In this document: positions 1 through 64,000 of the stretch, in pieces
How positions within the stretch are numbered: the stretch's first letter is position 1
How the letters are laid out: each line of letters starts with the position of its first letter
Assembly (NCBI GenBank): GCA_049320885.1
Contig: JBMORA010000009.1
Location: forward strand, 384,001-448,000
DNA length: 64,000 nucleotides
Source: Thermodesulfobacteriota bacterium
Lineage (GTDB): Bacteria; Desulfobacterota; Desulfobacteria; Desulfobacterales; SURF-7
Direction of reading: 5' to 3'
Translations under genes and position numbers: made by a program
Notes under the pieces: model-generated
Database searches by the model: none
What the model was told of the DNA's origin: nothing
The model's input: only the letters and a program-made list of their open reading frames with translations

Positions 1-213
1 ATCCCGGGGAGTGGCGCTACTTTCAGCATGGTGACGGCGGGTGGCGCTATGGTTGCAAGCCTGAAACCGTGACTTCGCATCGGAATGATTTCTCTTGACC
101 AAACGCAGAAAAAAACAGATGAATCACTTTATCGCGCATGAGCCTATTTTATTGACATATTGTCGGCCATCGGCAGATGGATTCTGATTGACGGCAGTTG
201 CCCGAAGCCGACA

Positions 214-229
214 TGGCATTTAACTTGCT
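214..229 (+). promoter_or_regulatory. sigma54 (-24/-12) promoter
   Basis: TGGCAT-TTAAC-TTGCT with GG (215-216) and GC (227-228) at the canonical 12-nt offset; predicted +1 near 240. Confidence 0.7.
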
Positions 230-239
230 TTTATTAAAA

Positions 240-328
240 CGGTAAGGAGCGAAGCTTGGCGAACTCCCTCCACTCAATACCTCCCTAAAAACAAGCCGGA
301 CCGGTAAAGACGGTTCGGCTTGTTTTTT
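240..328 (+). ncRNA. candidate ~90-nt sRNA with anti-Shine-Dalgarno CU-rich motifs
   Basis: Bounded by the sigma54 promoter and a strong terminator; 5' GGAG/CUCC hairpin; CUCCCUCC and ACCUCCC tracts; no ORF. Confidence 0.55.
287..328 (+). terminator. intrinsic terminator (potentially bidirectional)
   Basis: AAAAACAAGCCGGACCG-gtaaaga-CGGTTCGGCTTGTTTTTT. Confidence 0.8.
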
Positions 329-404
329 ATGGCTTGCAGGCGGACGGTGCGGCATGCGACGCCGGCGGTAATTCTCAACCAATGCGGCATGACTGAAGTG
401 ATCC

Positions 405-1616
405 ATGGAAACAGAACTTCGAGAACTCAGGGATTCCAATGAATTCTTGAACATCCTGCTGGACAATATCAATTCCGCGGTGATGATCGCGGATGAGAAC
501 CTGCGTATTTTCCGGGTGAACCGGTCGTTTCTGGGCCTGTTCGATGGAACGGCGGACCAGACCGTGGGCAAGACCTATGGCCAGGCCATGGGCTGCATCC
601 ATACCCATCGCGAAGGGCGGGCCTGCGGTGAAACATCGCATTGCGAGACCTGTCTGGTACGCAATTCCCTCATCAAGGCGGCCATGGAAAACATTCCGGC
701 GGACAGGGTGCGAATTGAAAAAACCTTCATCATCAACGGCAGGCAGCAGATCAAGATATTCGAATTCACCACCCGCCGTATCCATTACCAGGATCGCAAC
801 ATGATTTTGATGATGTTTTATGACATCACCGAAATCGAGCGGCAACGCCTGGAACTGATCGCCAAGCAGCGTCAACTGGATTCGGATCTGGAGGCCGCCG
901 CGGGTATTCAGAGAAGCCTCCTGCCTGTTCGGCTGCCAAAGCTCGCCCATTTTGATTTTGCCTGGTGTTTCGAGCCCTGCAAAAGCATCGGCGGGGATAT
1001 TTTCAATGTGATGTTCCTGAGTGAAACCCGGGTGGCGGTTTTCATGATCGATGTCTGCGGCCACGGCGTTTCCGCGGCCCTGGTGGCGGTGGCGGTTTCC
1101 CAGTTTTTCCAGAACCGGAATCCCTTCATCGCCAACCGCATGGGAGTCATCCCGCCCGACCAGGTGCTGAACCGGCTGAACCGGACGTTCCCCTTTTCCC
1201 GCTTCGACACCTTTTTCACGATTGTCTATCTCGTTATCAACCTGACCGAAGCATCCGTGGAATACAGTTGCGCCGGTCATCCGCCGCCGATCCTGCTCCG
1301 GCAAGACGGTGACATGACGCCCCTGGCCGCTAAAGGACCGGTGATCGGCAGCGATGTGGCCATTTCCTATCCCAGGGAAAAAATATGGCTCAACCCCGGT
1401 GAGAAACTGATCCTGTATACGGACGGGATTCTCGAAAACCAGGATGCGGAAGGCCGGCTGTTCGGTCAGAAACGGTTTCAGGAAGCCCTGGCGCAACGGA
1501 GCTCCGAGGGCATCCAGCGGATGGTGGACGGGGTTTACCAGGCGGCAAAACAATTCAGCCTGGACAAAGGTTTCGAGGACGACGTCAGCCTGCTGGGAAT
1601 CGCTTACAACCCTTGA
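405..1616 (+). CDS. PAS-domain PP2C/SpoIIE (RsbU-like) serine phosphatase
   Basis: N-terminal PAS with Cys cluster; IGGD, DVCGHG, AGHPPP, YTDG and DDVS PP2C motifs. Confidence 0.9.
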   Translation: METELRELRDSNEFLNILLDNINSAVMIADENLRIFRVNRSFLGLFDGTADQTVGKTYGQAMGCIHTHREGRACGETSHCETCLVRNSLIKAAMENIPADRVRIEKTFIINGRQQIKIFEFTTRRIHYQDRNMILMMFYDITEIERQRLELIAKQRQLDSDLEAAAGIQRSLLPVRLPKLAHFDFAWCFEPCKSIGGDIFNVMFLSETRVAVFMIDVCGHGVSAALVAVAVSQFFQNRNPFIANRMGVIPPDQVLNRLNRTFPFSRFDTFFTIVYLVINLTEASVEYSCAGHPPPILLRQDGDMTPLAAKGPVIGSDVAISYPREKIWLNPGEKLILYTDGILENQDAEGRLFGQKRFQEALAQRSSEGIQRMVDGVYQAAKQFSLDKGFEDDVSLLGIAYNP

Positions 1617-1638
1617 TGGGGCTGTAAGCGACGAAGCC

Positions 1639-3765
1639 CTATTTTTTGTCTCCGGCATATCCCATGGGCAATTTCGTAAAACGACCGCCGTGGACGATGG
1701 GGTCGCCTTTATAGCCCAAGGCCTTGAAATCGATGTAATCCGTTGATCCGATCAGATGGCCGACATCCCGTCCTTTTTCAGCCATATAGCTGAAATCGGT
1801 TCCTTTGTGGGCGATTTCCCGGAAATTCACATTGCGGTTGTCCTGGTGGCAGCGGTTGCAGGTCCGGCCTTCCTCTTTCAGGCTGCCGTGGCACTGGGAA
1901 CAGGACAGGGCCATGCCGGCCGGCATTACTTCGTGGTTGACACTCCAGAACATCCGGGTTTTGATCCACTGAACCGAACCGCTGTAAGGCAATCCCACGG
2001 TTTTCATCCCATCGGTAAAGGCTTTCTGCCAATCCCGGTTTTTCCAGTAGGCCGTGGTGTCATCCGCGTTGCGGGGAAACAGGTGGGGCACCAGCAAATA
2101 GGTATGAACGGCATCGGCTGCCTGAATCCCGTCCATCAGCTTGAAGGGAGCGATTCTGGAGCCGGGGTCCGTGATGGCGCCCACCGGCTCCGTCAGATGG
2201 ATTACCGGGGACGTCAGGTCGAGTTTGTCGCCGATGAGCACCCGTTTGGTGAACCCGCCGAACCAGCGGTAGGTGGGTTTGGCCGATTCCTTCCATTGGA
2301 ATTCGCCTTTCATCCAGTTGTAGTCCGGCATGCCGTATTTGTCGTTTTTCGGCTGCCGCTGCATATCGCCGGCCCGGGACCAGTCCCAATACACTTTGGT
2401 CGGCTTGCACTTGGCATATAACGGCGAATGGCAGGTGTTGCAGTCGATGTGCCGGCAGTGGTTGTTTAAATGATGATCCAGCAGGCTATTGGCGTAATGC
2501 GGCTGATCCGAATGGCAGTCGGTGCAATTCAGGGCGCCTTCCGCCGGAGGAGCGGACGAACTTCGGCCGCTGATTTTGTGGTTGCGGGTCTGGTGGCATT
2601 CGCTGCATTGCAAATCGTATCCTCCCATGTGAATATCGCAGCTTCGTTCGGGATGCAGCAACTGGCGGGAAAGATCGGCATGCTTGACGGCTTCATCGCC
2701 GCCGCCGTTGAAATGGCAGACCCCGCAGGACCGGCGGCTGCTGTGGCCGACATTTTCCGCCACGTGTTTCAAATCCACATCCGGCTCCGGCATGCCGGCG
2801 GCCGGCGGCGCTTTTTTATAGGTTCCGGTGGTGTCGTGACAGACCAGGCAGTCGATCCGGCTTTTGTCCGAAAAATCAAAGGTATTGTCTTTCCAGCCGT
2901 ATCCGGCGTGGCAGGAGGTGCAGCGGGGTTCGTTGCTCGGCGTGGCGATGCAGAAATTGTTGATGGCGGTGGTGGCCTTGCCGTGTTGTACTTCCTTGCG
3001 ATGCTCCATGGTGTAGGGGGAATGACCTTTCCACAGCCAGTGCACGCTGGAAAGCATGTCCTCCCCGGCCTGCTCGTGGCAGCGCAGGCATTCCCGGGTT
3101 ACTTCCGTGGGTTCGGGTTTTGCGGGCAATTGCACGAGATGTTGATGATCCGGGACATTTTTGGGGTGACAGCCGGAGCAGTCCGACGGCCCCCGGTTCA
3201 TTTGCCGGTGGCATTGGATGCACTGGATATGGTAGGCCGCCTTCAACCCGATACGTTCCGGGTGGTCGGTGCGGAAGGACTCCTGGTGGCAGGCCGAACA
3301 TCGGGTGGTTTCCGCCGCCGCCGGATCCGTCGGCCGGTAATGGTGGCACACGGCGCAATCCTTCAACAGATTGGCGTGCTTGGCGTGCATGAAGCGGACC
3401 GGTTCATAATGGTTTTCCCGCTTGTTGATGATGGGGCTGTCCAGCAGGACATATTTGTGCGGGATATCGGCCGGGCTCAAGCCTTTGTCCCGGAGTTTCT
3501 GCTGCCGGCAAAGCTGGCATTCGTCGATCACGGTATCCACAAAGGGTACTGTCTCCCATGCCCGTTCTTTGGCTGCTTCCTGGTCCGGGGCTTTCCAGGC
3601 CGTTTCCGGCGGCAAGGCCTTGCCGGAAGGGTGCGGCGCGGGTTTTCCGGCCGGCGTTTCCGTTACATCCGCCGATGTCCGGTCGGCATGCATTCCGATC
3701 CACAGCAAGCCGGTTATGAGGGCGAATCCCATGCAGAGGCCGAATTTTATCAATGGATGTTTCAT
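1639..3765 (-). CDS. 13-heme c-type cytochrome: class III (c3-like) tetraheme domain fused to an octaheme tetrathionate reductase (OTR)-family domain
   Basis: N-terminal hydrophobic signal/anchor; 13 CxxCH motifs; V-x-F-x-H-x-x-H and LKAAYH c3 motifs; HWLW, GK-x4-INNFC and CTSCHAGYG OTR motifs. Confidence 0.85.
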   Translation of the reverse strand: MKHPLIKFGLCMGFALITGLLWIGMHADRTSADVTETPAGKPAPHPSGKALPPETAWKAPDQEAAKERAWETVPFVDTVIDECQLCRQQKLRDKGLSPADIPHKYVLLDSPIINKRENHYEPVRFMHAKHANLLKDCAVCHHYRPTDPAAAETTRCSACHQESFRTDHPERIGLKAAYHIQCIQCHRQMNRGPSDCSGCHPKNVPDHQHLVQLPAKPEPTEVTRECLRCHEQAGEDMLSSVHWLWKGHSPYTMEHRKEVQHGKATTAINNFCIATPSNEPRCTSCHAGYGWKDNTFDFSDKSRIDCLVCHDTTGTYKKAPPAAGMPEPDVDLKHVAENVGHSSRRSCGVCHFNGGGDEAVKHADLSRQLLHPERSCDIHMGGYDLQCSECHQTRNHKISGRSSSAPPAEGALNCTDCHSDQPHYANSLLDHHLNNHCRHIDCNTCHSPLYAKCKPTKVYWDWSRAGDMQRQPKNDKYGMPDYNWMKGEFQWKESAKPTYRWFGGFTKRVLIGDKLDLTSPVIHLTEPVGAITDPGSRIAPFKLMDGIQAADAVHTYLLVPHLFPRNADDTTAYWKNRDWQKAFTDGMKTVGLPYSGSVQWIKTRMFWSVNHEVMPAGMALSCSQCHGSLKEEGRTCNRCHQDNRNVNFREIAHKGTDFSYMAEKGRDVGHLIGSTDYIDFKALGYKGDPIVHGGRFTKLPMGYAGDKK

Positions 3766-4967
3766 GACGACACCTCCGCCCGTTTGGCGCTGATGATCGG
3801 CAGATGCGTGATCAGCAGGCGATAGAGCAGCATCAGGCCGGCAATCAGACCGGCGGTGGTGAGAAGTTCGCCGATGGCCGGGAAATAAGCGGATGCGCTC
3901 ACCGGCGGCCGGTAACCGACCACGAACACGTTGATCCGGTTCAGCATGACACCGGCGACAATCAACGTGGAGGCGGTGAAAAGCAATCTCCGGGATCGCC
4001 GCGCCTTTTCGGAAAGCAGCATGAACCAGGGCAGCAGGACGCCGAACAGGAGTTCCACCAGGAATGAATTGGTTTGGGCCGTGCCCTCTAACAGATGGAC
4101 ATAGGTTTTCCGGACAACCATGTCGCCGATTTTGAGGGAGGCATACAGCCCCAGCAGAATGATGGTTATCCGGGTCAAGGGCGTCAGAATTTTCATCTCG
4201 CCGTCCAGTTTCAGGGAAGCGGTGGCGATGGTGGTTTCAAAGACCACCATGGGATATCCCACGGTAATGGCCGAAATCAGAAACAACAGGGGCAGGATCG
4301 GCGTATACCACAAGGGGTGCAGCTTGGTGGGTGCCACCAGCATCAGGGAGCCGAGGCTCGACTGGTGCATGCAGGACAACACCACTCCGAGGATGATGAA
4401 GACCCACATGATTTTCCCTAGAATTCTGTCGGCCAGGGCCAGGAGCACTTCGGCAAGGCGGTTCAACGCGGCCAGGGGACCCGGAAGGGAAACCCGGCCT
4501 TTGTATTGCTCCACCACGATGGGCAAAAATTCGATATACAGAACATTCAGATAGAACATCACGCACATGGCCACTTCAAACAGCACCGAATTCGGATTCC
4601 AGTAGATCATGGGTTTCCAGATGGCCCATGACCTTCCGATATCCACCATCAGTCCCAGGACGACGAAAGTATACCCCAGCATGGCGGTCAGCAGGGCCGG
4701 CCGCACCACGGGTTCATAATAATGCCGCCCGGCGATATGGGCCAGAAAGGCGGTGGTGAACCCGCCGGCGGCCAGGGCTACTCCGGAAGCCACATCGATT
4801 CCGATCCAGATTCCCCAAGGTCTGGCGGTGGATAAATTGGTGACATAACCGATGCCGCCGACGAAGCGGGCCAGGATGGCGACTCCGCCCGCGGCCATGA
4901 CGGCGAACAGCGCCAGCACCCCGGGTGTCCAGAATTTCCGTTTCAACGGATATGCCTGATGACTCAT
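3762..4967 (-). CDS. NrfD/HybB/HmcC-family integral membrane quinone-interacting subunit
   Basis: [34 protein letters not shown] and LHPLW motifs; start moved to ATG 4967 (ATGA overlap with upstream gene, GGAG RBS). Confidence 0.9.
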
Positions 4968-5884
4968 TTTGTGTCTCCCCCATGATTGTCGGCGCGGTCC
5001 TGCCGTTCTTTGGAAACCCACATAAAGCCGCCCAGCAGCATATACAAGGCAATGGGCGACCACAAATAGGTGAAAAGGGAATGCTGGATGGTTTCGGACA
5101 AGGTGGGTGTCGGTTTATCCGGAACCCGGATGAACCCGAGTTTTTCAAACGGGATGCCGGAAATATACATCCAGGAAGTCCCGCCGACTTCCTTTTCGCC
5201 GTAAATCGTTTTGATATACTTGGCCGGGTTGTCCTTGATGCGCTTTTTGGCCAGTTCCAGCAGGGAGGCCCGCTTGCCGAAGGTGATGGCCTCCACCGGA
5301 CAAATAGCGGCGCAGCCCGGAAGTCCGCCTTCCTTGGCGATGCGTTCATGGCAGAAGGTGCATTTCATCACCCGGGGGGTGACGGGGTCATGATATTCAT
5401 ACGCCGGTATTTCGAAGGGGCAGGCCACCATGCAATAGCGGCAGCCAATGCATTTGGTTGCGTCATAGGTAACGGAACCGGTTTCCGTCTTCGTCAGCGC
5501 GCCCACGATACAGGCTGAAGCGCAGGCTGGATCCTGGCAGTGCAGGCACTGGATTTTGACGTAGGTCGGAACCAGTTGGTTTTGGGCGTCGACCTGACCG
5601 GGAAAATAGCGATTGACCACGGTGAAGGATTTCTCATCCGGCCGCCGGTTTTTGTTGAGCACCGTCGGGTCCTCAAAGGACTGTTCCGGAGGCGGCAGTT
5701 GATTCACCTGGTTGCAGGCCTGTTCGCATTTCCGGCAACCGATGCAGCGGGTGAGATCCACGAGACAGCCGTAGGCCTCCGGCGGCGCCTTGAGGGACTG
5801 GGATCGGGCGGGCGCCGGTTTTGCCACGATGGCGGCCCCGGCGGCGCCGATCGTTTTCATAAAAAAACGGCGATTGATGTGCAT
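4964..5884 (-). CDS. Tat-exported 4x[4Fe-4S] ferredoxin-like subunit (HybA/HmcB/NrfC family)
   Basis: NRRFFMK twin-arginine signal; [23 protein letters not shown] and CTFC motifs; C-terminal TM helix. Confidence 0.92.
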
Positions 5885-5905
5885 GGTAAAACTCCTTGGG
5901 TTTCC

Positions 5906-7609
5906 CTATGAGGAGACTGCCTTTGAAAAAGGCCAGCAGACAATCCCTCCGTCCATATATTTGACGTTGGTGTATCCCGCGCCGGTCAGAATCCTCTCGG
6001 CTTCATATCCGCGCAGGGATATTTTGCAGAAGGGAATAATTTCTTTTTCCCGGGGAAGCTCGTCAAAACAGTTGCGCAGCTTGCCCAGGGGGATGAGCTT
6101 GACCCGGGGATCCTCGATCCGCATCTGCGAGAACTCCTGCGGCGAGCGCACATCCAGAAAGATGAAGTCGTCGCCGCTTTCGATTTTTTCATGCACTTCC
6201 ATGGGCGTGAGGGATTTTCCGAGGCCGCGGAGCTTGTTTTCGGCAATATTGGCCGCCGTGATGATATTGTCCATGGCTGGAGAGAACGGCGGTGCATAGG
6301 CCAGATCATACTGCCCGATATCCGTCACTTTCCCGCCGGAAAGAATGTTGGTGACCGCCACTTCCATTCGTTTGGCCACGTCACCGGGGCCGACGATCTG
6401 GGCGCCCAGCAGTTTTTCCGTCTTCCGGTCGACGATCAGCTTGATGACGATCATCCGCGCCTCGCTCAGAAAGTGGGGCTTGTCCGGCGCCGGGCTCAGA
6501 ACCGTGATATAGTCATAGCCCAGTTCCCTGGCGGCTTTTTCCGTCAGGCCGGTCCGGGCGACATTGCAGTTGAACAGTTTGCAGATGGCCGTGCCGGCCA
6601 TGCTCCTGAATTCGGTTTCCAGGCCGCAGATATTGTCCGCAATCACCCGGCCGTGTTTGTTGGCCGTGGATCCCATGGGGGCATAGAAGGGTTTGCCGGT
6701 GATGGCGTGGATGTTTTCGACGCAGTCGCCACCGGCATAGATATCCGGATCGGATGTACGCATGTGCCGGTCGACTTTGATGGCGCCGGTCGGGCCGATT
6801 TCCAGGCCCATTTCCCGGGCCAGCAGGGTGTTGGGTTTCACGCCCACGGCGATGAGCACCAGATCCGCCGGATATTCCCCCTTGTCGGTAGTGATGCTTT
6901 TCACGTTGCCGCGATCGTCGCCGTTGATTCTGACCACCGATTCGCTCAATCGGACGTTGATTCCGTTGGCGGCCATTTCGTTGTGGAGGTGATGAGCGAT
7001 TTCCATGTCCAGCAACTCACCCATGACCCGGTCCAGCCGTTCGATCACCGTAATGTTCATCCCCTGTTTTTTGAAGGCCTCGGTGACTTCGATGCCGATC
7101 AGTCCGGCGCCGATGATCACGGCGTTTTTTCCTTCGAGGGCGCCGCTCTCATTCCTGATCTTGCGCGCGTCCTCGACGGTTTGCAGAAAATTGACCCCGT
7201 TCAAATCCGTGCCTTCAATGGGGGGGACCTGATAGCGGCTGCCCACCGCGAGGACCAGGGCGTCATAGGAAAACTCTGCTGTTTCACCGGTATGAATGTT
7301 GATGGCGCAGACTTTTTTCCGTTTCCGGTCCACGGATTTCACCAGGGTATGATTCCGGACCTCGATGCCCTTGACCGTGTGGAAAAAGAAGGTGTCGCGA
7401 ACCACGCCGGTGGGGGTGGCCATGAGTTCGTTGTGGCTTTCGACTTCTCCGGCAATATAAAACGGCAGGCCGCAACCCGCGTAGGAAAGCAATTCGCCCT
7501 TTTCGATGATGGTGACCTGCGCTTCGGGATTCAGGCGCATGATCCGGGCCGCCGCCTTCGGGCCGCAGGCGACGCCGCCGACGACAACTACTTTTTGCTT
7601 TTTTATCAT
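5906..7609 (-). CDS. CoA-disulfide/persulfide reductase with C-terminal rhodanese domain (Npsr/CoADR-RHD family)
   Basis: GGVACG FAD motif, SYAGCGLP redox Cys, GAGLIG NAD motif, YAPPFS, rhodanese DVR...FCKISLRG. Confidence 0.9.
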   Translation of the reverse strand: MIKKQKVVVVGGVACGPKAAARIMRLNPEAQVTIIEKGELLSYAGCGLPFYIAGEVESHNELMATPTGVVRDTFFFHTVKGIEVRNHTLVKSVDRKRKKVCAINIHTGETAEFSYDALVLAVGSRYQVPPIEGTDLNGVNFLQTVEDARKIRNESGALEGKNAVIIGAGLIGIEVTEAFKKQGMNITVIERLDRVMGELLDMEIAHHLHNEMAANGINVRLSESVVRINGDDRGNVKSITTDKGEYPADLVLIAVGVKPNTLLAREMGLEIGPTGAIKVDRHMRTSDPDIYAGGDCVENIHAITGKPFYAPMGSTANKHGRVIADNICGLETEFRSMAGTAICKLFNCNVARTGLTEKAARELGYDYITVLSPAPDKPHFLSEARMIVIKLIVDRKTEKLLGAQIVGPGDVAKRMEVAVTNILSGGKVTDIGQYDLAYAPPFSPAMDNIITAANIAENKLRGLGKSLTPMEVHEKIESGDDFIFLDVRSPQEFSQMRIEDPRVKLIPLGKLRNCFDELPREKEIIPFCKISLRGYEAERILTGAGYTNVKYMDGGIVCWPFSKAVSS

Positions 7610-7633
7610 CCTCTCTCTCCTTTCGATATTCTG

Positions 7634-9769
7634 TCAGTTTATGAAAACGGGTGGTTTGGTTTGATGGATGGGAGGCCGATCTGTCTCGAATTTCGCTTTC
7701 ACGGAGGGGAAGGCCTCCCGATTGGTATGCGGTAGAAACATGGCGGAAGTGAATTCATCCATAAACCGGCTGTTGCTCGAAAAATCGACATAGGTCATGC
7801 GGTTGCATACTTCCAGGGCTTCCCGGCGGCTGTGATCCGAAAGCAGCGCCATATACGCGCCGGCAATGGAGCTGTTGCCCATGTAAGTGAACTTGCAGCG
7901 TTCCACATCGGGCAACAGACCGATGGTGACGGCTTTTTCGATATCCAGGTACTGGCCGAAACCGCCGGTGATGATCATCCGGTCCACGGATGAAAACGCA
8001 AGCCCGGCATGCTGCAACAGAACGGAAAATCCGGCATAAACCGCGGCCTTGCTGCGCATGATATTGACCACGTCCGACGCCATGAAAAGGATTTCGCGTT
8101 CGAGGGAGGTCTCGTCCGCCATTGCCACCACATAGGCGGTTTCATCTTTTTCCCGCACAATCCGGGGGTGAACGGGTTCCATGGCGAACTTGCCGTTGGG
8201 GTGGATGATGCCGGCCAGCAACATCTCCGATATCAGGTCGATCATGCCCGAGCCGCAGATGCCGCGCGGTTTTTTCTTGCCGACCACCGCCCAGGAAGGT
8301 TCAAGGGTATCCGGATCGATGCGTACCTTTTCGATGGCCCCTTCCTCCGCCCGCATGCCCCAACGGACGCCGCCACCCTCAAAGGCCGGGCCGGCGGAAC
8401 AGGAGGCGGTCAGCAACCATTCGTTGTTTCCCAGCACGATCTCGCCGTTGGTGCCGATATCGATGAACAGCGTCAGGGCCGCTTCCCGGTGAAATCCGGT
8501 ATACAGAAGGCCGGACACAATATCTCCCCCGACATAGCTGGCGGGTCCCGGCATGACGAAAACGGCTGCTTCCGGATCGGTCTGGAGACCGATGTGTCCC
8601 GCCCGCAAAATCGGAAACGCGGAGACGGTGGGAATGTATGGCTCCCGCCGGATGTGGCGCGGTTCGATGCGCAGCAGCAGATGAATCATGGTGGTGTTGC
8701 CGGACAAAACGACGTTGTCGATCTGCCGGCGGTCGGCGCCCGTGGCGCCCAGGGTTTCATTGATCAGGCCGTTGATGGTGGCCAGGGCCATTTTGCTCAG
8801 CTTCTGAACCCCGTCCTTTTCCGCGCAGATAATCCGGTTGATCACGTCATCCCCACAGGCCGCCTGGCGGTTGTGCCCCGAGGCGGCGGCCAGTATGGCG
8901 CCGTCCAGCATATCCACCAGATACACCACAATGGAGGTCGTGCCCACATCGATGGCAAGCCCCAGGGATTTTCCGGGCCGATCCTCCGCTGCCACACGGA
9001 TCACCTCGCTGGAACAGTCGCTGTCGATGACGGCGGCGGTGACTTTGAAGTTGTTGCTTCGCATGGCCGCTGCCAGTTCGCGCATGACTTTCAGCCCCAT
9101 GGTGGTGCGGGCGGCATCACAACCCTTCTGCGACAGGCCTCGTTTCAGGCGATCCAGGTCGCTCACCGGATCGTCGAGAGTGGGTGGATTCAATTCCAGA
9201 CGAAAGTTCCGCGACATGGGGCTGATTTGGGATACCAACCCTTTCAGCCGATCCGTGGCCGCCTGGCCCATACCAGCTACCTGGAGATTCCGTTCAATGG
9301 TCTCTTCCGGTATCCGGACCGTTATATCGTTCCGGACGGCGGCCTGGCAGGCCAGGACATATCCCTTGGCCTTTTCGGCGTCGCTCAACAGCGGGGTGGC
9401 CGCTGCCTCCACCGCACCAGAAACCAGAACAAGCTTGCATTTGCCGCAAACTCCCTTCCCATTGCAGGATGCATTCAGGGGCACCTCGGCGGCCCGGGCG
9501 GCCTCCAGCAGGGAAGCACCTTCCGGCACCCGCACGGTTTTTGCCGCCGGTTCAAAGCTGACGCTGACTTCATGCATTTCCTTCCGTTCCGGCATGGCGT
9601 CGATATCTTTTCCGCCCCGTTTGTCCATGAACCAGATGGGGCAGGCGGACCGGAACTTGCAGTGGATATTCGGATCGCGGCATTTCAGGCATTCCTCGCA
9701 TAAATAGATATCGTGCTTCATGCAGACATAGCCGGTTTCGCGATCCGGGTGGTTGACACATCTTCCCAT
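7634..9769 (-). CDS. ASKHA-domain (DUF4445) ATP-dependent reductive activator, RACo/RamA-like, with [2Fe-2S] domain and extra N-terminal Cys/His finger
   Basis: CNGKGVCGKC...LACQ; DVGTT, DIGTNGE, SAGPAFEG and GICGSG motifs; start at ATG 9769 with AGGAG RBS. Confidence 0.88.
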   Translation of the reverse strand: MGRCVNHPDRETGYVCMKHDIYLCEECLKCRDPNIHCKFRSACPIWFMDKRGGKDIDAMPERKEMHEVSVSFEPAAKTVRVPEGASLLEAARAAEVPLNASCNGKGVCGKCKLVLVSGAVEAAATPLLSDAEKAKGYVLACQAAVRNDITVRIPEETIERNLQVAGMGQAATDRLKGLVSQISPMSRNFRLELNPPTLDDPVSDLDRLKRGLSQKGCDAARTTMGLKVMRELAAAMRSNNFKVTAAVIDSDCSSEVIRVAAEDRPGKSLGLAIDVGTTSIVVYLVDMLDGAILAAASGHNRQAACGDDVINRIICAEKDGVQKLSKMALATINGLINETLGATGADRRQIDNVVLSGNTTMIHLLLRIEPRHIRREPYIPTVSAFPILRAGHIGLQTDPEAAVFVMPGPASYVGGDIVSGLLYTGFHREAALTLFIDIGTNGEIVLGNNEWLLTASCSAGPAFEGGGVRWGMRAEEGAIEKVRIDPDTLEPSWAVVGKKKPRGICGSGMIDLISEMLLAGIIHPNGKFAMEPVHPRIVREKDETAYVVAMADETSLEREILFMASDVVNIMRSKAAVYAGFSVLLQHAGLAFSSVDRMIITGGFGQYLDIEKAVTIGLLPDVERCKFTYMGNSSIAGAYMALLSDHSRREALEVCNRMTYVDFSSNSRFMDEFTSAMFLPHTNREAFPSVKAKFETDRPPIHQTKPPVFIN

Positions 9770-9779
9770 GCGACACTCC

Positions 9780-10103
9780 TTACGCCATGGCGCGACTGAG
9801 GGTTTCGGCCAGAACATTCTGGGCTTGAATGCCGACGAAGCGCTGAATTTCCTTACTGTTTTTATATATAATCAGGGTCGGGATGCTCTGGATGCCGAGG
9901 TCGGCGGCCAATTTGGGAAGTTCATCTACATTGATGGCCGCAATCGGGACTTTGCCTTCGAACTGCACCGCCAGCTCTTTCAGAATGGGCTCCTGCAAAC
10001 GACATGGCGCACACCAGGGCGCATTGTAATCGATCAGGGCCACCCCGCCGGACTGAATCAATGCGTCGAACGCTTCTCTTGAATGGATTTCTTGAAACCC
10101 CAT
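9780..10103 (-). CDS. thioredoxin
   Basis: WCAPC active site, SIPT cis-Pro motif, 107 aa. Confidence 0.92.
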   Translation of the reverse strand: MGFQEIHSREAFDALIQSGGVALIDYNAPWCAPCRLQEPILKELAVQFEGKVPIAAINVDELPKLAADLGIQSIPTLIIYKNSKEIQRFVGIQAQNVLAETLSRAMA

Positions 10104-10168
10104 GTCCCAGGCCTCCTTTGCTGCGGGTCGATTTTCGGGATACGGCTGTCACACTGATTTGATCGGAC

Positions 10169-10185
10169 TTCAATTTGCATGCCAA
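10169..10185 (-). promoter_or_regulatory. probable sigma54 promoter of the trx-to-cytochrome operon (GA variant at -12)
   Basis: Minus strand TTGGCAT-GCAAA-TTGAA about 65 nt upstream of trx, facing a divergent sigma54 activator gene. Confidence 0.55.
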
Positions 10186-10286
10186 CCCCCTCAAGAGGCA
10201 TGGAAAAGGAGAGGGCGCGGCATCGGCCGATTGTCGGCGCAGGTTTGCGGGTTTTGCACGGTGAAGGAAAAAACCCATGGAAAGCA

Positions 10287-10315
10287 TTGACAGCAGGGGT
10301 GGCGCAACTTATGAT
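10287..10315 (+). promoter_or_regulatory. sigma70 promoter of the activator gene
   Basis: TTGACA-17 nt-TATGAT. Confidence 0.7.
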
Positions 10316-10430
10316 CCGATGTAACCAGGAGGTTGCGCCACCCCCCCCCGGAGGGGTGCGGGAACAAAAAGGGGGCGGGTGCTGATTGTCAGCAGCAGCG
10401 CTCATGGAAAAAAAGGAAGGCAAAGCGAAT

Positions 10431-11855
10431 ATGCAACCCATGCCACCATATTCCGTGGATCCGGAATTCGCCACCTTGATGGTCAACGCCATCGCCGACG
10501 GCATTTTTACCCTCGACGAGCAGGGGGTGATCACCTCATGGAATCCGGCCATGGAACGGATCAGCGGTTACAGCGCCCGGGAGGCCATCGGGAAAACCTG
10601 CGACATACTCAACTTCAATCTCTGCTTCGGCAAGCGATGTCCGTCCGGTATCGGTGAATGCCGGGTATATGAAAACGGCCAGGGCGATGACAAGGAATGC
10701 TTTCTGCGCCATAAAAACGGTCATGATGTCCTGGTGGCCAAAAGCGCCCGGCGCGTTCTGGACCAAGCCGGTCATGTGCGCGGCGTGGTTGAAACCATCA
10801 CCGACCTGACGGAGCTGCAAAAAGCCCGGCGCAAGGCTGAGGACGCCGCCATGCGATTGTGCGAAATCCACCGGCTCAACAACATCATCGGCAAGAGCAA
10901 GGTCATGCTGCAAATTTTCGCATCCGTCCGATCCGCCGCGGCCAGCGAGGCGAACGTTTTGCTTCAGGGGGAGAGCGGGACCGGCAAGGAACTGGTGGCC
11001 GGCGCCATCCATTACAACAGCGAGCGCGCCAAGATGCCGTTTGTGGCCGTCAATTGCAGCGCCTTGCCCGAGACATTGCTGGAGAGCGAATTATTCGGGC
11101 ATGTCAAGGGCGCTTTTACCGGCGCCAACCGGGATCGCATCGGGCGCTTCGAGGAAGCGGACGGCGGGACCCTGTTTCTGGATGAAATCGGGGAAATCAG
11201 TCCCTTCATTCAAATCCGGCTGCTGCGGGTTCTCCAGGAACGCATCATCGAGCGAGTCGGTGAATCCAAGAAACGCAAGATCGACATCCGCATCATCACC
11301 GCCACCAACAAGGACCTTTTTTCCCAGGTGGGAAAGGGCGTTTTCCGCGAAGACCTCTACTACCGGCTGAAGGTTTTTCCCATCGATGTGCCCCCCTTGC
11401 GGATGCGGAAAGAGGACCTGCCGCTGCTCATCAGTCATTTCATCCAGCATCAGAACCATAAGACCGGGAAACGGATCAAGGGCGTCGATCCCTCGGTCAT
11501 GCGGGTGCTGATGGATTACAATTGGCCGGGAAATGTCCGCGAACTGGAGAACGCCGTGGAGCATGCCTTTGTGCTCTGCGCCGGCGACTATATCGGCATT
11601 TTCGATCTTCCGGTTGAAATCCGGCAGCTGGGATATCGTCCGGAGATTGTCCAAAATGATCACGGAGGTATCGAACACCCCCGGAAAAAACAGAACCTGA
11701 CCCGCGACAGCCTGGTGGGAGTACTTGCCGCCGGCGACTGGAACAAGGCCGAGGCCGCCAGGCACTTCGGCGTGAGCCGGGCCGCCATTTGGAAATACAT
11801 GAAGAAATGGGATATTCCCATGAGCAAAGCCCCGCAAGACAGCAGTGGTTTCTGA
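10431..11855 (+). CDS. sigma54 enhancer-binding protein, PAS-AAA+-Fis HTH, with Cys-rich PAS
   Basis: [33 protein letters not shown]-terminal HTH; start uncertain (10404 or 10431). Confidence 0.92.
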
Positions 11856-11952
11856 TGCGACCAGCTGCCTCCTTCCGAGAACTAATCAGTGGATATTCCT
11901 TTGACGGAGTCTTCAAACAATTCATCAGGTCATTTATCAGGTTATCAATATT

Positions 11953-12054
11953 GATGAAATCGTAAAAAGTCGGATATCTCGGTCTCCGTCATGCCGGACT
12001 CGATCCGGCATCCAGTATTTACAATTGGTTATGGACTCCGGCTTTCGCCGGAGT
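11953..12054. repeat. REP-like inverted palindrome doublet, truncated on the right
   Basis: GTCATGCCGGACTCGATCCGGCATCCA (11988-12014) facing TGGACTCCGGCTTTCGCCGGAGT (12032-12054), preceded by GATGAAATCGTAAAAAGTC. Confidence 0.6.
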
Positions 12055-12165
12055 TCCGTTTGAAACCTGATATCCCATTCAAAAGAGCATTGATAAAATC
12101 GATGTTTTGGGCTATTGCTCATTAATAAAATCAATAGTCACCTGCAACCATCACAGGAGGTAACC

Positions 12166-12885
12166 ATGCCGGAAAAAATGGAAGTCGGGTGCGCCCGCCC
12201 CACCGGCGGACCCGTGGGGGAAGAGCCGAAAGAAATCGTTACCCCAGCGGAAACCATTCAGAAGGAGGCAACGCCGATGATACGTGTTGGAAAAAAAGCG
12301 CCGGATTTTATCGCGCCCGCCTATCACAAGGGGGCCTTTGTGTCGGTCAAACTGTCCGAGTATCTGGGGAAATGGGTGCTGTTATGTTTCTATCCCGGCG
12401 ATTTCACCTTCGTCTGAGCGACGGAGATTTCGGCAGTTGCCGAAAAACATGCGGAATTCCAGAAGCTGGGGGTCGAGATCCTGTCCATGAGCATCGACAG
12501 CGTTTTCGTCCATAAAATGTGGAATGACAATGAATTGTCCAAGATGGTGGCCGGCGGCGTGCCCTTCCCCATGCTGTCCGATGCCGGCGGCCGGGTGGGC
12601 AAGATTTTCGGCGTGTTCGATGAAGACGCCGGGGTCGAGACCCGCGGCCGTTTCATCATCGATCCGGACGGCGTAGTCCAGGGCTACGAAGTGCTGACAC
12701 CGCCGGTGGGCCGGAACGTGGGCGAATCCATCCGCCAGGTCCAGGCCTTCCAGCTGGTGCGGGAAAGCAAGGGCAAGGAGGCCACTCCCTCCGGCTGGAA
12801 ACCCGGCAAACTCACGCTGAAACCGGGTCCGGATCTGGTGGGGAAAGTGTGGGAGGTCTGGAAAACCACCATGGCCTTTGATTAA
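12166..12885 (+). CDS. prxU: selenocysteine-containing peroxiredoxin (AhpC/PrxU type), 239 aa, Sec84 encoded by TGA 12415-12417
   Basis: [23 protein letters not shown] aligns with the AhpC peroxidatic motif YPxDFTFVCPTE; frame stays open to 12885; hairpin follows the TGA. Confidence 0.92.
12415..12445 (+). promoter_or_regulatory. bacterial SECIS element
   Basis: TTTCGGC-AGTT-GCCGAAA hairpin (12428-12445) beginning 11 nt after the in-frame TGA, with G in the apical loop. Confidence 0.7.
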
Positions 12886-12953
12886 ACCGCTGTTGTCCGA
12901 TCATGGAACGGCCCGCGGCCTGGTTGCGGCGGCCGTTCCTGCCTGTCTTCTCC

Positions 12954-13100
12954 TAATTTGGATATAGGGTCAAATTATTTGTGATAATTTGGATCGATAT
13001 CCAAATTATCAGTTCATCCCCCAGTTGAAAGTAATGGCCAAATAAAATGTTGACATCGATCAAAACAAGGGTGTATTTTATTCATATAAAGAATAAAATA
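12954..13100 (+). promoter_or_regulatory. tandem palindromic operators and sigma70 promoter upstream of the ATPase
   Basis: TAATTTGGA-N6-(T/G)(C/T)CAAATTA twice; TTGACA (13050)-18-TATTTT; TATTTTATTC-N7-GAATAAAATA. Confidence 0.6.
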
Positions 13101-13124
13101 TATACTTTTTATGTGCTATAGCTG

Positions 13125-14510
13125 ATGAAAAGACTGGCTGAAAACAGATTGGTTGAATGGCTGCGGAGCGAAACGCGCAAACCGTTGGTGATCCGGGGCG
13201 CAAGGCAGGTCGGCAAATCGACCCTCGTCAGGCAGTTTGCAAGGGAAAACGGCCTTACCCTGCATGAAATCAACCTGGAGCGCTATCCGAAACTCCAGGA
13301 TGTCTTCTCCACCCATGATACCGGCAGGATTTTAAAAGAACTCGAATATATTTGCCGACAAGGCCCGATACATACCACGGGAAGCCTGCTGTTCCTCGAT
13401 GAGATTCAGGCGGTTCCCATCGCCATTCAAACCCTTCGATATTTTTTGGAAGATTGTCCAGATCTCCCGGTGGTTGCCGCGGGTTCTCTCCTGGAATTTT
13501 CCCTTTCGAAGCATTCTTTTTCCATGCCGGTGGGGCGGATCGAGTATCTGTTTCTCGGTCCGGTGACCTTCAAGGAAGCCCTGGCCGAAATGAATGAAAC
13601 CGATCTTCTGAGTTTAGTCAGCGAACATGTCCTGCCGGATTCGTTTCCAATCGTGGCTCATGAGCGTCTACTTGAGATATTGCGGGTTTATTTCCTGACA
13701 GGGGGAATGCCCGAGGCGGTTCAACGCTATATCGACACCCGGGACTTGAATCAGGTTTTTGACGTGCATGTCTCGATTATTGAAACGTACCGCGATGATT
13801 TTTCAAAATACGCAACCCGGGCGGATCTTCTTCGCCTTCACCGGGTTTTCGATCACATTCCCATCGCCGTCGGCAACCGGATCAAATACGCCAACATCGA
13901 TCCCCATGAGCAGGCGAGGGATCTCCGGCGCGCCCTGGATTTACTGGCCAAAGCCCAGGTGATTCTAAAGGCGTTCCATACGGACGCTTCGGGCCTGCCG
14001 TTGCAGGCCACAGTGGATCCGCTGAAATTCAAAACCTATTTTATGGATTGCGGTTTGATGAACAGCATGTGCGGCATCCAGTGGATTTCTCCTGGCGAAC
14101 TGAAATCCAGGGACTTCATTAACAAGGGCCGGGTCGCGGAGCAGTTCTTCGCCCAACATCTGGCCTATTCCGGAAAAACCAACAAACGTCCGGCATTGAC
14201 CTATTGGGCCCGGGAAGGGCGGGCTTCCAATGCCGAAGTGGATTTTGTCGTGCAATTCGGGCAGACGATCGTCCCCGTTGAAGTAAAGGCCGGCAAAAGC
14301 GGCTCCCTGAAGTCACTGCTTCAATTCGCTTCTGAAAAGAAGACATCGACCGCCATGCGGTTTGATCTGAACCCGCCGAGCCTCCAGCAGGTGGGCCATG
14401 CCATTCGGCAGGCGTCGGCCACCATGGATGTGGAATTCCACCTGATATCCCTCCCCCTTTACATGGCCGAGGAAGCGGAGCGGCTCTTCATGAAAGCGGG
14501 GGAGTCATGA
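13125..14510 (+). CDS. AAA+ ATPase (AAA_14) with DUF4143 and C-terminal PD-(D/E)xK-like motif
   Basis: GARQVGKS, FLDEIQ, TGGMPE, EVDFVV...PVEVK. Confidence 0.88.
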   Translation: MKRLAENRLVEWLRSETRKPLVIRGARQVGKSTLVRQFARENGLTLHEINLERYPKLQDVFSTHDTGRILKELEYICRQGPIHTTGSLLFLDEIQAVPIAIQTLRYFLEDCPDLPVVAAGSLLEFSLSKHSFSMPVGRIEYLFLGPVTFKEALAEMNETDLLSLVSEHVLPDSFPIVAHERLLEILRVYFLTGGMPEAVQRYIDTRDLNQVFDVHVSIIETYRDDFSKYATRADLLRLHRVFDHIPIAVGNRIKYANIDPHEQARDLRRALDLLAKAQVILKAFHTDASGLPLQATVDPLKFKTYFMDCGLMNSMCGIQWISPGELKSRDFINKGRVAEQFFAQHLAYSGKTNKRPALTYWAREGRASNAEVDFVVQFGQTIVPVEVKAGKSGSLKSLLQFASEKKTSTAMRFDLNPPSLQQVGHAIRQASATMDVEFHLISLPLYMAEEAERLFMKAGES

Positions 14511-14615
14511 CAAATATCGCGATAATCCATCTTGACGGTTCTCTATTCACGGGTTACACGGATTTTAACCCCCCTTCCATCTGCGTCACCGATGGATTTG
14601 GTCCTTAGCCATCGG

Positions 14616-15053
14616 CTATGCCCCATCAAACCTTTCCACTAAAGCATCCAAAGTGATGTTAATCTCGATTTCATTATGAGGGATAAGGATATATCGCCAT
14701 TCCTTGCCGCCATAGCTTTGGGCATGTTCCATAGCATTGATACACCATTTCACGGCGGCTTCTTTTTTGGCGAGGTGAATCAGGGCGATGAAATGGGTCC
14801 AGCTCAATTATCGTATCAGCGATACGACAATTTCTTGGTCTGAAAAAACGTCAGCGAACTGGATCGTCCGGCGCATGTTTTTCTCGGAAAATCCGTTCCC
14901 ATAATCCTGATGCAATTGCGCACTCAGTTCAGGCACAATCTGGTCGCCGTATCCGGCCCTGCTCCCCTTGAGAATCTCCTCATTAATGCGCTTGTCGATT
15001 CGCCAATAGAGCATGGTTAAGGCGGCATTCACCGTTGTGGCGACCGCCGAACG
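14616..15053 (-). pseudogene. chimeric relic: YhcG/DUF1016 N-terminus with in-frame TAA, fused to the C-terminal tip of a probable type III restriction Res subunit
   Basis: VATTVNAALTMLYW...GFSEKNMRR...SLIR*LSWTHFIALI continues in frame into AKKEAAVKWC...GGKEWRYILIPH; no intact start. Confidence 0.7.
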
Positions 15054-15158
15054 ATTTGTACCAGCTTAAATTGATTGCTGATAATCAACAATTCAGCGAG
15101 ATAATATGACAAGAATGAAGATAAGTGCAAGGAAAAATGACCTTTTGACCTTGCGTTC

Positions 15159-15557
15159 TTAGGGCGTTTCGGGAACGACGCTGGCGCCGCGTTCCTCCAG
15201 CAGCGCCCGCAGCACGGACCGGTGGCAGCGCTTTTCATCCTCGCAGTAACATCCCAGGGAAAATTCGGTCTGGTGGGACAGGGCCGCCAGCAGATCCAGC
15301 ACCCGGTCGGCGCCGGACGCCTTGAGTTCCGCCATGAATTGTTTCCGGAAAGCGTTCCAGGCCTTGTCGTCGGTCGCGGTCCGGCCGGCCTGCATCAACT
15401 CCGGGCTGGGCGAGAGCAGCGGCAGCCAGACATCATAGTAATCCCTTTGCGCGAATTCCGATTTGGGCACGCCCCGGGGCGGTCTGCGGACCGTGCCCAG
15501 GCGCAGGCCTTCATCGGCCAACCGTTTGGTTCCCAATCTGACGATTCGAATCGGCAT
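15159..15557 (-). CDS. DUF488-family (YeaO-like) protein
   Basis: RRPPRGV, WLPLLSPS, GCYCEDEKRCHRSVL; ATG 15557 with GGAGG RBS. Confidence 0.8.
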   Translation of the reverse strand: MPIRIVRLGTKRLADEGLRLGTVRRPPRGVPKSEFAQRDYYDVWLPLLSPSPELMQAGRTATDDKAWNAFRKQFMAELKASGADRVLDLLAALSHQTEFSLGCYCEDEKRCHRSVLRALLEERGASVVPETP

Positions 15558-15807
15558 GATTTTTTCCTCCATTCGGGGATTTCTGGCTTCATTGACTTCT
15601 GCAGGGGAAGCATAGCCTGTGAATATATCCTTGTAAACTATTTCATTCTGCCTTCTGAATTCTGTAATCAAATGGGATTGACCTGATACGGGCGAAGTGA
15701 TATCGTCAAATTTTATTTGTAGTGATTACAGATTCTTTGCTCAAGATCCGGAAGGACAGTCTTTCCGGTTCGGAAATATGCTACCATTAACAGAAGGGAG
15801 TCACAGC

Positions 15808-16521
15808 ATGTCAAACGTGGATTTCAAGTTGGACGAATCGGTCGCCGTGCTGACCATGAACAGCGGGGAAAACCGGTTCAATCCGGATTTTTTGAATGCC
15901 CTGCGCCGTGTTTTGGACACCATCGAAACGGAAACCGAGGCAAGGACCCTGATCGTCACCTCCGGCCATGAGAAGATTTTTTCCAACGGCCTGGATCTGG
16001 ACTGGCTCGTGCCGGTGATCCAGAAACAGGATTCCGCAACCGCCAAGTCCTTTTTCTATCTATTGATGGATACGTTCAAGCGGGTGGCCACCTATCCGCT
16101 CCTCACCATCGCCGCCTTATCCGGCCATGCCTTTGCCGGGGGCGCCATTTTCAGTTGCGCCTTTGATTACCGGTTCATGCGCGCGGACCGTGGTTTCTTC
16201 TGTTTTCCGGAGGTGGATCTGGGCATCCCGTTCCTGCCCGGAATGATGGCGCTGCTGAAAAAGGCGATCCCCTATACGGTCCTGGAAGACATGGTGTTTT
16301 CCGGCCGTCGGTTGACCGCCGAGGAATGCCGGACCAATCGTATTGTCCGGACCGCCTGCCCAATGCCCGAGCTGCTGCCCGAGGCCCTGGCATTTGCCAA
16401 AAGCCTGAACAAGAAGCGCAGTACGGTAGCGGAAATGAAGAAACGCATGAACAAACCCATTGTGGACGCCATTGAAAAGGAAGACCCGGTCTATATCGAA
16501 TCCGGTGTCTTTCATGTATAG
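15808..16521 (+). CDS. enoyl-CoA hydratase/isomerase (delta3-delta2 isomerase-like)
   Basis: ENRFN, FSNGLDL, GHAFAGG, PEVDLGIP; ATG 15808 with GGAG RBS. Confidence 0.88.
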   Translation: MSNVDFKLDESVAVLTMNSGENRFNPDFLNALRRVLDTIETETEARTLIVTSGHEKIFSNGLDLDWLVPVIQKQDSATAKSFFYLLMDTFKRVATYPLLTIAALSGHAFAGGAIFSCAFDYRFMRADRGFFCFPEVDLGIPFLPGMMALLKKAIPYTVLEDMVFSGRRLTAEECRTNRIVRTACPMPELLPEALAFAKSLNKKRSTVAEMKKRMNKPIVDAIEKEDPVYIESGVFHV

Positions 16522-16543
16522 GATCAATGGGTGAGGCTGGACC

Positions 16544-18082
16544 ATGGCGAATTCCGTCCGGAAGGATAAACCCGTGCTGGTCACCGGCGCCACCGGCTAT
16601 GTCGGCGGCCGGCTGGTGCCGCTGCTGCTGGAGTCCGGCTACCGCGTGCGGGCCATGGGCCGTTCCCTGGCCAAATTGAAGGGCCGGCCCTGGGCGTCGC
16701 ATCCGAATCTCACCCTGGCCCAGGGGGATGTGTCGGACCCGGTATCCCTGGGCCGGGCCGTGGACGGCTGTTGGGCCGCTTTCTACCTGGTCCATGCCAT
16801 GCTGGATCATGCCGATGATTTCGCGGAGCGGGACCGGCAGGCAGCCCGCAATATGGTAGCGGCGGCCGAAGCCGCCGGTCTGGAACGGATCATCTATCTC
16901 GGGGGCCTGGGAGATATGAGCCGGCCGGGTCTCAGCGAGCATCTGCGGTCCCGGCAGGAGGTCGCCCATATTCTCCAGTCCGGCAGGGTTCCCGCCACCT
17001 TCCTGAGGGCGGCGGTGATTCTGGGTTCCGGCAGCGTCTCCTTCGAGATCATCCGCTACCTGGTGGAAAGACTGCCGGTGATGATCACTCCCCGGTGGGT
17101 AAACACCCTGAACCAGCCCATCGCCATCCGCAATGTGCTCCATTATCTGCGGGGCTGTCTGGAAACCGATGCGGTGCTGGGGGAAACCTTCGACATCGGG
17201 GGGCCGGATATCCTGACCTACCGCAACCTGTTCGATATGTACGCCGAGGAGGCCGGCCTGGCGAAACGCCGGATCATTCCCATCCCTTTCCTGACCATCG
17301 GGCTTAGCGCCCGCTGGATTCACCTGATCACGCCGATCCCTTCGGCCATCGCCATGTCCCTGGCGGAGGGCCTGCGAAACGAGGTGGTCTGCGGCGACAA
17401 CCGCATCCGGGATCTCATTCCCCAGGAATTGATCGGCTGCCGGGAAACTCTGCGTCTGGCCATCGGGCGCATCCGGGAAGACCGCGTGGATACCTGCTGG
17501 TCCGATGCCGCCTGTCTGCTGCCGCCGGAGTGGGTCTACTGCGGGGACGCGGACTACAGCGGCGGGACCATCCTGCAATGCGCCTATCGCGTGGTCATGG
17601 AGGCTTCCCCCGGGGAAATCTGGCCGCTGGTGGCGCGCATCGGCGGGAAAACCGGCTGGTATTTCGGTTCGACCCTGTGGCGGCTGCGCGGGTTGCTGGA
17701 CCAATGGATCGGCGGCGTGGGCCTGCGGCGGGGCAGACGGCACGCCACCGACATCCGGCCCGGCGACGCTCTGGATTTCTGGCGCGTGCTGGAAGTCAAT
17801 CCGCCCCATCGTCTGCTTCTCCTGGCGGAGATGAAAACCCCCGGCGATGCGCTGCTGGATATCCGCATTGAAGAAGCCCCGTCCGGCGGCGCGGAGGTGC
17901 AACTGGCCGCCCGCTTTCTGCCCCGGGGACTGCCTGGAATTCTGTACTGGTATTGCCTGTACCCGCTGCATGGCTGGATTTTTGGCGGGATGTTGTCGGC
18001 CATCGCCCGGGAGGCACGCCGGCCTCTTCGGGAAGGCCCCCGGAAATTCCGTTCCGTCTACCAGCCGGCTTGTGAAAAATAG
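16544..18082 (+). CDS. atypical SDR oxidoreductase with DUF2867 (YbjT-like)
   Basis: TGATGYVG, SEHLRSR, IGGKTGWY, GDALDFWRV, AEMKTPG. Confidence 0.88.
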   Translation: MANSVRKDKPVLVTGATGYVGGRLVPLLLESGYRVRAMGRSLAKLKGRPWASHPNLTLAQGDVSDPVSLGRAVDGCWAAFYLVHAMLDHADDFAERDRQAARNMVAAAEAAGLERIIYLGGLGDMSRPGLSEHLRSRQEVAHILQSGRVPATFLRAAVILGSGSVSFEIIRYLVERLPVMITPRWVNTLNQPIAIRNVLHYLRGCLETDAVLGETFDIGGPDILTYRNLFDMYAEEAGLAKRRIIPIPFLTIGLSARWIHLITPIPSAIAMSLAEGLRNEVVCGDNRIRDLIPQELIGCRETLRLAIGRIREDRVDTCWSDAACLLPPEWVYCGDADYSGGTILQCAYRVVMEASPGEIWPLVARIGGKTGWYFGSTLWRLRGLLDQWIGGVGLRRGRRHATDIRPGDALDFWRVLEVNPPHRLLLLAEMKTPGDALLDIRIEEAPSGGAEVQLAARFLPRGLPGILYWYCLYPLHGWIFGGMLSAIAREARRPLREGPRKFRSVYQPACEK

Positions 18083-18139
18083 GGAAAGCCGAAATCCGGA
18101 AAGGAAGGCCGGAAACGAAAAAAGCCGGGAGAAGGATCG

Positions 18140-18505
18140 ATGACCAGAACGCGCAGACAGATCGAGTCGGAAATCAGCGAGGCCGTGACCCGGTTTGAAA
18201 AGGAATACATGGGCCGGGGGCCGCTGGAGACCAAGACTTATCTCATCGAGGATATGGTGCTGGTGCGCTTGAAAGGGGTACTGACCCAGGCCGAGCACCA
18301 GTTGGCGGAAACCGCTGAAACCAGCGGCGGCCGGGAACTGATCAAACGGGTCCGGGTGGCCTTGATTGAAAAAGGTCGGCCCCTGCTCCAGGCCGAGGTG
18401 GAATCCCTGGTGGGTGTCGGGGTCAAGAGTCTCCACACCGACATCAGCACCGTGACCGGGGAACGTGTCATTCTGTTCACTCTGACGGCTACGCCTGATT
18501 TTTAA
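18140..18505 (+). CDS. DUF2294 / MpsC-family protein
   Basis: FEKEYMGRGP, GVLTQAE, HTDISTVTGE. Confidence 0.82.
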   Translation: MTRTRRQIESEISEAVTRFEKEYMGRGPLETKTYLIEDMVLVRLKGVLTQAEHQLAETAETSGGRELIKRVRVALIEKGRPLLQAEVESLVGVGVKSLHTDISTVTGERVILFTLTATPDF

Positions 18506-18524
18506 TGGCTTCGTATCGCCGGAA

Positions 18525-19064
18525 TCAAGCGCTCCCGGCCAGCGCCTGGCGGATTGCCCTGGCGATTTTGTCGCGGATGACCGGCTTCAAGACGAATCCT
18601 TGGCTGCCGGGCGTTCTGGCTCTGCCCTCATCTCCCTGACTGTCCGTGATCACCACGGCCTCACCGGTCTGCTCCATGGCCAGTTCCAGGCGGCGCAGTT
18701 CGGCGACTCGTCTTTCAAGGGACTGCTGGGTCCGTTTCAGTTCGGACATGTCCCGCGCGATGGCGGTCACAGCAGAGACATTCCCGGCCTCATCACGTTC
18801 GGGTGAAAACAGTCAGTCGATCCAGCGCTGATCCGGCAGCTGAATCTCTTGGCGGTATTCCAGGCCGCCGGCAACGACCTGCTCGATGGCGGTAGAGCAC
18901 AAATTGCACAGCAGTGGGAAAACCCCCAATTCCTGCATCGTTTTCCCGGGAATGATCCGCCTGTCGGCCTCCAACAGCGTGTTGGCACCGGGATTGACGA
19001 ACAGCAGGCGCCCGCTGATGATGTTGCCGCAGATGCATTCCAGCATTGGATTTCCCTGGGCCAT
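18525..19064 (-). pseudogene. decayed hybrid sensor kinase relic (PAS with in-frame TGA, deleted core, receiver C-terminus)
   Basis: FVNP...RWID*LFSPERDEAGNVSAVTAIARD...EAVVITDSQG joined directly to GFVLKPV...IARAIRQAL. Confidence 0.7.
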
Positions 19065-19134
19065 TAGATGTTGTATATTGACATTTTATGCGTATCATGG
19101 GAAAAAAACAATTTGGAAATCGGTCAGCCGGATA

Positions 19135-19299
19135 AAAACTGCCCGGCAGGGTTTACCCGGAGGACGCAGCAGGCGGTGAAGCGGATTGCTCTTAACGCCT
19201 GCATGGGGTCGATGAGTCCGGTACGGGCCCTTTCAGCAGGGCGATACCTTGGAAAATAAGGCCGAAGTCGTCGCGTCAGGACGATTTCCGGCCTTTTTT
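19135..19299 (+). ncRNA. unassigned structured RNA (leader/riboswitch or sRNA) upstream of birA-pyc
   Basis: Long irregular hairpin 19139-19239 followed by an intrinsic terminator; possible promoter TTGTAT-16-TATCAT at about 19071-19098. Confidence 0.45.
19258..19299 (+). terminator. intrinsic terminator 45 nt before birA
   Basis: AAGGCCG-AAGTCGTC-gcgtcag-GACGATTT-c-CGGCC-TTTTTT. Confidence 0.75.
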
Positions 19300-19343
19300 A
19301 TTCCTCCGGGCCGATGGACCCGTTGTATGGAAGGGAGGCTGAA

Positions 19344-20162
19344 ATGAGCGGCGCAGGGCACCGGCGAGGAGAAACGGATTGCCTGCCGGCAGGGCTTCGG
19401 CAGACGGGATGCCAGCCGATTGCCGGCGGTGTGGATGAACCGCCGGTTTTCATAGTGGAGGCCTGCGATTCCACCATGAACCTGGCGTGGCGTCTGCTTG
19501 CGGAAGACCGGTTTCCGGAATGGGCCTCGGTGCTGGCGGAAAGCCAGTCCGCGGGACGCGGGCAATTCGGGCGGGGCTGGTATTCCCCGCCGGGGAATCT
19601 GTATGCGTCCCTGCGTCTTCCCCGGCCCGGAACAGCGGTTTGGACCGGACTGCTCCCACTCCTGCTGGCGGCGTCGATGCATGCGATTCTGCGCGGCCGC
19701 GGTTTGCCCGCGGCCATCAAATGGCCGAACGATCTGCTCGTCGCTGGGAAAAAAGTTGGCGGCATACTGGTGGAGATGAAATCCGACGCGGTCATCGCCG
19801 GCGTCGGTCTGAACCTGGCGTGGGCGCCGCAATTCCGTGATTTGCGGCATCCGCTTGCCCCTCCGGCCGGCTGCCTGCGGGAATTCGGGCTGCAAGACGT
19901 TCCCCGGGATATATGGATGCCCTTTGTCCGGGATTTGCGGGCGCGGATGCAGCGGAGTCTGGAACAGGATGATCCGGAACAGTTCACCGAAAGACTGGCC
20001 CCCCATCTGGCCTATGTCGACGAGCGTATTCTGCTGGACGCCCATGCAGCCGGAGAGCGCCCCGTGATTTTTCAAGGGATCGACGCGGGCGGGGGAATCC
20101 GGGTGCTGACCGCCGATGGCGTCAAGATTTACCGTTCCGGGAGCTTGTATCCGGCGGTATGA
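19344..20162 (+). CDS. birA: biotin-protein ligase (no N-terminal HTH)
   Basis: DSTM, QSAGRGQFGRGWYSP, KWPND, KKVGGIL; ATG 19344 with GGGAGG RBS. Confidence 0.9.
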   Translation: MSGAGHRRGETDCLPAGLRQTGCQPIAGGVDEPPVFIVEACDSTMNLAWRLLAEDRFPEWASVLAESQSAGRGQFGRGWYSPPGNLYASLRLPRPGTAVWTGLLPLLLAASMHAILRGRGLPAAIKWPNDLLVAGKKVGGILVEMKSDAVIAGVGLNLAWAPQFRDLRHPLAPPAGCLREFGLQDVPRDIWMPFVRDLRARMQRSLEQDDPEQFTERLAPHLAYVDERILLDAHAAGERPVIFQGIDAGGGIRVLTADGVKIYRSGSLYPAV

Positions 20163-20183
20163 ATTCAGATAAGGAGTGTTGTC

Positions 20184-23100
20184 ATGTCGAAATCATTCGA
20201 ACAAGTCGCGGCTGAAATCCGCGGGAAAAAAATATTGGTGGCCAACCGCGGCATAACGGCCCGGCGGATCATGCGATCCATCCGGGAAGTATTCCAGGCC
20301 GTTCCGGTGCTGACGGTGACCGATGCGGACAAGACCGCGCCCTTCACCGCCGGGGCCCAGGAGTTGATCCTGCTGGGCGAGAATCCCAGGGCGTATCTGT
20401 CCATCGACCGCATCATCTCCCTGGCCAAAAAACACGGAATTTCGGCCGTGCATCCGGGATGGGGTTTCGCCTCGGAGGATTCCGGGTTCCCGCAGAAATG
20501 CCATGAGGCGGATCTCCTGTTCATCGGACCCACCGCGGAAGCCATGCAGCTTCTGGGGAACAAGGTCAAGGTGCGGGAACTGGCCAGCGGCATCGGTATT
20601 CCGGTGGTGCCGGGTTCCGCAGGCGCTGTGGGCATCCATGAGGCCCGCAAGGTGGCCACGGAAATGGGCCTGCCGGTGATGCTGAAGGCCGAAGGTGGCG
20701 GGGGCGGCAGGGGGATTTACGAGGTCCATGACCTGGAACAGCTGGAGAGCGCTTTTATCAAGGCTTCCACCCTGGCCCAGGCCTCCTTCGGGAATCCGCG
20801 CCTGTTTGTGGAAAAACTGCTCACTTCCGTGCGGCACATCGAAATTCAGGTGATCGCGGACCACCACGGCCATGTGTTCGCCTTTGACGAACGGGACTGC
20901 ACGATCCAGCGCAACCATCAGAAACTGGTGGAGATCACCCCTTCCCCCTGGCCGGGCATGACCCCGGAGCGGCGGGAGCGGTTGAAACGCTATGCCGAAA
21001 AACTGGTGCGGGCAGTGGGATATCACTCCCTGGCGACCGTGGAATTCCTGGTGGACGGCGACGGCCATGAATACCTGATCGAGGTCAATACCCGGCTGCA
21101 GGTGGAGCACGGCATCACGGAATGCCGTTACGGCGTGGATCTGGTGGAGGAACAGATCGCCGTCGCCTTCGGCGCCACCCTTCGTTTCCGTCCCGAAACC
21201 ACCCTGCCGGTCAGCCATGCGATTCAGGTCCGGATCAACTGTGAAGATCCCCGCCAGGGCTTTGCGCCCAATTCGGGTCTGATTACCCGGTATATCTCCC
21301 CGGGCGGACCTGGCGTACGCCTGGATTCCTGTATCTCCGGCGGGTATGCCTTCCCGCCCCACTACGACTCGGCGGCGGCCCTGCTCATCGCCTATGGCAG
21401 GGACTGGGAAAAAACCTTGGCCATCCTGGACCGGTCCCTGAACGAATACATCATCGGCGGTCTGAAGACCACCATCCCGTTCCACCGGCGGATCATCAAC
21501 CATCCCCGCTTCCTGTCCGGGAATTACGATACGCGGTTCATCGAAACAACGCCGGAACTGATGGTCTACCGGGATGTGGAACCGGAGGCCATGCGCCTGA
21601 GCCGGCTCGCGGCCGAGATTTCGGCCAGGGGATACAATTCCTTCGTCCAGCTGGGGGACTATCGCGGCACCCAGGACAAACGCATGCCGCCCTTTGCTCC
21701 GGTACTGCCGCCCCTGGAAGAATCAGAGAGATCCGGAAGCGCCTATCCCAGGGGGGACCGCAAGGCCCTGTTGGATTATATCCGGGATTCCGGTCTGGTG
21801 CATTTCACGGACACCACTCCCCGGGATATCACCCAGTCCAACAGCGGCAACCGTTTCCGGCTGGCCGAGGACAAACTCATCGGGCCCTATCTCGACCGGT
21901 GCGGCTTTTTTTCCATCGAGAACGGCGGCGGCGCGCATTTCCATGTGGCCATGATGGCCAACATGACCTATCCCTTCAACGAAGCCAGAAGTTGGAACCA
22001 GTTCGCCCCGAAAACCCTGAAACAGATTCTGGTGCGTTCCACCAACCTGCTGGGCTACAAACCCCAGCCGCGGAATCTCATGCGGCTGACGGGTGAGCGG
22101 ATTTGCGCCCATCACGACGTGATCCGGTGCTTTGACTTTTTGAACCATGTCGACAACATGCAGCCCCTGGCGGAAGTCGTCATGAATTCGCCCGGGAATG
22201 TGTTCGAACCGGCCGTGTCCCTGTCCTGGGCCGAGGGCTTCGATGTGCCGCACTACATGGGTGTGGTGGACGCCATGGTGGCCATGGCGGCTGATGCCGG
22301 AGGCCTGCCCGAGAAAGCGGCGGTCCGGGAGTTCATCCTCGGTTTGAAGGACATGGCCGGGGTTTGTCCGCCCCGTTTCATGCGGGCCCTGGTGACGGCG
22401 ATCCGGAAGAAATACCCCGACCTGGTGATCCATTATCACCGGCATTTCACCGACGGGCTTTTCGTGCCGGCATGCGGGGCCGCGGCCCAGGCCGGCGCCC
22501 ATATTCTGGACACGGCCATCGGCGCGGCCGTCCGCTGGTACGGTCAGGGGGAGGTGTTGTCCACCGCCGCCTACATCGAGGAAGAACTGGGATTGAAAAC
22601 CGGCGTCGACCGGGAGATGATCCGGGCCTGCAATTTCGTCCTCAAGCAGATCATGCCGTATTATGACCGCTATACCGCCCCCTATTTCCGGGGTATCGAT
22701 CATGACGTGGTCTTCCACGGCATGCCCGGCGGCGCCACGTCCTCGTCCCAGGAAGGCGCCATGAAACAGGGCTATATCAACCTGCTGCCCTATATGTTGC
22801 GCTACCTGGCCGGCACCCGCCGGATCGTCCGCTACCACGATGTAACGCCCGGCTCCCAGATCACCTGGAATACCGCTTTTCTTGCGGTCACCAAGGCCTT
22901 CCAGCGCGGAGGCGAGGAAGAGGTCCGCCATCTCTTGTGGGTCCTGGAATCCGTTGCCGGGGTTCCGGAAGACCGTCTGAACGCGGAATTGAAAAAAGAG
23001 CGGCTGATCCTGTACCGGGAAAGCAATGACGCTTTCCGGGATTTGCTCATGGGCCGTTTCGGCCGGCTGCCCCTGGGATTCCCGCCGGATTGGGTTTATG

Positions 23101-23873
23101 AAAGCGTTTTCGGGGAAAAGTACCGGCAGCTGTTGCCCCAGCGCACCCAGGAGTCGCCGCTCGCATCCCTCGTGGATGTGGACTTCGATGCGGAAAAAGC
23201 CGATCTGGCCCGTCAGATCGAGCGGGAACCCACGGGCGAGGAACTGGTCATGTACCTCAACCATCCGGCCGATGCCCTGAAAACCATCCGGTTCCGCCAG
23301 GAATTCGGCAACCCCAACCGCTTGCCTCTGGATGTCTGGTTCGAGGGACTAACCCCGGACCGGGAGCTTGTTTTCAATGACAGCGACGGCAAACCTCACC
23401 GCATGGTCATCCTGGATATGGCGCCGGCCGATGCGGAAGGGGTGAGTCTGGTGCGCTATGCCCTGGATGACGAGACTTTCGCCTATCCGGTCAAAGTCGC
23501 GGCCGCCACGGGCGCTAAAACCGGCATTCTGGAAATGGCCGACCGGAACAATACGTTCCATGTCGGTTCTCCCAGCACCGGGGATCTGTGGGTCATGTAT
23601 GTCAAGCCTGGCGATCTGGTGAAAAAAGGGGAGGAACTGTTCAACATCACCATCATGAAACAGGAGAAGGCGGTGCCGGCCCCCATGGACGGAATTGTGG
23701 AACGGGTATTAAAAACCGCCGATTTCAAGCACGACAAGAAAATGGTGCCGGTGCGGGAAGGCGAACTGCTGGTGGTGTTGGGGGCGGTACCGAAAAAATG
23801 CGCCGGCTGTCAGACCCCCATCCGGGAGGATAGTTTCCGTTTCTGCCCTTCCTGCGGCGCCTCCGTGGAATAA
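20184..23873 (+). CDS. pyc: pyruvate carboxylase with C-terminal zinc ribbon
   Basis: Biotin carboxylase (ANRG, HPGWGFASE, RDCTIQR, NTRLQVEH), carboxyltransferase (DTTPRD, KDMAG, HxH, MPGG), biotinyl domain IMKQE. Confidence 0.93.
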   Translation: MSKSFEQVAAEIRGKKILVANRGITARRIMRSIREVFQAVPVLTVTDADKTAPFTAGAQELILLGENPRAYLSIDRIISLAKKHGISAVHPGWGFASEDSGFPQKCHEADLLFIGPTAEAMQLLGNKVKVRELASGIGIPVVPGSAGAVGIHEARKVATEMGLPVMLKAEGGGGGRGIYEVHDLEQLESAFIKASTLAQASFGNPRLFVEKLLTSVRHIEIQVIADHHGHVFAFDERDCTIQRNHQKLVEITPSPWPGMTPERRERLKRYAEKLVRAVGYHSLATVEFLVDGDGHEYLIEVNTRLQVEHGITECRYGVDLVEEQIAVAFGATLRFRPETTLPVSHAIQVRINCEDPRQGFAPNSGLITRYISPGGPGVRLDSCISGGYAFPPHYDSAAALLIAYGRDWEKTLAILDRSLNEYIIGGLKTTIPFHRRIINHPRFLSGNYDTRFIETTPELMVYRDVEPEAMRLSRLAAEISARGYNSFVQLGDYRGTQDKRMPPFAPVLPPLEESERSGSAYPRGDRKALLDYIRDSGLVHFTDTTPRDITQSNSGNRFRLAEDKLIGPYLDRCGFFSIENGGGAHFHVAMMANMTYPFNEARSWNQFAPKTLKQILVRSTNLLGYKPQPRNLMRLTGERICAHHDVIRCFDFLNHVDNMQPLAEVVMNSPGNVFEPAVSLSWAEGFDVPHYMGVVDAMVAMAADAGGLPEKAAVREFILGLKDMAGVCPPRFMRALVTAIRKKYPDLVIHYHRHFTDGLFVPACGAAAQAGAHILDTAIGAAVRWYGQGEVLSTAAYIEEELGLKTGVDREMIRACNFVLKQIMPYYDRYTAPYFRGIDHDVVFHGMPGGATSSSQEGAMKQGYINLLPYMLRYLAGTRRIVRYHDVTPGSQITWNTAFLAVTKAFQRGGEEEVRHLLWVLESVAGVPEDRLNAELKKERLILYRESNDAFRDLLMGRFGRLPLGFPPDWVYESVFGEKYRQLLPQRTQESPLASLVDVDFDAEKADLARQIEREPTGEELVMYLNHPADALKTIRFRQEFGNPNRLPLDVWFEGLTPDRELVFNDSDGKPHRMVILDMAPADAEGVSLVRYALDDETFAYPVKVAAATGAKTGILEMADRNNTFHVGSPSTGDLWVMYVKPGDLVKKGEELFNITIMKQEKAVPAPMDGIVERVLKTADFKHDKKMVPVREGELLVVLGAVPKKCAGCQTPIREDSFRFCPSCGASVE

Positions 23874-23884
23874 GTTTTTCAATC

Positions 23885-23990
23885 CCCGCAACCTAAGTTG
23901 CCGTGTGAACCTTGCTTGCCCGTCCGGCAAATCCTTGCCGGACGGGCTTTTGTTTGCAACAGCCGCCCCGACCCGCAACCTGGGTTGCCG
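23885..23990. promoter_or_regulatory. pair of palindromic enhancer (UAS)-like sites
   Basis: CCCGCAACCTAAGTTGCCG (23885-23903) and CCCGCAACCTGGGTTGCCG (23972-23990), 17/19 identical, core GCAAC-N4-GTTGC. Confidence 0.65.
23918..23955 (+). terminator. intrinsic terminator of birA-pyc
   Basis: Perfect 13-bp stem GCCCGTCCGGCAA-atcc-TTGCCGGACGGGC followed by TTTTGTTT. Confidence 0.85.
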
Positions 23991-24067
23991 GGAATCCGGT
24001 TTTCCCTCGACCAGTTTTTTACTAATTAAATCCAAATAAATCAAATTAATAGCCGAATTCCTCCCCC

Positions 24068-24083
24068 TGGCACTCCCCTTGCT
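24068..24083 (+). promoter_or_regulatory. sigma54 (-24/-12) promoter
   Basis: TGGCAC-TCCCC-TTGCT, matches consensus; preceded by an AT-rich tract (24014-24051) where IHF would be expected to bind. Confidence 0.8.
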
Positions 24084-24123
24084 CTACTACCGGCCAACGC
24101 TCACAACAACAGGGGGAATCACC

Positions 24124-25791
24124 ATGGCAACCATCACCTTCACCGACAAACTTCCGACCATCGAAACCATCACCCGGATGCTCATTCAGGAAGCGCTCAA
24201 ACGCGCCGGCGGCGACAAGAGCGCCGCTGCCAAAATGCTGGGCCTTTCGGAAAAAAACCTGGGAAACCAGCTCAAGAAATGGCGCTCCATGGTCGGACAG
24301 GCCATGCTGGTTCTGTGCCTGCTTTTCACGGCCCCCGGAGCCCGGGCCGATGAAACCGGCGGCTTCGTGGACGGACAGGTGGTGGTCCGTTTCCAGGCCG
24401 ATGCCCATCCGGCCGATATCGACGCCCTGATCCGGGATCGCGGCCTGGCGGTCCATGAACAAATCGACGCCATTCAGTATTATGTCCTGATCCTGCCGCC
24501 TGGTGCGAGCGTTATGGAAACGGTGGCCGAGCTGAAGAAAAACCCCCTGGTCAGCGCCTGTGAGCCCAATTACGACCATGAAACCCTGGATTTCCCCAAC
24601 GACGAGCTGTTCCCCCGGCAATGGAGCCTGGACAATCCCGAAACAGGCGGCTCCGGCATGGCCGTCACCAAGGCCTGGGAAGTGGAAGCGGGCAGCAGCG
24701 ACATCATCGTGGCGGTCATCGACATGGGCTTCGACCTGACCCATGAGGACCTCCAGGCCAACCTCTGGCGCAATCCGGGCGAAATCGAGAACAACGGTGT
24801 GGACGACGACCGCAACGGCTATGTGGACGATATCACGGGCTGGGATTTCGTCAACCAGCCGGTGGGCCTCGAGGAACCGGCCAACGATTACCGGGATGAG
24901 GACAACGACCCCACCTTCCGGCTCTCCTCCCACGGCAACCGGGTCCAGGGCATCATCGGCGCCACCACCGGCAACGGCATCGGCATCGCCGGCATCGCCG
25001 GCAAGAGCCGGGTGATGCTCATCCGCGCCGGGTACATGAACACCGAAGGCAACGCGGTGCTGAGCTCCTCCCATGTGGCCAAGGGCGTGATCTATGCCGC
25101 GGACAACGGCGCCCGGGTGATCAACATCAGTTCGGGCAGCGATCGCTACAGCAACAGCTACAAGGCGGCCCTGGAATACGCCGCGAGCAAGGGGGTCCTG
25201 ATCGTCTGCAGCGCCGGCAACGAAGGCTCGGGCTCCCTGGTGTACCCGGCGGCCTACGATATCCCCGGCCTGATCTCCGTGGGCGCCACGGACAAGAATG
25301 ACGGCAAATCCTGGTTCTCCAACTTCGGCGACTGGGTGGACGTGTCCGCCCCGGGTCAGAACATCGTCACCACCCTTCTGGACAACGGCTACGGCGAAAC
25401 CCAGGGCACCTCCTTCTCCGCGCCCATGGTGGCGGCCACTGCGGCCTTGATCTTCGCCCGCTACCCCTTGTGGACCCCGGCCCGGGTGAAGGACCAGATC
25501 ATGAATACCGTGGATGTGGCGGCCGGCCTTTCCGGCGCTAACCTGACCTCCGGCCGGATCAACGCCTATCGGGCCTTGACCGCCGATCCCGCCTCCTTCG
25601 GGGAAGAGACGGAAACCACCCGCACCCAGGCCTCGACGGCACAGGCTCCTGCGGCGGAGGAAGGCGGCTCGGGCGGCGGCGGTTGCTTCATCGCCTCCAC
25701 CACCACGGAATATCCTGCAACGGGCATGCTGCCGATGGGTCTGCTCCTCTTGATCGCCGCGGTCTTCCGGCCGGTGCGGAAAAAAGGATAG
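24124..25791 (+). CDS. S8 subtilase with N-terminal Fis-type HTH, internal signal peptide, prodomain and C-terminal CFI-box/GlyGly-type sorting anchor
   Basis: LIQEALKRAGGDKSAAAKMLGLS HTH; KKWR-hydrophobic-ARA signal; VAVIDMG, HGNRVQG, SAGN, GTSFSAP; GGGGCFIA-TM-RKK tail. Confidence 0.88.
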   Translation: MATITFTDKLPTIETITRMLIQEALKRAGGDKSAAAKMLGLSEKNLGNQLKKWRSMVGQAMLVLCLLFTAPGARADETGGFVDGQVVVRFQADAHPADIDALIRDRGLAVHEQIDAIQYYVLILPPGASVMETVAELKKNPLVSACEPNYDHETLDFPNDELFPRQWSLDNPETGGSGMAVTKAWEVEAGSSDIIVAVIDMGFDLTHEDLQANLWRNPGEIENNGVDDDRNGYVDDITGWDFVNQPVGLEEPANDYRDEDNDPTFRLSSHGNRVQGIIGATTGNGIGIAGIAGKSRVMLIRAGYMNTEGNAVLSSSHVAKGVIYAADNGARVINISSGSDRYSNSYKAALEYAASKGVLIVCSAGNEGSGSLVYPAAYDIPGLISVGATDKNDGKSWFSNFGDWVDVSAPGQNIVTTLLDNGYGETQGTSFSAPMVAATAALIFARYPLWTPARVKDQIMNTVDVAAGLSGANLTSGRINAYRALTADPASFGEETETTRTQASTAQAPAAEEGGSGGGGCFIASTTTEYPATGMLPMGLLLLIAAVFRPVRKKG

Positions 25792-25817
25792 GGCGCTTCC
25801 GGGGGACCGTCGGTTTC

Positions 25818-25871
25818 AGGCGGTTTCCACCGGGCCGGGGAAGTTCGATCCCGGCCGGTTGGAAACCGCTT
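25818..25871. terminator. long hairpin between convergent genes
   Basis: GCGGTTTCCA-CCGGGCCGGGG...CCCGGCCGG-T-TGGAAACCGC. Confidence 0.6.
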
Positions 25872-25888
25872 CGGTTTTATGGGGCGGG

Positions 25889-28132
25889 TCAGAAACCGGC
25901 CGTTTCCAGGCGGCAGGGCACAAACCGATGGATGGGCGTGCCCATGGGGTCACGATGGGTATTCTTGGTCAGGCGGTTCACATTGATGCCGTGCACCTTG
26001 CCGTCGTAAATCAACCCGAAGCCGTGGGGGATCAGCACCATGCCGGGGCGGACCTGCTCGCTGACCTCGATTTCGCCGACTTCACTGGCGGCCGCGGTGG
26101 TCACCCGGGCCCGTTGCCCGTCCGTAAAACCCAAAGCCGCCGCATCCGCCGGGTTGATGGCGATGGTGCAGTCCCGTTTGCCCTTGTCCCATTCCGGATT
26201 GCGCATCAGGGTATTGATGTTGTATCGCGTGTGGCGCCCGGCGTTCAGGATCAGGGGGAATTCCTCCGGCATCCGCAGGGCCGCGGTCTCGCCGTCGGCG
26301 GTCAGCTCGCGGGTGGCTGCTTCCATTTCCGGGATGTAGACCTCGATTTTGCCGGACGGGGTCGGCAGGGCGGCTATGTTTTCATCCGGATCGACTTTTC
26401 CCGCCCAGATGCCCTGGGGGGTATCCAGCAGGGCCTGGAAAAGGCGGTCCCCCTGGTCGATCCCCGGCGCGAATCCGGCCCGGGCGGCATTCTTGCGGAA
26501 GGTCTTGGGCGCGGTCATGAGCAGGCCCCAGAGGGCCGCCTTGGCGGCGCTGTCCCATACCCGGCCCAAGGTTTTGGCCAGCACGAAGGGCATGCGGGAC
26601 AGGGCGGCGGGCTCCCGGGCGGCCCATTCCATCAGCTTGGCGCCGAAGGTCAGCCGGTCGGCTTCCGCCGCCTGTTGCAGTTCGGGGGGGATTTCCGGGA
26701 TCAGGCCCAGCCGGTCGGCCAGCCGCGTGAAAATCTGGGAGGCTTCCAGGCACTGGTCCGGCGGATCGACGATGGGCCGGCGCAGCTGCAGAAAGACCTC
26801 CGGAAACGTCCAGGGGAAAAAAGTCGTGTCCCAGGACTCGTAAAAAGTCCGGCAGGGCAACACATAGTGGGCCAGCCGCGCGGTTTCGCTCATGACCATG
26901 TCGTTGACCACCAGGAGATCGAGTTTGGCAAAGGCTTTTTCGTATGCGCCGGTGTCGGGGTAGGAGCGCAGGGGGTTGCAGGCGCTCACATACACCGCCC
27001 GTAGCCGGTCGGGTTGGTCGCTGAGGATTTCCTCGGGCATCACCGCCGGAGGAAAGGAACCGGCGGCCGCCGGCGGCATGCCGGTGGCGACGGTCCGCCA
27101 GATTTTCGGATCGCGCTCGTCGGCGTGGAAACCCATGGGCATGACCATGCCGGGGATGACGTTGCCGCCCCGCACGCCGAAAATACCGCAGACGGTTCCT
27201 AGGATATTCATCAGGTAGGAGTTGAGGGTACTGTTGCGGCCCATGTAAATGCCGAGATCCGGATGCATGCACCAGCGCCTGGTGGTCATCAGCCGGCAGA
27301 GATGCAGAACCTGGTCGTAATCGAGCTCGCAGACCTTGACGGCGGCGCGGCTGTCGAATCCGGTGAACCAGGGCCGGATGCGGTCCCATCCCTCGACATG
27401 CGTATCGATATAGTCTTGGTTCTCCCAGCCCTGTTCGATGATCATGGCGATCATGGCCTTGATCAGCAGGGCGTCGGCGCCGGGCCTTACCGGCAGGTGA
27501 AGGTCGGCGACGGCGGCGGTTTCGGTCTTGCGCGGATCGATGATCACCAGCAGGCGGCCGGGGTCCTTGCTGAAGGCTTTCAAGACCTTCGGCGCCCGGG
27601 GCATCTGGTGGCTTTCCATGCCGTTCCAGCCCCAGCCGACCAGCATTTCCGAGGTCTGCTCGTCGGGCACGGCCACATTGTACTGCCGGCCCAGCATGCG
27701 GCCCAGGAGCCACCAGATGCCGCTGAATTCCTGGCCGGCGGAGGAGTAGTAATAGTGGGAGCCCAGGTTGCGGAGGATGCTCAGACCGAAGGCCGCCTCC
27801 ATATGCCCGCCCTGGGAGCTGCCGCCCATATACGCCAGGCAGCGCGGTCCATGCCGGTCCACCAGGGCGCGCAGCTTGTCGGCGATTTCCCCGATGGCCT
27901 GATCCCAGGATATGGGCACCAGGCGGTCGCCTTCCCGTTTCAAGGGTTCGGTCAGGCGGTCCGCCGGATACTGGTGATAGAGCACATTGAGCCCCTTGCG
28001 GCAGGCGTAACCCTGACTGCGGAGGTTTTCCGGGTCCGGCCGCACCTTGACCATCCGGTTGTTTTCCACCAAAATTTCCAACCCGCAATTTTGGGCGCAC
28101 AGCACGCAGCCGGTTTTATGCCATCCGTTCAT
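25889..28132 (-). CDS. cytoplasmic molybdopterin (Mo/W-bisPGD) oxidoreductase, DMSO reductase superfamily
   Basis: CVLCAQNC...C [4Fe-4S]; IDPRKTETA, RPGAD, AHYVLP, INPADA; no Tat signal; start ATG 28132. Confidence 0.88.
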   Translation of the reverse strand: MNGWHKTGCVLCAQNCGLEILVENNRMVKVRPDPENLRSQGYACRKGLNVLYHQYPADRLTEPLKREGDRLVPISWDQAIGEIADKLRALVDRHGPRCLAYMGGSSQGGHMEAAFGLSILRNLGSHYYYSSAGQEFSGIWWLLGRMLGRQYNVAVPDEQTSEMLVGWGWNGMESHQMPRAPKVLKAFSKDPGRLLVIIDPRKTETAAVADLHLPVRPGADALLIKAMIAMIIEQGWENQDYIDTHVEGWDRIRPWFTGFDSRAAVKVCELDYDQVLHLCRLMTTRRWCMHPDLGIYMGRNSTLNSYLMNILGTVCGIFGVRGGNVIPGMVMPMGFHADERDPKIWRTVATGMPPAAAGSFPPAVMPEEILSDQPDRLRAVYVSACNPLRSYPDTGAYEKAFAKLDLLVVNDMVMSETARLAHYVLPCRTFYESWDTTFFPWTFPEVFLQLRRPIVDPPDQCLEASQIFTRLADRLGLIPEIPPELQQAAEADRLTFGAKLMEWAAREPAALSRMPFVLAKTLGRVWDSAAKAALWGLLMTAPKTFRKNAARAGFAPGIDQGDRLFQALLDTPQGIWAGKVDPDENIAALPTPSGKIEVYIPEMEAATRELTADGETAALRMPEEFPLILNAGRHTRYNINTLMRNPEWDKGKRDCTIAINPADAAALGFTDGQRARVTTAAASEVGEIEVSEQVRPGMVLIPHGFGLIYDGKVHGINVNRLTKNTHRDPMGTPIHRFVPCRLETAGF

Positions 28133-28151
28133 ATTCCCATCCTCTGGTTTT

Positions 28152-29915
28152 TCAGGCGGTCCGGGGCGCCCGTTTCTCATGAAGCACCGCAAGCTTTTCG
28201 TTCAGGTAAAGTTCCTTGTAGTGCCGCCGCCGGGGCTTACCGCTGGAAGTCTTCTCCAGACTGCGAGGCTCCACGAACACCACGGATCGCAGCGACAGGC
28301 CGTGCCCGGCGGACACGGCGCCCTGGACGGTCTTTACGGCCGAAGCCCAGAACTCATTCAGGGCTGCCGCTTTCGGGCCTGCGGCCTGTGCATCCGCGGG
28401 CAGCCTGCGTTCATCGGCTTCCGCTACAATTACAAGCTCTTCTACGCCGTTTATACATTCCGAGAAGGCCGCGCAGGCCCCCAGGCGAACCGGGGCTCCG
28501 GATTGCTGCACGGTGAGTTCGATATCGTTCGGGTAGTGGTTTCTTCCGGCGATGATGATCATGTCCTTCAAGCGGCCGGTCAGGTAGACCTCGCCGTCCA
28601 TAACGAAGCCCAGATCCCCGGTGCGGAGAAAGGGTCCCTCGTCCGTGTCGGCGAGACGCCCTTCAAATGTGGCCGCGGATTCCTCCGTCAGTCCCCAATA
28701 GCCGCCGGGAACACTGGGACCCTGCACCCACAGCTCACCTACCCGGTCGGGGGGGGATTGGGTGAGGGTGACGGGGTCCACGGCGATCACGCGGTGGCCG
28801 GAGCCCGGGCTTCCGCAACTGACGACAGGGCGTCCGCCGGATTCTTTGCCGGCCAGGACGCGGACAGTATGCTTCTCCAGGTCCGCTGCGCTCAACGTGA
28901 GCACCTTGGGCGGATCGGACAGCGACTTCAGCCCGGCCACGAAGAGCACGGATTCAGCCATGCCGTAGGTGGGCATGAAGGTCTGCGGCCGAAACCCGTA
29001 CGGCCCGAATTTCTGGATGAAAGCCGCCATTGTCTGCTGGAGGACCGGCTCCCCGCCATTTCCCGCCACGATCCAGTGGCTCAGGTCCAGACCCTCGCAG
29101 TCTTCGACTTTGATCCGCCGCGCCGCGTATTCGTAGCCGAAGTTCGGACAGGCGGTGTTGGCGATTTTGTAGTGGCTCATGGCGCGCAGCCACCGCAGCG
29201 GCTTCAGGAGAAAATCCATGGGCGACATCAGGGTGGACTCATACCCGTAGTACACCGGGCCCAATACGTGGCCGACCAGGCACAGATCGTGATAGTGGGG
29301 CGCCCACACCATAGCCGGTTTCGTTGACGTGAGGCGCAACATCTGACCCATCACGCGGAGGTTCGAAACGGCATTGGCGTGGCTGACAGCCACCCCTTTG
29401 GGGTGACCGGTGGAGCCTGACGTGAACTGCAAATAGGCAACCGCGTTCATTTCCGTCCGCGGGCCGGCCCAGTCGGTCGCAACCTGATCGGTCACGGCCC
29501 TCAGGTTGACGGGCAGATCGGGCGCCATCATCGCGACCATGGCCGCCAACTGCTGATTGGTCAAGACGGTCGTGGCGCCGCAGGCCCTGGCGGTGTTCAG
29601 GATCTTGCCGAGGGGGTTCTTGCTGTTCGGATTCGGCAGTGGGACCGGAACCGCCCGCGCCCCCGCTAGGAGGCAGCCGAAGAAGGCCTTCACGAAGTCG
29701 AGGCCCGGAGGAAAGGCCAGCAGGACGCTCGAGCCCGCGAGACCCTGTTCAATCAGGTCTTCGGCCACCCCGGCACTTTGTTGATAAAGTTCAGAGAAAG
29801 TCCACTCCGTGATCGGTCCGTTCAATTCACCGTTGCTCATAAACCGAAAGGCCAGGTCGTCCGCGTTTCTCGTGGCCCGGTCTTTCAAAAAGTCGATGAT
29901 GGTCATATTAATCAA
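28152..29915 (-). CDS. fatty acyl-AMP ligase (FAAL)
   Basis: YLQFTSGSTGHPKG, YGMAE, FLRTGDLG, GRNHYPNDIE, KTSSGK and the FAAL-type insertion before VVSCG; AGGAGG RBS before TTG. Confidence 0.88.
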   Translation of the reverse strand: MINMTIIDFLKDRATRNADDLAFRFMSNGELNGPITEWTFSELYQQSAGVAEDLIEQGLAGSSVLLAFPPGLDFVKAFFGCLLAGARAVPVPLPNPNSKNPLGKILNTARACGATTVLTNQQLAAMVAMMAPDLPVNLRAVTDQVATDWAGPRTEMNAVAYLQFTSGSTGHPKGVAVSHANAVSNLRVMGQMLRLTSTKPAMVWAPHYHDLCLVGHVLGPVYYGYESTLMSPMDFLLKPLRWLRAMSHYKIANTACPNFGYEYAARRIKVEDCEGLDLSHWIVAGNGGEPVLQQTMAAFIQKFGPYGFRPQTFMPTYGMAESVLFVAGLKSLSDPPKVLTLSAADLEKHTVRVLAGKESGGRPVVSCGSPGSGHRVIAVDPVTLTQSPPDRVGELWVQGPSVPGGYWGLTEESAATFEGRLADTDEGPFLRTGDLGFVMDGEVYLTGRLKDMIIIAGRNHYPNDIELTVQQSGAPVRLGACAAFSECINGVEELVIVAEADERRLPADAQAAGPKAAALNEFWASAVKTVQGAVSAGHGLSLRSVVFVEPRSLEKTSSGKPRRRHYKELYLNEKLAVLHEKRAPRTA

Positions 29916-30108
29916 GGAAAACCTCCTTAGAATTCAGTATCGGTTATCTTTTTCTTACCGAGAATATGATTACCAAATATATATGGGGATTGTAAAGAGG
30001 TTGTTCCGGAGGTTGTTTGATGTGATTTGCATCCCTTTCCGGATGAAAAAGATGGTTTCCAGTTTACGGATATGGATGTCTTTCCAGCGACCGCAGGTTC
30101 CACTTTCG

Positions 30109-30333
30109 TCAGGGGTTCATCCGGGAATCCAAATGGGGGTTCTGAGAATCCAACAAATCGAGTTTTTCAACCTGCCGGATAGGAGGTCCGAAAATCCGGC
30201 TAAGCAATTCAAGCAAGTTCGCCTCCGCCGTTGCGCGCCGTTCCCTGGCCTTTGCCATCCGCACGAGGTTGTCGCCGATTTTGGTGATCTGAGACTCGAT
30301 ATCCATCAGAAGCTTTTCGTCCTGTGTATTCAT
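30109..30333 (-). CDS. small hypothetical helical protein
   Basis: 74-aa ORF with GAGGTG RBS; no recognisable motif. Confidence 0.45.
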   Translation of the reverse strand: MNTQDEKLLMDIESQITKIGDNLVRMAKARERRATAEANLLELLSRIFGPPIRQVEKLDLLDSQNPHLDSRMNP

Positions 30334-30440
30334 CGGTCACCTCATGGTAGTGGAGGGATATTCGGTTGACCTCGCCAATTTCAAGCTGTCTGACTGTCTG
30401 GAGATTTTTTCCCTTGCTGCTTTGCGCGAGCCGGAAAAAC

Positions 30441-30476
30441 AAAAAAGGGCTTGGAAGCATGCCCGCTTAAAAGCCC
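30441..30476 (-). terminator. intrinsic terminator downstream of tRNA-Val
   Basis: Minus strand GGGCTT..AAGC-gggcat-GCTT..AAGCCC-TTTTTT. Confidence 0.65.
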
Positions 30477-30486
30477 ATGTGGTTTC

Positions 30487-30561
30487 TGGTAGGCGGTACT
30501 GGATTTGAACCAGTGACTTCTACCGTGTGAAGGTAGCACTCTCCCGCTGAGTTAACCGCCC
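30487..30561 (-). tRNA. tRNA-Val (anticodon CAC)
   Basis: GGGCGGT/ACCGCCT acceptor stem, CTACC-TTCACAC-GGTAG anticodon arm, GGTTCAAATCC T arm, encoded CCA; 75 nt. Confidence 0.97.
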
Positions 30562-30620
30562 GGGGTGGTCGACAAACGTCTGTCGAATGAAGCGCACTAG
30601 ACCGATTCCGGCTCGTGTTG

Positions 30621-31508
30621 TCAAGTATTTTTTCCGGGTGCTTCCGGATTTTTTTCCGGATCGAAGGGGGAAGGGGATTCCTCATCGACTTGATCCTTTT
30701 CGAAGGAATCGCCGGTATAGGGTGAGACGTCATGGGGATTTCCGGGCGTCTCCGGGAGCGCGTCTTCCATGGCGTTTCCACCGGAACCGGGAACGGCTGA
30801 GGCGTCCGTATCCAGGGCGGTGGCCGCCATACTGGTGTTTCCGGCTTCGGGATGCCCTGCGTATTCCAGCGGCCGTTCGGATTCGGGTAATTGTTCGGCC
30901 AGGGCTTCGGCTTCGGGGGTCCGGCCGTCCAGGAGTCCGCCGCTTTCCGGTGGCTGATCGGCAAAGGGATTGGGCGTGCCCTCGCTCCGCCGGCTGAAGG
31001 ACTCGATTTCCTTGAGGGAGGGCAGTTCCTTGAGATCCTTGAGCCCGAAAAGTTCCAGAAATTCCTTGGTGGTGGCGTAAATCAGGGGCCTGCCGGGGAT
31101 TTCCTTGCGGCCCAGAACGCGGATCAGCCTGCGCTCCATGAGCATGCGGAGAACGCCGCCGGAATCCACGCCCCGGATATGCTCGATATCCGTGCGCATG
31201 ATGGGCTGACGGTAGGCGATGATGGCCAGGGTTTCCAGGGAGGCCTTGCTGAGCCGCGCTTGGCTTGGCTTGACCAGGCGGGTGACCCATTCGCGATAGG
31301 CTGGATTTGTGCGGAACTGATAGCCGCCGGCCACTTCGCACAGAATGAACCCGCCGCTGCGGGCTTCATATTCCGCAACCAGACGTCCCAAGGCGGTCCG
31401 GATGTCGGCCGGCTCCATCTCCGGCAGGGTGGTCTTGATGCGCTCCACGCTCAGGGGGTCGTCGGATATGAACAGCAGACTTTCAATGATGTTTTTCAGC
31501 TCGTCCAT
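30621..31508 (-). CDS. scpB: SMC-Scp complex subunit ScpB with acidic low-complexity tail
   Basis: EVAGGYQFRT, ETLAIIAYRQP, IRGVDS, PGRPLIY, ELPSL. Confidence 0.95.
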   Translation of the reverse strand: MDELKNIIESLLFISDDPLSVERIKTTLPEMEPADIRTALGRLVAEYEARSGGFILCEVAGGYQFRTNPAYREWVTRLVKPSQARLSKASLETLAIIAYRQPIMRTDIEHIRGVDSGGVLRMLMERRLIRVLGRKEIPGRPLIYATTKEFLELFGLKDLKELPSLKEIESFSRRSEGTPNPFADQPPESGGLLDGRTPEAEALAEQLPESERPLEYAGHPEAGNTSMAATALDTDASAVPGSGGNAMEDALPETPGNPHDVSPYTGDSFEKDQVDEESPSPFDPEKNPEAPGKNT

Positions 31509-31539
31509 TGGTTCAAGCGAGGTTCATGCGCCGCAGAAT

Positions 31540-32250
31540 TTATAGGTAAAACAGCCGGATGACACCGGTCTGCAAATGCTGGGCTATCTGGATCAGGTTG
31601 AGTTTGGCCATTTCGAGAATCGCCAGGAAGGTGATCACGAAATCGCTTTTGTCAACTGCGCCCTCGAACAGTTCGGCAAAGGTCACAGAATTTCTTGCCT
31701 CCAGGATATCGATGATTTGACCGATGCGGTCTTTGACCGATATTTTATCCGCCGTCAAGGAGAAGGCCTGCTCCAGGTTGATGTTTTCCAGGATTTTCTG
31801 GAACGCATCGATAAGCTCGAAGAGGCCCACCCGGATCAGTTCCGGTTCTTCGTCGGAGACCGCCGTTTCTTTCGAGGGCGAGCGGACAAAGGTGTGCTCC
31901 CCCAAAAGGGTCCGCTCGGAAAGTTCCTCAGCCGCCGCCTTGATCTGCAGGTATTCCTTCAGGGGGCGGGCGATTTCCATCCGCGGATCTTCCTCTTCCT
32001 CGGCGTCGTCATGCACGGGCAGGAGCATCCTGGATTTGATGTGCATGAGGGTCGCCGCCATGACCAGGAAATCCCCGGCCAGATCCACGTTCATGGCCTT
32101 CATCCACTCAATATACGCCAGAAACTGGTCCGTGATCAAGGCTATGGGGATATCGTAGATATCCACTTCGGCCTTGCGGATGAGGTGGACCAGGAGGTCC
32201 ATGGGCCCCTCGAATACATCCAGCTTCACCTGGTATTTGTCGTCCTGCAT
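31540..32250 (-). CDS. scpA: segregation and condensation protein A
   Basis: FEGPMDLL, KSRMLLP, EDPR, TFLAILE. Confidence 0.95.
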   Translation of the reverse strand: MQDDKYQVKLDVFEGPMDLLVHLIRKAEVDIYDIPIALITDQFLAYIEWMKAMNVDLAGDFLVMAATLMHIKSRMLLPVHDDAEEEEDPRMEIARPLKEYLQIKAAAEELSERTLLGEHTFVRSPSKETAVSDEEPELIRVGLFELIDAFQKILENINLEQAFSLTADKISVKDRIGQIIDILEARNSVTFAELFEGAVDKSDFVITFLAILEMAKLNLIQIAQHLQTGVIRLFYL

Positions 32251-32264
32251 GGCCGATGGGGTCC

Positions 32265-33251
32265 CTATATTTTCAAGGCGGCCCTGACTTCCCGCATGGT
32301 CTGCTCCGCAACCGCCCGGGCCTTCCGATTCCCGCTTTCGATGATTTCTGCCACCAGTGCCGGACGGGCCTCATAGAAAGCGCGTTTCTCCCGAATGGGC
32401 GCAAGGGCCTCCGCCAGGTTGCGGGCCATGATTTTTTTACATTCCACGCAGCCGATTTCCGCCGAACGGCAATCCCGATCGATGGATGCCAGGGTATCCG
32501 CATCCGTATACAACTGGTGAAAGCTGAATACGTTGCACACGTCCGGATTGCCCGGATCGGATCTCCTGGCCCGCTGGGGATCGGTGATCATGCCGGAAAC
32601 CGTGGTTGCGATGGTTTCCGGGCTGTCCGACAGGTAGATGGCATTCTGGTAACTTTTGCTCATCTTGCGGCGGTCGGTGCCCAGGATTTTGGAGGTCTTG
32701 GTCAGGACGGCCTCGGGTTCCGGGAACACATTGCCGTACAGAAAATTGAAGCGCCGGGCGATTTCCCGCGTGATTTCCACATGGGGGACCTGATCGATTC
32801 CCACCGGCACCCCCTGGGCCTTGTAAATGATGATGTCGGCCGCCTGCAGTACCGGGTAGCCGAGGAATCCGAAGGTGGACAGGTCTTTGTTGGAAAGCTG
32901 GACGATCTGGTCCTTGTAGGTCGGATTGCGTTCCAGCCAGGGAACCGGTGTGATCATGGACAGGAGAAGAAAGAGTTCGGCATGCTCCTTGATATGGGAT
33001 TGAACGAACAGGGTGCTTTTTTCCGGCGACAAGCCCGCGCTCAACCAGTCAATCATCATCTGGCGGGTAAAATCCATGATGGCGGAGGTATTTTCATAGT
33101 CGCTGGTGAGGGCGTGCCAGTCGGCAATGAAGAAAAAACAATCATAAGTGTCCTGCATGCTGATCCAGTTGGCCAGGGCGCCGTGGAAATTGCCGAGATG
33201 CAGCGGCCCGGTGGGGCGCATGCCGCTGAGGATTCTTTTGGGGGCTGTCAT
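32265..33251 (-). CDS. trpS: tryptophan-tRNA ligase
   Basis: SGMRPTGPLHLGN, YPVLQAADI, KMSKS. Confidence 0.97.
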   Translation of the reverse strand: MTAPKRILSGMRPTGPLHLGNFHGALANWISMQDTYDCFFFIADWHALTSDYENTSAIMDFTRQMMIDWLSAGLSPEKSTLFVQSHIKEHAELFLLLSMITPVPWLERNPTYKDQIVQLSNKDLSTFGFLGYPVLQAADIIIYKAQGVPVGIDQVPHVEITREIARRFNFLYGNVFPEPEAVLTKTSKILGTDRRKMSKSYQNAIYLSDSPETIATTVSGMITDPQRARRSDPGNPDVCNVFSFHQLYTDADTLASIDRDCRSAEIGCVECKKIMARNLAEALAPIREKRAFYEARPALVAEIIESGNRKARAVAEQTMREVRAALKI

Positions 33252-33346
33252 ACAACATCTCCTGATTCAAAATATGAACACCAGCCCGCCGACCGCCGAT
33301 CCGGCCTGCGGGGAATGGGTGTAAAACAAGTAAAACCCGCGACGCC

Positions 33347-36025
33347 TCAGGACTTTGCGAGACGTGCCTTGACGAAATCAAATTCGTCCCGCCGGTCCTG
33401 AATCCGGCCGTCCAGCTTGGCGGCCAGAACCCCGTCCAGGATTTCCCGGAACATGGGTCCGGGGGGCACGCCCATTTCCATCAGATCTTTTCCCCTGATC
33501 AGGACCTGGGTATGCCGGAGCTGGGTCACATAATGGGACAGGGCCCGCTCCACCTCTTCTTTCCGGGTGGCCGCCATCATGAACAAGATCTGCTCGATTT
33601 TATACTCCTTCAGCCGGTTGTAAATCCCGCTGTTGGTGGCCGGGAGTTTGTGTTCGAGCCGCATGAGGCCTTTTTCCATCTCCAGCCGGTCCTGGCTGAA
33701 AAATTTCAAGTGGCGCGGGGCCAGCTCCAGCCGCCGGCAGACATCATCCGAGACCTCCTGGGTGCAGCCTTTGATCAGGGCCAGGAAGTAAACGGTCCAT
33801 CTATTATAGGATTCTTCCAGAAAAAGCAAATCGTGCCAGGCCAGGACTTTTTCCACGGCGCTGATCAGGGCGATGAGTTTTTTATCGGAATGGATGGCTG
33901 GATGGATCACGGGCAAGAGGTTGAAATCCGCCAGCCGGGAGATGGCCGGGGCCGGACTGTCCTCTTCCAGGATCTGACGCAGTTCGGAGAAAACCCGCCG
34001 GCCGCTCAGTCGCTTGAAAAAGTCCATTTTCACCGCGTTTTCGATCAGGCCGGCGGTCAATTTTCCGATGGTGAAATGAAAGCGCTGCTCGAAACGGATG
34101 GCCCGGAAAACCCGGGTGGGATCTTCCACGAAGCTGAGATTGTGCAAAATCCGGATGGTTTTTTCCTTGAGATCCCGCTGGGCGGAAAAAAAATCCAGCA
34201 GAATCCCAAAGCAGTCCGGCGACAGCTGGACCGCCAAGGTGTTGATGGTGAAATCCCGCCGGAAGAGATCCAGCTTCAGGGAACTCATTTCCACCGTGGG
34301 CAGGGCCGCGGGGAATTTGTAGTATTCCATTCTGGCGGAGGCCACGTCAATCTTAAAGCCGTCCGGATAAATGATCACCGCCGTGCCGAATTTGTCGTAG
34401 GTATGGACCCTGACGCCCGCTATCTCGGCGTATTTCCTGGCCAGGGCGATGCCGTCCCCTTCCACCACGATATCCACATCCTCATTGGGCCGATATAAAA
34501 ACAGATCCCGTACGAGGCCGCCGATGATATAAGCATTGAAGCCGAGATCATGGGCCACCTGGCCGATGGAAACGAGAATTTCCATGATGCGGCTCGACAG
34601 CCGTTCCCGCATCAGTTTGCGGATATTGCGGGTTTTGGCGGTCAGGTGCCGCTTCATCGGATCACCGGCGCCGCCGCCGTTTTCGTGGGACTGGTCCACC
34701 AGGATGGTCAGGAGGTCGGTGCGGGTGATGACGCCTTTCAGCACGCCTTTGTCCACGACGGGCAGAATGCGTTGTTTGCGCTCGATGATTTTTTCCTGGA
34801 TCTCCGTCAGATCGGCCGTCGGGTCCACAACGGCCAGTTCCGTCGACATGTATTCCCGCACCGGCACATGATCCAGTTTGTGGTACAGGGCCTTTTCAAT
34901 GACCTGCCGGGAGATGTATCCCTCAATGTCTTCCATGCCATCCTGTTTCCGGGTGATCAACAGTGCGTTGACGTTGTACTGGGTCATCAGGCGGCTGGCC
35001 GCCTTGCAGGAAATATCCGGCTGGGCGGTGATGGCCGGGGATGACATCAGGTCCGCGGCCTGCCTGGCCGGACGGATGTTTTGGTACAGGGCTTCCAGGA
35101 GCAGCGATTCCACCTGGACCAGGGTTTTGTCCCGGATGGTGGCGGCCGCGGCAAAGGGGTGGCCGCCTCCCTCGAGGGGCGTTAATATGTCAACGACGTT
35201 TACTTCGGGGATCCGGCTGCGGGCCACGATATGGACCTTGTCGCCCATGCGCGCTACAGCGAAAAAGGCGTTCAGGCTCTCCATTTTCTGCATTTTATGG
35301 ACCAGGAAGGCGAAATCCGGCACGTAGTCCTCGGTGGAGATGACGGAAACCGCGACCTCGATGCCGTTGATCTTGTAACGGGTGGTGGATTTGATCAGAT
35401 CGTTGAGCAGGCCGACCTGTTCCGGGCTGAACTCCCGGGCGGTCAGATCGGCGATGATATTCAGATTGGCCCCCCTGGACAACAAATAGGCGGCGGCGAG
35501 GAAATCCTGTTCGGTTGTGGAGGAAAACGTAAAGGAGCCGGTGTCCTCGTAAATCCCGAGGCACATGATGGTGGCTTCCTCCGGCGAGATGGGGATCTGT
35601 TTTGCCTTCAGGATGTGGGTCAGGATCGTGACGGTGGCGCCGGTGGGTTGATAGACTTCATAATCCGGCCGGATGTCGCCCTCGCCCGGCAGATGATGGT
35701 CGAAGATATGAATTTCCACTTGCCCGCTTTCCAGCAGTTCGGACAGCTTCCCGATCCGCTGACTCCGGCGGGTGTCCACCAGGACCAGGCGTTTCACTCC
35801 GGCCGGATCGATTTCATCGATATCGGCCATGTTGAACAGATAGGCCATGGAGTTGATGAAAAAATTGCGGATATTTTTTTCAGCGGATCCGGGGAAAACC
35901 ACCTGGGCTTCGGGATACAGTTTCTGGGCGGCCAGCATGGAGGCAATGGCGTCAAAATCGGCATTGATGTGGGTTGTAATGACCGTGGCGGGAGATTTCA
36001 GTTGTTTTTTGGATGGGGACGTCAT
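33347..36025 (-). CDS. DHH-DHHA1-CBS tRNA nucleotidyltransferase (A-adding type)
   Basis: HINADFDA, DHH, GGGH, CBS pair, GGLVRD-DVD, RRDFTIN, EDPTR. Confidence 0.9.
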   Translation of the reverse strand: MTSPSKKQLKSPATVITTHINADFDAIASMLAAQKLYPEAQVVFPGSAEKNIRNFFINSMAYLFNMADIDEIDPAGVKRLVLVDTRRSQRIGKLSELLESGQVEIHIFDHHLPGEGDIRPDYEVYQPTGATVTILTHILKAKQIPISPEEATIMCLGIYEDTGSFTFSSTTEQDFLAAAYLLSRGANLNIIADLTAREFSPEQVGLLNDLIKSTTRYKINGIEVAVSVISTEDYVPDFAFLVHKMQKMESLNAFFAVARMGDKVHIVARSRIPEVNVVDILTPLEGGGHPFAAAATIRDKTLVQVESLLLEALYQNIRPARQAADLMSSPAITAQPDISCKAASRLMTQYNVNALLITRKQDGMEDIEGYISRQVIEKALYHKLDHVPVREYMSTELAVVDPTADLTEIQEKIIERKQRILPVVDKGVLKGVITRTDLLTILVDQSHENGGGAGDPMKRHLTAKTRNIRKLMRERLSSRIMEILVSIGQVAHDLGFNAYIIGGLVRDLFLYRPNEDVDIVVEGDGIALARKYAEIAGVRVHTYDKFGTAVIIYPDGFKIDVASARMEYYKFPAALPTVEMSSLKLDLFRRDFTINTLAVQLSPDCFGILLDFFSAQRDLKEKTIRILHNLSFVEDPTRVFRAIRFEQRFHFTIGKLTAGLIENAVKMDFFKRLSGRRVFSELRQILEEDSPAPAISRLADFNLLPVIHPAIHSDKKLIALISAVEKVLAWHDLLFLEESYNRWTVYFLALIKGCTQEVSDDVCRRLELAPRHLKFFSQDRLEMEKGLMRLEHKLPATNSGIYNRLKEYKIEQILFMMAATRKEEVERALSHYVTQLRHTQVLIRGKDLMEMGVPPGPMFREILDGVLAAKLDGRIQDRRDEFDFVKARLAKS

Positions 36026-36361
36026 TTTCGATTCATACCGTTTTTCTTCAGGATTACCCGGTCCGCTGAGCCATAACCATTGCCGATGCCGGCCGTCATT
36101 TCTGGAGAACTCTGAGTAAATGTCATAATAACGTAATGTTACAAAAAACAGGGCCTCCCCTGGGACGATCTATGTAAATACACCGATCCGACCGGCGAAT
36201 CAAGCGCAAGCATTGTCGCGGAAAAGAATGATGGAAAGCAGTTGTCGTTTGGAGCGTTGTATGATAGCAATTAAAAGGTATACTTCCGGTATCACACCTG
36301 CTGTTTTGAGGTAAAACGGGACGGTCATGGGAAAAGGGCAGCCCGGAAAAAGTCATTGAGA

Positions 36362-37312
36362 ATGGTTACGAATCCTCATCCGACCTATCGTTATCTGTTT
36401 GGACCGGTCCCTTCGCGACGATTAGGAATGTCTCTCGGAGTGGATCTGATGCCGCACAAGACATGCAGCCTGGATTGCGTTTACTGCGAATGCGGCAAAA
36501 CCACCCATTTGACCGTCAAACAAAAGATCTATACCCCCCCGGAGGAAATCCGGCAGGAGCTCGACCGGTTTTTATCGCCGAATCCGCGTCTGGACCATGT
36601 CACGTTTTCCGGCTCCGGAGAACCGACCTTGCACAGCGGGATCGGCGAGCTCATCGGTTTTTTGAAATCAGCCCACCCCAACTACCGGGTGGCCCTGCTG
36701 ACCAACGGGACCCTTTTTCATGATCCGCGCATCCGCAAAGCGGTTGCGGAGGTCGATATCGTTATCGCCTCCCTGGATGCTGCAACGGAGGATACTTTTG
36801 CCCGGCTGAACAGACCGCATCCCGGGTTGAACCTGGCAGACATGATCGAGGGGCTGGTCGCGTTGCGCAAGGAGTTTGCCAACCAATTATGGCTTGAAAT
36901 TTTTATTGTTCCGGGTATGAATGACACAGCGGAAGAGCTCGCCGAGATCCGCAAGGCCGTCCGGAAAATCAACCCGGACACCATCCATTTGAACTCGCTG
37001 GATCGACCGGGAACCGAGGCCTGGGTCAACCCCCTGGGCAGGGAAAAATTGATTGAGATTCAGGAAATTATTGAAAAATCAGAGATCATCCACTATACTT
37101 CGACGAGCGGGTATAAACCGCTGCATTTGAAAAACGAGCATCAGCATATTATCGCTACCTTGAAAAGAAGGCCATGCACGGCAGAAGATGTTTCCCGTAT
37201 TACAGGCGTAGCTGTCAATGACGTTCAACGGCACCTCGATGCACTGAGCAGGGAAGGCAGGATTCAGAAACAAAACATGCCGAGAGGTGATTTTTACAAG
37301 CTGAAGATCTAA
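36362..37312 (+). CDS. radical SAM protein (TYW1-like family) with C-terminal HTH-like segment
   Basis: FGPVPSRRLGMSLG, CSLDCVYC, GSGEPT; start 36356 or 36362. Confidence 0.85.
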   Translation: MVTNPHPTYRYLFGPVPSRRLGMSLGVDLMPHKTCSLDCVYCECGKTTHLTVKQKIYTPPEEIRQELDRFLSPNPRLDHVTFSGSGEPTLHSGIGELIGFLKSAHPNYRVALLTNGTLFHDPRIRKAVAEVDIVIASLDAATEDTFARLNRPHPGLNLADMIEGLVALRKEFANQLWLEIFIVPGMNDTAEELAEIRKAVRKINPDTIHLNSLDRPGTEAWVNPLGREKLIEIQEIIEKSEIIHYTSTSGYKPLHLKNEHQHIIATLKRRPCTAEDVSRITGVAVNDVQRHLDALSREGRIQKQNMPRGDFYKLKI

Positions 37313-37334
37313 TCGAGTCCATAAGGGGGATTGT

Positions 37335-38546
37335 ATGCCGGTATATTTATGGGAAGGAAAAAACAAAAAAGGCGAAATCCAGAAAGGTCAACTGGATGTG
37401 GTCAACGAGGATGCCCTGCGCGCCCATCTCCAGCGGGTAAGGATCACGCCGACCAAAATCAAGAAGAAGCCCAAGGATCTTTTCGCCGATGTGGAGTTTT
37501 TGAAGCCCAAAGTCAAGGAAAAAGATGTCATCGTTTTCGCCCGACAGTTTTCCACCATGATTGACGCCGGCCTGCCCATTATCCAGTGCCTGGATATCCT
37601 GTACACACAGCAGGAAAACGTGACCTTCAAACAGTTGATCAAAACCCTGAAGGAATCCGTCGAAGGCGGCAACACCCTGGCGGAATCCCTGAAAAAATTT
37701 CCCAAACAATTCGACAATCTTTTCGTGAACATGGTGGCGGCGGGCGAGGCCGGCGGTATCCTGGACGTCATTCTCCGGCGTCTGGCCGCTTATCTTGAAA
37801 AAGCCGCCAAACTGAAGGCCCAGGTCAAGGGCGCGATGATGTATCCGGCCATCACCCTCGCCATTGCGGTGCTGGTGGTCATCGTCATTCTCGTGTTCGT
37901 CATACCCGTTTTTCAGGAAATGTTCGCGAGTTTCGGCAAGGAACTGCCCCTCCCCACCCGGATCGTCGTCAACCTCAGCAATATCGTGAAGTCCAAAATC
38001 CACTGGGTGATCATTTCCTTTGTCCTGCTGGTCATGGCCTATAGACGATTTTACAAAACCGAAAAAGGTCATGAATTGATGGATAACTTGTTTCTAAAGC
38101 TGCCGATTGTCGGCGTGCTGATCCGCAAGGTCGCCGTGTCCAAATTCACCCGCACCATGGGCACCATGATGGCCAGCGGCGTCGCGATCCTGGATGCCCT
38201 GGATATTGTGGCGAAAACCGCCGGCAACAAGACGGTTGAAAAGGCCATTTACCGGGTGCGCAGCGGAATTTCCGAGGGCCGCACCATGGCCGACCCGCTT
38301 TCGGAAAGCGGCGTCTTCCCCTCCATGGTCTGCTCCATGATCGCGGTGGGGGAATCCACCGGCGCGCTGGACGCCATGCTCGAAAAAATCGCCGATTTCT
38401 ATGAGGATGAAGTCGACACGGCCGTTGAAAACCTGACATCGGCCATCGAGCCGTTGATGATGGTCTTCCTGGGGGGACTCATCGGCGGATTGGTCATCGC
38501 CATGTACCTGCCCGTATTCCAGATGGCGGGCGCCCTCAGTGGTTGA
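37335..38546 (+). CDS. pilC: type IV pilus platform protein PilC (T2SS F family)
   Basis: RQFSTMIDAGLP, AGEAGG, GESTGALD, MYLP. Confidence 0.95.
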   Translation: MPVYLWEGKNKKGEIQKGQLDVVNEDALRAHLQRVRITPTKIKKKPKDLFADVEFLKPKVKEKDVIVFARQFSTMIDAGLPIIQCLDILYTQQENVTFKQLIKTLKESVEGGNTLAESLKKFPKQFDNLFVNMVAAGEAGGILDVILRRLAAYLEKAAKLKAQVKGAMMYPAITLAIAVLVVIVILVFVIPVFQEMFASFGKELPLPTRIVVNLSNIVKSKIHWVIISFVLLVMAYRRFYKTEKGHELMDNLFLKLPIVGVLIRKVAVSKFTRTMGTMMASGVAILDALDIVAKTAGNKTVEKAIYRVRSGISEGRTMADPLSESGVFPSMVCSMIAVGESTGALDAMLEKIADFYEDEVDTAVENLTSAIEPLMMVFLGGLIGGLVIAMYLPVFQMAGALSG

Positions 38547-38558
38547 AAAACGGTTTTC

Positions 38559-39875
38559 ATGACGCTGTCGGCACCTTCTCCCGATGAGGAATACAGTCAG
38601 AAGCTGAAAGGACTCATGTCATTTCGAGTCCTTTTCGCTTTTTTGCTGGGCGGCTCCATGTTTGTGTACCGCCTCTGGAAACCCCCTCCCGCGCCCACCA
38701 GTCTTGCCGTTCTGATGATCTATGGCTTGGCAGGTTTGATTCTGGCCCTGTCGTTTTTGTATTTTTTCCTGTTTCGCTATTTCGGCAGGAAGATTTTTTT
38801 CACTTACCTGCAGCTGGGCATGGATGCAATTCTGACCACCTTCATCATCATGGTCACCGGCAGTTTTGCAAGCGTCTTCAGTTTCATGTATCTGCTGATC
38901 ATCATCTGCTCCAGCATCCTGTTGTTTCGGAAAGGAAGCTTTATTTTAGCCAGTTTCTGCAGCGCACAATACGCGTTGCTCATCGGCATGGAATATGCCG
39001 GGTACATGACCTCCTTCGGCATGGATGAGGATCTTGCCCGATCCGGCTGGCTTTTTGTGTTGTTCAAGGTACTGGCGATCATCGCCGCCTGTTACGTCAT
39101 CGCGATTTTAAGCAGTTTTCTGGCCGAGAGGGAAAAAAGAGCCCGGGAAGAACTCATGGCCATGGAGGCTCATGTGAAACGGGTGGAGAAAACCGCCGCC
39201 ATGGGTGAAATGGCTGCCGGGCTGGCCCATGAAATCAAGAATCCTCTGGCTTCCATGACCGGTGCGATTCAATTGCTTCAGGAAGACAAGCGCCTGGAGC
39301 CTGACAAGGCCAAACTGATGAGGATCGTTCTGCGTGAGGCGGACCGGTTGAGCACTCTGGTAAGCGATTTCCTGCAGTTCGCTCGGCCGGTGGTCGGCAA
39401 ACCCACCCGCATCCGGCTGGACAATGCGTTGAACGATATCGTGGCGCTTTTTGAAAAAGATTCGCGCTGCCGGGAAAAAGTTCGATTTGTCGTCAATACG
39501 ATCCCGAACATCTGGATTCTCATGGATCCCGGACATTTACAGCAGGTGTTCTGGAATCTGTTTCTCAATGCGGTGGAGGCCGTTGATGAAAATGGCCAGG
39601 TGACCCTGAACATGATCCTGCAAAAGACCGGGCATGTCTGCATCGAAGTCGTGGACAACGGTCATGGAATGGATAAAACCACGCTGGATTCCATTTTTGA
39701 TCCGTTTTTCACCACGCGCTCCAAGGGTACGGGTCTGGGCCTTTCCATTGTCCAGCGCATTCTGGATGAATACGACAGCCGCTTGGACGTGGAAAGCAAA
39801 CCGGGGCATGGAACAAAGTTTATCTTAAAATTAAAGCAGGTTGCGTCTCCAATCGGAGATCCAACTGGTGCTTGA
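38559..39875 (+). CDS. membrane sensor histidine kinase, PilS-like (no PAS)
   Basis: Multi-TM N-terminus with VTGSFASVFSFMY; AHEIKNPL, DNGHG, PFFTT, GTGLGL; follows pilC. Confidence 0.85.
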   Translation: MTLSAPSPDEEYSQKLKGLMSFRVLFAFLLGGSMFVYRLWKPPPAPTSLAVLMIYGLAGLILALSFLYFFLFRYFGRKIFFTYLQLGMDAILTTFIIMVTGSFASVFSFMYLLIIICSSILLFRKGSFILASFCSAQYALLIGMEYAGYMTSFGMDEDLARSGWLFVLFKVLAIIAACYVIAILSSFLAEREKRAREELMAMEAHVKRVEKTAAMGEMAAGLAHEIKNPLASMTGAIQLLQEDKRLEPDKAKLMRIVLREADRLSTLVSDFLQFARPVVGKPTRIRLDNALNDIVALFEKDSRCREKVRFVVNTIPNIWILMDPGHLQQVFWNLFLNAVEAVDENGQVTLNMILQKTGHVCIEVVDNGHGMDKTTLDSIFDPFFTTRSKGTGLGLSIVQRILDEYDSRLDVESKPGHGTKFILKLKQVASPIGDPTGA

Positions 39876-40033
39876 CACCTCCCTGTAAATAAGTTAGCTA
39901 AGCCTGACCGGGCCGATTTCCCATTCTTTGCATGGGGTGGGGCGGATTTTTTCGATTTGGATGCAGCCCGCTGCCAGAGCGGCGGCGGGGTATGGATGTG
40001 AAAACCACTGGGGTGAGACCATAAATGGACGGG

Positions 40034-41518
40034 ATGGAACAAAAAGTCGATCTGATTGAAAAAAGAAGACAGAAACTGGAGGCCTTGAAGCAACAGGGGG
40101 TCACGCTTTTCCCGAATGGTTTCCAGGTGGAGCACACGGTCGGTGACATCCGGGCGGCCATTGAGGCCCAACCGGAAACCATGGCCGCCGGAAGTCCGGT
40201 TTTCCGGGTTGCGGGCAGGATCATGGCCGTCAACCTGTTCGGCAAGTCCGCCTTTATTCGTTTCAAGGACAGGACGGGCAATCTTCAGGCCTACATCCGC
40301 ACCGACAAGGTCGGCGCCGAGCGGTATGCCCTGTTCAAGCAGATGGATATTGGTGATTTCATCGGTTTGACGGGGACCGTGTTCCAGACCAAAACCGGTG
40401 AATGGACCCTGCTGGCGGATACCCTGGAGCTGCTCAGCAAGGCGGTAAGGCCCCTGCCGGAAAAATTTCATGGTTTGAAGGATCCGGAAAAACGATACCG
40501 CCAGCGCTATGTCGATCTGATCATGAATGCGGAAACCCGTGAGATTTTCATCCGTCGCAGCCGTATTATTCAAGAAATCAGGACTTTTCTGCTACAGAAG
40601 GACTTCATGGAAGTGGAAACGCCCATGATGCAGCCCATTGCCGGCGGGGCCGAAGCCACGCCGTTCAAGACCCACCACAATGCCCTGGGGATGGACTTGT
40701 ACCTCCGGATCGCACCGGAATTGTATTTGAAACGTCTGGTGGTCGGCGGGTTCGAACGGGTATTTGAAATCAATCGCAATTTTCGTAATGAAGGAATTTC
40801 CACACGCCACAACCCCGAATTCACCATGCTGGAATTTTACCAAGCCTATGCCACCTATGAGGATCTGATGAATCTGACGGAAGAGCTGTTCCGGCAGGTG
40901 GCCGTGGCGGTGACCGGTTCGCCGGTTCTGGAATATCAGGGGGAATCCATTAATTTTTCAGGGACCTGGCGGCGTATCTCCTTGGTCGGGGCGCTCCAGG
41001 AAATCGGTGGGCTCGATCCCGGGCTGATAAACGATCGGGAAGGATTGCTGGCGTTCGCCGCCCGGCACCAGGTGACCATCACCAAATCGGACCGGATCGG
41101 GAAAATCATCACCAAGCTGTTCGATAGCCTCGTGGAACCCAAGTTGATCCAGCCCACGTTCATAACGGGTTATCCGGTGGAGGTTTCCCCGTTATCGCGC
41201 AGAAGCGATCTGCATCCCGAATTGACCGAACGGTTCGAACTCTTCGTCGCCGGCAGGGAAATCGCCAATGGTTTTTCGGAATTGAATGATCCGGAGGATC
41301 AGCGGGAGCGGTTTCTGCAGCAGGTGGCGGAGCGGGAAGCCGGGAATCCGGAGGCGCACCAGATGGATCACGATTATATCGACGCCCTGGAATACGGTAT
41401 GCCGCCCACGGCAGGAGAGGGAATCGGAATCGATCGGCTGGTCATGCTGTTCACCAATGCCGCATCCATCCGCGAGGTCATCCTGTTCCCGCACATGAAA
41501 CCGGCCGGAACCGTTTAG
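40034..41518 (+). CDS. lysS: lysine-tRNA ligase (class II)
   Basis: PLPEKFHGL, YRQRY, FRNEG, YGMPPTAGEGIGIDR; start 40025 or 40034. Confidence 0.97.
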   Translation: MEQKVDLIEKRRQKLEALKQQGVTLFPNGFQVEHTVGDIRAAIEAQPETMAAGSPVFRVAGRIMAVNLFGKSAFIRFKDRTGNLQAYIRTDKVGAERYALFKQMDIGDFIGLTGTVFQTKTGEWTLLADTLELLSKAVRPLPEKFHGLKDPEKRYRQRYVDLIMNAETREIFIRRSRIIQEIRTFLLQKDFMEVETPMMQPIAGGAEATPFKTHHNALGMDLYLRIAPELYLKRLVVGGFERVFEINRNFRNEGISTRHNPEFTMLEFYQAYATYEDLMNLTEELFRQVAVAVTGSPVLEYQGESINFSGTWRRISLVGALQEIGGLDPGLINDREGLLAFAARHQVTITKSDRIGKIITKLFDSLVEPKLIQPTFITGYPVEVSPLSRRSDLHPELTERFELFVAGREIANGFSELNDPEDQRERFLQQVAEREAGNPEAHQMDHDYIDALEYGMPPTAGEGIGIDRLVMLFTNAASIREVILFPHMKPAGTV

Positions 41519-41569
41519 TGCCGTTCCATTTCGGAAATAACCGGCAGCCGATGCCGGGCAAGGGCCGTC

Positions 41570-42805
41570 ATGCGCGTTGAAATGTTCATAGGTCGTCGTT
41601 ACTTACGCAGCAAGCAGCGGCACGCCTTCATTTCCCTGATTACCCTGCTGTCCATCGCCGGGGTTATGGTCGGGGTCATGGCCCTGATCGTCGTCATCGC
41701 CGTGATGGCCGGTTTCGAGTCTGATTTAAAGACGCGAATTCTCGGCATCGAATCCCACATCGTGCTGTCCCGTCAGGATGGCGAGTTTTCCGAATATGAT
41801 TCCGTCCTGAAACGTCTGGGGCAACAAAAGGGCGTGGTTTCGGCGAATCCGTTTGTCCGCACCCAGATCATGCTCCGGTCGTCAACGGACATGACCGGGG
41901 CGGTATTGAAAGGCGTCACCGAGGAAAATCTCCGGCGCATCACCGCGCAATTCGAGGAAACTTCCCTGGAAACCATTTTCAGCAGCCGGATGCCCCGGGC
42001 GGAATCCAGACCCGTTCCGGGCCTGGTCCTCGGCAGGGAGCTGGCCCGCATCATCCGGGTGAGCAAGGGCGACACGGTTTACCTGATATCACCCCGGGGC
42101 ATGCTGACGCCCGTGGGGCATATGCCGGGCATGAAACGGTGTGTCGTGGCGGACATTTTCGAATCCGGAATGCACGAGTTCGACGGAGTCCTGGCATACA
42201 TCCGGCTGGGGGAAGCCCAGACCCTTCTGCGCATGGGCGACGCGGTTTCCGGCATTGAAATCCGGGTGGCGGATATCTATCAGGCCGGCAGCATCGGCGC
42301 GGGGCTGGCGGCCGATCTTGGAAAGGAATACAAAGTCAAGGACTGGATGCAGATGAACCGCAACCTCTTTTCGGCCCTGAAGCTCGAAAAGGTCGTGATG
42401 TTCATCATCCTGACCCTGATCATTTTTGTGGCGGCGTTCAACATCGCCAGTTCCCTGATGATGCTGGTCATGAAAAAACAAAGAGATATCGGTATTCTGA
42501 AGGCCATGGGGGCCAGCCGCGGCTTGATCCGCAGAATTTTTATCTTCAAGGGAATGACCATCGGCGCAGTGGGCACGCTGACCGGCGGCAGTCTGGGCTT
42601 CCTGCTGTGCGCGCTGCTGGCGAAATATCGATTTGTTGAACTTCCCGGCGATGTATACTATATTACCACGCTTCCGGTTCGTCTGGAAACAGTGGACGCG
42701 GTGTTGATAGCGTTTTCCGCCCTGGCCATCTGCTTCCTGGCGACATTGTATCCGGCGGATCAGGCGGCCAGAATAGACCCGGTTGAGGCGATACGATATG
42801 GTTGA
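41570..42805 (+). CDS. lolC: lipoprotein-releasing ABC transporter permease LolC/E
   Basis: FISLIT...VMAGF, NRNLFSALKLEK, AAFNI, ATLYPA. Confidence 0.9.
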   Translation: MRVEMFIGRRYLRSKQRHAFISLITLLSIAGVMVGVMALIVVIAVMAGFESDLKTRILGIESHIVLSRQDGEFSEYDSVLKRLGQQKGVVSANPFVRTQIMLRSSTDMTGAVLKGVTEENLRRITAQFEETSLETIFSSRMPRAESRPVPGLVLGRELARIIRVSKGDTVYLISPRGMLTPVGHMPGMKRCVVADIFESGMHEFDGVLAYIRLGEAQTLLRMGDAVSGIEIRVADIYQAGSIGAGLAADLGKEYKVKDWMQMNRNLFSALKLEKVVMFIILTLIIFVAAFNIASSLMMLVMKKQRDIGILKAMGASRGLIRRIFIFKGMTIGAVGTLTGGSLGFLLCALLAKYRFVELPGDVYYITTLPVRLETVDAVLIAFSALAICFLATLYPADQAARIDPVEAIRYG

Positions 42806-43541
42806 CATACAAGCTTCGTCCCCTGAAGGACATGATCGGGTTATCACCACCGGTCAGGACCATGCGGAGATCATCCTTTCCGGCTGCGGCATCAGCAAGA
42901 GCTTCAAGAGCAACGGCATGCGTCTTTCCGTGCTGAGCGATGTGAATTTCTCTTTCCGGAAAGGCGAAACCATTGCAATTGTCGGGGCCTCGGGTATCGG
43001 TAAATCGACCCTGCTGCATATCATCGGTTCATTGGACCGTCCGGATCAGGGTTCCCTGTATTTCGAGGGGCGGGATGTGTTTCAGCTGGATGATGTCGAA
43101 CTGGCACGCCACCGGAACCGGTCCATCGGATTCGTATTTCAATTCCACCATTTGTTGGCGGAATTCTCCGCCCTGGAAAACGCCATGATGCCGCTGTTGA
43201 TCGCTGGTATCGACAAACAACAGGCCAGGAAAACGGCCGAGGCGTTTCTGGTGCGGGTGGGGCTGGGAAACCGGCTTTCACACCGGGTCAATGAATTGTC
43301 CGGAGGTGAACAACAACGGGTGGCGCTGGCCCGGGCCCTTGTATTGCAGCCGGCCCTGCTGCTGGCCGATGAACCCACCGGCAATCTGGACATCCAGAAC
43401 AGCCGACAGGTCCATGCCCTGTTTTTGGAACTCAATCGGGAGTTCAATATGACCATGGTCGTGGTCACCCACAACATGGAACTTGCGTCCCTGATGTCCC
43501 GGCGGGTGACAGTCGCCAATGGGCAACTGGTGAATACGTAA
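42798..43541 (+). CDS. lolD: lipoprotein-releasing ABC transporter ATPase
   Basis: GASGIGKS, FQFHHLL, LSGGEQQR, DEPTGNLD. Confidence 0.92.
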   Translation: MVDIQASSPEGHDRVITTGQDHAEIILSGCGISKSFKSNGMRLSVLSDVNFSFRKGETIAIVGASGIGKSTLLHIIGSLDRPDQGSLYFEGRDVFQLDDVELARHRNRSIGFVFQFHHLLAEFSALENAMMPLLIAGIDKQQARKTAEAFLVRVGLGNRLSHRVNELSGGEQQRVALARALVLQPALLLADEPTGNLDIQNSRQVHALFLELNREFNMTMVVVTHNMELASLMSRRVTVANGQLVNT

Positions 43542-43631
43542 ATGGGACGTAACGACAATCATCCATGCGGACGACATGTTGAAACAGACGAACAGCCGCT
43601 TCATCGGCGGTAGTCATACGGGATTGTTGCC

Positions 43632-46337
43632 ATGCGGAAACGGAGTGCGGGGCTGATTTTTTTGTTGAGTCTGATATCGTTGGGTATTGCCGGGGCAGAA
43701 CCTCAAACCGAGGTCCTGCTGCTGCCGTTTGATATCCAGGCGGACACGGATCCGGGTTATCTGCGATCGGAAATTGACGGAATTATTTCAACTGTTCTCC
43801 AGCAAAACAGTGCCGTGATTCTGCGGGCCGGCGACTCTTCGGGGCCGCCGGCGGATTTGGGACAGGAGGAACGCCTGGCATTGGTTCGGGATTTGGGGCG
43901 ACAGGCCGGCGCGGCGTATGTTGTCTGGGGGAAAGGCGCTTTCACCGGCGGGCAATATGATTTTCAAGCAGAGGTGCTGGATATGGCCGGAACCGGTCCG
44001 GCGGCGGTTCTCAGCGAAAAAGGAACCGGCCCGGAAAACCTGCTGGCTTCGGCCCAGGCCCTTGCCAGGAATATTGCGCTGACTGTTTTCAAGCAGGAGC
44101 GGATCGCCGACCTGATCATCAGCGGCAACAACCGGATCGAGGATGACGCCATAAAAAAGCGGATCAACACCAAAGCCGGCGACCTGTTTCTGCCGCAGAA
44201 TCTGACCAATGACATGAAGCGTGTCTACGGCATGGGGTATTTCGAGGACATTCGAATCGAATATGACAACAGTCCGGGCGGGAAAATCGTTGTCTTTCAT
44301 GTGGTGGAGAAACCCACCATCCGCAAAATCGATTTTGAAGGCAACGAGGAGTATTCGGCCGAGGAACTCCAGGAGAACATCGACATTCGCACCGGATCGG
44401 TTTTCAATACGTTCAAGATCAAACAGGAAGTGAACAAGATCAAAGCCCTGTACAAGGATAAAAATTTTCACAATGCCGTCGTGAGTTACGAAGTCGAGGA
44501 ATTGGAAAACAACCAGTCGGATTTGATCATCACCATCGAGGAGGGCGAGGAAGCCAAAATCCAGAAAATCTCCTTTGAGGGAAATCATGCCTTTACGAGC
44601 GAGGAAATCCAGAATCTGAAAGCCAATGAGGGGGGAGTATGGGACTACCCGCCGTTTGAATGGTTCACCGAGTCCAGTGAATTGGGCGAGATGAACACCA
44701 CTGAGGAAGGCCTTTTTTCATTCATCACCGATTCCGGTGAGTTGAACATGGAAAAGCTGAATCAGGACACGGCCAGGATCGAGGCCTTTTATCATAACAA
44801 CGGATATATCGATGCCCGGGTGGCGGAGCCCGTCATCCGTTATAAAGGGGATGCCATCTCCATCAAATTCAAGATTGAAGAAGGGATCCTGTACCGGATC
44901 GGGAAGGTCGACCTGGAAGGGGATCTGCTCCGGTCGAAGAATCTGCTGCTCCGGCGGGTGAAGGCCAGAACCGGTTCTCCCGTGAGCCGGGATGCTCTGC
45001 GGAAGGATGTATTATCCCTTACGGATATCTATGCCAATAAAGGGTTTTTTTATGCCGATATTTATCCCCGCATCGATCGCAACCCGGAGAAAAGGACTGC
45101 GGACATCGCCTTTGTCATCAAAAAGGGCAAACCGGTTTATTTCGAAAAAATCCTGATCACCGGCAATACCAGCACCCGCGACAAGGTGATCCGCCGGGAA
45201 CTGCCGATTTATGAGCAGGAGCTGTACAACGGCGAGCGGCTGAAACGCGGCGTCCGCAACCTCCACCGGCTGGATTTTTTTGAAGATATCAAGGTGGATA
45301 CCCTGAAGGGTAGCGCCGATGATAAAATGATTCTGAAAATCGGCGTCAAGGACAAGGCCACCGGCGCCTTCAGTTTCGGCGGCGGCTACAGCAGCCTGGA
45401 AAACCTCTTTGTGACGGCTTCCATCACGGAACGGAATCTGTTCGGCCGGTCGCAAATGTTGCGCCTCAACGGCGAGGTCGGCGGCCGGACCACGCAGATC
45501 GACATGAGTTTCACGGAGCCCTGGCTGTTCGATATCCCCCTTTCCGCCAGCACGAGCATTTACAATGTGGAACGGGATTATGACACCTATGTCAAGAAGA
45601 GCAGGGGCGGCGGCCAGGGGTTCGGTTATCCGGTATTTGATTACACGCGGCTTTCCGTTGCTTACGGCTATGAACAGAACGATTACTCGGAACTTACCAC
45701 GGACGCGTCCGCGTATGTGATCGAGGGGGAATTCATCATGAGCAAGGTCACGACGATGCTGCAGTATGATTCCCGCGATTCGGCCCTCAACCCCACCGAG
45801 GGCTCGGAACATAGCTTGACGGTTACCTATGCCGGTGGACTGTTCGGCGGTGATTATGCGTTCACTCAATATATCGCCGAGACCGGCTGGTACTATCCCC
45901 TGTTCTGGGGCACCACCGGTTTTCTGCATGGCGAGGGAGGCTATGTCCGGGAAAATGGTGACGGCATATTGACGGAGGAATACCGTTTCGCCCTTGGGGG
46001 CATCAATTCCCTGCGCGGCTTCAAATGGCGGGATGTGAGTCCCAAGGATGAATACGGGATTCCCTATGGCGGCGACAAATATGTCCTGTTCAATGTCGAG
46101 TATATTTTCCCGTTGTTCAAGAAAGCCGGATTGAACGGCGTCCTTTTTGTCGACGTGGGAAATGCATTTGACGATCATGAAAGAGTTGATTTGGGTAATC
46201 TGCGTAAAAGCGCCGGCGGCGGCTTTCGTTGGAATTCCCCCCTGGGACCGATCCGCATCGAATATGGGAAGATATTGGATCCAAAAGAAGGTGAGGGCAC
46301 CGGACGCTGGGAATTCACCATGGGAACCGCTTTCTAA
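43632..46337 (+). CDS. bamA: outer membrane protein assembly factor BamA with extra N-terminal domain
   Basis: POTRA repeats, TRDKVIRRE, LRGF, SPLGP, terminal Phe. Confidence 0.95.
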   Translation: MRKRSAGLIFLLSLISLGIAGAEPQTEVLLLPFDIQADTDPGYLRSEIDGIISTVLQQNSAVILRAGDSSGPPADLGQEERLALVRDLGRQAGAAYVVWGKGAFTGGQYDFQAEVLDMAGTGPAAVLSEKGTGPENLLASAQALARNIALTVFKQERIADLIISGNNRIEDDAIKKRINTKAGDLFLPQNLTNDMKRVYGMGYFEDIRIEYDNSPGGKIVVFHVVEKPTIRKIDFEGNEEYSAEELQENIDIRTGSVFNTFKIKQEVNKIKALYKDKNFHNAVVSYEVEELENNQSDLIITIEEGEEAKIQKISFEGNHAFTSEEIQNLKANEGGVWDYPPFEWFTESSELGEMNTTEEGLFSFITDSGELNMEKLNQDTARIEAFYHNNGYIDARVAEPVIRYKGDAISIKFKIEEGILYRIGKVDLEGDLLRSKNLLLRRVKARTGSPVSRDALRKDVLSLTDIYANKGFFYADIYPRIDRNPEKRTADIAFVIKKGKPVYFEKILITGNTSTRDKVIRRELPIYEQELYNGERLKRGVRNLHRLDFFEDIKVDTLKGSADDKMILKIGVKDKATGAFSFGGGYSSLENLFVTASITERNLFGRSQMLRLNGEVGGRTTQIDMSFTEPWLFDIPLSASTSIYNVERDYDTYVKKSRGGGQGFGYPVFDYTRLSVAYGYEQNDYSELTTDASAYVIEGEFIMSKVTTMLQYDSRDSALNPTEGSEHSLTVTYAGGLFGGDYAFTQYIAETGWYYPLFWGTTGFLHGEGGYVRENGDGILTEEYRFALGGINSLRGFKWRDVSPKDEYGIPYGGDKYVLFNVEYIFPLFKKAGLNGVLFVDVGNAFDDHERVDLGNLRKSAGGGFRWNSPLGPIRIEYGKILDPKEGEGTGRWEFTMGTAF

Positions 46338-46404
46338 CCGGTCGTCGCCGGCGATATTGCAAGGGTTTTAACAAATGGAATGATTTTCAGAAAGGGGATC
46401 ACGA

Positions 46405-46935
46405 ATGAATGCATGCAAGCGGATGGTAACAATGGTGGTCATGATGGTTTTTGCTGCCGCCCCGAGCGTCATGGGCGCGGATGTGGCCAAAATCGGCGTG
46501 ATTGATTTTCAGCGGTTTCTCAGTTCGTCCAAGGCGGGCCAGGAAGCCCAGGCCAGATTCAAGGAACACGGCACCAAGATGGAAAGCGATCTGAAAAAGA
46601 AAGAAGCCGAAATCAAGGATCTGCGTGATCGCCTGGAGCGCGAGGCCATGGTGATGACCCAGGAAGTCCGGGAACAGAAGGAACGGGAATATCGCATCAA
46701 GGTCAGCGACTTCAAGGATCAGGAGAAGAAATTCCTGACCGAACTCAAAGGCCTGGAGAACGAGTTGGTCACTAAAATACGGGATGACCTTCTGGCCTTG
46801 ATTGAAGAGGTCGGCAAAAAGGAAGGATATCTGCTGATCATCGACAAGGCCGTGGCCCATTACTACCCGGCTTCCATCGATGTCACGGACCGATTGATCC
46901 AGATTTACAATGAACGGGGCGGCAAGAAAAAATAG
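46405..46935 (+). CDS. skp: periplasmic chaperone Skp/OmpH
   Basis: Signal peptide, KIGVID, coiled coil, DVT; position after bamA. Confidence 0.92.
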   Translation: MNACKRMVTMVVMMVFAAAPSVMGADVAKIGVIDFQRFLSSSKAGQEAQARFKEHGTKMESDLKKKEAEIKDLRDRLEREAMVMTQEVREQKEREYRIKVSDFKDQEKKFLTELKGLENELVTKIRDDLLALIEEVGKKEGYLLIIDKAVAHYYPASIDVTDRLIQIYNERGGKKK

Positions 46936-46959
46936 CCGGTCGTCCGGGATGGAGCAGGG

Positions 46960-48042
46960 GTGAAGTCATTTACGGTAACGGAAATAGCCGCTGTCGTAGG
47001 CGCGGACCTTCAAGGCGACGGTCGCAAGGAAATAACCGGGCCCGCGCCCTTTGAGCAGGCCGGGGGGGATCAGATCACCTTCGCGGCCCAGGCGAAATTT
47101 TTGAAACGGATTCCGTCTTGCCGGGCAGGGGCCGTGCTGGTGCCGGCGGCCTTCGCGGGATCCGAGGCCCGCTGCAACCTGCTGCGGGTGAAAAACCCGA
47201 CGGCGGCCTTTGCCCGGGTGGTTGGTCTGTTTCATCCCGGTGAAAAGCCTTCCCGGGGCATCAGCGCCGGCGCGTGTGTGGGGCGCCGGTTCCGGTGCGG
47301 AACCGATCCGTCCATCGGACATGGTGTCGTCATTTCCGATGAAGTGGTCATGGGCGACCGGGTCACGGTTCATCCCCATGTGTTTATCGGCCAGCGGGTT
47401 GTCATCGGCGATGATGTGGAGATCCATCCCAATGTGACGATTCTCGCGGACTGCCGCATCGGCAACCGGGTGATCATCCAGGCCGGAACGGTGATCGGCA
47501 GCGACGGTTTTGGATATGCGCCCGAAGGAGAGGCCTATCTCAAGATCCCGCATACGGGCATTGTCCGCATCGACGATGATGTGGAAATCGGGGCGGGAAA
47601 CACCATCGATCGCGCGACCATGGGGCAGACATGGATCAAACGGGGTGTGAAAACGGACAATCTGGTGCATATCGCTCACAACGTCACCATCGGTGAGGAC
47701 ACCCTGCTGGTGGCCCAGGTCGGCATTGCCGGCAGCACCACCATCGGCCATCACTCCGTGCTGGCCGGTCAGGTGGGGGTTTCCGGACATCTGACCATCG
47801 GCAGCCATGTGACCATCGGGCCCCAGGCCGGCGTCGCCAAGTCCATCGAGGACGGACAAATCGTCTCCGGTTCGCCGCAGATGCCTCATCGACAATGGCT
47901 GCGTGTCCAGGGAACCCTGCCGGGCCTGCCGGAATTGAAACGAAAACTGGGTGACCTGGAGAAACGCCTGGAACGGTTGACAGGAGGAATGGGTGCGGAA
48001 AGCCGGCCTTTCCGGGATGAATTGCAAGGGAAAGAAGAATGA
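46960..48042 (+). CDS. lpxD: UDP-3-O-acylglucosamine N-acyltransferase
   Basis: Hexapeptide repeats, GSDGFGY, DNLVHIAHN. Confidence 0.95.
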   Translation: MKSFTVTEIAAVVGADLQGDGRKEITGPAPFEQAGGDQITFAAQAKFLKRIPSCRAGAVLVPAAFAGSEARCNLLRVKNPTAAFARVVGLFHPGEKPSRGISAGACVGRRFRCGTDPSIGHGVVISDEVVMGDRVTVHPHVFIGQRVVIGDDVEIHPNVTILADCRIGNRVIIQAGTVIGSDGFGYAPEGEAYLKIPHTGIVRIDDDVEIGAGNTIDRATMGQTWIKRGVKTDNLVHIAHNVTIGEDTLLVAQVGIAGSTTIGHHSVLAGQVGVSGHLTIGSHVTIGPQAGVAKSIEDGQIVSGSPQMPHRQWLRVQGTLPGLPELKRKLGDLEKRLERLTGGMGAESRPFRDELQGKEE

Positions 48043-48482
48043 CAACCACATACGGAATACAGGAAATCATGGACATGTTGCCGCACCGGTACCCGTTGCT
48101 TCTGGTGGACAGGGTAATGGAACTGGACCCGGGAAAACGCATCCTTGCGATTAAAAATGTAACTATATCAGAACCTTTTTTTCAGGGCCATTTCCCCGGC
48201 CGACCGATCATGCCGGGTGTCCTGATCCTGGAGGCCATGGCCCAGGCGGGGGGGATCCTTGCCTGCGCTTCCGGATTTCAGGAAAAACAGAGCCTGATTT
48301 ATTTCATGGCCATGGATAAGGCCCGCTTCAGAAAGCCGGTTTTACCCGGGGATCAATTGGTTTCGGAAATGACGATTCTGAAAAGACGGAAAAAGGTCAT
48401 GAAGATGAGCGGCGTGGCCACTGTCAACGACCAACGGGTGGCCGAAGCCGAATTTTTAGCAGCATTGGGGGAGAGATCATGA
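48039..48482 (+). CDS. fabZ: 3-hydroxyacyl-ACP dehydratase
   Basis: [21 protein letters not shown]. Confidence 0.96.
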
Positions 48483-49249
48483 TTCATGAAACAGCTATAG
48501 TCGATAAACGGGCGGAAATCGACGCCGATGTGGAGATCGGTCCCTATTCCATTATCCAAGGGGATGTGAAAATCGGGAAAGGAACGATTATCGGTCCCCA
48601 TGTAACGGTGGAATCCCATGTCACCATCGGGCCGGGATGCAAAATATACCAATACGCCTCCATTGGAGGACCGCCCCAGGACCTGAAATACAAGGGCGAG
48701 AAGACCCTATTAACCATCGGGCAGGGAACGGTGATCCGGGAGAGCGTCACCATCAACCGGGGCACGGTGGCCGGCGGAGGCTTGACGGAAGTGGGGGAGG
48801 AAAATTATCTGATGGCCTACACCCATATCGCCCATGACTGCAAAACCGGCCGCCGGGTGATCCTGGCCAACAACGCCACCCTGGCAGGCCATATCACCAT
48901 TGGAGATTGTGCCACCGTGGGCGGCCTGGTGGCGATCCACCAATTCGTCCGGATCGGCGAATACGCGTATGTGGGTGGCAAGGCGGCGGTTGTCAAGGAC
49001 ATTCCTCCTTATGTGATTGCGGCTGGAGACCGGGCGCGTCTGCATGGATTGAACAGCGTCGGTCTGAAACGGCATGGGTTTTCCGCGGCGCGGATATCGG
49101 CTTTGAAAAAAGTCTACCGCATCTGCTTCCGGATCGGTCTGACGCTGAACGAAGCCATGGAGCGTGTCCGCGCGGAGGTCGAGCAGGAGCCGGATGTGGT
49201 TAAATTCATCGAGTTCATCCAATCATCCCACCGGGGGATCACACGTTGA
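48479..49249 (+). CDS. lpxA: UDP-N-acetylglucosamine acyltransferase
   Basis: PQDLKY, HIAHDC, LAGH, IHQF. Confidence 0.96.
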   Translation: MIHETAIVDKRAEIDADVEIGPYSIIQGDVKIGKGTIIGPHVTVESHVTIGPGCKIYQYASIGGPPQDLKYKGEKTLLTIGQGTVIRESVTINRGTVAGGGLTEVGEENYLMAYTHIAHDCKTGRRVILANNATLAGHITIGDCATVGGLVAIHQFVRIGEYAYVGGKAAVVKDIPPYVIAAGDRARLHGLNSVGLKRHGFSAARISALKKVYRICFRIGLTLNEAMERVRAEVEQEPDVVKFIEFIQSSHRGITR

Positions 49250-51009
49250 GCGGTTTTTCCGGATTGAAGCCGAGGCACAAGCGTCTGCTCTTGCTGATCA
49301 AGGAAAACCGTTGGCGACTTTATCTGGCCATGGTGTGCATGATGGTGGTGGCGGCGACGTCACCGGCGTCGGCTTACCTGATCAAACCGGCCCTGGATGA
49401 TATTTTCGTCAGCAAGGACATCATTGCCTTGCGGTTGGTGCCCCTGGCCGTGATCGTGGTTTTTTTCCTGAGGGGGATCGGCATGTACGGTCAGGCGTAT
49501 TTCATGAGCTACGTTGGCGAAGGTATTATCCGCAATCTACGGGATTTACTGTATTCGCGAATTTCCGACCTGCCGCTTTCCTTTTATCACCAGGAAAAAA
49601 CCGGCACTTTGATGTCCCGGGTGACCAACGACGTCAATATCATCAAAATCATGGTATCGGATGCCGTGGCCGGGTCCGTGCGGGATTTTTTCACCATTAT
49701 TTTTTTAACCGGGCTCATTTTTTTCCTGCATTGGAAACTGGCTCTGGTGGCATTTTTTGTCTTGCCCCTGGCGTTTTATCCCATCGTTGTTTTCGGTCGA
49801 AAGGTTCGCCGGGTCAGTACCTTCTGGCAGGAAGCCATGGCCGACATCAGCGTTTTCCTGCATGAGACGATTGCCGGGAGCAAGATCGTCAAGGCCTTCG
49901 GCATGGAGGCATACGAGAAGGAACGTTTTTTTGAAAAAAACCGACGGCTGTTCCGAATCGAAATGAAAGCGGTGATTGCCCGTTCCCTGTCTTCCCCGGT
50001 CATGGAATTTTTCGGCGGAATCGGCATCGCGTTTGTGATCTGGTTCGGCGGCTCCCAGGTTATTTCCGGGCGTTTGACGGTGGGCACCTTTATCGCTTTC
50101 ATTTCCGCCGTCATCATGTTGTATGATCCGGTCAAAAAGATCAGCCGTCTCAACAATGCCATTCAGGAAGGCCTGGCTGCCACGGACAGAGTGTTCGACG
50201 TCATTGAACGGGAGTCTGAAATCCAGGACCCGCCGATTCCCATCCGCCTGGAGCATAAACCCCACCAGGTGGTTTTTGAACAGGTCGGCTTCAAATATGA
50301 AAGCCATCTGGTCCTGAGGGATATCAACCTGGAAGTGAAACCAGGTGAAATCCTGGCGCTGGTGGGAATGAGCGGCGGCGGCAAATCGACCCTGGTCAAC
50401 CTGCTGCCGCGGTTTTATGATGTCTGTGAAGGGCGGATCCTCATCGATGGGATCGATATCCGCGACATCACGCTCCAGAATCTGCGGCGGCAAATCGCCG
50501 TGGTCACCCAGGAGCCGATACTTTTCAACGACACGGTCCGGAACAACATCGCCTATGGGAAACCAGATGCTGACGAGGCGGAGATTCGGTCTGCTGCCCA
50601 GGCGGCTTACGCTCTGGATTTCATTCAGGGATTTCCAAAAGGTTTTGAAACCAACATCGGTGAGCTGGGCAATCGTCTTTCCGGGGGGGAACGGCAGCGG
50701 ATCTGCATTGCCCGAGCCCTGCTGAAAAACGCGCCGATCTTAATTTTGGATGAGGCGACCTCGGCCCTGGATACCGAAGCGGAGATGCTGGTACAGAAGG
50801 CTCTGGAGAATTTGATGACCGGCCGCACCACTTTTGTCATCGCCCATCGGCTTTCCACCATCAGCAAGGCGGATCGGATCATTGTGATTGTAAACGGCCG
50901 CATCGTGGAACAGGGGAAGCATGCGGAACTGCTTGCCGCCGGAGGAGAATATTACAAGCTTTATCAGATGCAATTCGTCCAAACTGCCGGCGATAAAATG
51001 CAAACGTGA
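49246..51009 (+). CDS. msbA: lipid A flippase ABC transporter
   Basis: TM domain plus GMSGGGKS, LSGGERQR, DEATSALD; lpx context. Confidence 0.88.
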   Translation: MSGFSGLKPRHKRLLLLIKENRWRLYLAMVCMMVVAATSPASAYLIKPALDDIFVSKDIIALRLVPLAVIVVFFLRGIGMYGQAYFMSYVGEGIIRNLRDLLYSRISDLPLSFYHQEKTGTLMSRVTNDVNIIKIMVSDAVAGSVRDFFTIIFLTGLIFFLHWKLALVAFFVLPLAFYPIVVFGRKVRRVSTFWQEAMADISVFLHETIAGSKIVKAFGMEAYEKERFFEKNRRLFRIEMKAVIARSLSSPVMEFFGGIGIAFVIWFGGSQVISGRLTVGTFIAFISAVIMLYDPVKKISRLNNAIQEGLAATDRVFDVIERESEIQDPPIPIRLEHKPHQVVFEQVGFKYESHLVLRDINLEVKPGEILALVGMSGGGKSTLVNLLPRFYDVCEGRILIDGIDIRDITLQNLRRQIAVVTQEPILFNDTVRNNIAYGKPDADEAEIRSAAQAAYALDFIQGFPKGFETNIGELGNRLSGGERQRICIARALLKNAPILILDEATSALDTEAEMLVQKALENLMTGRTTFVIAHRLSTISKADRIIVIVNGRIVEQGKHAELLAAGGEYYKLYQMQFVQTAGDKMQT

Positions 51010-51012
51010 TCT

Positions 51013-51783
51013 ATGGTGACGATTTCCATGGAAAAAAAACTGTCGATTATCATTCCGGCTTATAATGAACAGGACCGCATTGTCCATACACTGGAAATGA
51101 CCCTGGCCTATCTCAATTCCCGGCCGTTTCGCAGTGAAATCCTGGTGGTCAGCGACGGCAGTACCGACGGCACCGCAACCGTGGTGCGCGGATTTGACTC
51201 CGGCTCCAATGTCGACCTGCGTCTGCTGGAATATTTTCCCAACCGGGGAAAGGGATATGCCGTGCGGTATGGCATGCTTCAGGGAAACGCCGAGGTCGTC
51301 ATGTTCATGGATGCGGATTATTCTGTGGATATCAGTGAAGTGGAAAAGGGCCTGGACTTGATCCGGGCGGGGGCGCATGTCGCCATCGCTTCCCGCTCAC
51401 TGGCGGAATCGCGGGTCTCCCGTCATCAAAACAGGGCAAGGGAACTCTCGGCAAAACTGTATACGTTTATCCAGAATTTGTATCTCGGCATTTCTTTCAA
51501 GGATACCCAGTGCGGTTTCAAATTGTTCACTTTTCCCGCGGCGCAGTCGTTATTCCTGCAGCAACGCCTTTGCAGCGTGATTTTTGACCCGGAGATTTTA
51601 TGGCTCGCCGTAAGGTCTGGCTACCAGGTGGCGGAATTTCCCGTCACCTGGAAACATATGGAGGATTCAAGGATCCAATACGACAGCTTCCGAAAATTTT
51701 TGTTTGTATTCGAAGAGCTGTTGAAAATCAGAAAGCTTCACCAACAGGACAATACGTCGGCCGGGAGAAGAAGGCGGGGGTGA
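51013..51783 (+). CDS. GT2 polyprenol-phosphate glycosyltransferase (dolichyl-phosphate beta-glucosyltransferase-like)
   Basis: IIPAYNE, DGSTD, NRGKG, DAD, DTQCGFK. Confidence 0.88.
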   Translation: MVTISMEKKLSIIIPAYNEQDRIVHTLEMTLAYLNSRPFRSEILVVSDGSTDGTATVVRGFDSGSNVDLRLLEYFPNRGKGYAVRYGMLQGNAEVVMFMDADYSVDISEVEKGLDLIRAGAHVAIASRSLAESRVSRHQNRARELSAKLYTFIQNLYLGISFKDTQCGFKLFTFPAAQSLFLQQRLCSVIFDPEILWLAVRSGYQVAEFPVTWKHMEDSRIQYDSFRKFLFVFEELLKIRKLHQQDNTSAGRRRRG

Positions 51784-51935
51784 GGGGCATTCACATCAGG
51801 ACCCCCTGCTGGATAAAAGGCGCCGCTCAGAATGCCGTCTGATCAGAATTTTGCCCCTCGTATCGCCGTTGGGAAAACCGAAAACTATTTCTAGAACCAC
51901 CACCATCGGGTTCAGCAATTGTTGATGAATGACCT

Positions 51936-52277
51936 TCAGACGATGGACAGTCCGGTCAGGTAATGGCCCCGGAAGCGGCCTTCATCCACCCGATCGATGT
52001 ATTTGATCCGGGTCGCCAGGGTTTGAATGGGGCCTACCGTATCCTGACCATAATATTTCATGGTGAATGTTTTTCCGACGTTGAGTTGCCCGAGAATGTC
52101 GGAATCTTCCTTCACCAAGACAAACATGGAAGTCAAGGCGTTTCCCCATAGTTTGAACTGATATACCCGATTCAATTCGCCGACAAAAATTTCAACGGTT
52201 CTAAGATTTTCAAACCGTTTGTAGCGATTTGACTTTTCCACCAGAATCGGTGCGACAGCCTCCCACTCGTTCATCAT
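51936..52277 (-). CDS. probable degenerate PilZ-like beta-barrel protein
   Basis: GGGGGAGG RBS; YQFKLW...VLVKEDS...GHYLTGL pattern; canonical c-di-GMP motifs absent. Confidence 0.55.
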   Translation of the reverse strand: MMNEWEAVAPILVEKSNRYKRFENLRTVEIFVGELNRVYQFKLWGNALTSMFVLVKEDSDILGQLNVGKTFTMKYYGQDTVGPIQTLATRIKYIDRVDEGRFRGHYLTGLSIV

Positions 52278-52381
52278 CACCCTCCCCCTGCAGTTTCCTG
52301 GCGGTGCGTTTATCGATGCTGCCTGTTTTTCGCTGCCGTTCTGGCGACATCCGCATTGAATGCAATCGGATGTGCACAGAT

Positions 52382-52516
52382 AAAAAAACTCCGGCCATGA
52401 TATCGCTCATCATGCCGGAGGTTGTTTTTGGGGTCTCGCGAACACCGATGTAGTCATGTCCTGTGCCATGTCGCCAGTGTCATATCGGTTGCTTCATCCA
52501 TAGACAAGTGATGATG
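52382..52516 (-). ncRNA. candidate ~135-nt sRNA or attenuated leader
   Basis: Minus-strand TTGACA-17-TATGGT promoter (52551-52523) and terminator CTCCGGCATGAT...ATCATGGCCGGAG-T7. Confidence 0.5.
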
Positions 52517-52846
52517 GTCGGCACCATAGACCTAATCATATTGTGTGTCAAGAAAAAAATGACACTATATGTGGTATTTTTTTGGCGGCCGTCCCCTGGC
52601 TGATTCTCCTTCTTCGTTACGGTCAGCTGCCGTTATCCTTCCAGGGATGAACCTGATCCAAAGCGACTTGTCATGTCTTGATCCGGGCTGCACCGGGTCG
52701 TGTTTCGCCGGATAGGACGGTTGTCCTATGACGTGGGCAATAACGCAGGCCGTAATCGGGTTCCGGAGGCTTTTCTCGCCAAATAATGAATTTATCATAT
52801 TGAAATAATGTAGATTGATATTTAAACTCCAGGTAAGGGCGGAGAG

Positions 52847-52862
52847 TGGCATGGATATTGAT
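52847..52862 (+). promoter_or_regulatory. possible sigma54 promoter (GA variant) for the PilZ gene
   Basis: TGGCAT-GGATA-TTGAT after an AT-rich tract. Confidence 0.4.
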
Positions 52863-53064
52863 TGATCATTCTATGGATATGGTAAGGGAGCTTTCCTTAC
52901 CCTGGTTCGTTGCTGTTCGCCGGTGTTGGTGCCGGAGAGGCGCATGCCGGCCGATAGTGAAGGGAATCTCAACCCGAATTCCCATGATTAATGGCGAAAT
53001 CCGCCTGCGATGGCGTCGGGGCGGGATTCTAAAATGCATTCACTTGATTCAAAGGAGTTCTCGC

Positions 53065-53457
53065 ATGAATACAGGAGGAGGCAAACGGAGCGTCAAGGAA
53101 CGCAGGGAGCATGAACGGTACGAATTCGTATCGCCGATCATTTTCCTGTCCGAAAGGAATAAAACGGACAAGCCGGATGGCAACAAACTGTATACCTATG
53201 CGCGGATGCTGAATTACAGCGCTCACGGCTTGTATTTCGAATCCGATTATCGGCTGGAGGCCGGCAGTTGGGTTTTCTTTAAATTAGCCCGTCTTTCCGA
53301 CGACGGCTGGAGAAAGGGCGCGTTGCGCGGTTATGGGGCTAAAATCAAGTGGTGCCGTCCACTTGCTTCGACCGAGACATTCGGTTACGGCATCGGCGCC
53401 GAATATGTCAAGCCGTTTACCATCCTGCGATCCGAGTTCGATGTCCTGGTGGAATGA
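53065..53457 (+). CDS. PilZ-domain c-di-GMP-binding protein
   Basis: RREHER (RxxxR), NYSAHG (N-x-S-x-x-G), YGIG; ATG 53065 with AAGGAG RBS. Confidence 0.8.
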   Translation: MNTGGGKRSVKERREHERYEFVSPIIFLSERNKTDKPDGNKLYTYARMLNYSAHGLYFESDYRLEAGSWVFFKLARLSDDGWRKGALRGYGAKIKWCRPLASTETFGYGIGAEYVKPFTILRSEFDVLVE

Positions 53458-53494
53458 AGACGGGCGAAATGTCCCCGGGGTGAGCGGTTCCCTG

Positions 53495-53580
53495 TTGACG
53501 GGCCGATAAATCGGTTTTATCTTAAATTAACATTTGAATATTTAAAAAAATTTGATATTTTCTGATTGATCCGATACAAT
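53495..53580 (+). promoter_or_regulatory. tandem sigma70 promoters
   Basis: TTGACG-17-TATCTT (53495-53523) and TTGATA-17-TACAAT (53552-53580). Confidence 0.6.
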
Positions 53581-53715
53581 ACAAATGGAGCTATATGGAT
53601 ATGACTCTGCATCACGAAAGAAACCGGAGGTGTGGGTGAATTTCGTAACGGAACCGCACATGACTTGCTGACCGTGAATGAGCGAAGGTTAATCTAACAG
53701 GAGGAGACGGCGACC

Positions 53716-53946
53716 ATGAAAAATTTGATAGAGTACATTGTGAAAGCGCTGGTTGACAATCCGGATCAGGTGGAAATTTCGGTGATTGAAGGCAAGGAGA
53801 CCCTGGTGTTGGAACTGAAGGTGGCCAAAGAGGACATCGGCAAGGTCATCGGGAAGCAGGGTCGCAATGCCAAGGCGCTACGCACCATCCTGGACGCTGT
53901 TTCGGCCAAAGCCAGAAAACGTTCGGTTCTGGAAATAATCGAGTAA
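53716..53946 (+). CDS. khpA: KH-domain RNA-binding protein (KhpA family)
   Basis: ALVDNPDQV, GKVIGKQGR. Confidence 0.9.
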   Translation: MKNLIEYIVKALVDNPDQVEISVIEGKETLVLELKVAKEDIGKVIGKQGRNAKALRTILDAVSAKARKRSVLEIIE

Positions 53947-54177
53947 CCGCGCAATGATTCCGACAGGCACTCCGGAAAGCCGGATGCATGCAAGGAAATC
54001 CCCGGGATATCACATGATATTCAGTTTATACGCACGCCCATCAGCCTTGGTATCGTCGCCGCAAGGAGTAACACTTCTTCCCCCGGCGATGGTCTGGAGA
54101 AAGGTGAACTTTTACCCAGCAGCGTATTGAAAACCGTCGGAAATAGCGGAGCGAAAAAGTGCTTTTTTCCCGGAATG

Positions 54178-54202
54178 AAGCCCCGCCCGCGGAGCGGGGC
54201 TT
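54178..54202 (-). terminator. hairpin downstream of csp
   Basis: AAGCCCCGC-ccgcgga-GCGGGGCTT. Confidence 0.6.
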
Positions 54203-54224
54203 ATGCATCATATCACGACAATTC

Positions 54225-54425
54225 TCACAGTGGGACTACGTTGTCTGCAGCAGGACCCTTCTTGCCTTCAACGATATCAAATTTCACCCTCATGCCTTCT
54301 TCAAGAGATTTGAAACCCTGCACCTGGATGGCTGAATAATGTACAAAAACATCCGTGCCGTCTTCTTTTTCAATAAATCCGAATCCCTTGGAGGCATTAA
54401 ACCATTTAACAATTCCTTCTGGCAT
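54225..54425 (-). CDS. cold-shock protein (CspA family)
   Basis: GIVKWFN, KGFGFI, DVFVHYS. Confidence 0.95.
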
Positions 54426-54690
54426 GTTCACTTACTCCTTTATTGTCGGTTTCGCAGGGAAACCACTTGATGAAATGATCGCCGAATGCACCTTCGGCTG
54501 TCCCGCAGACATCTCGTCTGTTCAAAAAAAAACCGCTTTCCTCCATAAGGCGAAGGTTGTGCGGTTGTTTGAGAATCACGGTATTTCGAACAGACACTGC
54601 ACATTTAAACCCGATATCACATCTTCATGTAAAAGCAAAGAGTTTTTTCGCTAGCGCGAAATGGTATGAAAAAAGAAAATTATTAATTGT

Positions 54691-55173
54691 TTAGGCGAGT
54701 TCTATCTTCAGCCAATTCTTGCACATATGATAGTACACTTCCGAAAGATATACAATGCCAATGATTTTATCATGTTCCAGAACAGGCAACCGTCGGATCT
54801 TTTCCTTTACCATGCGATCAATAATGACCATCAGATCGTCTTCCGCTGTAACGGAACTTACCGGTGAGTGCATCACCTGTTCGGCTTTCAGGCCCTTGAA
54901 CCGTTGGATGTAGTAATTCAACTCCTCTTGTCCGAATTGAATCGCATCCACCATGCAGTTTAAAATCGGCGGTCGCATGTGATATAAAATATCAAACATG
55001 GACAGAACTCCAACCAGGTTTCCATAGCGATTGACAACCATGACGCTAACGGTTTTGTGTCCGGTCGCTCTCGTTTTTCCGTTAAAAATCAAGCGTACCG
55101 CCTGTTCAACGGGGGCGTCGCATTGGATCGTGTCAAATTCCGTAACCATGATGTCTCTGGCGGTCAGTTTCAT
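54691..55173 (-). CDS. CBS-pair domain protein
   Basis: ARDIM, LVGVLS, IRRLPVL, IIGIV. Confidence 0.85.
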   Translation of the reverse strand: MKLTARDIMVTEFDTIQCDAPVEQAVRLIFNGKTRATGHKTVSVMVVNRYGNLVGVLSMFDILYHMRPPILNCMVDAIQFGQEELNYYIQRFKGLKAEQVMHSPVSSVTAEDDLMVIIDRMVKEKIRRLPVLEHDKIIGIVYLSEVYYHMCKNWLKIELA

Positions 55174-55187
55174 TCACCATTCCTTTA

Positions 55188-55529
55188 CTATTCGAAAAGC
55201 CACGTCGTGTATTGTTCCAGATCTGTCTGAATCATCTTCTGTTTTTTGGGACCGTCCGGCAGGGAACGGGCTATGGTCTGGTTGGGGTACTCCGCCCAAG
55301 CCAATATATCCCGATAATCCCTTTTGGCACTGACTGTCGTTTCTTTCAGGCATTCGAGATCCGCGCCGGCCAGTTTCAAGATCGCCAGCCGGACTCTATC
55401 CGGCTCCAGATCGGAAGCCTCCTTCCCGTATTCGGACAGCACGGCATGGGCTTGTTCCTGCTGTTGGGGATCTGGAAACAAATCCGCCACCTTTTTCAGT
55501 AAGATTTGCTTTTCATTATACTCCGGCAT
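55188..55529 (-). CDS. hypothetical protein
   Basis: 113-aa ORF with AAGGA RBS; RVRLAILKLA...DYRDILAWAEYP; 14 nt from the next gene. Confidence 0.7.
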   Translation of the reverse strand: MPEYNEKQILLKKVADLFPDPQQQEQAHAVLSEYGKEASDLEPDRVRLAILKLAGADLECLKETTVSAKRDYRDILAWAEYPNQTIARSLPDGPKKQKMIQTDLEQYTTWLFE

Positions 55530-55702
55530 GCGTCATCCTTTTCGCAGAAGCAGAACAGAACCGATGGGCCGTCCAGCCATATTCCCCGCCACGAGGGTCT
55601 GTTTGTCATATGTTATGAATTGTTAGCACAATCTGCGGCCGAAAGTCAAAAAATAACAAGGCCCGGGCGATGTCGCAACCAACCGTTATATGGCGCGGAA
55701 GT

Positions 55703-56254
55703 TTATGGGGCCGGTGACCGTGAGTCGGTTCTGACTCCGATATAAATGTAATGAAAACCCGAAACGACGGTAAGCAAGGCGGTGCCGCCGTAAAGCCAAT
55801 CGGTGCATATCTCCGGGATGAATGCTGGCCGGACCTGTCGAAATAATTCGCCTGAAATGGTGAAAAACTGTAGGCAGGTGTTGCATTTACTGATGATGCT
55901 GGGCTTGACGGCAATTCGGACGTCGGAAGCCCGCAAGACGCCATATCCCAGCAGAATGACAACATCGCGGCTGATGACGATGACGGTCAACCAGCTGGGG
56001 GTGATTCCCATGATCGATAGGCAGGTGAAAGCGGAAACGACCAGCAGCTTGTCGGCAATGGGATCGATCATGGCGCCGATGGATGTCCGTTGATTCAGCA
56101 TCCTTGCCAGAAATCCGTCCAGCGCGTCGCTTATTGCTGCAACAGCGAATAATGACAGGGCCCAGGTGAACCCGTGGTTCTGCATGGTGATGATGAATAC
56201 CGGTATCAACAGCAGTCGAATCAGGGTGATGATGTTGGGAATCGTTACAGCCAA
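55703..56254 (-). CDS. CDP-alcohol phosphatidyltransferase (PgsA/cardiolipin synthase-like)
   Basis: IPNIIT, DALDGFLAR...G...DPIADK. Confidence 0.9.
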   Translation of the reverse strand: MAVTIPNIITLIRLLLIPVFIITMQNHGFTWALSLFAVAAISDALDGFLARMLNQRTSIGAMIDPIADKLLVVSAFTCLSIMGITPSWLTVIVISRDVVILLGYGVLRASDVRIAVKPSIISKCNTCLQFFTISGELFRQVRPAFIPEICTDWLYGGTALLTVVSGFHYIYIGVRTDSRSPAP

Positions 56255-56276
56255 TTTGTATCCCGTGCCTCTATTG

Positions 56277-57554
56277 TCATTCCGCCGGTTGAAGTTGCTG
56301 GGCGTTTGCCGATGTCCGGCCTGCCGGAACCAGTTCGATGGTTATGCGATCGTCGCTGATTTCCGCGATATTGATGCCGAATCCCTCAAAGGGCTTCAGC
56401 AGCAGGGATTGGGCCAACTGACGTGGTTCCTTAGAGTAGCTGACCTTGAGAACAGCCTCGCCGGCCTTCATTTCGCTGACCTGTATGGTCTGGACGTCGC
56501 TGATCTCCGTCAGCGCCTTTCGGAGTTTGACGAGATGGGTCAGGAGTTGGGCCCCTGTAACGACAACGGTGACAAAGTTGCTTTCTTTTTGTTGGGTTTT
56601 CAATGCCGCAATGATTTGCAACCCAAGGTCTTCAGCGGCGCTCTCGCCGGCGCGCAAGATGGATTCCCGTTCTCCAATCGTCGGGTCAGGCCCGACGCCG
56701 ACATTATTTTTAAGGGTGACGGCGATTTCTTCACCGGTTTTAACCCAGATCGCTCTGGCAGAAATGGTTCCCCTGTAGGTCTGGATGTCGTTGCCCATGC
56801 TGTTTCCGGCCGGTTCCGCATATGCGCTTCCCAGGATGAATACATCGGCATGAAAATATTCAGCCAATGCCTGGGCCGCCTGATTGGAAGGTTCGGGGGT
56901 ATTTAATTCCGGACTGTTCAAGGAGGATGGAAAGATATCGGGTGTAACGACCGTAAAACCTTGTTTCTGCATTTTTTCCGCCATGGCTTGTTCCGCGGTT
57001 GTTTTCGTGAACGGAATGCCCGCCTGCCACCAAAAGACGGTTTTTCCTGCGCTGATATCACGCTCGGCCATCAAAAAAAGAATCTTCGGCAGGTCGATTT
57101 TGCCGGCGCTCAGTCCGAGTTTCGATAGATATGCCTTGATGCGGTGAAGAGCGATATCGGCTTCCACCAGCACACGATAGTTGTTTTTAAATTTCGTTTC
57201 ACTAAGAACACGGTATCCAAGGACAAATTCATTTATCTGACCGTAAATGGCTTCGTTCAACCGCGGAAAATTGTCATGGATCGTCTCAATGGGCATGAGA
57301 CCGGTGACAGCCAGGCTTACGGCGGAAACGAGACCGTCATTGATGGCCAGTTCCCGCGCGACGGCTGTATTCTCTTTTTGAATTCCACCTGTTCCCATTA
57401 CCAGAACCGTTTTGACTTCTCCGGCTTCCCGGGCGTGAACGGCGTCTATCGCTGTCAGGAAGGGTGCAAGGCCGAAAGCGGTGAACCAAAGGATAATCAG
57501 CGGTAAGGGAAAAAAATTCCGCCTGGATGCTGTTATGGTATGACGAGTGATCAT
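56277..57554 (-). CDS. exported protein with FlgT-N-like domain
   Basis: Signal peptide; GTG...ARELAINDGL...AV pattern. Confidence 0.6.
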   Translation of the reverse strand: MITRHTITASRRNFFPLPLIILWFTAFGLAPFLTAIDAVHAREAGEVKTVLVMGTGGIQKENTAVARELAINDGLVSAVSLAVTGLMPIETIHDNFPRLNEAIYGQINEFVLGYRVLSETKFKNNYRVLVEADIALHRIKAYLSKLGLSAGKIDLPKILFLMAERDISAGKTVFWWQAGIPFTKTTAEQAMAEKMQKQGFTVVTPDIFPSSLNSPELNTPEPSNQAAQALAEYFHADVFILGSAYAEPAGNSMGNDIQTYRGTISARAIWVKTGEEIAVTLKNNVGVGPDPTIGERESILRAGESAAEDLGLQIIAALKTQQKESNFVTVVVTGAQLLTHLVKLRKALTEISDVQTIQVSEMKAGEAVLKVSYSKEPRQLAQSLLLKPFEGFGINIAEISDDRITIELVPAGRTSANAQQLQPAE

Positions 57555-57650
57555 GTATTCCTACCCCCATGCCCGGTTTTCAGTTAACAAATGTGACGAA
57601 ACCCGACAGGCGTCCGGCCGCGGGTAATTCGGAGATTTGCTCGTTCGGTG

Positions 57651-58631
57651 TCAGTCCCTTCTCATCAGAGTGTAATCCGCAAGCAGGAATAACAAGTCCC
57701 TGGTTTCGGACGGCTGAAACAAGGCAAGGGCCGTTTTCGCCGCAGTTACATAATCAGCCGCGAGCCTCCGTGTATAATCGATTCCCCCATATGTTTCCAG
57801 CAGCTGAATGAGATCAACAAGTTCCTGGTGGGAGGGGTTCCCATGGGTGATGATCGATTCCATCCGGCGCCGATTTTCCGGGGATGCCTTCCGCAGAGAA
57901 TAAATAAGGGGCAGGGTCATTTTGCCCTCTCGTAAATCAGCGCCGATTTCCTTGCCGAGTATCTTTGAGTCGGCAAGATAGTCCAGCAGATCGTCGGCCA
58001 TCTGAAAAGCCATCCCCAATTTCAAACCGAAATCCGCCAAAGCCGCGGTTTTGTCCGGCGGGGCTCCGGCAACGAGCGCCCCGGTATGGCAGGCCCCCTG
58101 GATCAGGGCGGCGGTCTTGCGGCGAATGACTTCTATATACTGGTCTTCCGACAGGTGAATGTTGCCTTTGCTGATCAGCTGGTGAATTTCCCCCTGGGAC
58201 ATGTCTTCCGTGATGGCGCCGATGGATTGAATGACTTCTATTTTCCCCGTTGCCGCGGCGATGGACAGGGATCTGGCCAAAAGAAAATCCCCCACCAGGA
58301 CGGCCGCGGCGTTTCCGTAAACCGTATTCGCCGCGGGTTTTCCTCGCCGAATGGCGGCCTCGTCCACGAGGTCGTCATGCAGCAGGGTGGCGGCATGAAG
58401 ATATTCAAAAATCACGGAAAAAGTTTTGTCATAACTGCCTTTGTATCCGCACAGTCGGGCGGAAAGAACCATGAGCAGCGGGCGGAATCGTTTGCCGCCG
58501 CTGAACAGGATATGGCCGGCCACTTTTTCAACCAAATCGAGATACGTGTTCAGGTTGTGGCGCAGCGCCTGTTCTATTTCCTCCAGATCGTCGGCTGCGA
58601 GAGCCAGAATGTCGGCTTTCAGGTTGCGCAT
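57651..58631 (-). CDS. ispB: polyprenyl diphosphate synthase
   Basis: GGKRFRP, HDDLVD..RRG, FQMADDLLD, DLREGK. Confidence 0.9.
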   Translation of the reverse strand: MRNLKADILALAADDLEEIEQALRHNLNTYLDLVEKVAGHILFSGGKRFRPLLMVLSARLCGYKGSYDKTFSVIFEYLHAATLLHDDLVDEAAIRRGKPAANTVYGNAAAVLVGDFLLARSLSIAAATGKIEVIQSIGAITEDMSQGEIHQLISKGNIHLSEDQYIEVIRRKTAALIQGACHTGALVAGAPPDKTAALADFGLKLGMAFQMADDLLDYLADSKILGKEIGADLREGKMTLPLIYSLRKASPENRRRMESIITHGNPSHQELVDLIQLLETYGGIDYTRRLAADYVTAAKTALALFQPSETRDLLFLLADYTLMRRD

Positions 58632-59950
58632 GTCCGCTCTCCGAAAAGATCATAATCCTGGGCATCGGTTATGGTGACTTGTACGATATCTCCGCTGGAA
58701 AGAAACGGGGAACGGACATAGGTGAGTCCATCCACTTCCGGGGCTTGAAAAACCGTGCGTCCGAACGGAACGCCTTCCTCGCTTTGTCCTTCAATTAACA
58801 CCGCGTATTCCCGCCCGATCCGGCGCTGGTTGATTCCAAGGGAGATATCCGCCTGACAGGTCATGATGGACTCCCTTCTGCCGGCAGCAGTACGGGGGTT
58901 CACCTTGCGGGACAGATGATAGGACGGCAGTTCTTCCGCATCGGAATAGGTGAACGCGCCTAAATGATCGAAGCGGACTTCTTGTATGAAATCGAGAAGC
59001 GTCTTGAAATCGGTGGCGGTTTCTCCCGGAAAACCGACAATGACCGTGGTGCGCAGGGAGGCGTCCGGCACATATTTTCGAATCCTGTCGAACAGTCGTA
59101 TCAAGTCGCGTCTGGTGTAATTGCGTCCCATCCGTTTCAGCACCGGATCGCTGGCGTGTTGGATGGGTATATCGAAATACGAGCATATATTGGGATGCTC
59201 GGCAACCGTCTGTAATACTGAATCCTGAATGGATTCTGGATGACCGTATAGAAATCGAATCCAGGTATCCGGATTGGCGGCGGCGAGATTCGCGAGCAGA
59301 TCGGCGAGGCCAGCTGGGGGTTCGAGATCGTTGCCATAGGCGGTGGTATCCTGGGCCACCAGAACCAATTCCCTGGTCCCCGCAGCGACAAAGGCTCCGG
59401 CTTCTTCCAAGATATGCGCCGTCTGCCTGCTGCGATGTCGTCCCCTCAGCCTGGGAATCATGCAATAAGTGCAGTGTTTGCTACAGCCTTCGGCGATTTT
59501 GAGATATGCCGCTGGAAACGTAGTGGGCGTTCTCCGCGGCGATTCATGGCCGATCTCCCTTGTATCCGGATCCGGTAAAATACAGGGGCGCGATTCCCTT
59601 TCCAGATTGTTTTGGATAATGGTTACGATCTGTTCGTAGGTTCCGGTTCCGAGAAATAGATCCACTTCCGGAAGGGACTCCGCCAGTTCCTGGCGGTATC
59701 TCTCCGGCAGGCATCCTGCCACCACCAGCTTGCGGCGGGGGTCGCTTTTCTTGTATTCGGCGAGTTCCAGGATGGTATCGATGGATTCCTCCACGGCTGT
59801 TTCTATGAAACTGCAGGTATTGACGACAATGACCTCCGCCATGGACGGTTCTTGCACAATCTCCCAGCCGGCAAGGGAAAAGCCGGCCAGCATTATTTCG
59901 CTGTCCACTAAATTCCTGGCACAGCCAAGGCTGACCAGGTGGATTTTCAT
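58619..59950 (-). CDS. rimO: ribosomal protein S12 methylthiotransferase
   Basis: SLGCARNLVDSE, NTCSFI, CSKHCTYC, APEVDG; ATG 59950. Confidence 0.95.
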   Translation of the reverse strand: MKIHLVSLGCARNLVDSEIMLAGFSLAGWEIVQEPSMAEVIVVNTCSFIETAVEESIDTILELAEYKKSDPRRKLVVAGCLPERYRQELAESLPEVDLFLGTGTYEQIVTIIQNNLERESRPCILPDPDTREIGHESPRRTPTTFPAAYLKIAEGCSKHCTYCMIPRLRGRHRSRQTAHILEEAGAFVAAGTRELVLVAQDTTAYGNDLEPPAGLADLLANLAAANPDTWIRFLYGHPESIQDSVLQTVAEHPNICSYFDIPIQHASDPVLKRMGRNYTRRDLIRLFDRIRKYVPDASLRTTVIVGFPGETATDFKTLLDFIQEVRFDHLGAFTYSDAEELPSYHLSRKVNPRTAAGRRESIMTCQADISLGINQRRIGREYAVLIEGQSEEGVPFGRTVFQAPEVDGLTYVRSPFLSSGDIVQVTITDAQDYDLFGERTCAT

Positions 59951-60006
59951 TGGTCGATATGAGGGCAACCTTCGGTCCCCGATCCTCAAGAGTTGGAAAT
60001 CAGCTG

Positions 60007-60828
60007 TCAGCTGCCGGTAAAAATCGGTTTTCGTTTTTCCGAGAAAGCGGTAACCGCCTCCATGAGGTCATTGGAGGGGATGATATTGGCACTGATGGAA
60101 GCCACATACCGCAGCCCGTCTTCAACGGATTTGCCGATACCGTAATTGAATACCTCTTTGCTTGCCTGTACAGCCAGGGGTGAATTTCCGGCGATCTCCA
60201 TTGCCAGCTTTTCCGCATTTTCGAGCAATGAATCCCGATTTTCGTAGACCTCATTGACCAGCAGGATTTCCTTGGCCCTGGCCGCCGTGATGTTCCTGGC
60301 GGTATAGGCCAGTTCTCTGGCATGTCCCTGGCCGACGATCAGGGGAATCCGCTGGAGCACACCCACATCCGCCACAAACCCCACCGCCGCTTCCCGCAGG
60401 GAAAAAACGGCATCGGCGGAGGCCAGCCTTATATCACAGGCTGTCGCCATGTCAAGCCCGGCGCCGATACAGTAATTGTGAATGGCGGCGATGACCGGTT
60501 TGCGGCATGTTTCGATACAGGTGATGGTTTCCTGGAGTTCTCTGATCTTGGGGATGAGCTTCCATTTGATCCCGCCCCGCTGACCGCTGTCCATCAGTTC
60601 CGGCAATTCCGGCATCATGCCGATGAGATCGATTCCGGCCGAGAAGCAGGGGCCGTTTCCGGCGATGATGACCACACGGATATCCGGGTCCTGATCCAGA
60701 TCGGCAAAAATCAGCGGGCTCTCCCGCCAGGCCGGAGGATTCATGGCGTTTTTCTTTTCCGGCCGATTCAGGTACACCCAGGCAATGGGCGGTTTTTTCT
60801 CCACCAGGTAAAATTTGTATTCTTTCAT
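60007..60828 (-). CDS. crotonase-family enoyl-CoA hydratase (dienoyl-CoA isomerase-like)
   Basis: NRPEKKNAM, FSAGIDL, ADVGVLQR; ATG 60828 with AAGGAG RBS. Confidence 0.88.
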   Translation of the reverse strand: MKEYKFYLVEKKPPIAWVYLNRPEKKNAMNPPAWRESPLIFADLDQDPDIRVVIIAGNGPCFSAGIDLIGMMPELPELMDSGQRGGIKWKLIPKIRELQETITCIETCRKPVIAAIHNYCIGAGLDMATACDIRLASADAVFSLREAAVGFVADVGVLQRIPLIVGQGHARELAYTARNITAARAKEILLVNEVYENRDSLLENAEKLAMEIAGNSPLAVQASKEVFNYGIGKSVEDGLRYVASISANIIPSNDLMEAVTAFSEKRKPIFTGS

Positions 60829-61006
60829 CGGTGACTCCTTCAAGGTTCGATGTGGTCGTGTCTTCACCAGGCCGGTCCGTTGGCGCTTCGAAATCCATCG
60901 ATGACGAGCGGATCGAATCGCTTCCGTCTTACCATAAGACCGCGATATTATCAAAGACATGTTGACCGCAAAAAAGATTGACATCCTTCGGGTATAACGC
61001 TATTCG

Positions 61007-61024
61007 TATGAACAATTGATCATA
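61007..61024. promoter_or_regulatory. ArsR/SmtB operator
   Basis: TATGAACAATTGATCATA near-perfect palindrome 11 nt before the ArsR start. Confidence 0.75.
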
Positions 61025-61035
61025 TATGAGGATGA

Positions 61036-61401
61036 ATGGAGATCCAGGAAAACAAAGATATCTGTCAGGCGCTATGGGTTCATACGGAACGGGTCGCCCA
61101 GGTCAAAAAAGCGATGCATGCCGATGGTCTTTTATTGGAATTGGCCGAAGTTTTCAAAGTGTTGGGGGATCATACCCGGGTTCGGATCCTTCACGCCCTT
61201 TCCCTGGCGGAATTGTGCGTATGCGATATTTCCCTGCTGCTTGCGGTAAGTCCTTCGGCGGTCTCCCATCAGCTGCGGATCCTTCGGGCCGCGAAGATCG
61301 TCCGGTTCCGTAAGGAGGGTAAAAATGTGTATTACAGTCTGGATGACGAGCATGTCTTCAATCTGATCAGTGAAGGCATGGCCCATGTGCGGGAGGGATA
61401 G
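61036..61401 (+). CDS. ArsR/SmtB-family metal-sensing repressor (SmtB/ZiaR/CadC-like)
   Basis: ELCVCD, SAVSHQLR, alpha5 site D-x-H-x10-H-x2-E, N-terminal Cys/His. Confidence 0.92.
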   Translation: MEIQENKDICQALWVHTERVAQVKKAMHADGLLLELAEVFKVLGDHTRVRILHALSLAELCVCDISLLLAVSPSAVSHQLRILRAAKIVRFRKEGKNVYYSLDDEHVFNLISEGMAHVREG

Positions 61402-61415
61402 GGTTTTGGACAGTG

Positions 61416-61444
61416 TTGACAAGCTTCGAAGGTCGACTTATTTT
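61416..61444 (+). promoter_or_regulatory. sigma70 promoter upstream of feoA
   Basis: TTGACA-17-TATTTT. Confidence 0.55.
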
Positions 61445-61556
61445 CACAGCCTGGCTTTCAGGCCCGTAGCGGTTATCGTCAGATCAGGCGGGCGTCGCGG
61501 CGGGTTTGTCGCGCCTGCGCCGAAAAGTTCGTACAAGCATGGGAGTATGCCGGCAT

Positions 61557-61784
61557 ATGCAGCTGAGCGAAATGAAAGAAGGGCAGCGGGGGGTCATCAC
61601 CCGCATCGGCGGTAACGGCCCCTTGCGTCGCCGCATTCTGGAAATGGGCATGTTGAAGGGCACGGAAGTGTACGTGGAAAAATACGCCCCTCTCAAGGAT
61701 CCCGTGGAACTGATCGTCAAAGACTATCATGTTTCCCTGCGGGTGGAAGAGGCCGCCCAGATTTCGGTGGATCTCATTCGATAA
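61557..61784 (+). CDS. feoA: ferrous iron transport protein A
   Basis: RRRILEMG, APLKDP, SLR..EA; start ATG 61557. Confidence 0.92.
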   Translation: MQLSEMKEGQRGVITRIGGNGPLRRRILEMGMLKGTEVYVEKYAPLKDPVELIVKDYHVSLRVEEAAQISVDLIR

Positions 61785-61795
61785 GGAAACCCGCC

Positions 61796-63976
61796 ATGGA
61801 GCCCAACGCCATCACCATCGCCTTGGCCGGCAACCCCAATTCCGGCAAGACCACGATTTTCAACATGCTGACCGGTACGCGCCAGAAAGTGGGGAACTGG
61901 CCCGGCGTGACAGTGGAAAAAAAAGAAGGCCGGATCAGGAAATACGGATATGATCTCAATATTGTGGACCTGCCGGGCACTTACAGCCTGACTCCTTTTT
62001 CCATCGAAGAAATCGTGGCCCGGGATTATATCCTGGAGGAAAAACCGGATGTGGTCATCGACATCATCGATGCGTCCAATCTGGAGCGCAGCCTGTATCT
62101 GGCGACCCAGCTGCGGGAACTGGATTGCAGCAAGGTACTGTTTGCGCTGAATATGCACGATCTCGCACGATCCCGGGGGATTAAAATCGATGCCGACAAG
62201 CTTTCCGAACTGCTGAACGTGCCGGTGGTATTCACGGTGGGCAACAAAAACGAAGGCATGGACACGCTGCTGAAGGCCGCTATCGAATTGGCGGAACAGG
62301 AGAAGACGTCCCAACAGAAACGCCGGGTTCAATACAACAAGGACATCGAGGAGGCCGTCGGGGCGCTGCAAAGACAGATCCGCGATCTGGGCTGCGCCAG
62401 CCTGGGATACGATCTGCGCTGGACCGCCATCAAACTCTTGGAAGATGACACGATTCTGAAAAAACGGCTGGTGGAGAAAATGCCGGAGCAGGCGCCGGTC
62501 ATTCTGGACGCGGCCGGGATCCAGCGGACGACCCTGACCCGACGACTGGACGAGGAACCGGAAATCATCATGACCGATGAGCGCTATGGGTTCATAGCGG
62601 GGATTGTCAAGGAGGTCCTGACGACCTCGCGCAGCCAGCGGATTGATATCTCCCGCAATATCGATATGGTGCTGACCAACCGTTTCCTGGGATTTCCCAT
62701 TTTCATCCTGCTGATCTGGCTGATGTTTCAATTGACCTTTACCATCGGCGCCTACCCCATGGAGTGGATCGAAGAAGCCGTATCCGTATTTTCCGGCCTG
62801 CTTTCTTCTCACCTGCCGGACGGCATCCTGAAAGAACTGATTCTGGATGGGATTGTCGCCGGAGTGGGCAGCGTGATCGTTTTCCTGCCGAACATCTTGA
62901 TTCTGTTTTTTTGCATCGCCTTGTTCGAGGACACCGGCTATATGGCCAGGGCCGCTTTTTTGATGGATCGCATCATGCATCTGATCGGACTGCATGGGAA
63001 ATCCTTCATCCCAATGCTCATGGGTTTCGGTTGCAATGTACCGGCCATCATGGCCTCCCGGACGCTGGAAAGCGAGAAAGACCGTATTCTGACCATCCTG
63101 ATCACCCCCTTTATGTCTTGCTCCGCCCGGCTGCCCATCTATATTGTGTTGGCCGGGACTTTTTTCAGCCGCAGGGCCGGCAGCGTTTTGTTCGGTATTT
63201 ACATGGCCGGCATTATCGTCGCCATTGTGAGCGGACGACTGTTCCGTTCCACCCTGCTCAAAGGAGCCGACGCGCCATTTGTCATGGAACTGCCGCCCTA
63301 TCGAATGCCCATGGCCAAGAATCTTCTGATTCACATGTGGGATCGCAGTAAGCTTTTCCTCAAAAAAATGGGGGGCATTATTCTGGTGGGCTCGGTGGTG
63401 GTCTGGGCCTTGTCGGCCTTTCCGCGGCAGGTGGACTTCTCCATCGATTACGCTGCCGCCAAGCGACAGCTGGAAACCGAATTCAGCCGGCGGTTGGAAT
63501 CGGTTTCCATTGCCGACCGCCCGGGCTTGCTGCAGGAACAGAAGAATCGTCTGGCAAGGCTGGATACCCTCCGGCAGATGGAAAAAAGCGAGAAATCATG
63601 GATGGGCTCCATCGGCAAGGCCATAGCACCTGTTTTCGCACCCCTTGGAATCGATTGGCGTGGCGGCGTGGCCCTCCTGACCGGTTTTGTTGCCAAGGAG
63701 ATCGTCGTGAGCACCATGGGCGTACTCTACGCGGCTGAGAACGAAGCCGAAGCCCTCCAACAGTCCCTGGCGGTTTCCGGCATGACTCCCCTGGGAGCCT
63801 TGGCCATGATGCTGTTCGTACTGCTGTATGTGCCCTGTCTGGCCACGATCACGGCCATTTATCGGGAAACCGCCGGTTTGAAATGGACCCTTTTCAGTAT
63901 TGCTTACAGTACCCTCATAGCCTGGACGGCGGCGTTCCTGGTATATCAGGGCGGCCGACTTTGCGGATTCGCCTGA
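61796..63976 (+). CDS. feoB: ferrous iron transport protein B
   Basis: GNPNSGKT, GNWPGVT, DLPGTYS, GFGCNVP, FMSCSARLP, AKEIVV. Confidence 0.96.
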   Translation: MEPNAITIALAGNPNSGKTTIFNMLTGTRQKVGNWPGVTVEKKEGRIRKYGYDLNIVDLPGTYSLTPFSIEEIVARDYILEEKPDVVIDIIDASNLERSLYLATQLRELDCSKVLFALNMHDLARSRGIKIDADKLSELLNVPVVFTVGNKNEGMDTLLKAAIELAEQEKTSQQKRRVQYNKDIEEAVGALQRQIRDLGCASLGYDLRWTAIKLLEDDTILKKRLVEKMPEQAPVILDAAGIQRTTLTRRLDEEPEIIMTDERYGFIAGIVKEVLTTSRSQRIDISRNIDMVLTNRFLGFPIFILLIWLMFQLTFTIGAYPMEWIEEAVSVFSGLLSSHLPDGILKELILDGIVAGVGSVIVFLPNILILFFCIALFEDTGYMARAAFLMDRIMHLIGLHGKSFIPMLMGFGCNVPAIMASRTLESEKDRILTILITPFMSCSARLPIYIVLAGTFFSRRAGSVLFGIYMAGIIVAIVSGRLFRSTLLKGADAPFVMELPPYRMPMAKNLLIHMWDRSKLFLKKMGGIILVGSVVVWALSAFPRQVDFSIDYAAAKRQLETEFSRRLESVSIADRPGLLQEQKNRLARLDTLRQMEKSEKSWMGSIGKAIAPVFAPLGIDWRGGVALLTGFVAKEIVVSTMGVLYAAENEAEALQQSLAVSGMTPLGALAMMLFVLLYVPCLATITAIYRETAGLKWTLFSIAYSTLIAWTAAFLVYQGGRLCGFA

Positions 63977-64000
63977 AGGAAAGGAAACCGTGATCAAAGG

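Follow-up and report, generated by a model that had tools for sequence, protein, structure and literature searches.

What is a DNA-binding domain doing in front of the signal peptide of a secreted protease? This question is raised by one gene in a 64,000-nucleotide stretch of Thermodesulfobacteriota DNA (the window). An initial annotation of the window described a Fis-type helix-turn-helix (HTH) that runs in frame into a secreted, anchored subtilase, and proposed that each exported protease leaves behind an HTH that competes with the true activator at the upstream enhancer.

Results

Architecture of the fused protein

The gene at 24124-25791 (+) is a single open reading frame of 555 amino acids in which a Fis-type HTH, a signal-peptide-like segment, a prodomain, an S8 protease and a Cys-transmembrane-basic tail follow one another (Table 1). 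Its neighbours are a pyruvate carboxylase gene and an oppositely oriented gene of 767 amino acids. Pfam recognised HTH_8 on residues 13-53 (38.2 bits, cut-off 22, E = 1.2e-9), a fervidolysin-like prodomain (PF22148) on residues 73-149 and Peptidase_S8 (PF00082) on residues 192-463, the latter two also above cut-off, and nothing further in the 555-residue protein. The HTH peptide first singled out corresponds to residues 4-52, and residues 13-53 conform to the Fis-type HTH_8 family in both profile match and three-helix pattern. With the catalytic triad (D200/H270/S430) and the oxyanion residue (N366) all in place, the protease belongs to the S8A subtilases; it shares prodomain, triad and fold with fervidolysin/thermitase-type enzymes, which, unlike the HTH fusion, carry ordinary signal peptides. 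An AlphaFold model of the whole protein (mean pLDDT 59) returned subtilases as all of its top Foldseek matches, none of them described with an N-terminal HTH. The HTH part of the model consists of helices 13-27, 32-39 and 43-68 (pLDDT ~75-82 over residues 11-50), and the last of these, helix D, is continuous with the hydrophobic segment.

The stretch joining HTH to prodomain continues the frame of both and contains KKWR, then a hydrophobic core that starts at residue 60, then ARA↓D, where signal peptidase I is predicted to cut in the course of Sec export. The pattern of basic n-region, short hydrophobic core and A-x-A recurs in most of 23 homologues and is indistinct in P0005-P0007. The tail, in which GGGGCFIA precedes a transmembrane segment and basic residues, scored 14.7 bits against the MYXO-CTERM model (TIGR03382) when taken alone, below the cut-off of 15.85. 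Thus, the order of parts described in the initial annotation is borne out.

Table 1. Features of the protease locus (window coordinates)
Feature	Position	Strand	Remarks
Distal enhancer palindrome, GCAAC-CTAA-GTTGC	23888..23901	.	-180 from TGGCAC of the promoter
Intrinsic-terminator-like hairpin	23918..23947	+	ends upstream pyruvate carboxylase gene (20184-23873); between both enhancer sites
Proximal enhancer palindrome, GCAAC-CTGG-GTTGC	23975..23988	.	-93; position conserved
IHF-like site	24039..24051	+	87% A+T stretch; pattern match with 1 mismatch
Predicted sigma54 -24/-12 promoter, TGGCAC-N5-TTGCT	24068..24083	+	conserved in relatives
Ribosome-binding site before Met1	24109..24118	+	purine-rich
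Degenerate Fis-type HTH, residues 1-53	24124..24282	+	scaffold retained, DNA-contact residues gone; predicted decoy
Internal Sec signal-peptide-like segment, residues 54-75	24283..24348	+	ARA↓D predicted; n-region supplied by basic end of helix D; pattern only
Fervidolysin-like prodomain	24349..24588	+	PF22148
S8 subtilase domain	24589..25584	+	D200/H270/S430, oxyanion N366
GGGGCFIA, hydrophobic segment, basic tail, stop; sorting-signal-like anchor	25672..25791	+	below MYXO-CTERM cut-off

The fusion is conserved and begins at Met1

In a homologue search that scored 8000 candidates and listed the best 120, the 40 closest family proteins among the matches listed (query included) formed one group, 23 of them with an intact HTH. 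The other 17 comprised two with a decayed HTH, three with the prodomain and no HTH, 11 with neither and one fragment; the HTH-less family members have ordinary signal peptides. The named relatives are Desulfobacterales metagenome-assembled genomes (MAGs), and the source genome (G000) encodes a second copy that is 95% identical. Because of this second copy and the 23 HTH bearers, the fusion is neither a chance product nor a singleton or assembly artefact, and the concern that it might be unique to one assembly is removed.

The fusion was found in 7 of 18 genomes of the family. A phylum-wide sample of 301 genomes searched at E 1e-18 yielded no candidate decoy outside G000, and a pattern scan of metagenomes returned three stretches, namely one true locus (L102) and two chance matches. 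In a tree built from the S8 domain only (44 rows; P0040 and P0042 left out), HTH loss in P0029 (97/98) and decay in P0026/27 (98/90) are both nested among HTH bearers, and the HTH is thus dispensable in places; the base of the tree is unresolved, so that gain and loss cannot be distinguished for P0025/P0028 and the prodomain-less group. A sister subtilase group (P0030-P0039; L003, L004, L089-L091) has neither HTH nor prodomain and retains a signal peptide and a sigma54-like promoter. Both G000 and a second genome (G111) hold two fusion copies at matching places, one after pyruvate carboxylase and one after a TonB/ExbD cluster. These copies (24124-24534 compared with L087, L088 and L152) are 93% and 99% alike within genomes and 73-75% between them, so concerted evolution is likely.

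A ribosome-binding site precedes Met1 in the loci examined. Internal initiation at Met56 or Met61 was considered and rejected: neither codon has a Shine-Dalgarno-like string, three of eight loci lack any ATG, GTG or TTG at codons 41-66, and the internal starts of the remaining loci have no such string either. The annotated contrast between Met1, with its ribosome-binding site, and Met56, without one, therefore stands. The gene's own promoter and ribosome-binding site, located behind a terminator, rule out that the HTH is the remnant of a broken upstream activator gene. Pooled dN/dS was 0.26 for the HTH, 0.23 for the prodomain, 0.53 for the signal segment, 0.12 for S8 and 0.58 for the tail, estimated from seven within-genus pairs that are non-independent and include one partner that is probably a pseudogene. 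The HTH is thus under purifying selection similar to that on the prodomain. Together, these sequence comparisons support a fusion translated from Met1 as a single polypeptide that is conserved and under selection.

The HTH keeps its scaffold and loses its DNA face

The closest matches of the fused HTH are the C-terminal domains of one clade of enhancer-binding activators, as expected if it was copied from such a protein. We compared the 23 fused HTHs with 31 full-length activators. At 17 scaffold positions, the fused copies retain 16.8 on average and the activators 16.6; at eight DNA-contact positions, the corresponding values are 1.8 and 7.7. Residues common to both sets are F6, L10, P11, T12, I13, L20, E23, A24, R27, G30, A36, L39, G40, I41, S42 and L46, and the positions nearly fixed in activators and free to vary in fusions are 31-33, 43-45, 48 and 49.

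In Fis numbering, assigned through the NCBIfam Fis match (offset +42), the eight DNA-face positions are Asn73, Gln74, Thr75, Arg85, Thr87, Lys90 and two neighbours, with contact roles as given in two Fis studies (PMC3711457, PMC4784862). The product of 24124-25791 has D31, K32, S33, E43, N45 and N48 at the six named positions; it retains one of the eight, and the fused copies retain 0-3 of 8, lacking the conserved Fis contact equivalents by which an HTH_8 DNA binder is recognised. In five pairs, pN/pS was 0.08 for scaffold, 0.52 for DNA-face and 0.43 for other columns, the scaffold and DNA-face columns having been picked after conservation was seen. Judged from these substitutions, the fold of the fused HTH is maintained and its DNA reading is not.

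Promoter and enhancer

A sigma54 promoter and a GCAAC-N4-GTTGC enhancer lie upstream of every fused locus with DNA sequence, and the sigma54 start with upstream enhancer predicted at the outset is supported as a sequence pattern at this locus, which has two of the palindromes. The proximal enhancer lies at -93/-94 in all eight fused loci compared and also in G403; second sites in relatives are at -163/-164 or -180/-182. The IHF-like site, one mismatch away from the IHF consensus, lies in A+T-rich DNA between enhancer and promoter. Of 11 exact palindromes in G000, four are at the two protease promoters, and these two are the only ones among 215 sigma54-like sites in that genome with exact palindrome copies upstream. 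G000 encodes both RpoN and RseP.

The combined enhancer-plus-promoter pattern occurs at 15 places in 11 of 401 genomes, as against one place for the reversed control. The genes behind it are seven fusions, three free HTHs, three small secreted proteins and two chemotaxis-type genes. The small secreted protein, of ~120-140 aa, has the same enhancer-promoter in G111, G310 and G158 (L177:2508-2870, L160, L161); it has no NCBIfam match, and tblastn found none in G000.

A candidate activator

In G000, the closest HTH to the fused one is the C-terminus of a 371-aa AAA+-HTH protein (C35:27210-28361, hereafter C35) that has no N-terminal domain in Pfam. Since its orthologues of 329-408 aa have an open frame, the missing sensor domain is not a truncation. 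In G231 and L102, the gene immediately following that of the protease encodes a C35-type activator. This sensor-less activator likely reads GCAAC-N4-GTTGC, as judged from the residue at the Fis Arg85 position. Activators of the clade have Gln there at 14 loci adjoining ACAAC..GTTGT sites, an Arg-bearing regulator of the clade in G043 faces GCAAC..GTTGC, and of two activators of the clade in G000 only C35 has Arg. An apparent recognition code thus pairs Gln with ACAAC-N4-GTTGT and Arg with GCAAC-N4-GTTGC (loci L114, L116, L119, L121, L132, L134, L138, L142, L196, L197, L201, L204, L205, L212, L218; counts from related, non-independent genomes). This code fits the contact of Fis Arg85 with guanine (PMC3711457, PMC4784862). 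Sequence identity is uninformative about the donor type of the fused HTH (0.47 to the Arg type and 0.47 to the Gln type).

Of 18 family genomes, again related and non-independent, 10 have both the activator and the degenerate HTH and five have neither; the other three have one of the two (activator only in two, HTH only in one). The two activator-only genomes are 66% and 89% complete; the HTH-only genome, G401, is a MAG in which the activator gene has been deleted and a frameshift interrupts the protease. A counter-example is G305, which is 97% complete and has an Arg-type sensor-less activator without a decoy.

According to one paper, activators that lack a sensor are likely to work with partner proteins or to form part of a cascade (PMC4641369). 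In most loci, the first activator is followed by another sigma54 activator that is likewise sensor-less (L082:6558-7778 (-); C35 region of G000). Its promoter reads TGGCA..TTGAT with CAGGAC/GTCCTG repeats, and its HTH is of a different type from that of the first. Conservation of the pair in the family suggests an activator cascade.

Free and otherwise fused forms of the HTH

Four genomes of genus g3, in which the subtilase has no HTH, encode a free HTH protein of ~56 aa with its own ribosome-binding site and stop and with the enhancer upstream. These g3 proteins retain the equivalents of Arg85, Thr87 and Lys/Arg90 (pN/pS 0.11) and have a Fis-like recognition helix; for free mini-proteins overall, pN/pS was 0.28. 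Because their DNA face is conserved, the g3 mini-proteins may still bind DNA and compete for it, and the mechanism may differ between members of the family. Three genomes of genus g160, which belongs to another family, have the HTH in frame before a secreted gene with one or two stops between, and the enhancer-promoter was seen at two of these three loci. The secreted gene is repeat-rich, and in G326 a single TGA separates it from the HTH (L217:2072-3688, L216, L214). This arrangement suggests a split fusion or a fusion in the making.

A profile search of 1.84 billion representatives, of whose 2167 matches the best 150 were listed, found, in a Nitrospinota MAG, an exported protein unrelated to the subtilase that begins with the HTH and a segment resembling a signal peptide (P0186; MFQ5559978.1). 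None of 119 relatives of P0186 among the matches listed has the HTH, and P0186 has no NCBIfam match. The family to which it belongs (P0276-P0394) has at least 126 exported members with a length of ~230 aa, and no match in Pfam was listed for it. Another protein, P0127 (258 aa), has four tandem copies of this HTH type and no AAA+ domain. A small HTH-only frame behind the Arg-type response regulator of G043 (L218:3959-4201), which lacks the G-N-Q turn, is possibly an independent decoy. Small frames in G244, G160, G158, G262:C87 and G403:C39 were rejected as decoys, being broken or cut activators, and a free mini-protein used as query in the ESM Atlas retrieved generic HTH_8 clusters only. As these arrangements read, the HTH module is portable: it is fused to two unrelated exported proteins or stands free.

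A decoy reading and its alternatives

We favour, at a probability of about one half, a reading in which the fused HTH is a protein-contact decoy of its own gene's predicted activator and, tethered to the membrane, exerts negative feedback. C35 would bind GCAAC-N4-GTTGC and, having no regulatory domain, would be active unless checked in trans. The hydrophobic segment of the protease precursor is predicted to insert N-in/C-out and to be cut by signal peptidase at ARA↓D, and the proenzyme would mature outside the cell, held by its C-terminal tail. One HTH per protease molecule, made from the very promoter that the activator is predicted to control, would then stay on the cytoplasmic side, either membrane-bound or freed by RseP, the protease that clears signal-peptide remnants in E. 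coli. The conserved F-x3-LPT arm and helix B of this leftover HTH may form the contact with the HTH of the activator. The product would be a dimer with one blind half or an activator held at the membrane, and the brake would scale with protease synthesis and remnant turnover.

Complex prediction scored the HTH with the activator at 0.44 against 0.00 for the best control, with contacts at least 94% alike between runs and a partner pLDDT of at least 75. Of 157 solved pairs, 116 passed the same mark, as did 2 of 215 mismatched pairs; at 0.60 or under, it covers only 18 of these solved pairs and both passing mismatches. The prediction lends weak support to pairing and may reflect memory of Fis/NtrC dimers. 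The strongest objection to the decoy reading is that helix A is absent from the AlphaFold model of the fused HTH, since activator DNA-binding domains without helix A do not dimerise off DNA, according to one preprint (bioRxiv 10.1101/2023.05.30.542961). The invariant F-x3-LPT arm may replace helix A; alternatively, the decoy may operate on DNA, next to a subunit of the activator. A sharper version, which we hold only tentatively, makes the signal peptide itself the anti-activator: DNA-blind HTH remnants at the membrane would trap a constitutive sigma54 activator until they are cleared.

Negative feedback, proposed at the outset in a secretion-coupled form, is still the likeliest purpose. The module does not depend on coupling to secretion, as the same promoter is found in two other genera in front of HTH mini-proteins that stand alone; the fusion would be one way of delivering it.

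The HTH might instead lengthen the signal peptide into a leader that has no role in transcription and helps in export or maturation, for example through dimerisation or by setting the pace of the precursor. Such a leader would suit the three settings in which the HTH stands before an exported protein (the S8 fusion, P0186 and the stop-separated g160 genes). It is an unlikely explanation, given free mini-proteins with their own ribosome-binding site and stop in four g3 genomes and the ordinary signal peptides of HTH-less members, and it leaves the likeness of the leader to the promoter's own activator unexplained.

The original proposal, that the released HTH occupies the enhancer in competition with the activator, fared less well than the architecture from which it was drawn. 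The HTH does belong to a clade predicted to read GCAAC-N4-GTTGC, the residue found most often at the Arg85 position is Lys (35%), and the g3 mini-proteins keep their DNA face under constraint. However, the DNA-contact positions are largely lost from fused copies, the protein studied here having Glu in place of Arg85 and Asp in place of Asn73, and helix D is predicted to run into the membrane segment. In Fis itself, N73A is reported to bind DNA 140-fold worse and K90A to lose non-specific binding (PMC3711457, PMC4784862). Competition of the fused HTH for enhancer DNA is therefore quite unlikely.

A conserved protein-contact surface would suit an effect of either sign, so the HTH might stimulate or stabilise the activator, or bind a different regulator, for which the second sensor-less activator, next to the first in most loci, is a candidate. 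Both ideas are distinctly improbable: an activator without a sensor has more need of a brake than of a trigger, as is established for PspF and HrpR/S, and the HTH of the second activator is of a different type. Moreover, TraR is inhibited, not helped, by heterodimers with the half-functional TrlR (PMC13043044). That the HTH is a tolerated relic of partial gene duplication, retained just to stay in frame, would accord with its loss and decay in some lineages and with a DNA face that drifts like other surface positions, but is very improbable, since the scaffold hardly varies between genera whose synonymous sites are close to saturation and the free mini-proteins are under selection as well.

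Discussion

The proposed decoy resembles several known systems in part. Sensor-less AAA+-HTH activators of sigma54 checked in trans by anti-activators are known in the PspF-PspA and HrpR/S-HrpV pairs. C35 is likewise an AAA+-HTH activator without a regulatory domain, scoring 204 bits against the PspF model (TIGR02974), below its cut-off of 443.55; PspA and HrpV, unlike the fused HTH, are unrelated to the activator and bind its AAA+ domain. The Id proteins of eukaryotes retain a dimerisation scaffold and have lost DNA contacts. The same split between scaffold and contacts is seen in the fused HTH, whereas Id proteins have the HLH fold, are soluble and are not part of a signal peptide.

TrlR of Agrobacterium is a truncated TraR paralogue that inhibits TraR through inactive heterodimers (PMC13043044). 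Like TrlR, the fused HTH is a paralogous, partial copy of an activator. In contrast, TrlR is LuxR-type, has the ligand domain without the DNA-binding domain and is not fused to a secreted enzyme; the fusion copies only the DNA-binding domain of a sigma54 activator, with the reading face lost, and carries it on a secreted protease. RsiV, the anti-sigmaV factor of Bacillus and Clostridioides, combines a cytoplasmic inhibitor domain, a signal-peptidase site and an extracellular domain and is degraded by regulated intramembrane proteolysis (PMC6066255). The fusion similarly places a cytoplasmic domain ahead of a predicted signal-peptidase site and an exported part. RsiV differs in its ECF sigma factor target, its lysozyme-receptor outer domain and a cleavage gated by amphipathic helices; the fused protein has no RsiV domain in Pfam, no adjacent ECF gene and no sequence relation that we could see. 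By analogy, the decoy would act like TrlR, be delivered like RsiV and target a PspF-like activator, while being a member of none of these families.

A literature search, mainly of open-access papers, found neither an HTH-signal peptide-subtilase fusion nor an HTH-only decoy of an enhancer-binding protein; the sole match for both domains places HTH and S8 in different genes. The HTH-protease fusion thus appears to be a real, conserved architecture that was previously undescribed.

Sensor-less sigma54 activators need a brake, which has been described for a minority of them. If the decoy reading is true, a degenerate copy of the activator's own HTH is a new way of supplying one, the remnant of a signal peptide takes part directly in transcription, and certain small HTH_8 genes without annotation find an explanation. 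The circuit in G000 is minimal, with one activator and two promoter copies, and could thus be rebuilt in an E. coli reporter. Should the anti-activator version also prove true, transcription would be set by flux through signal peptidase and RseP, and the portable module would establish HTH decoys of enhancer-binding proteins as a class.
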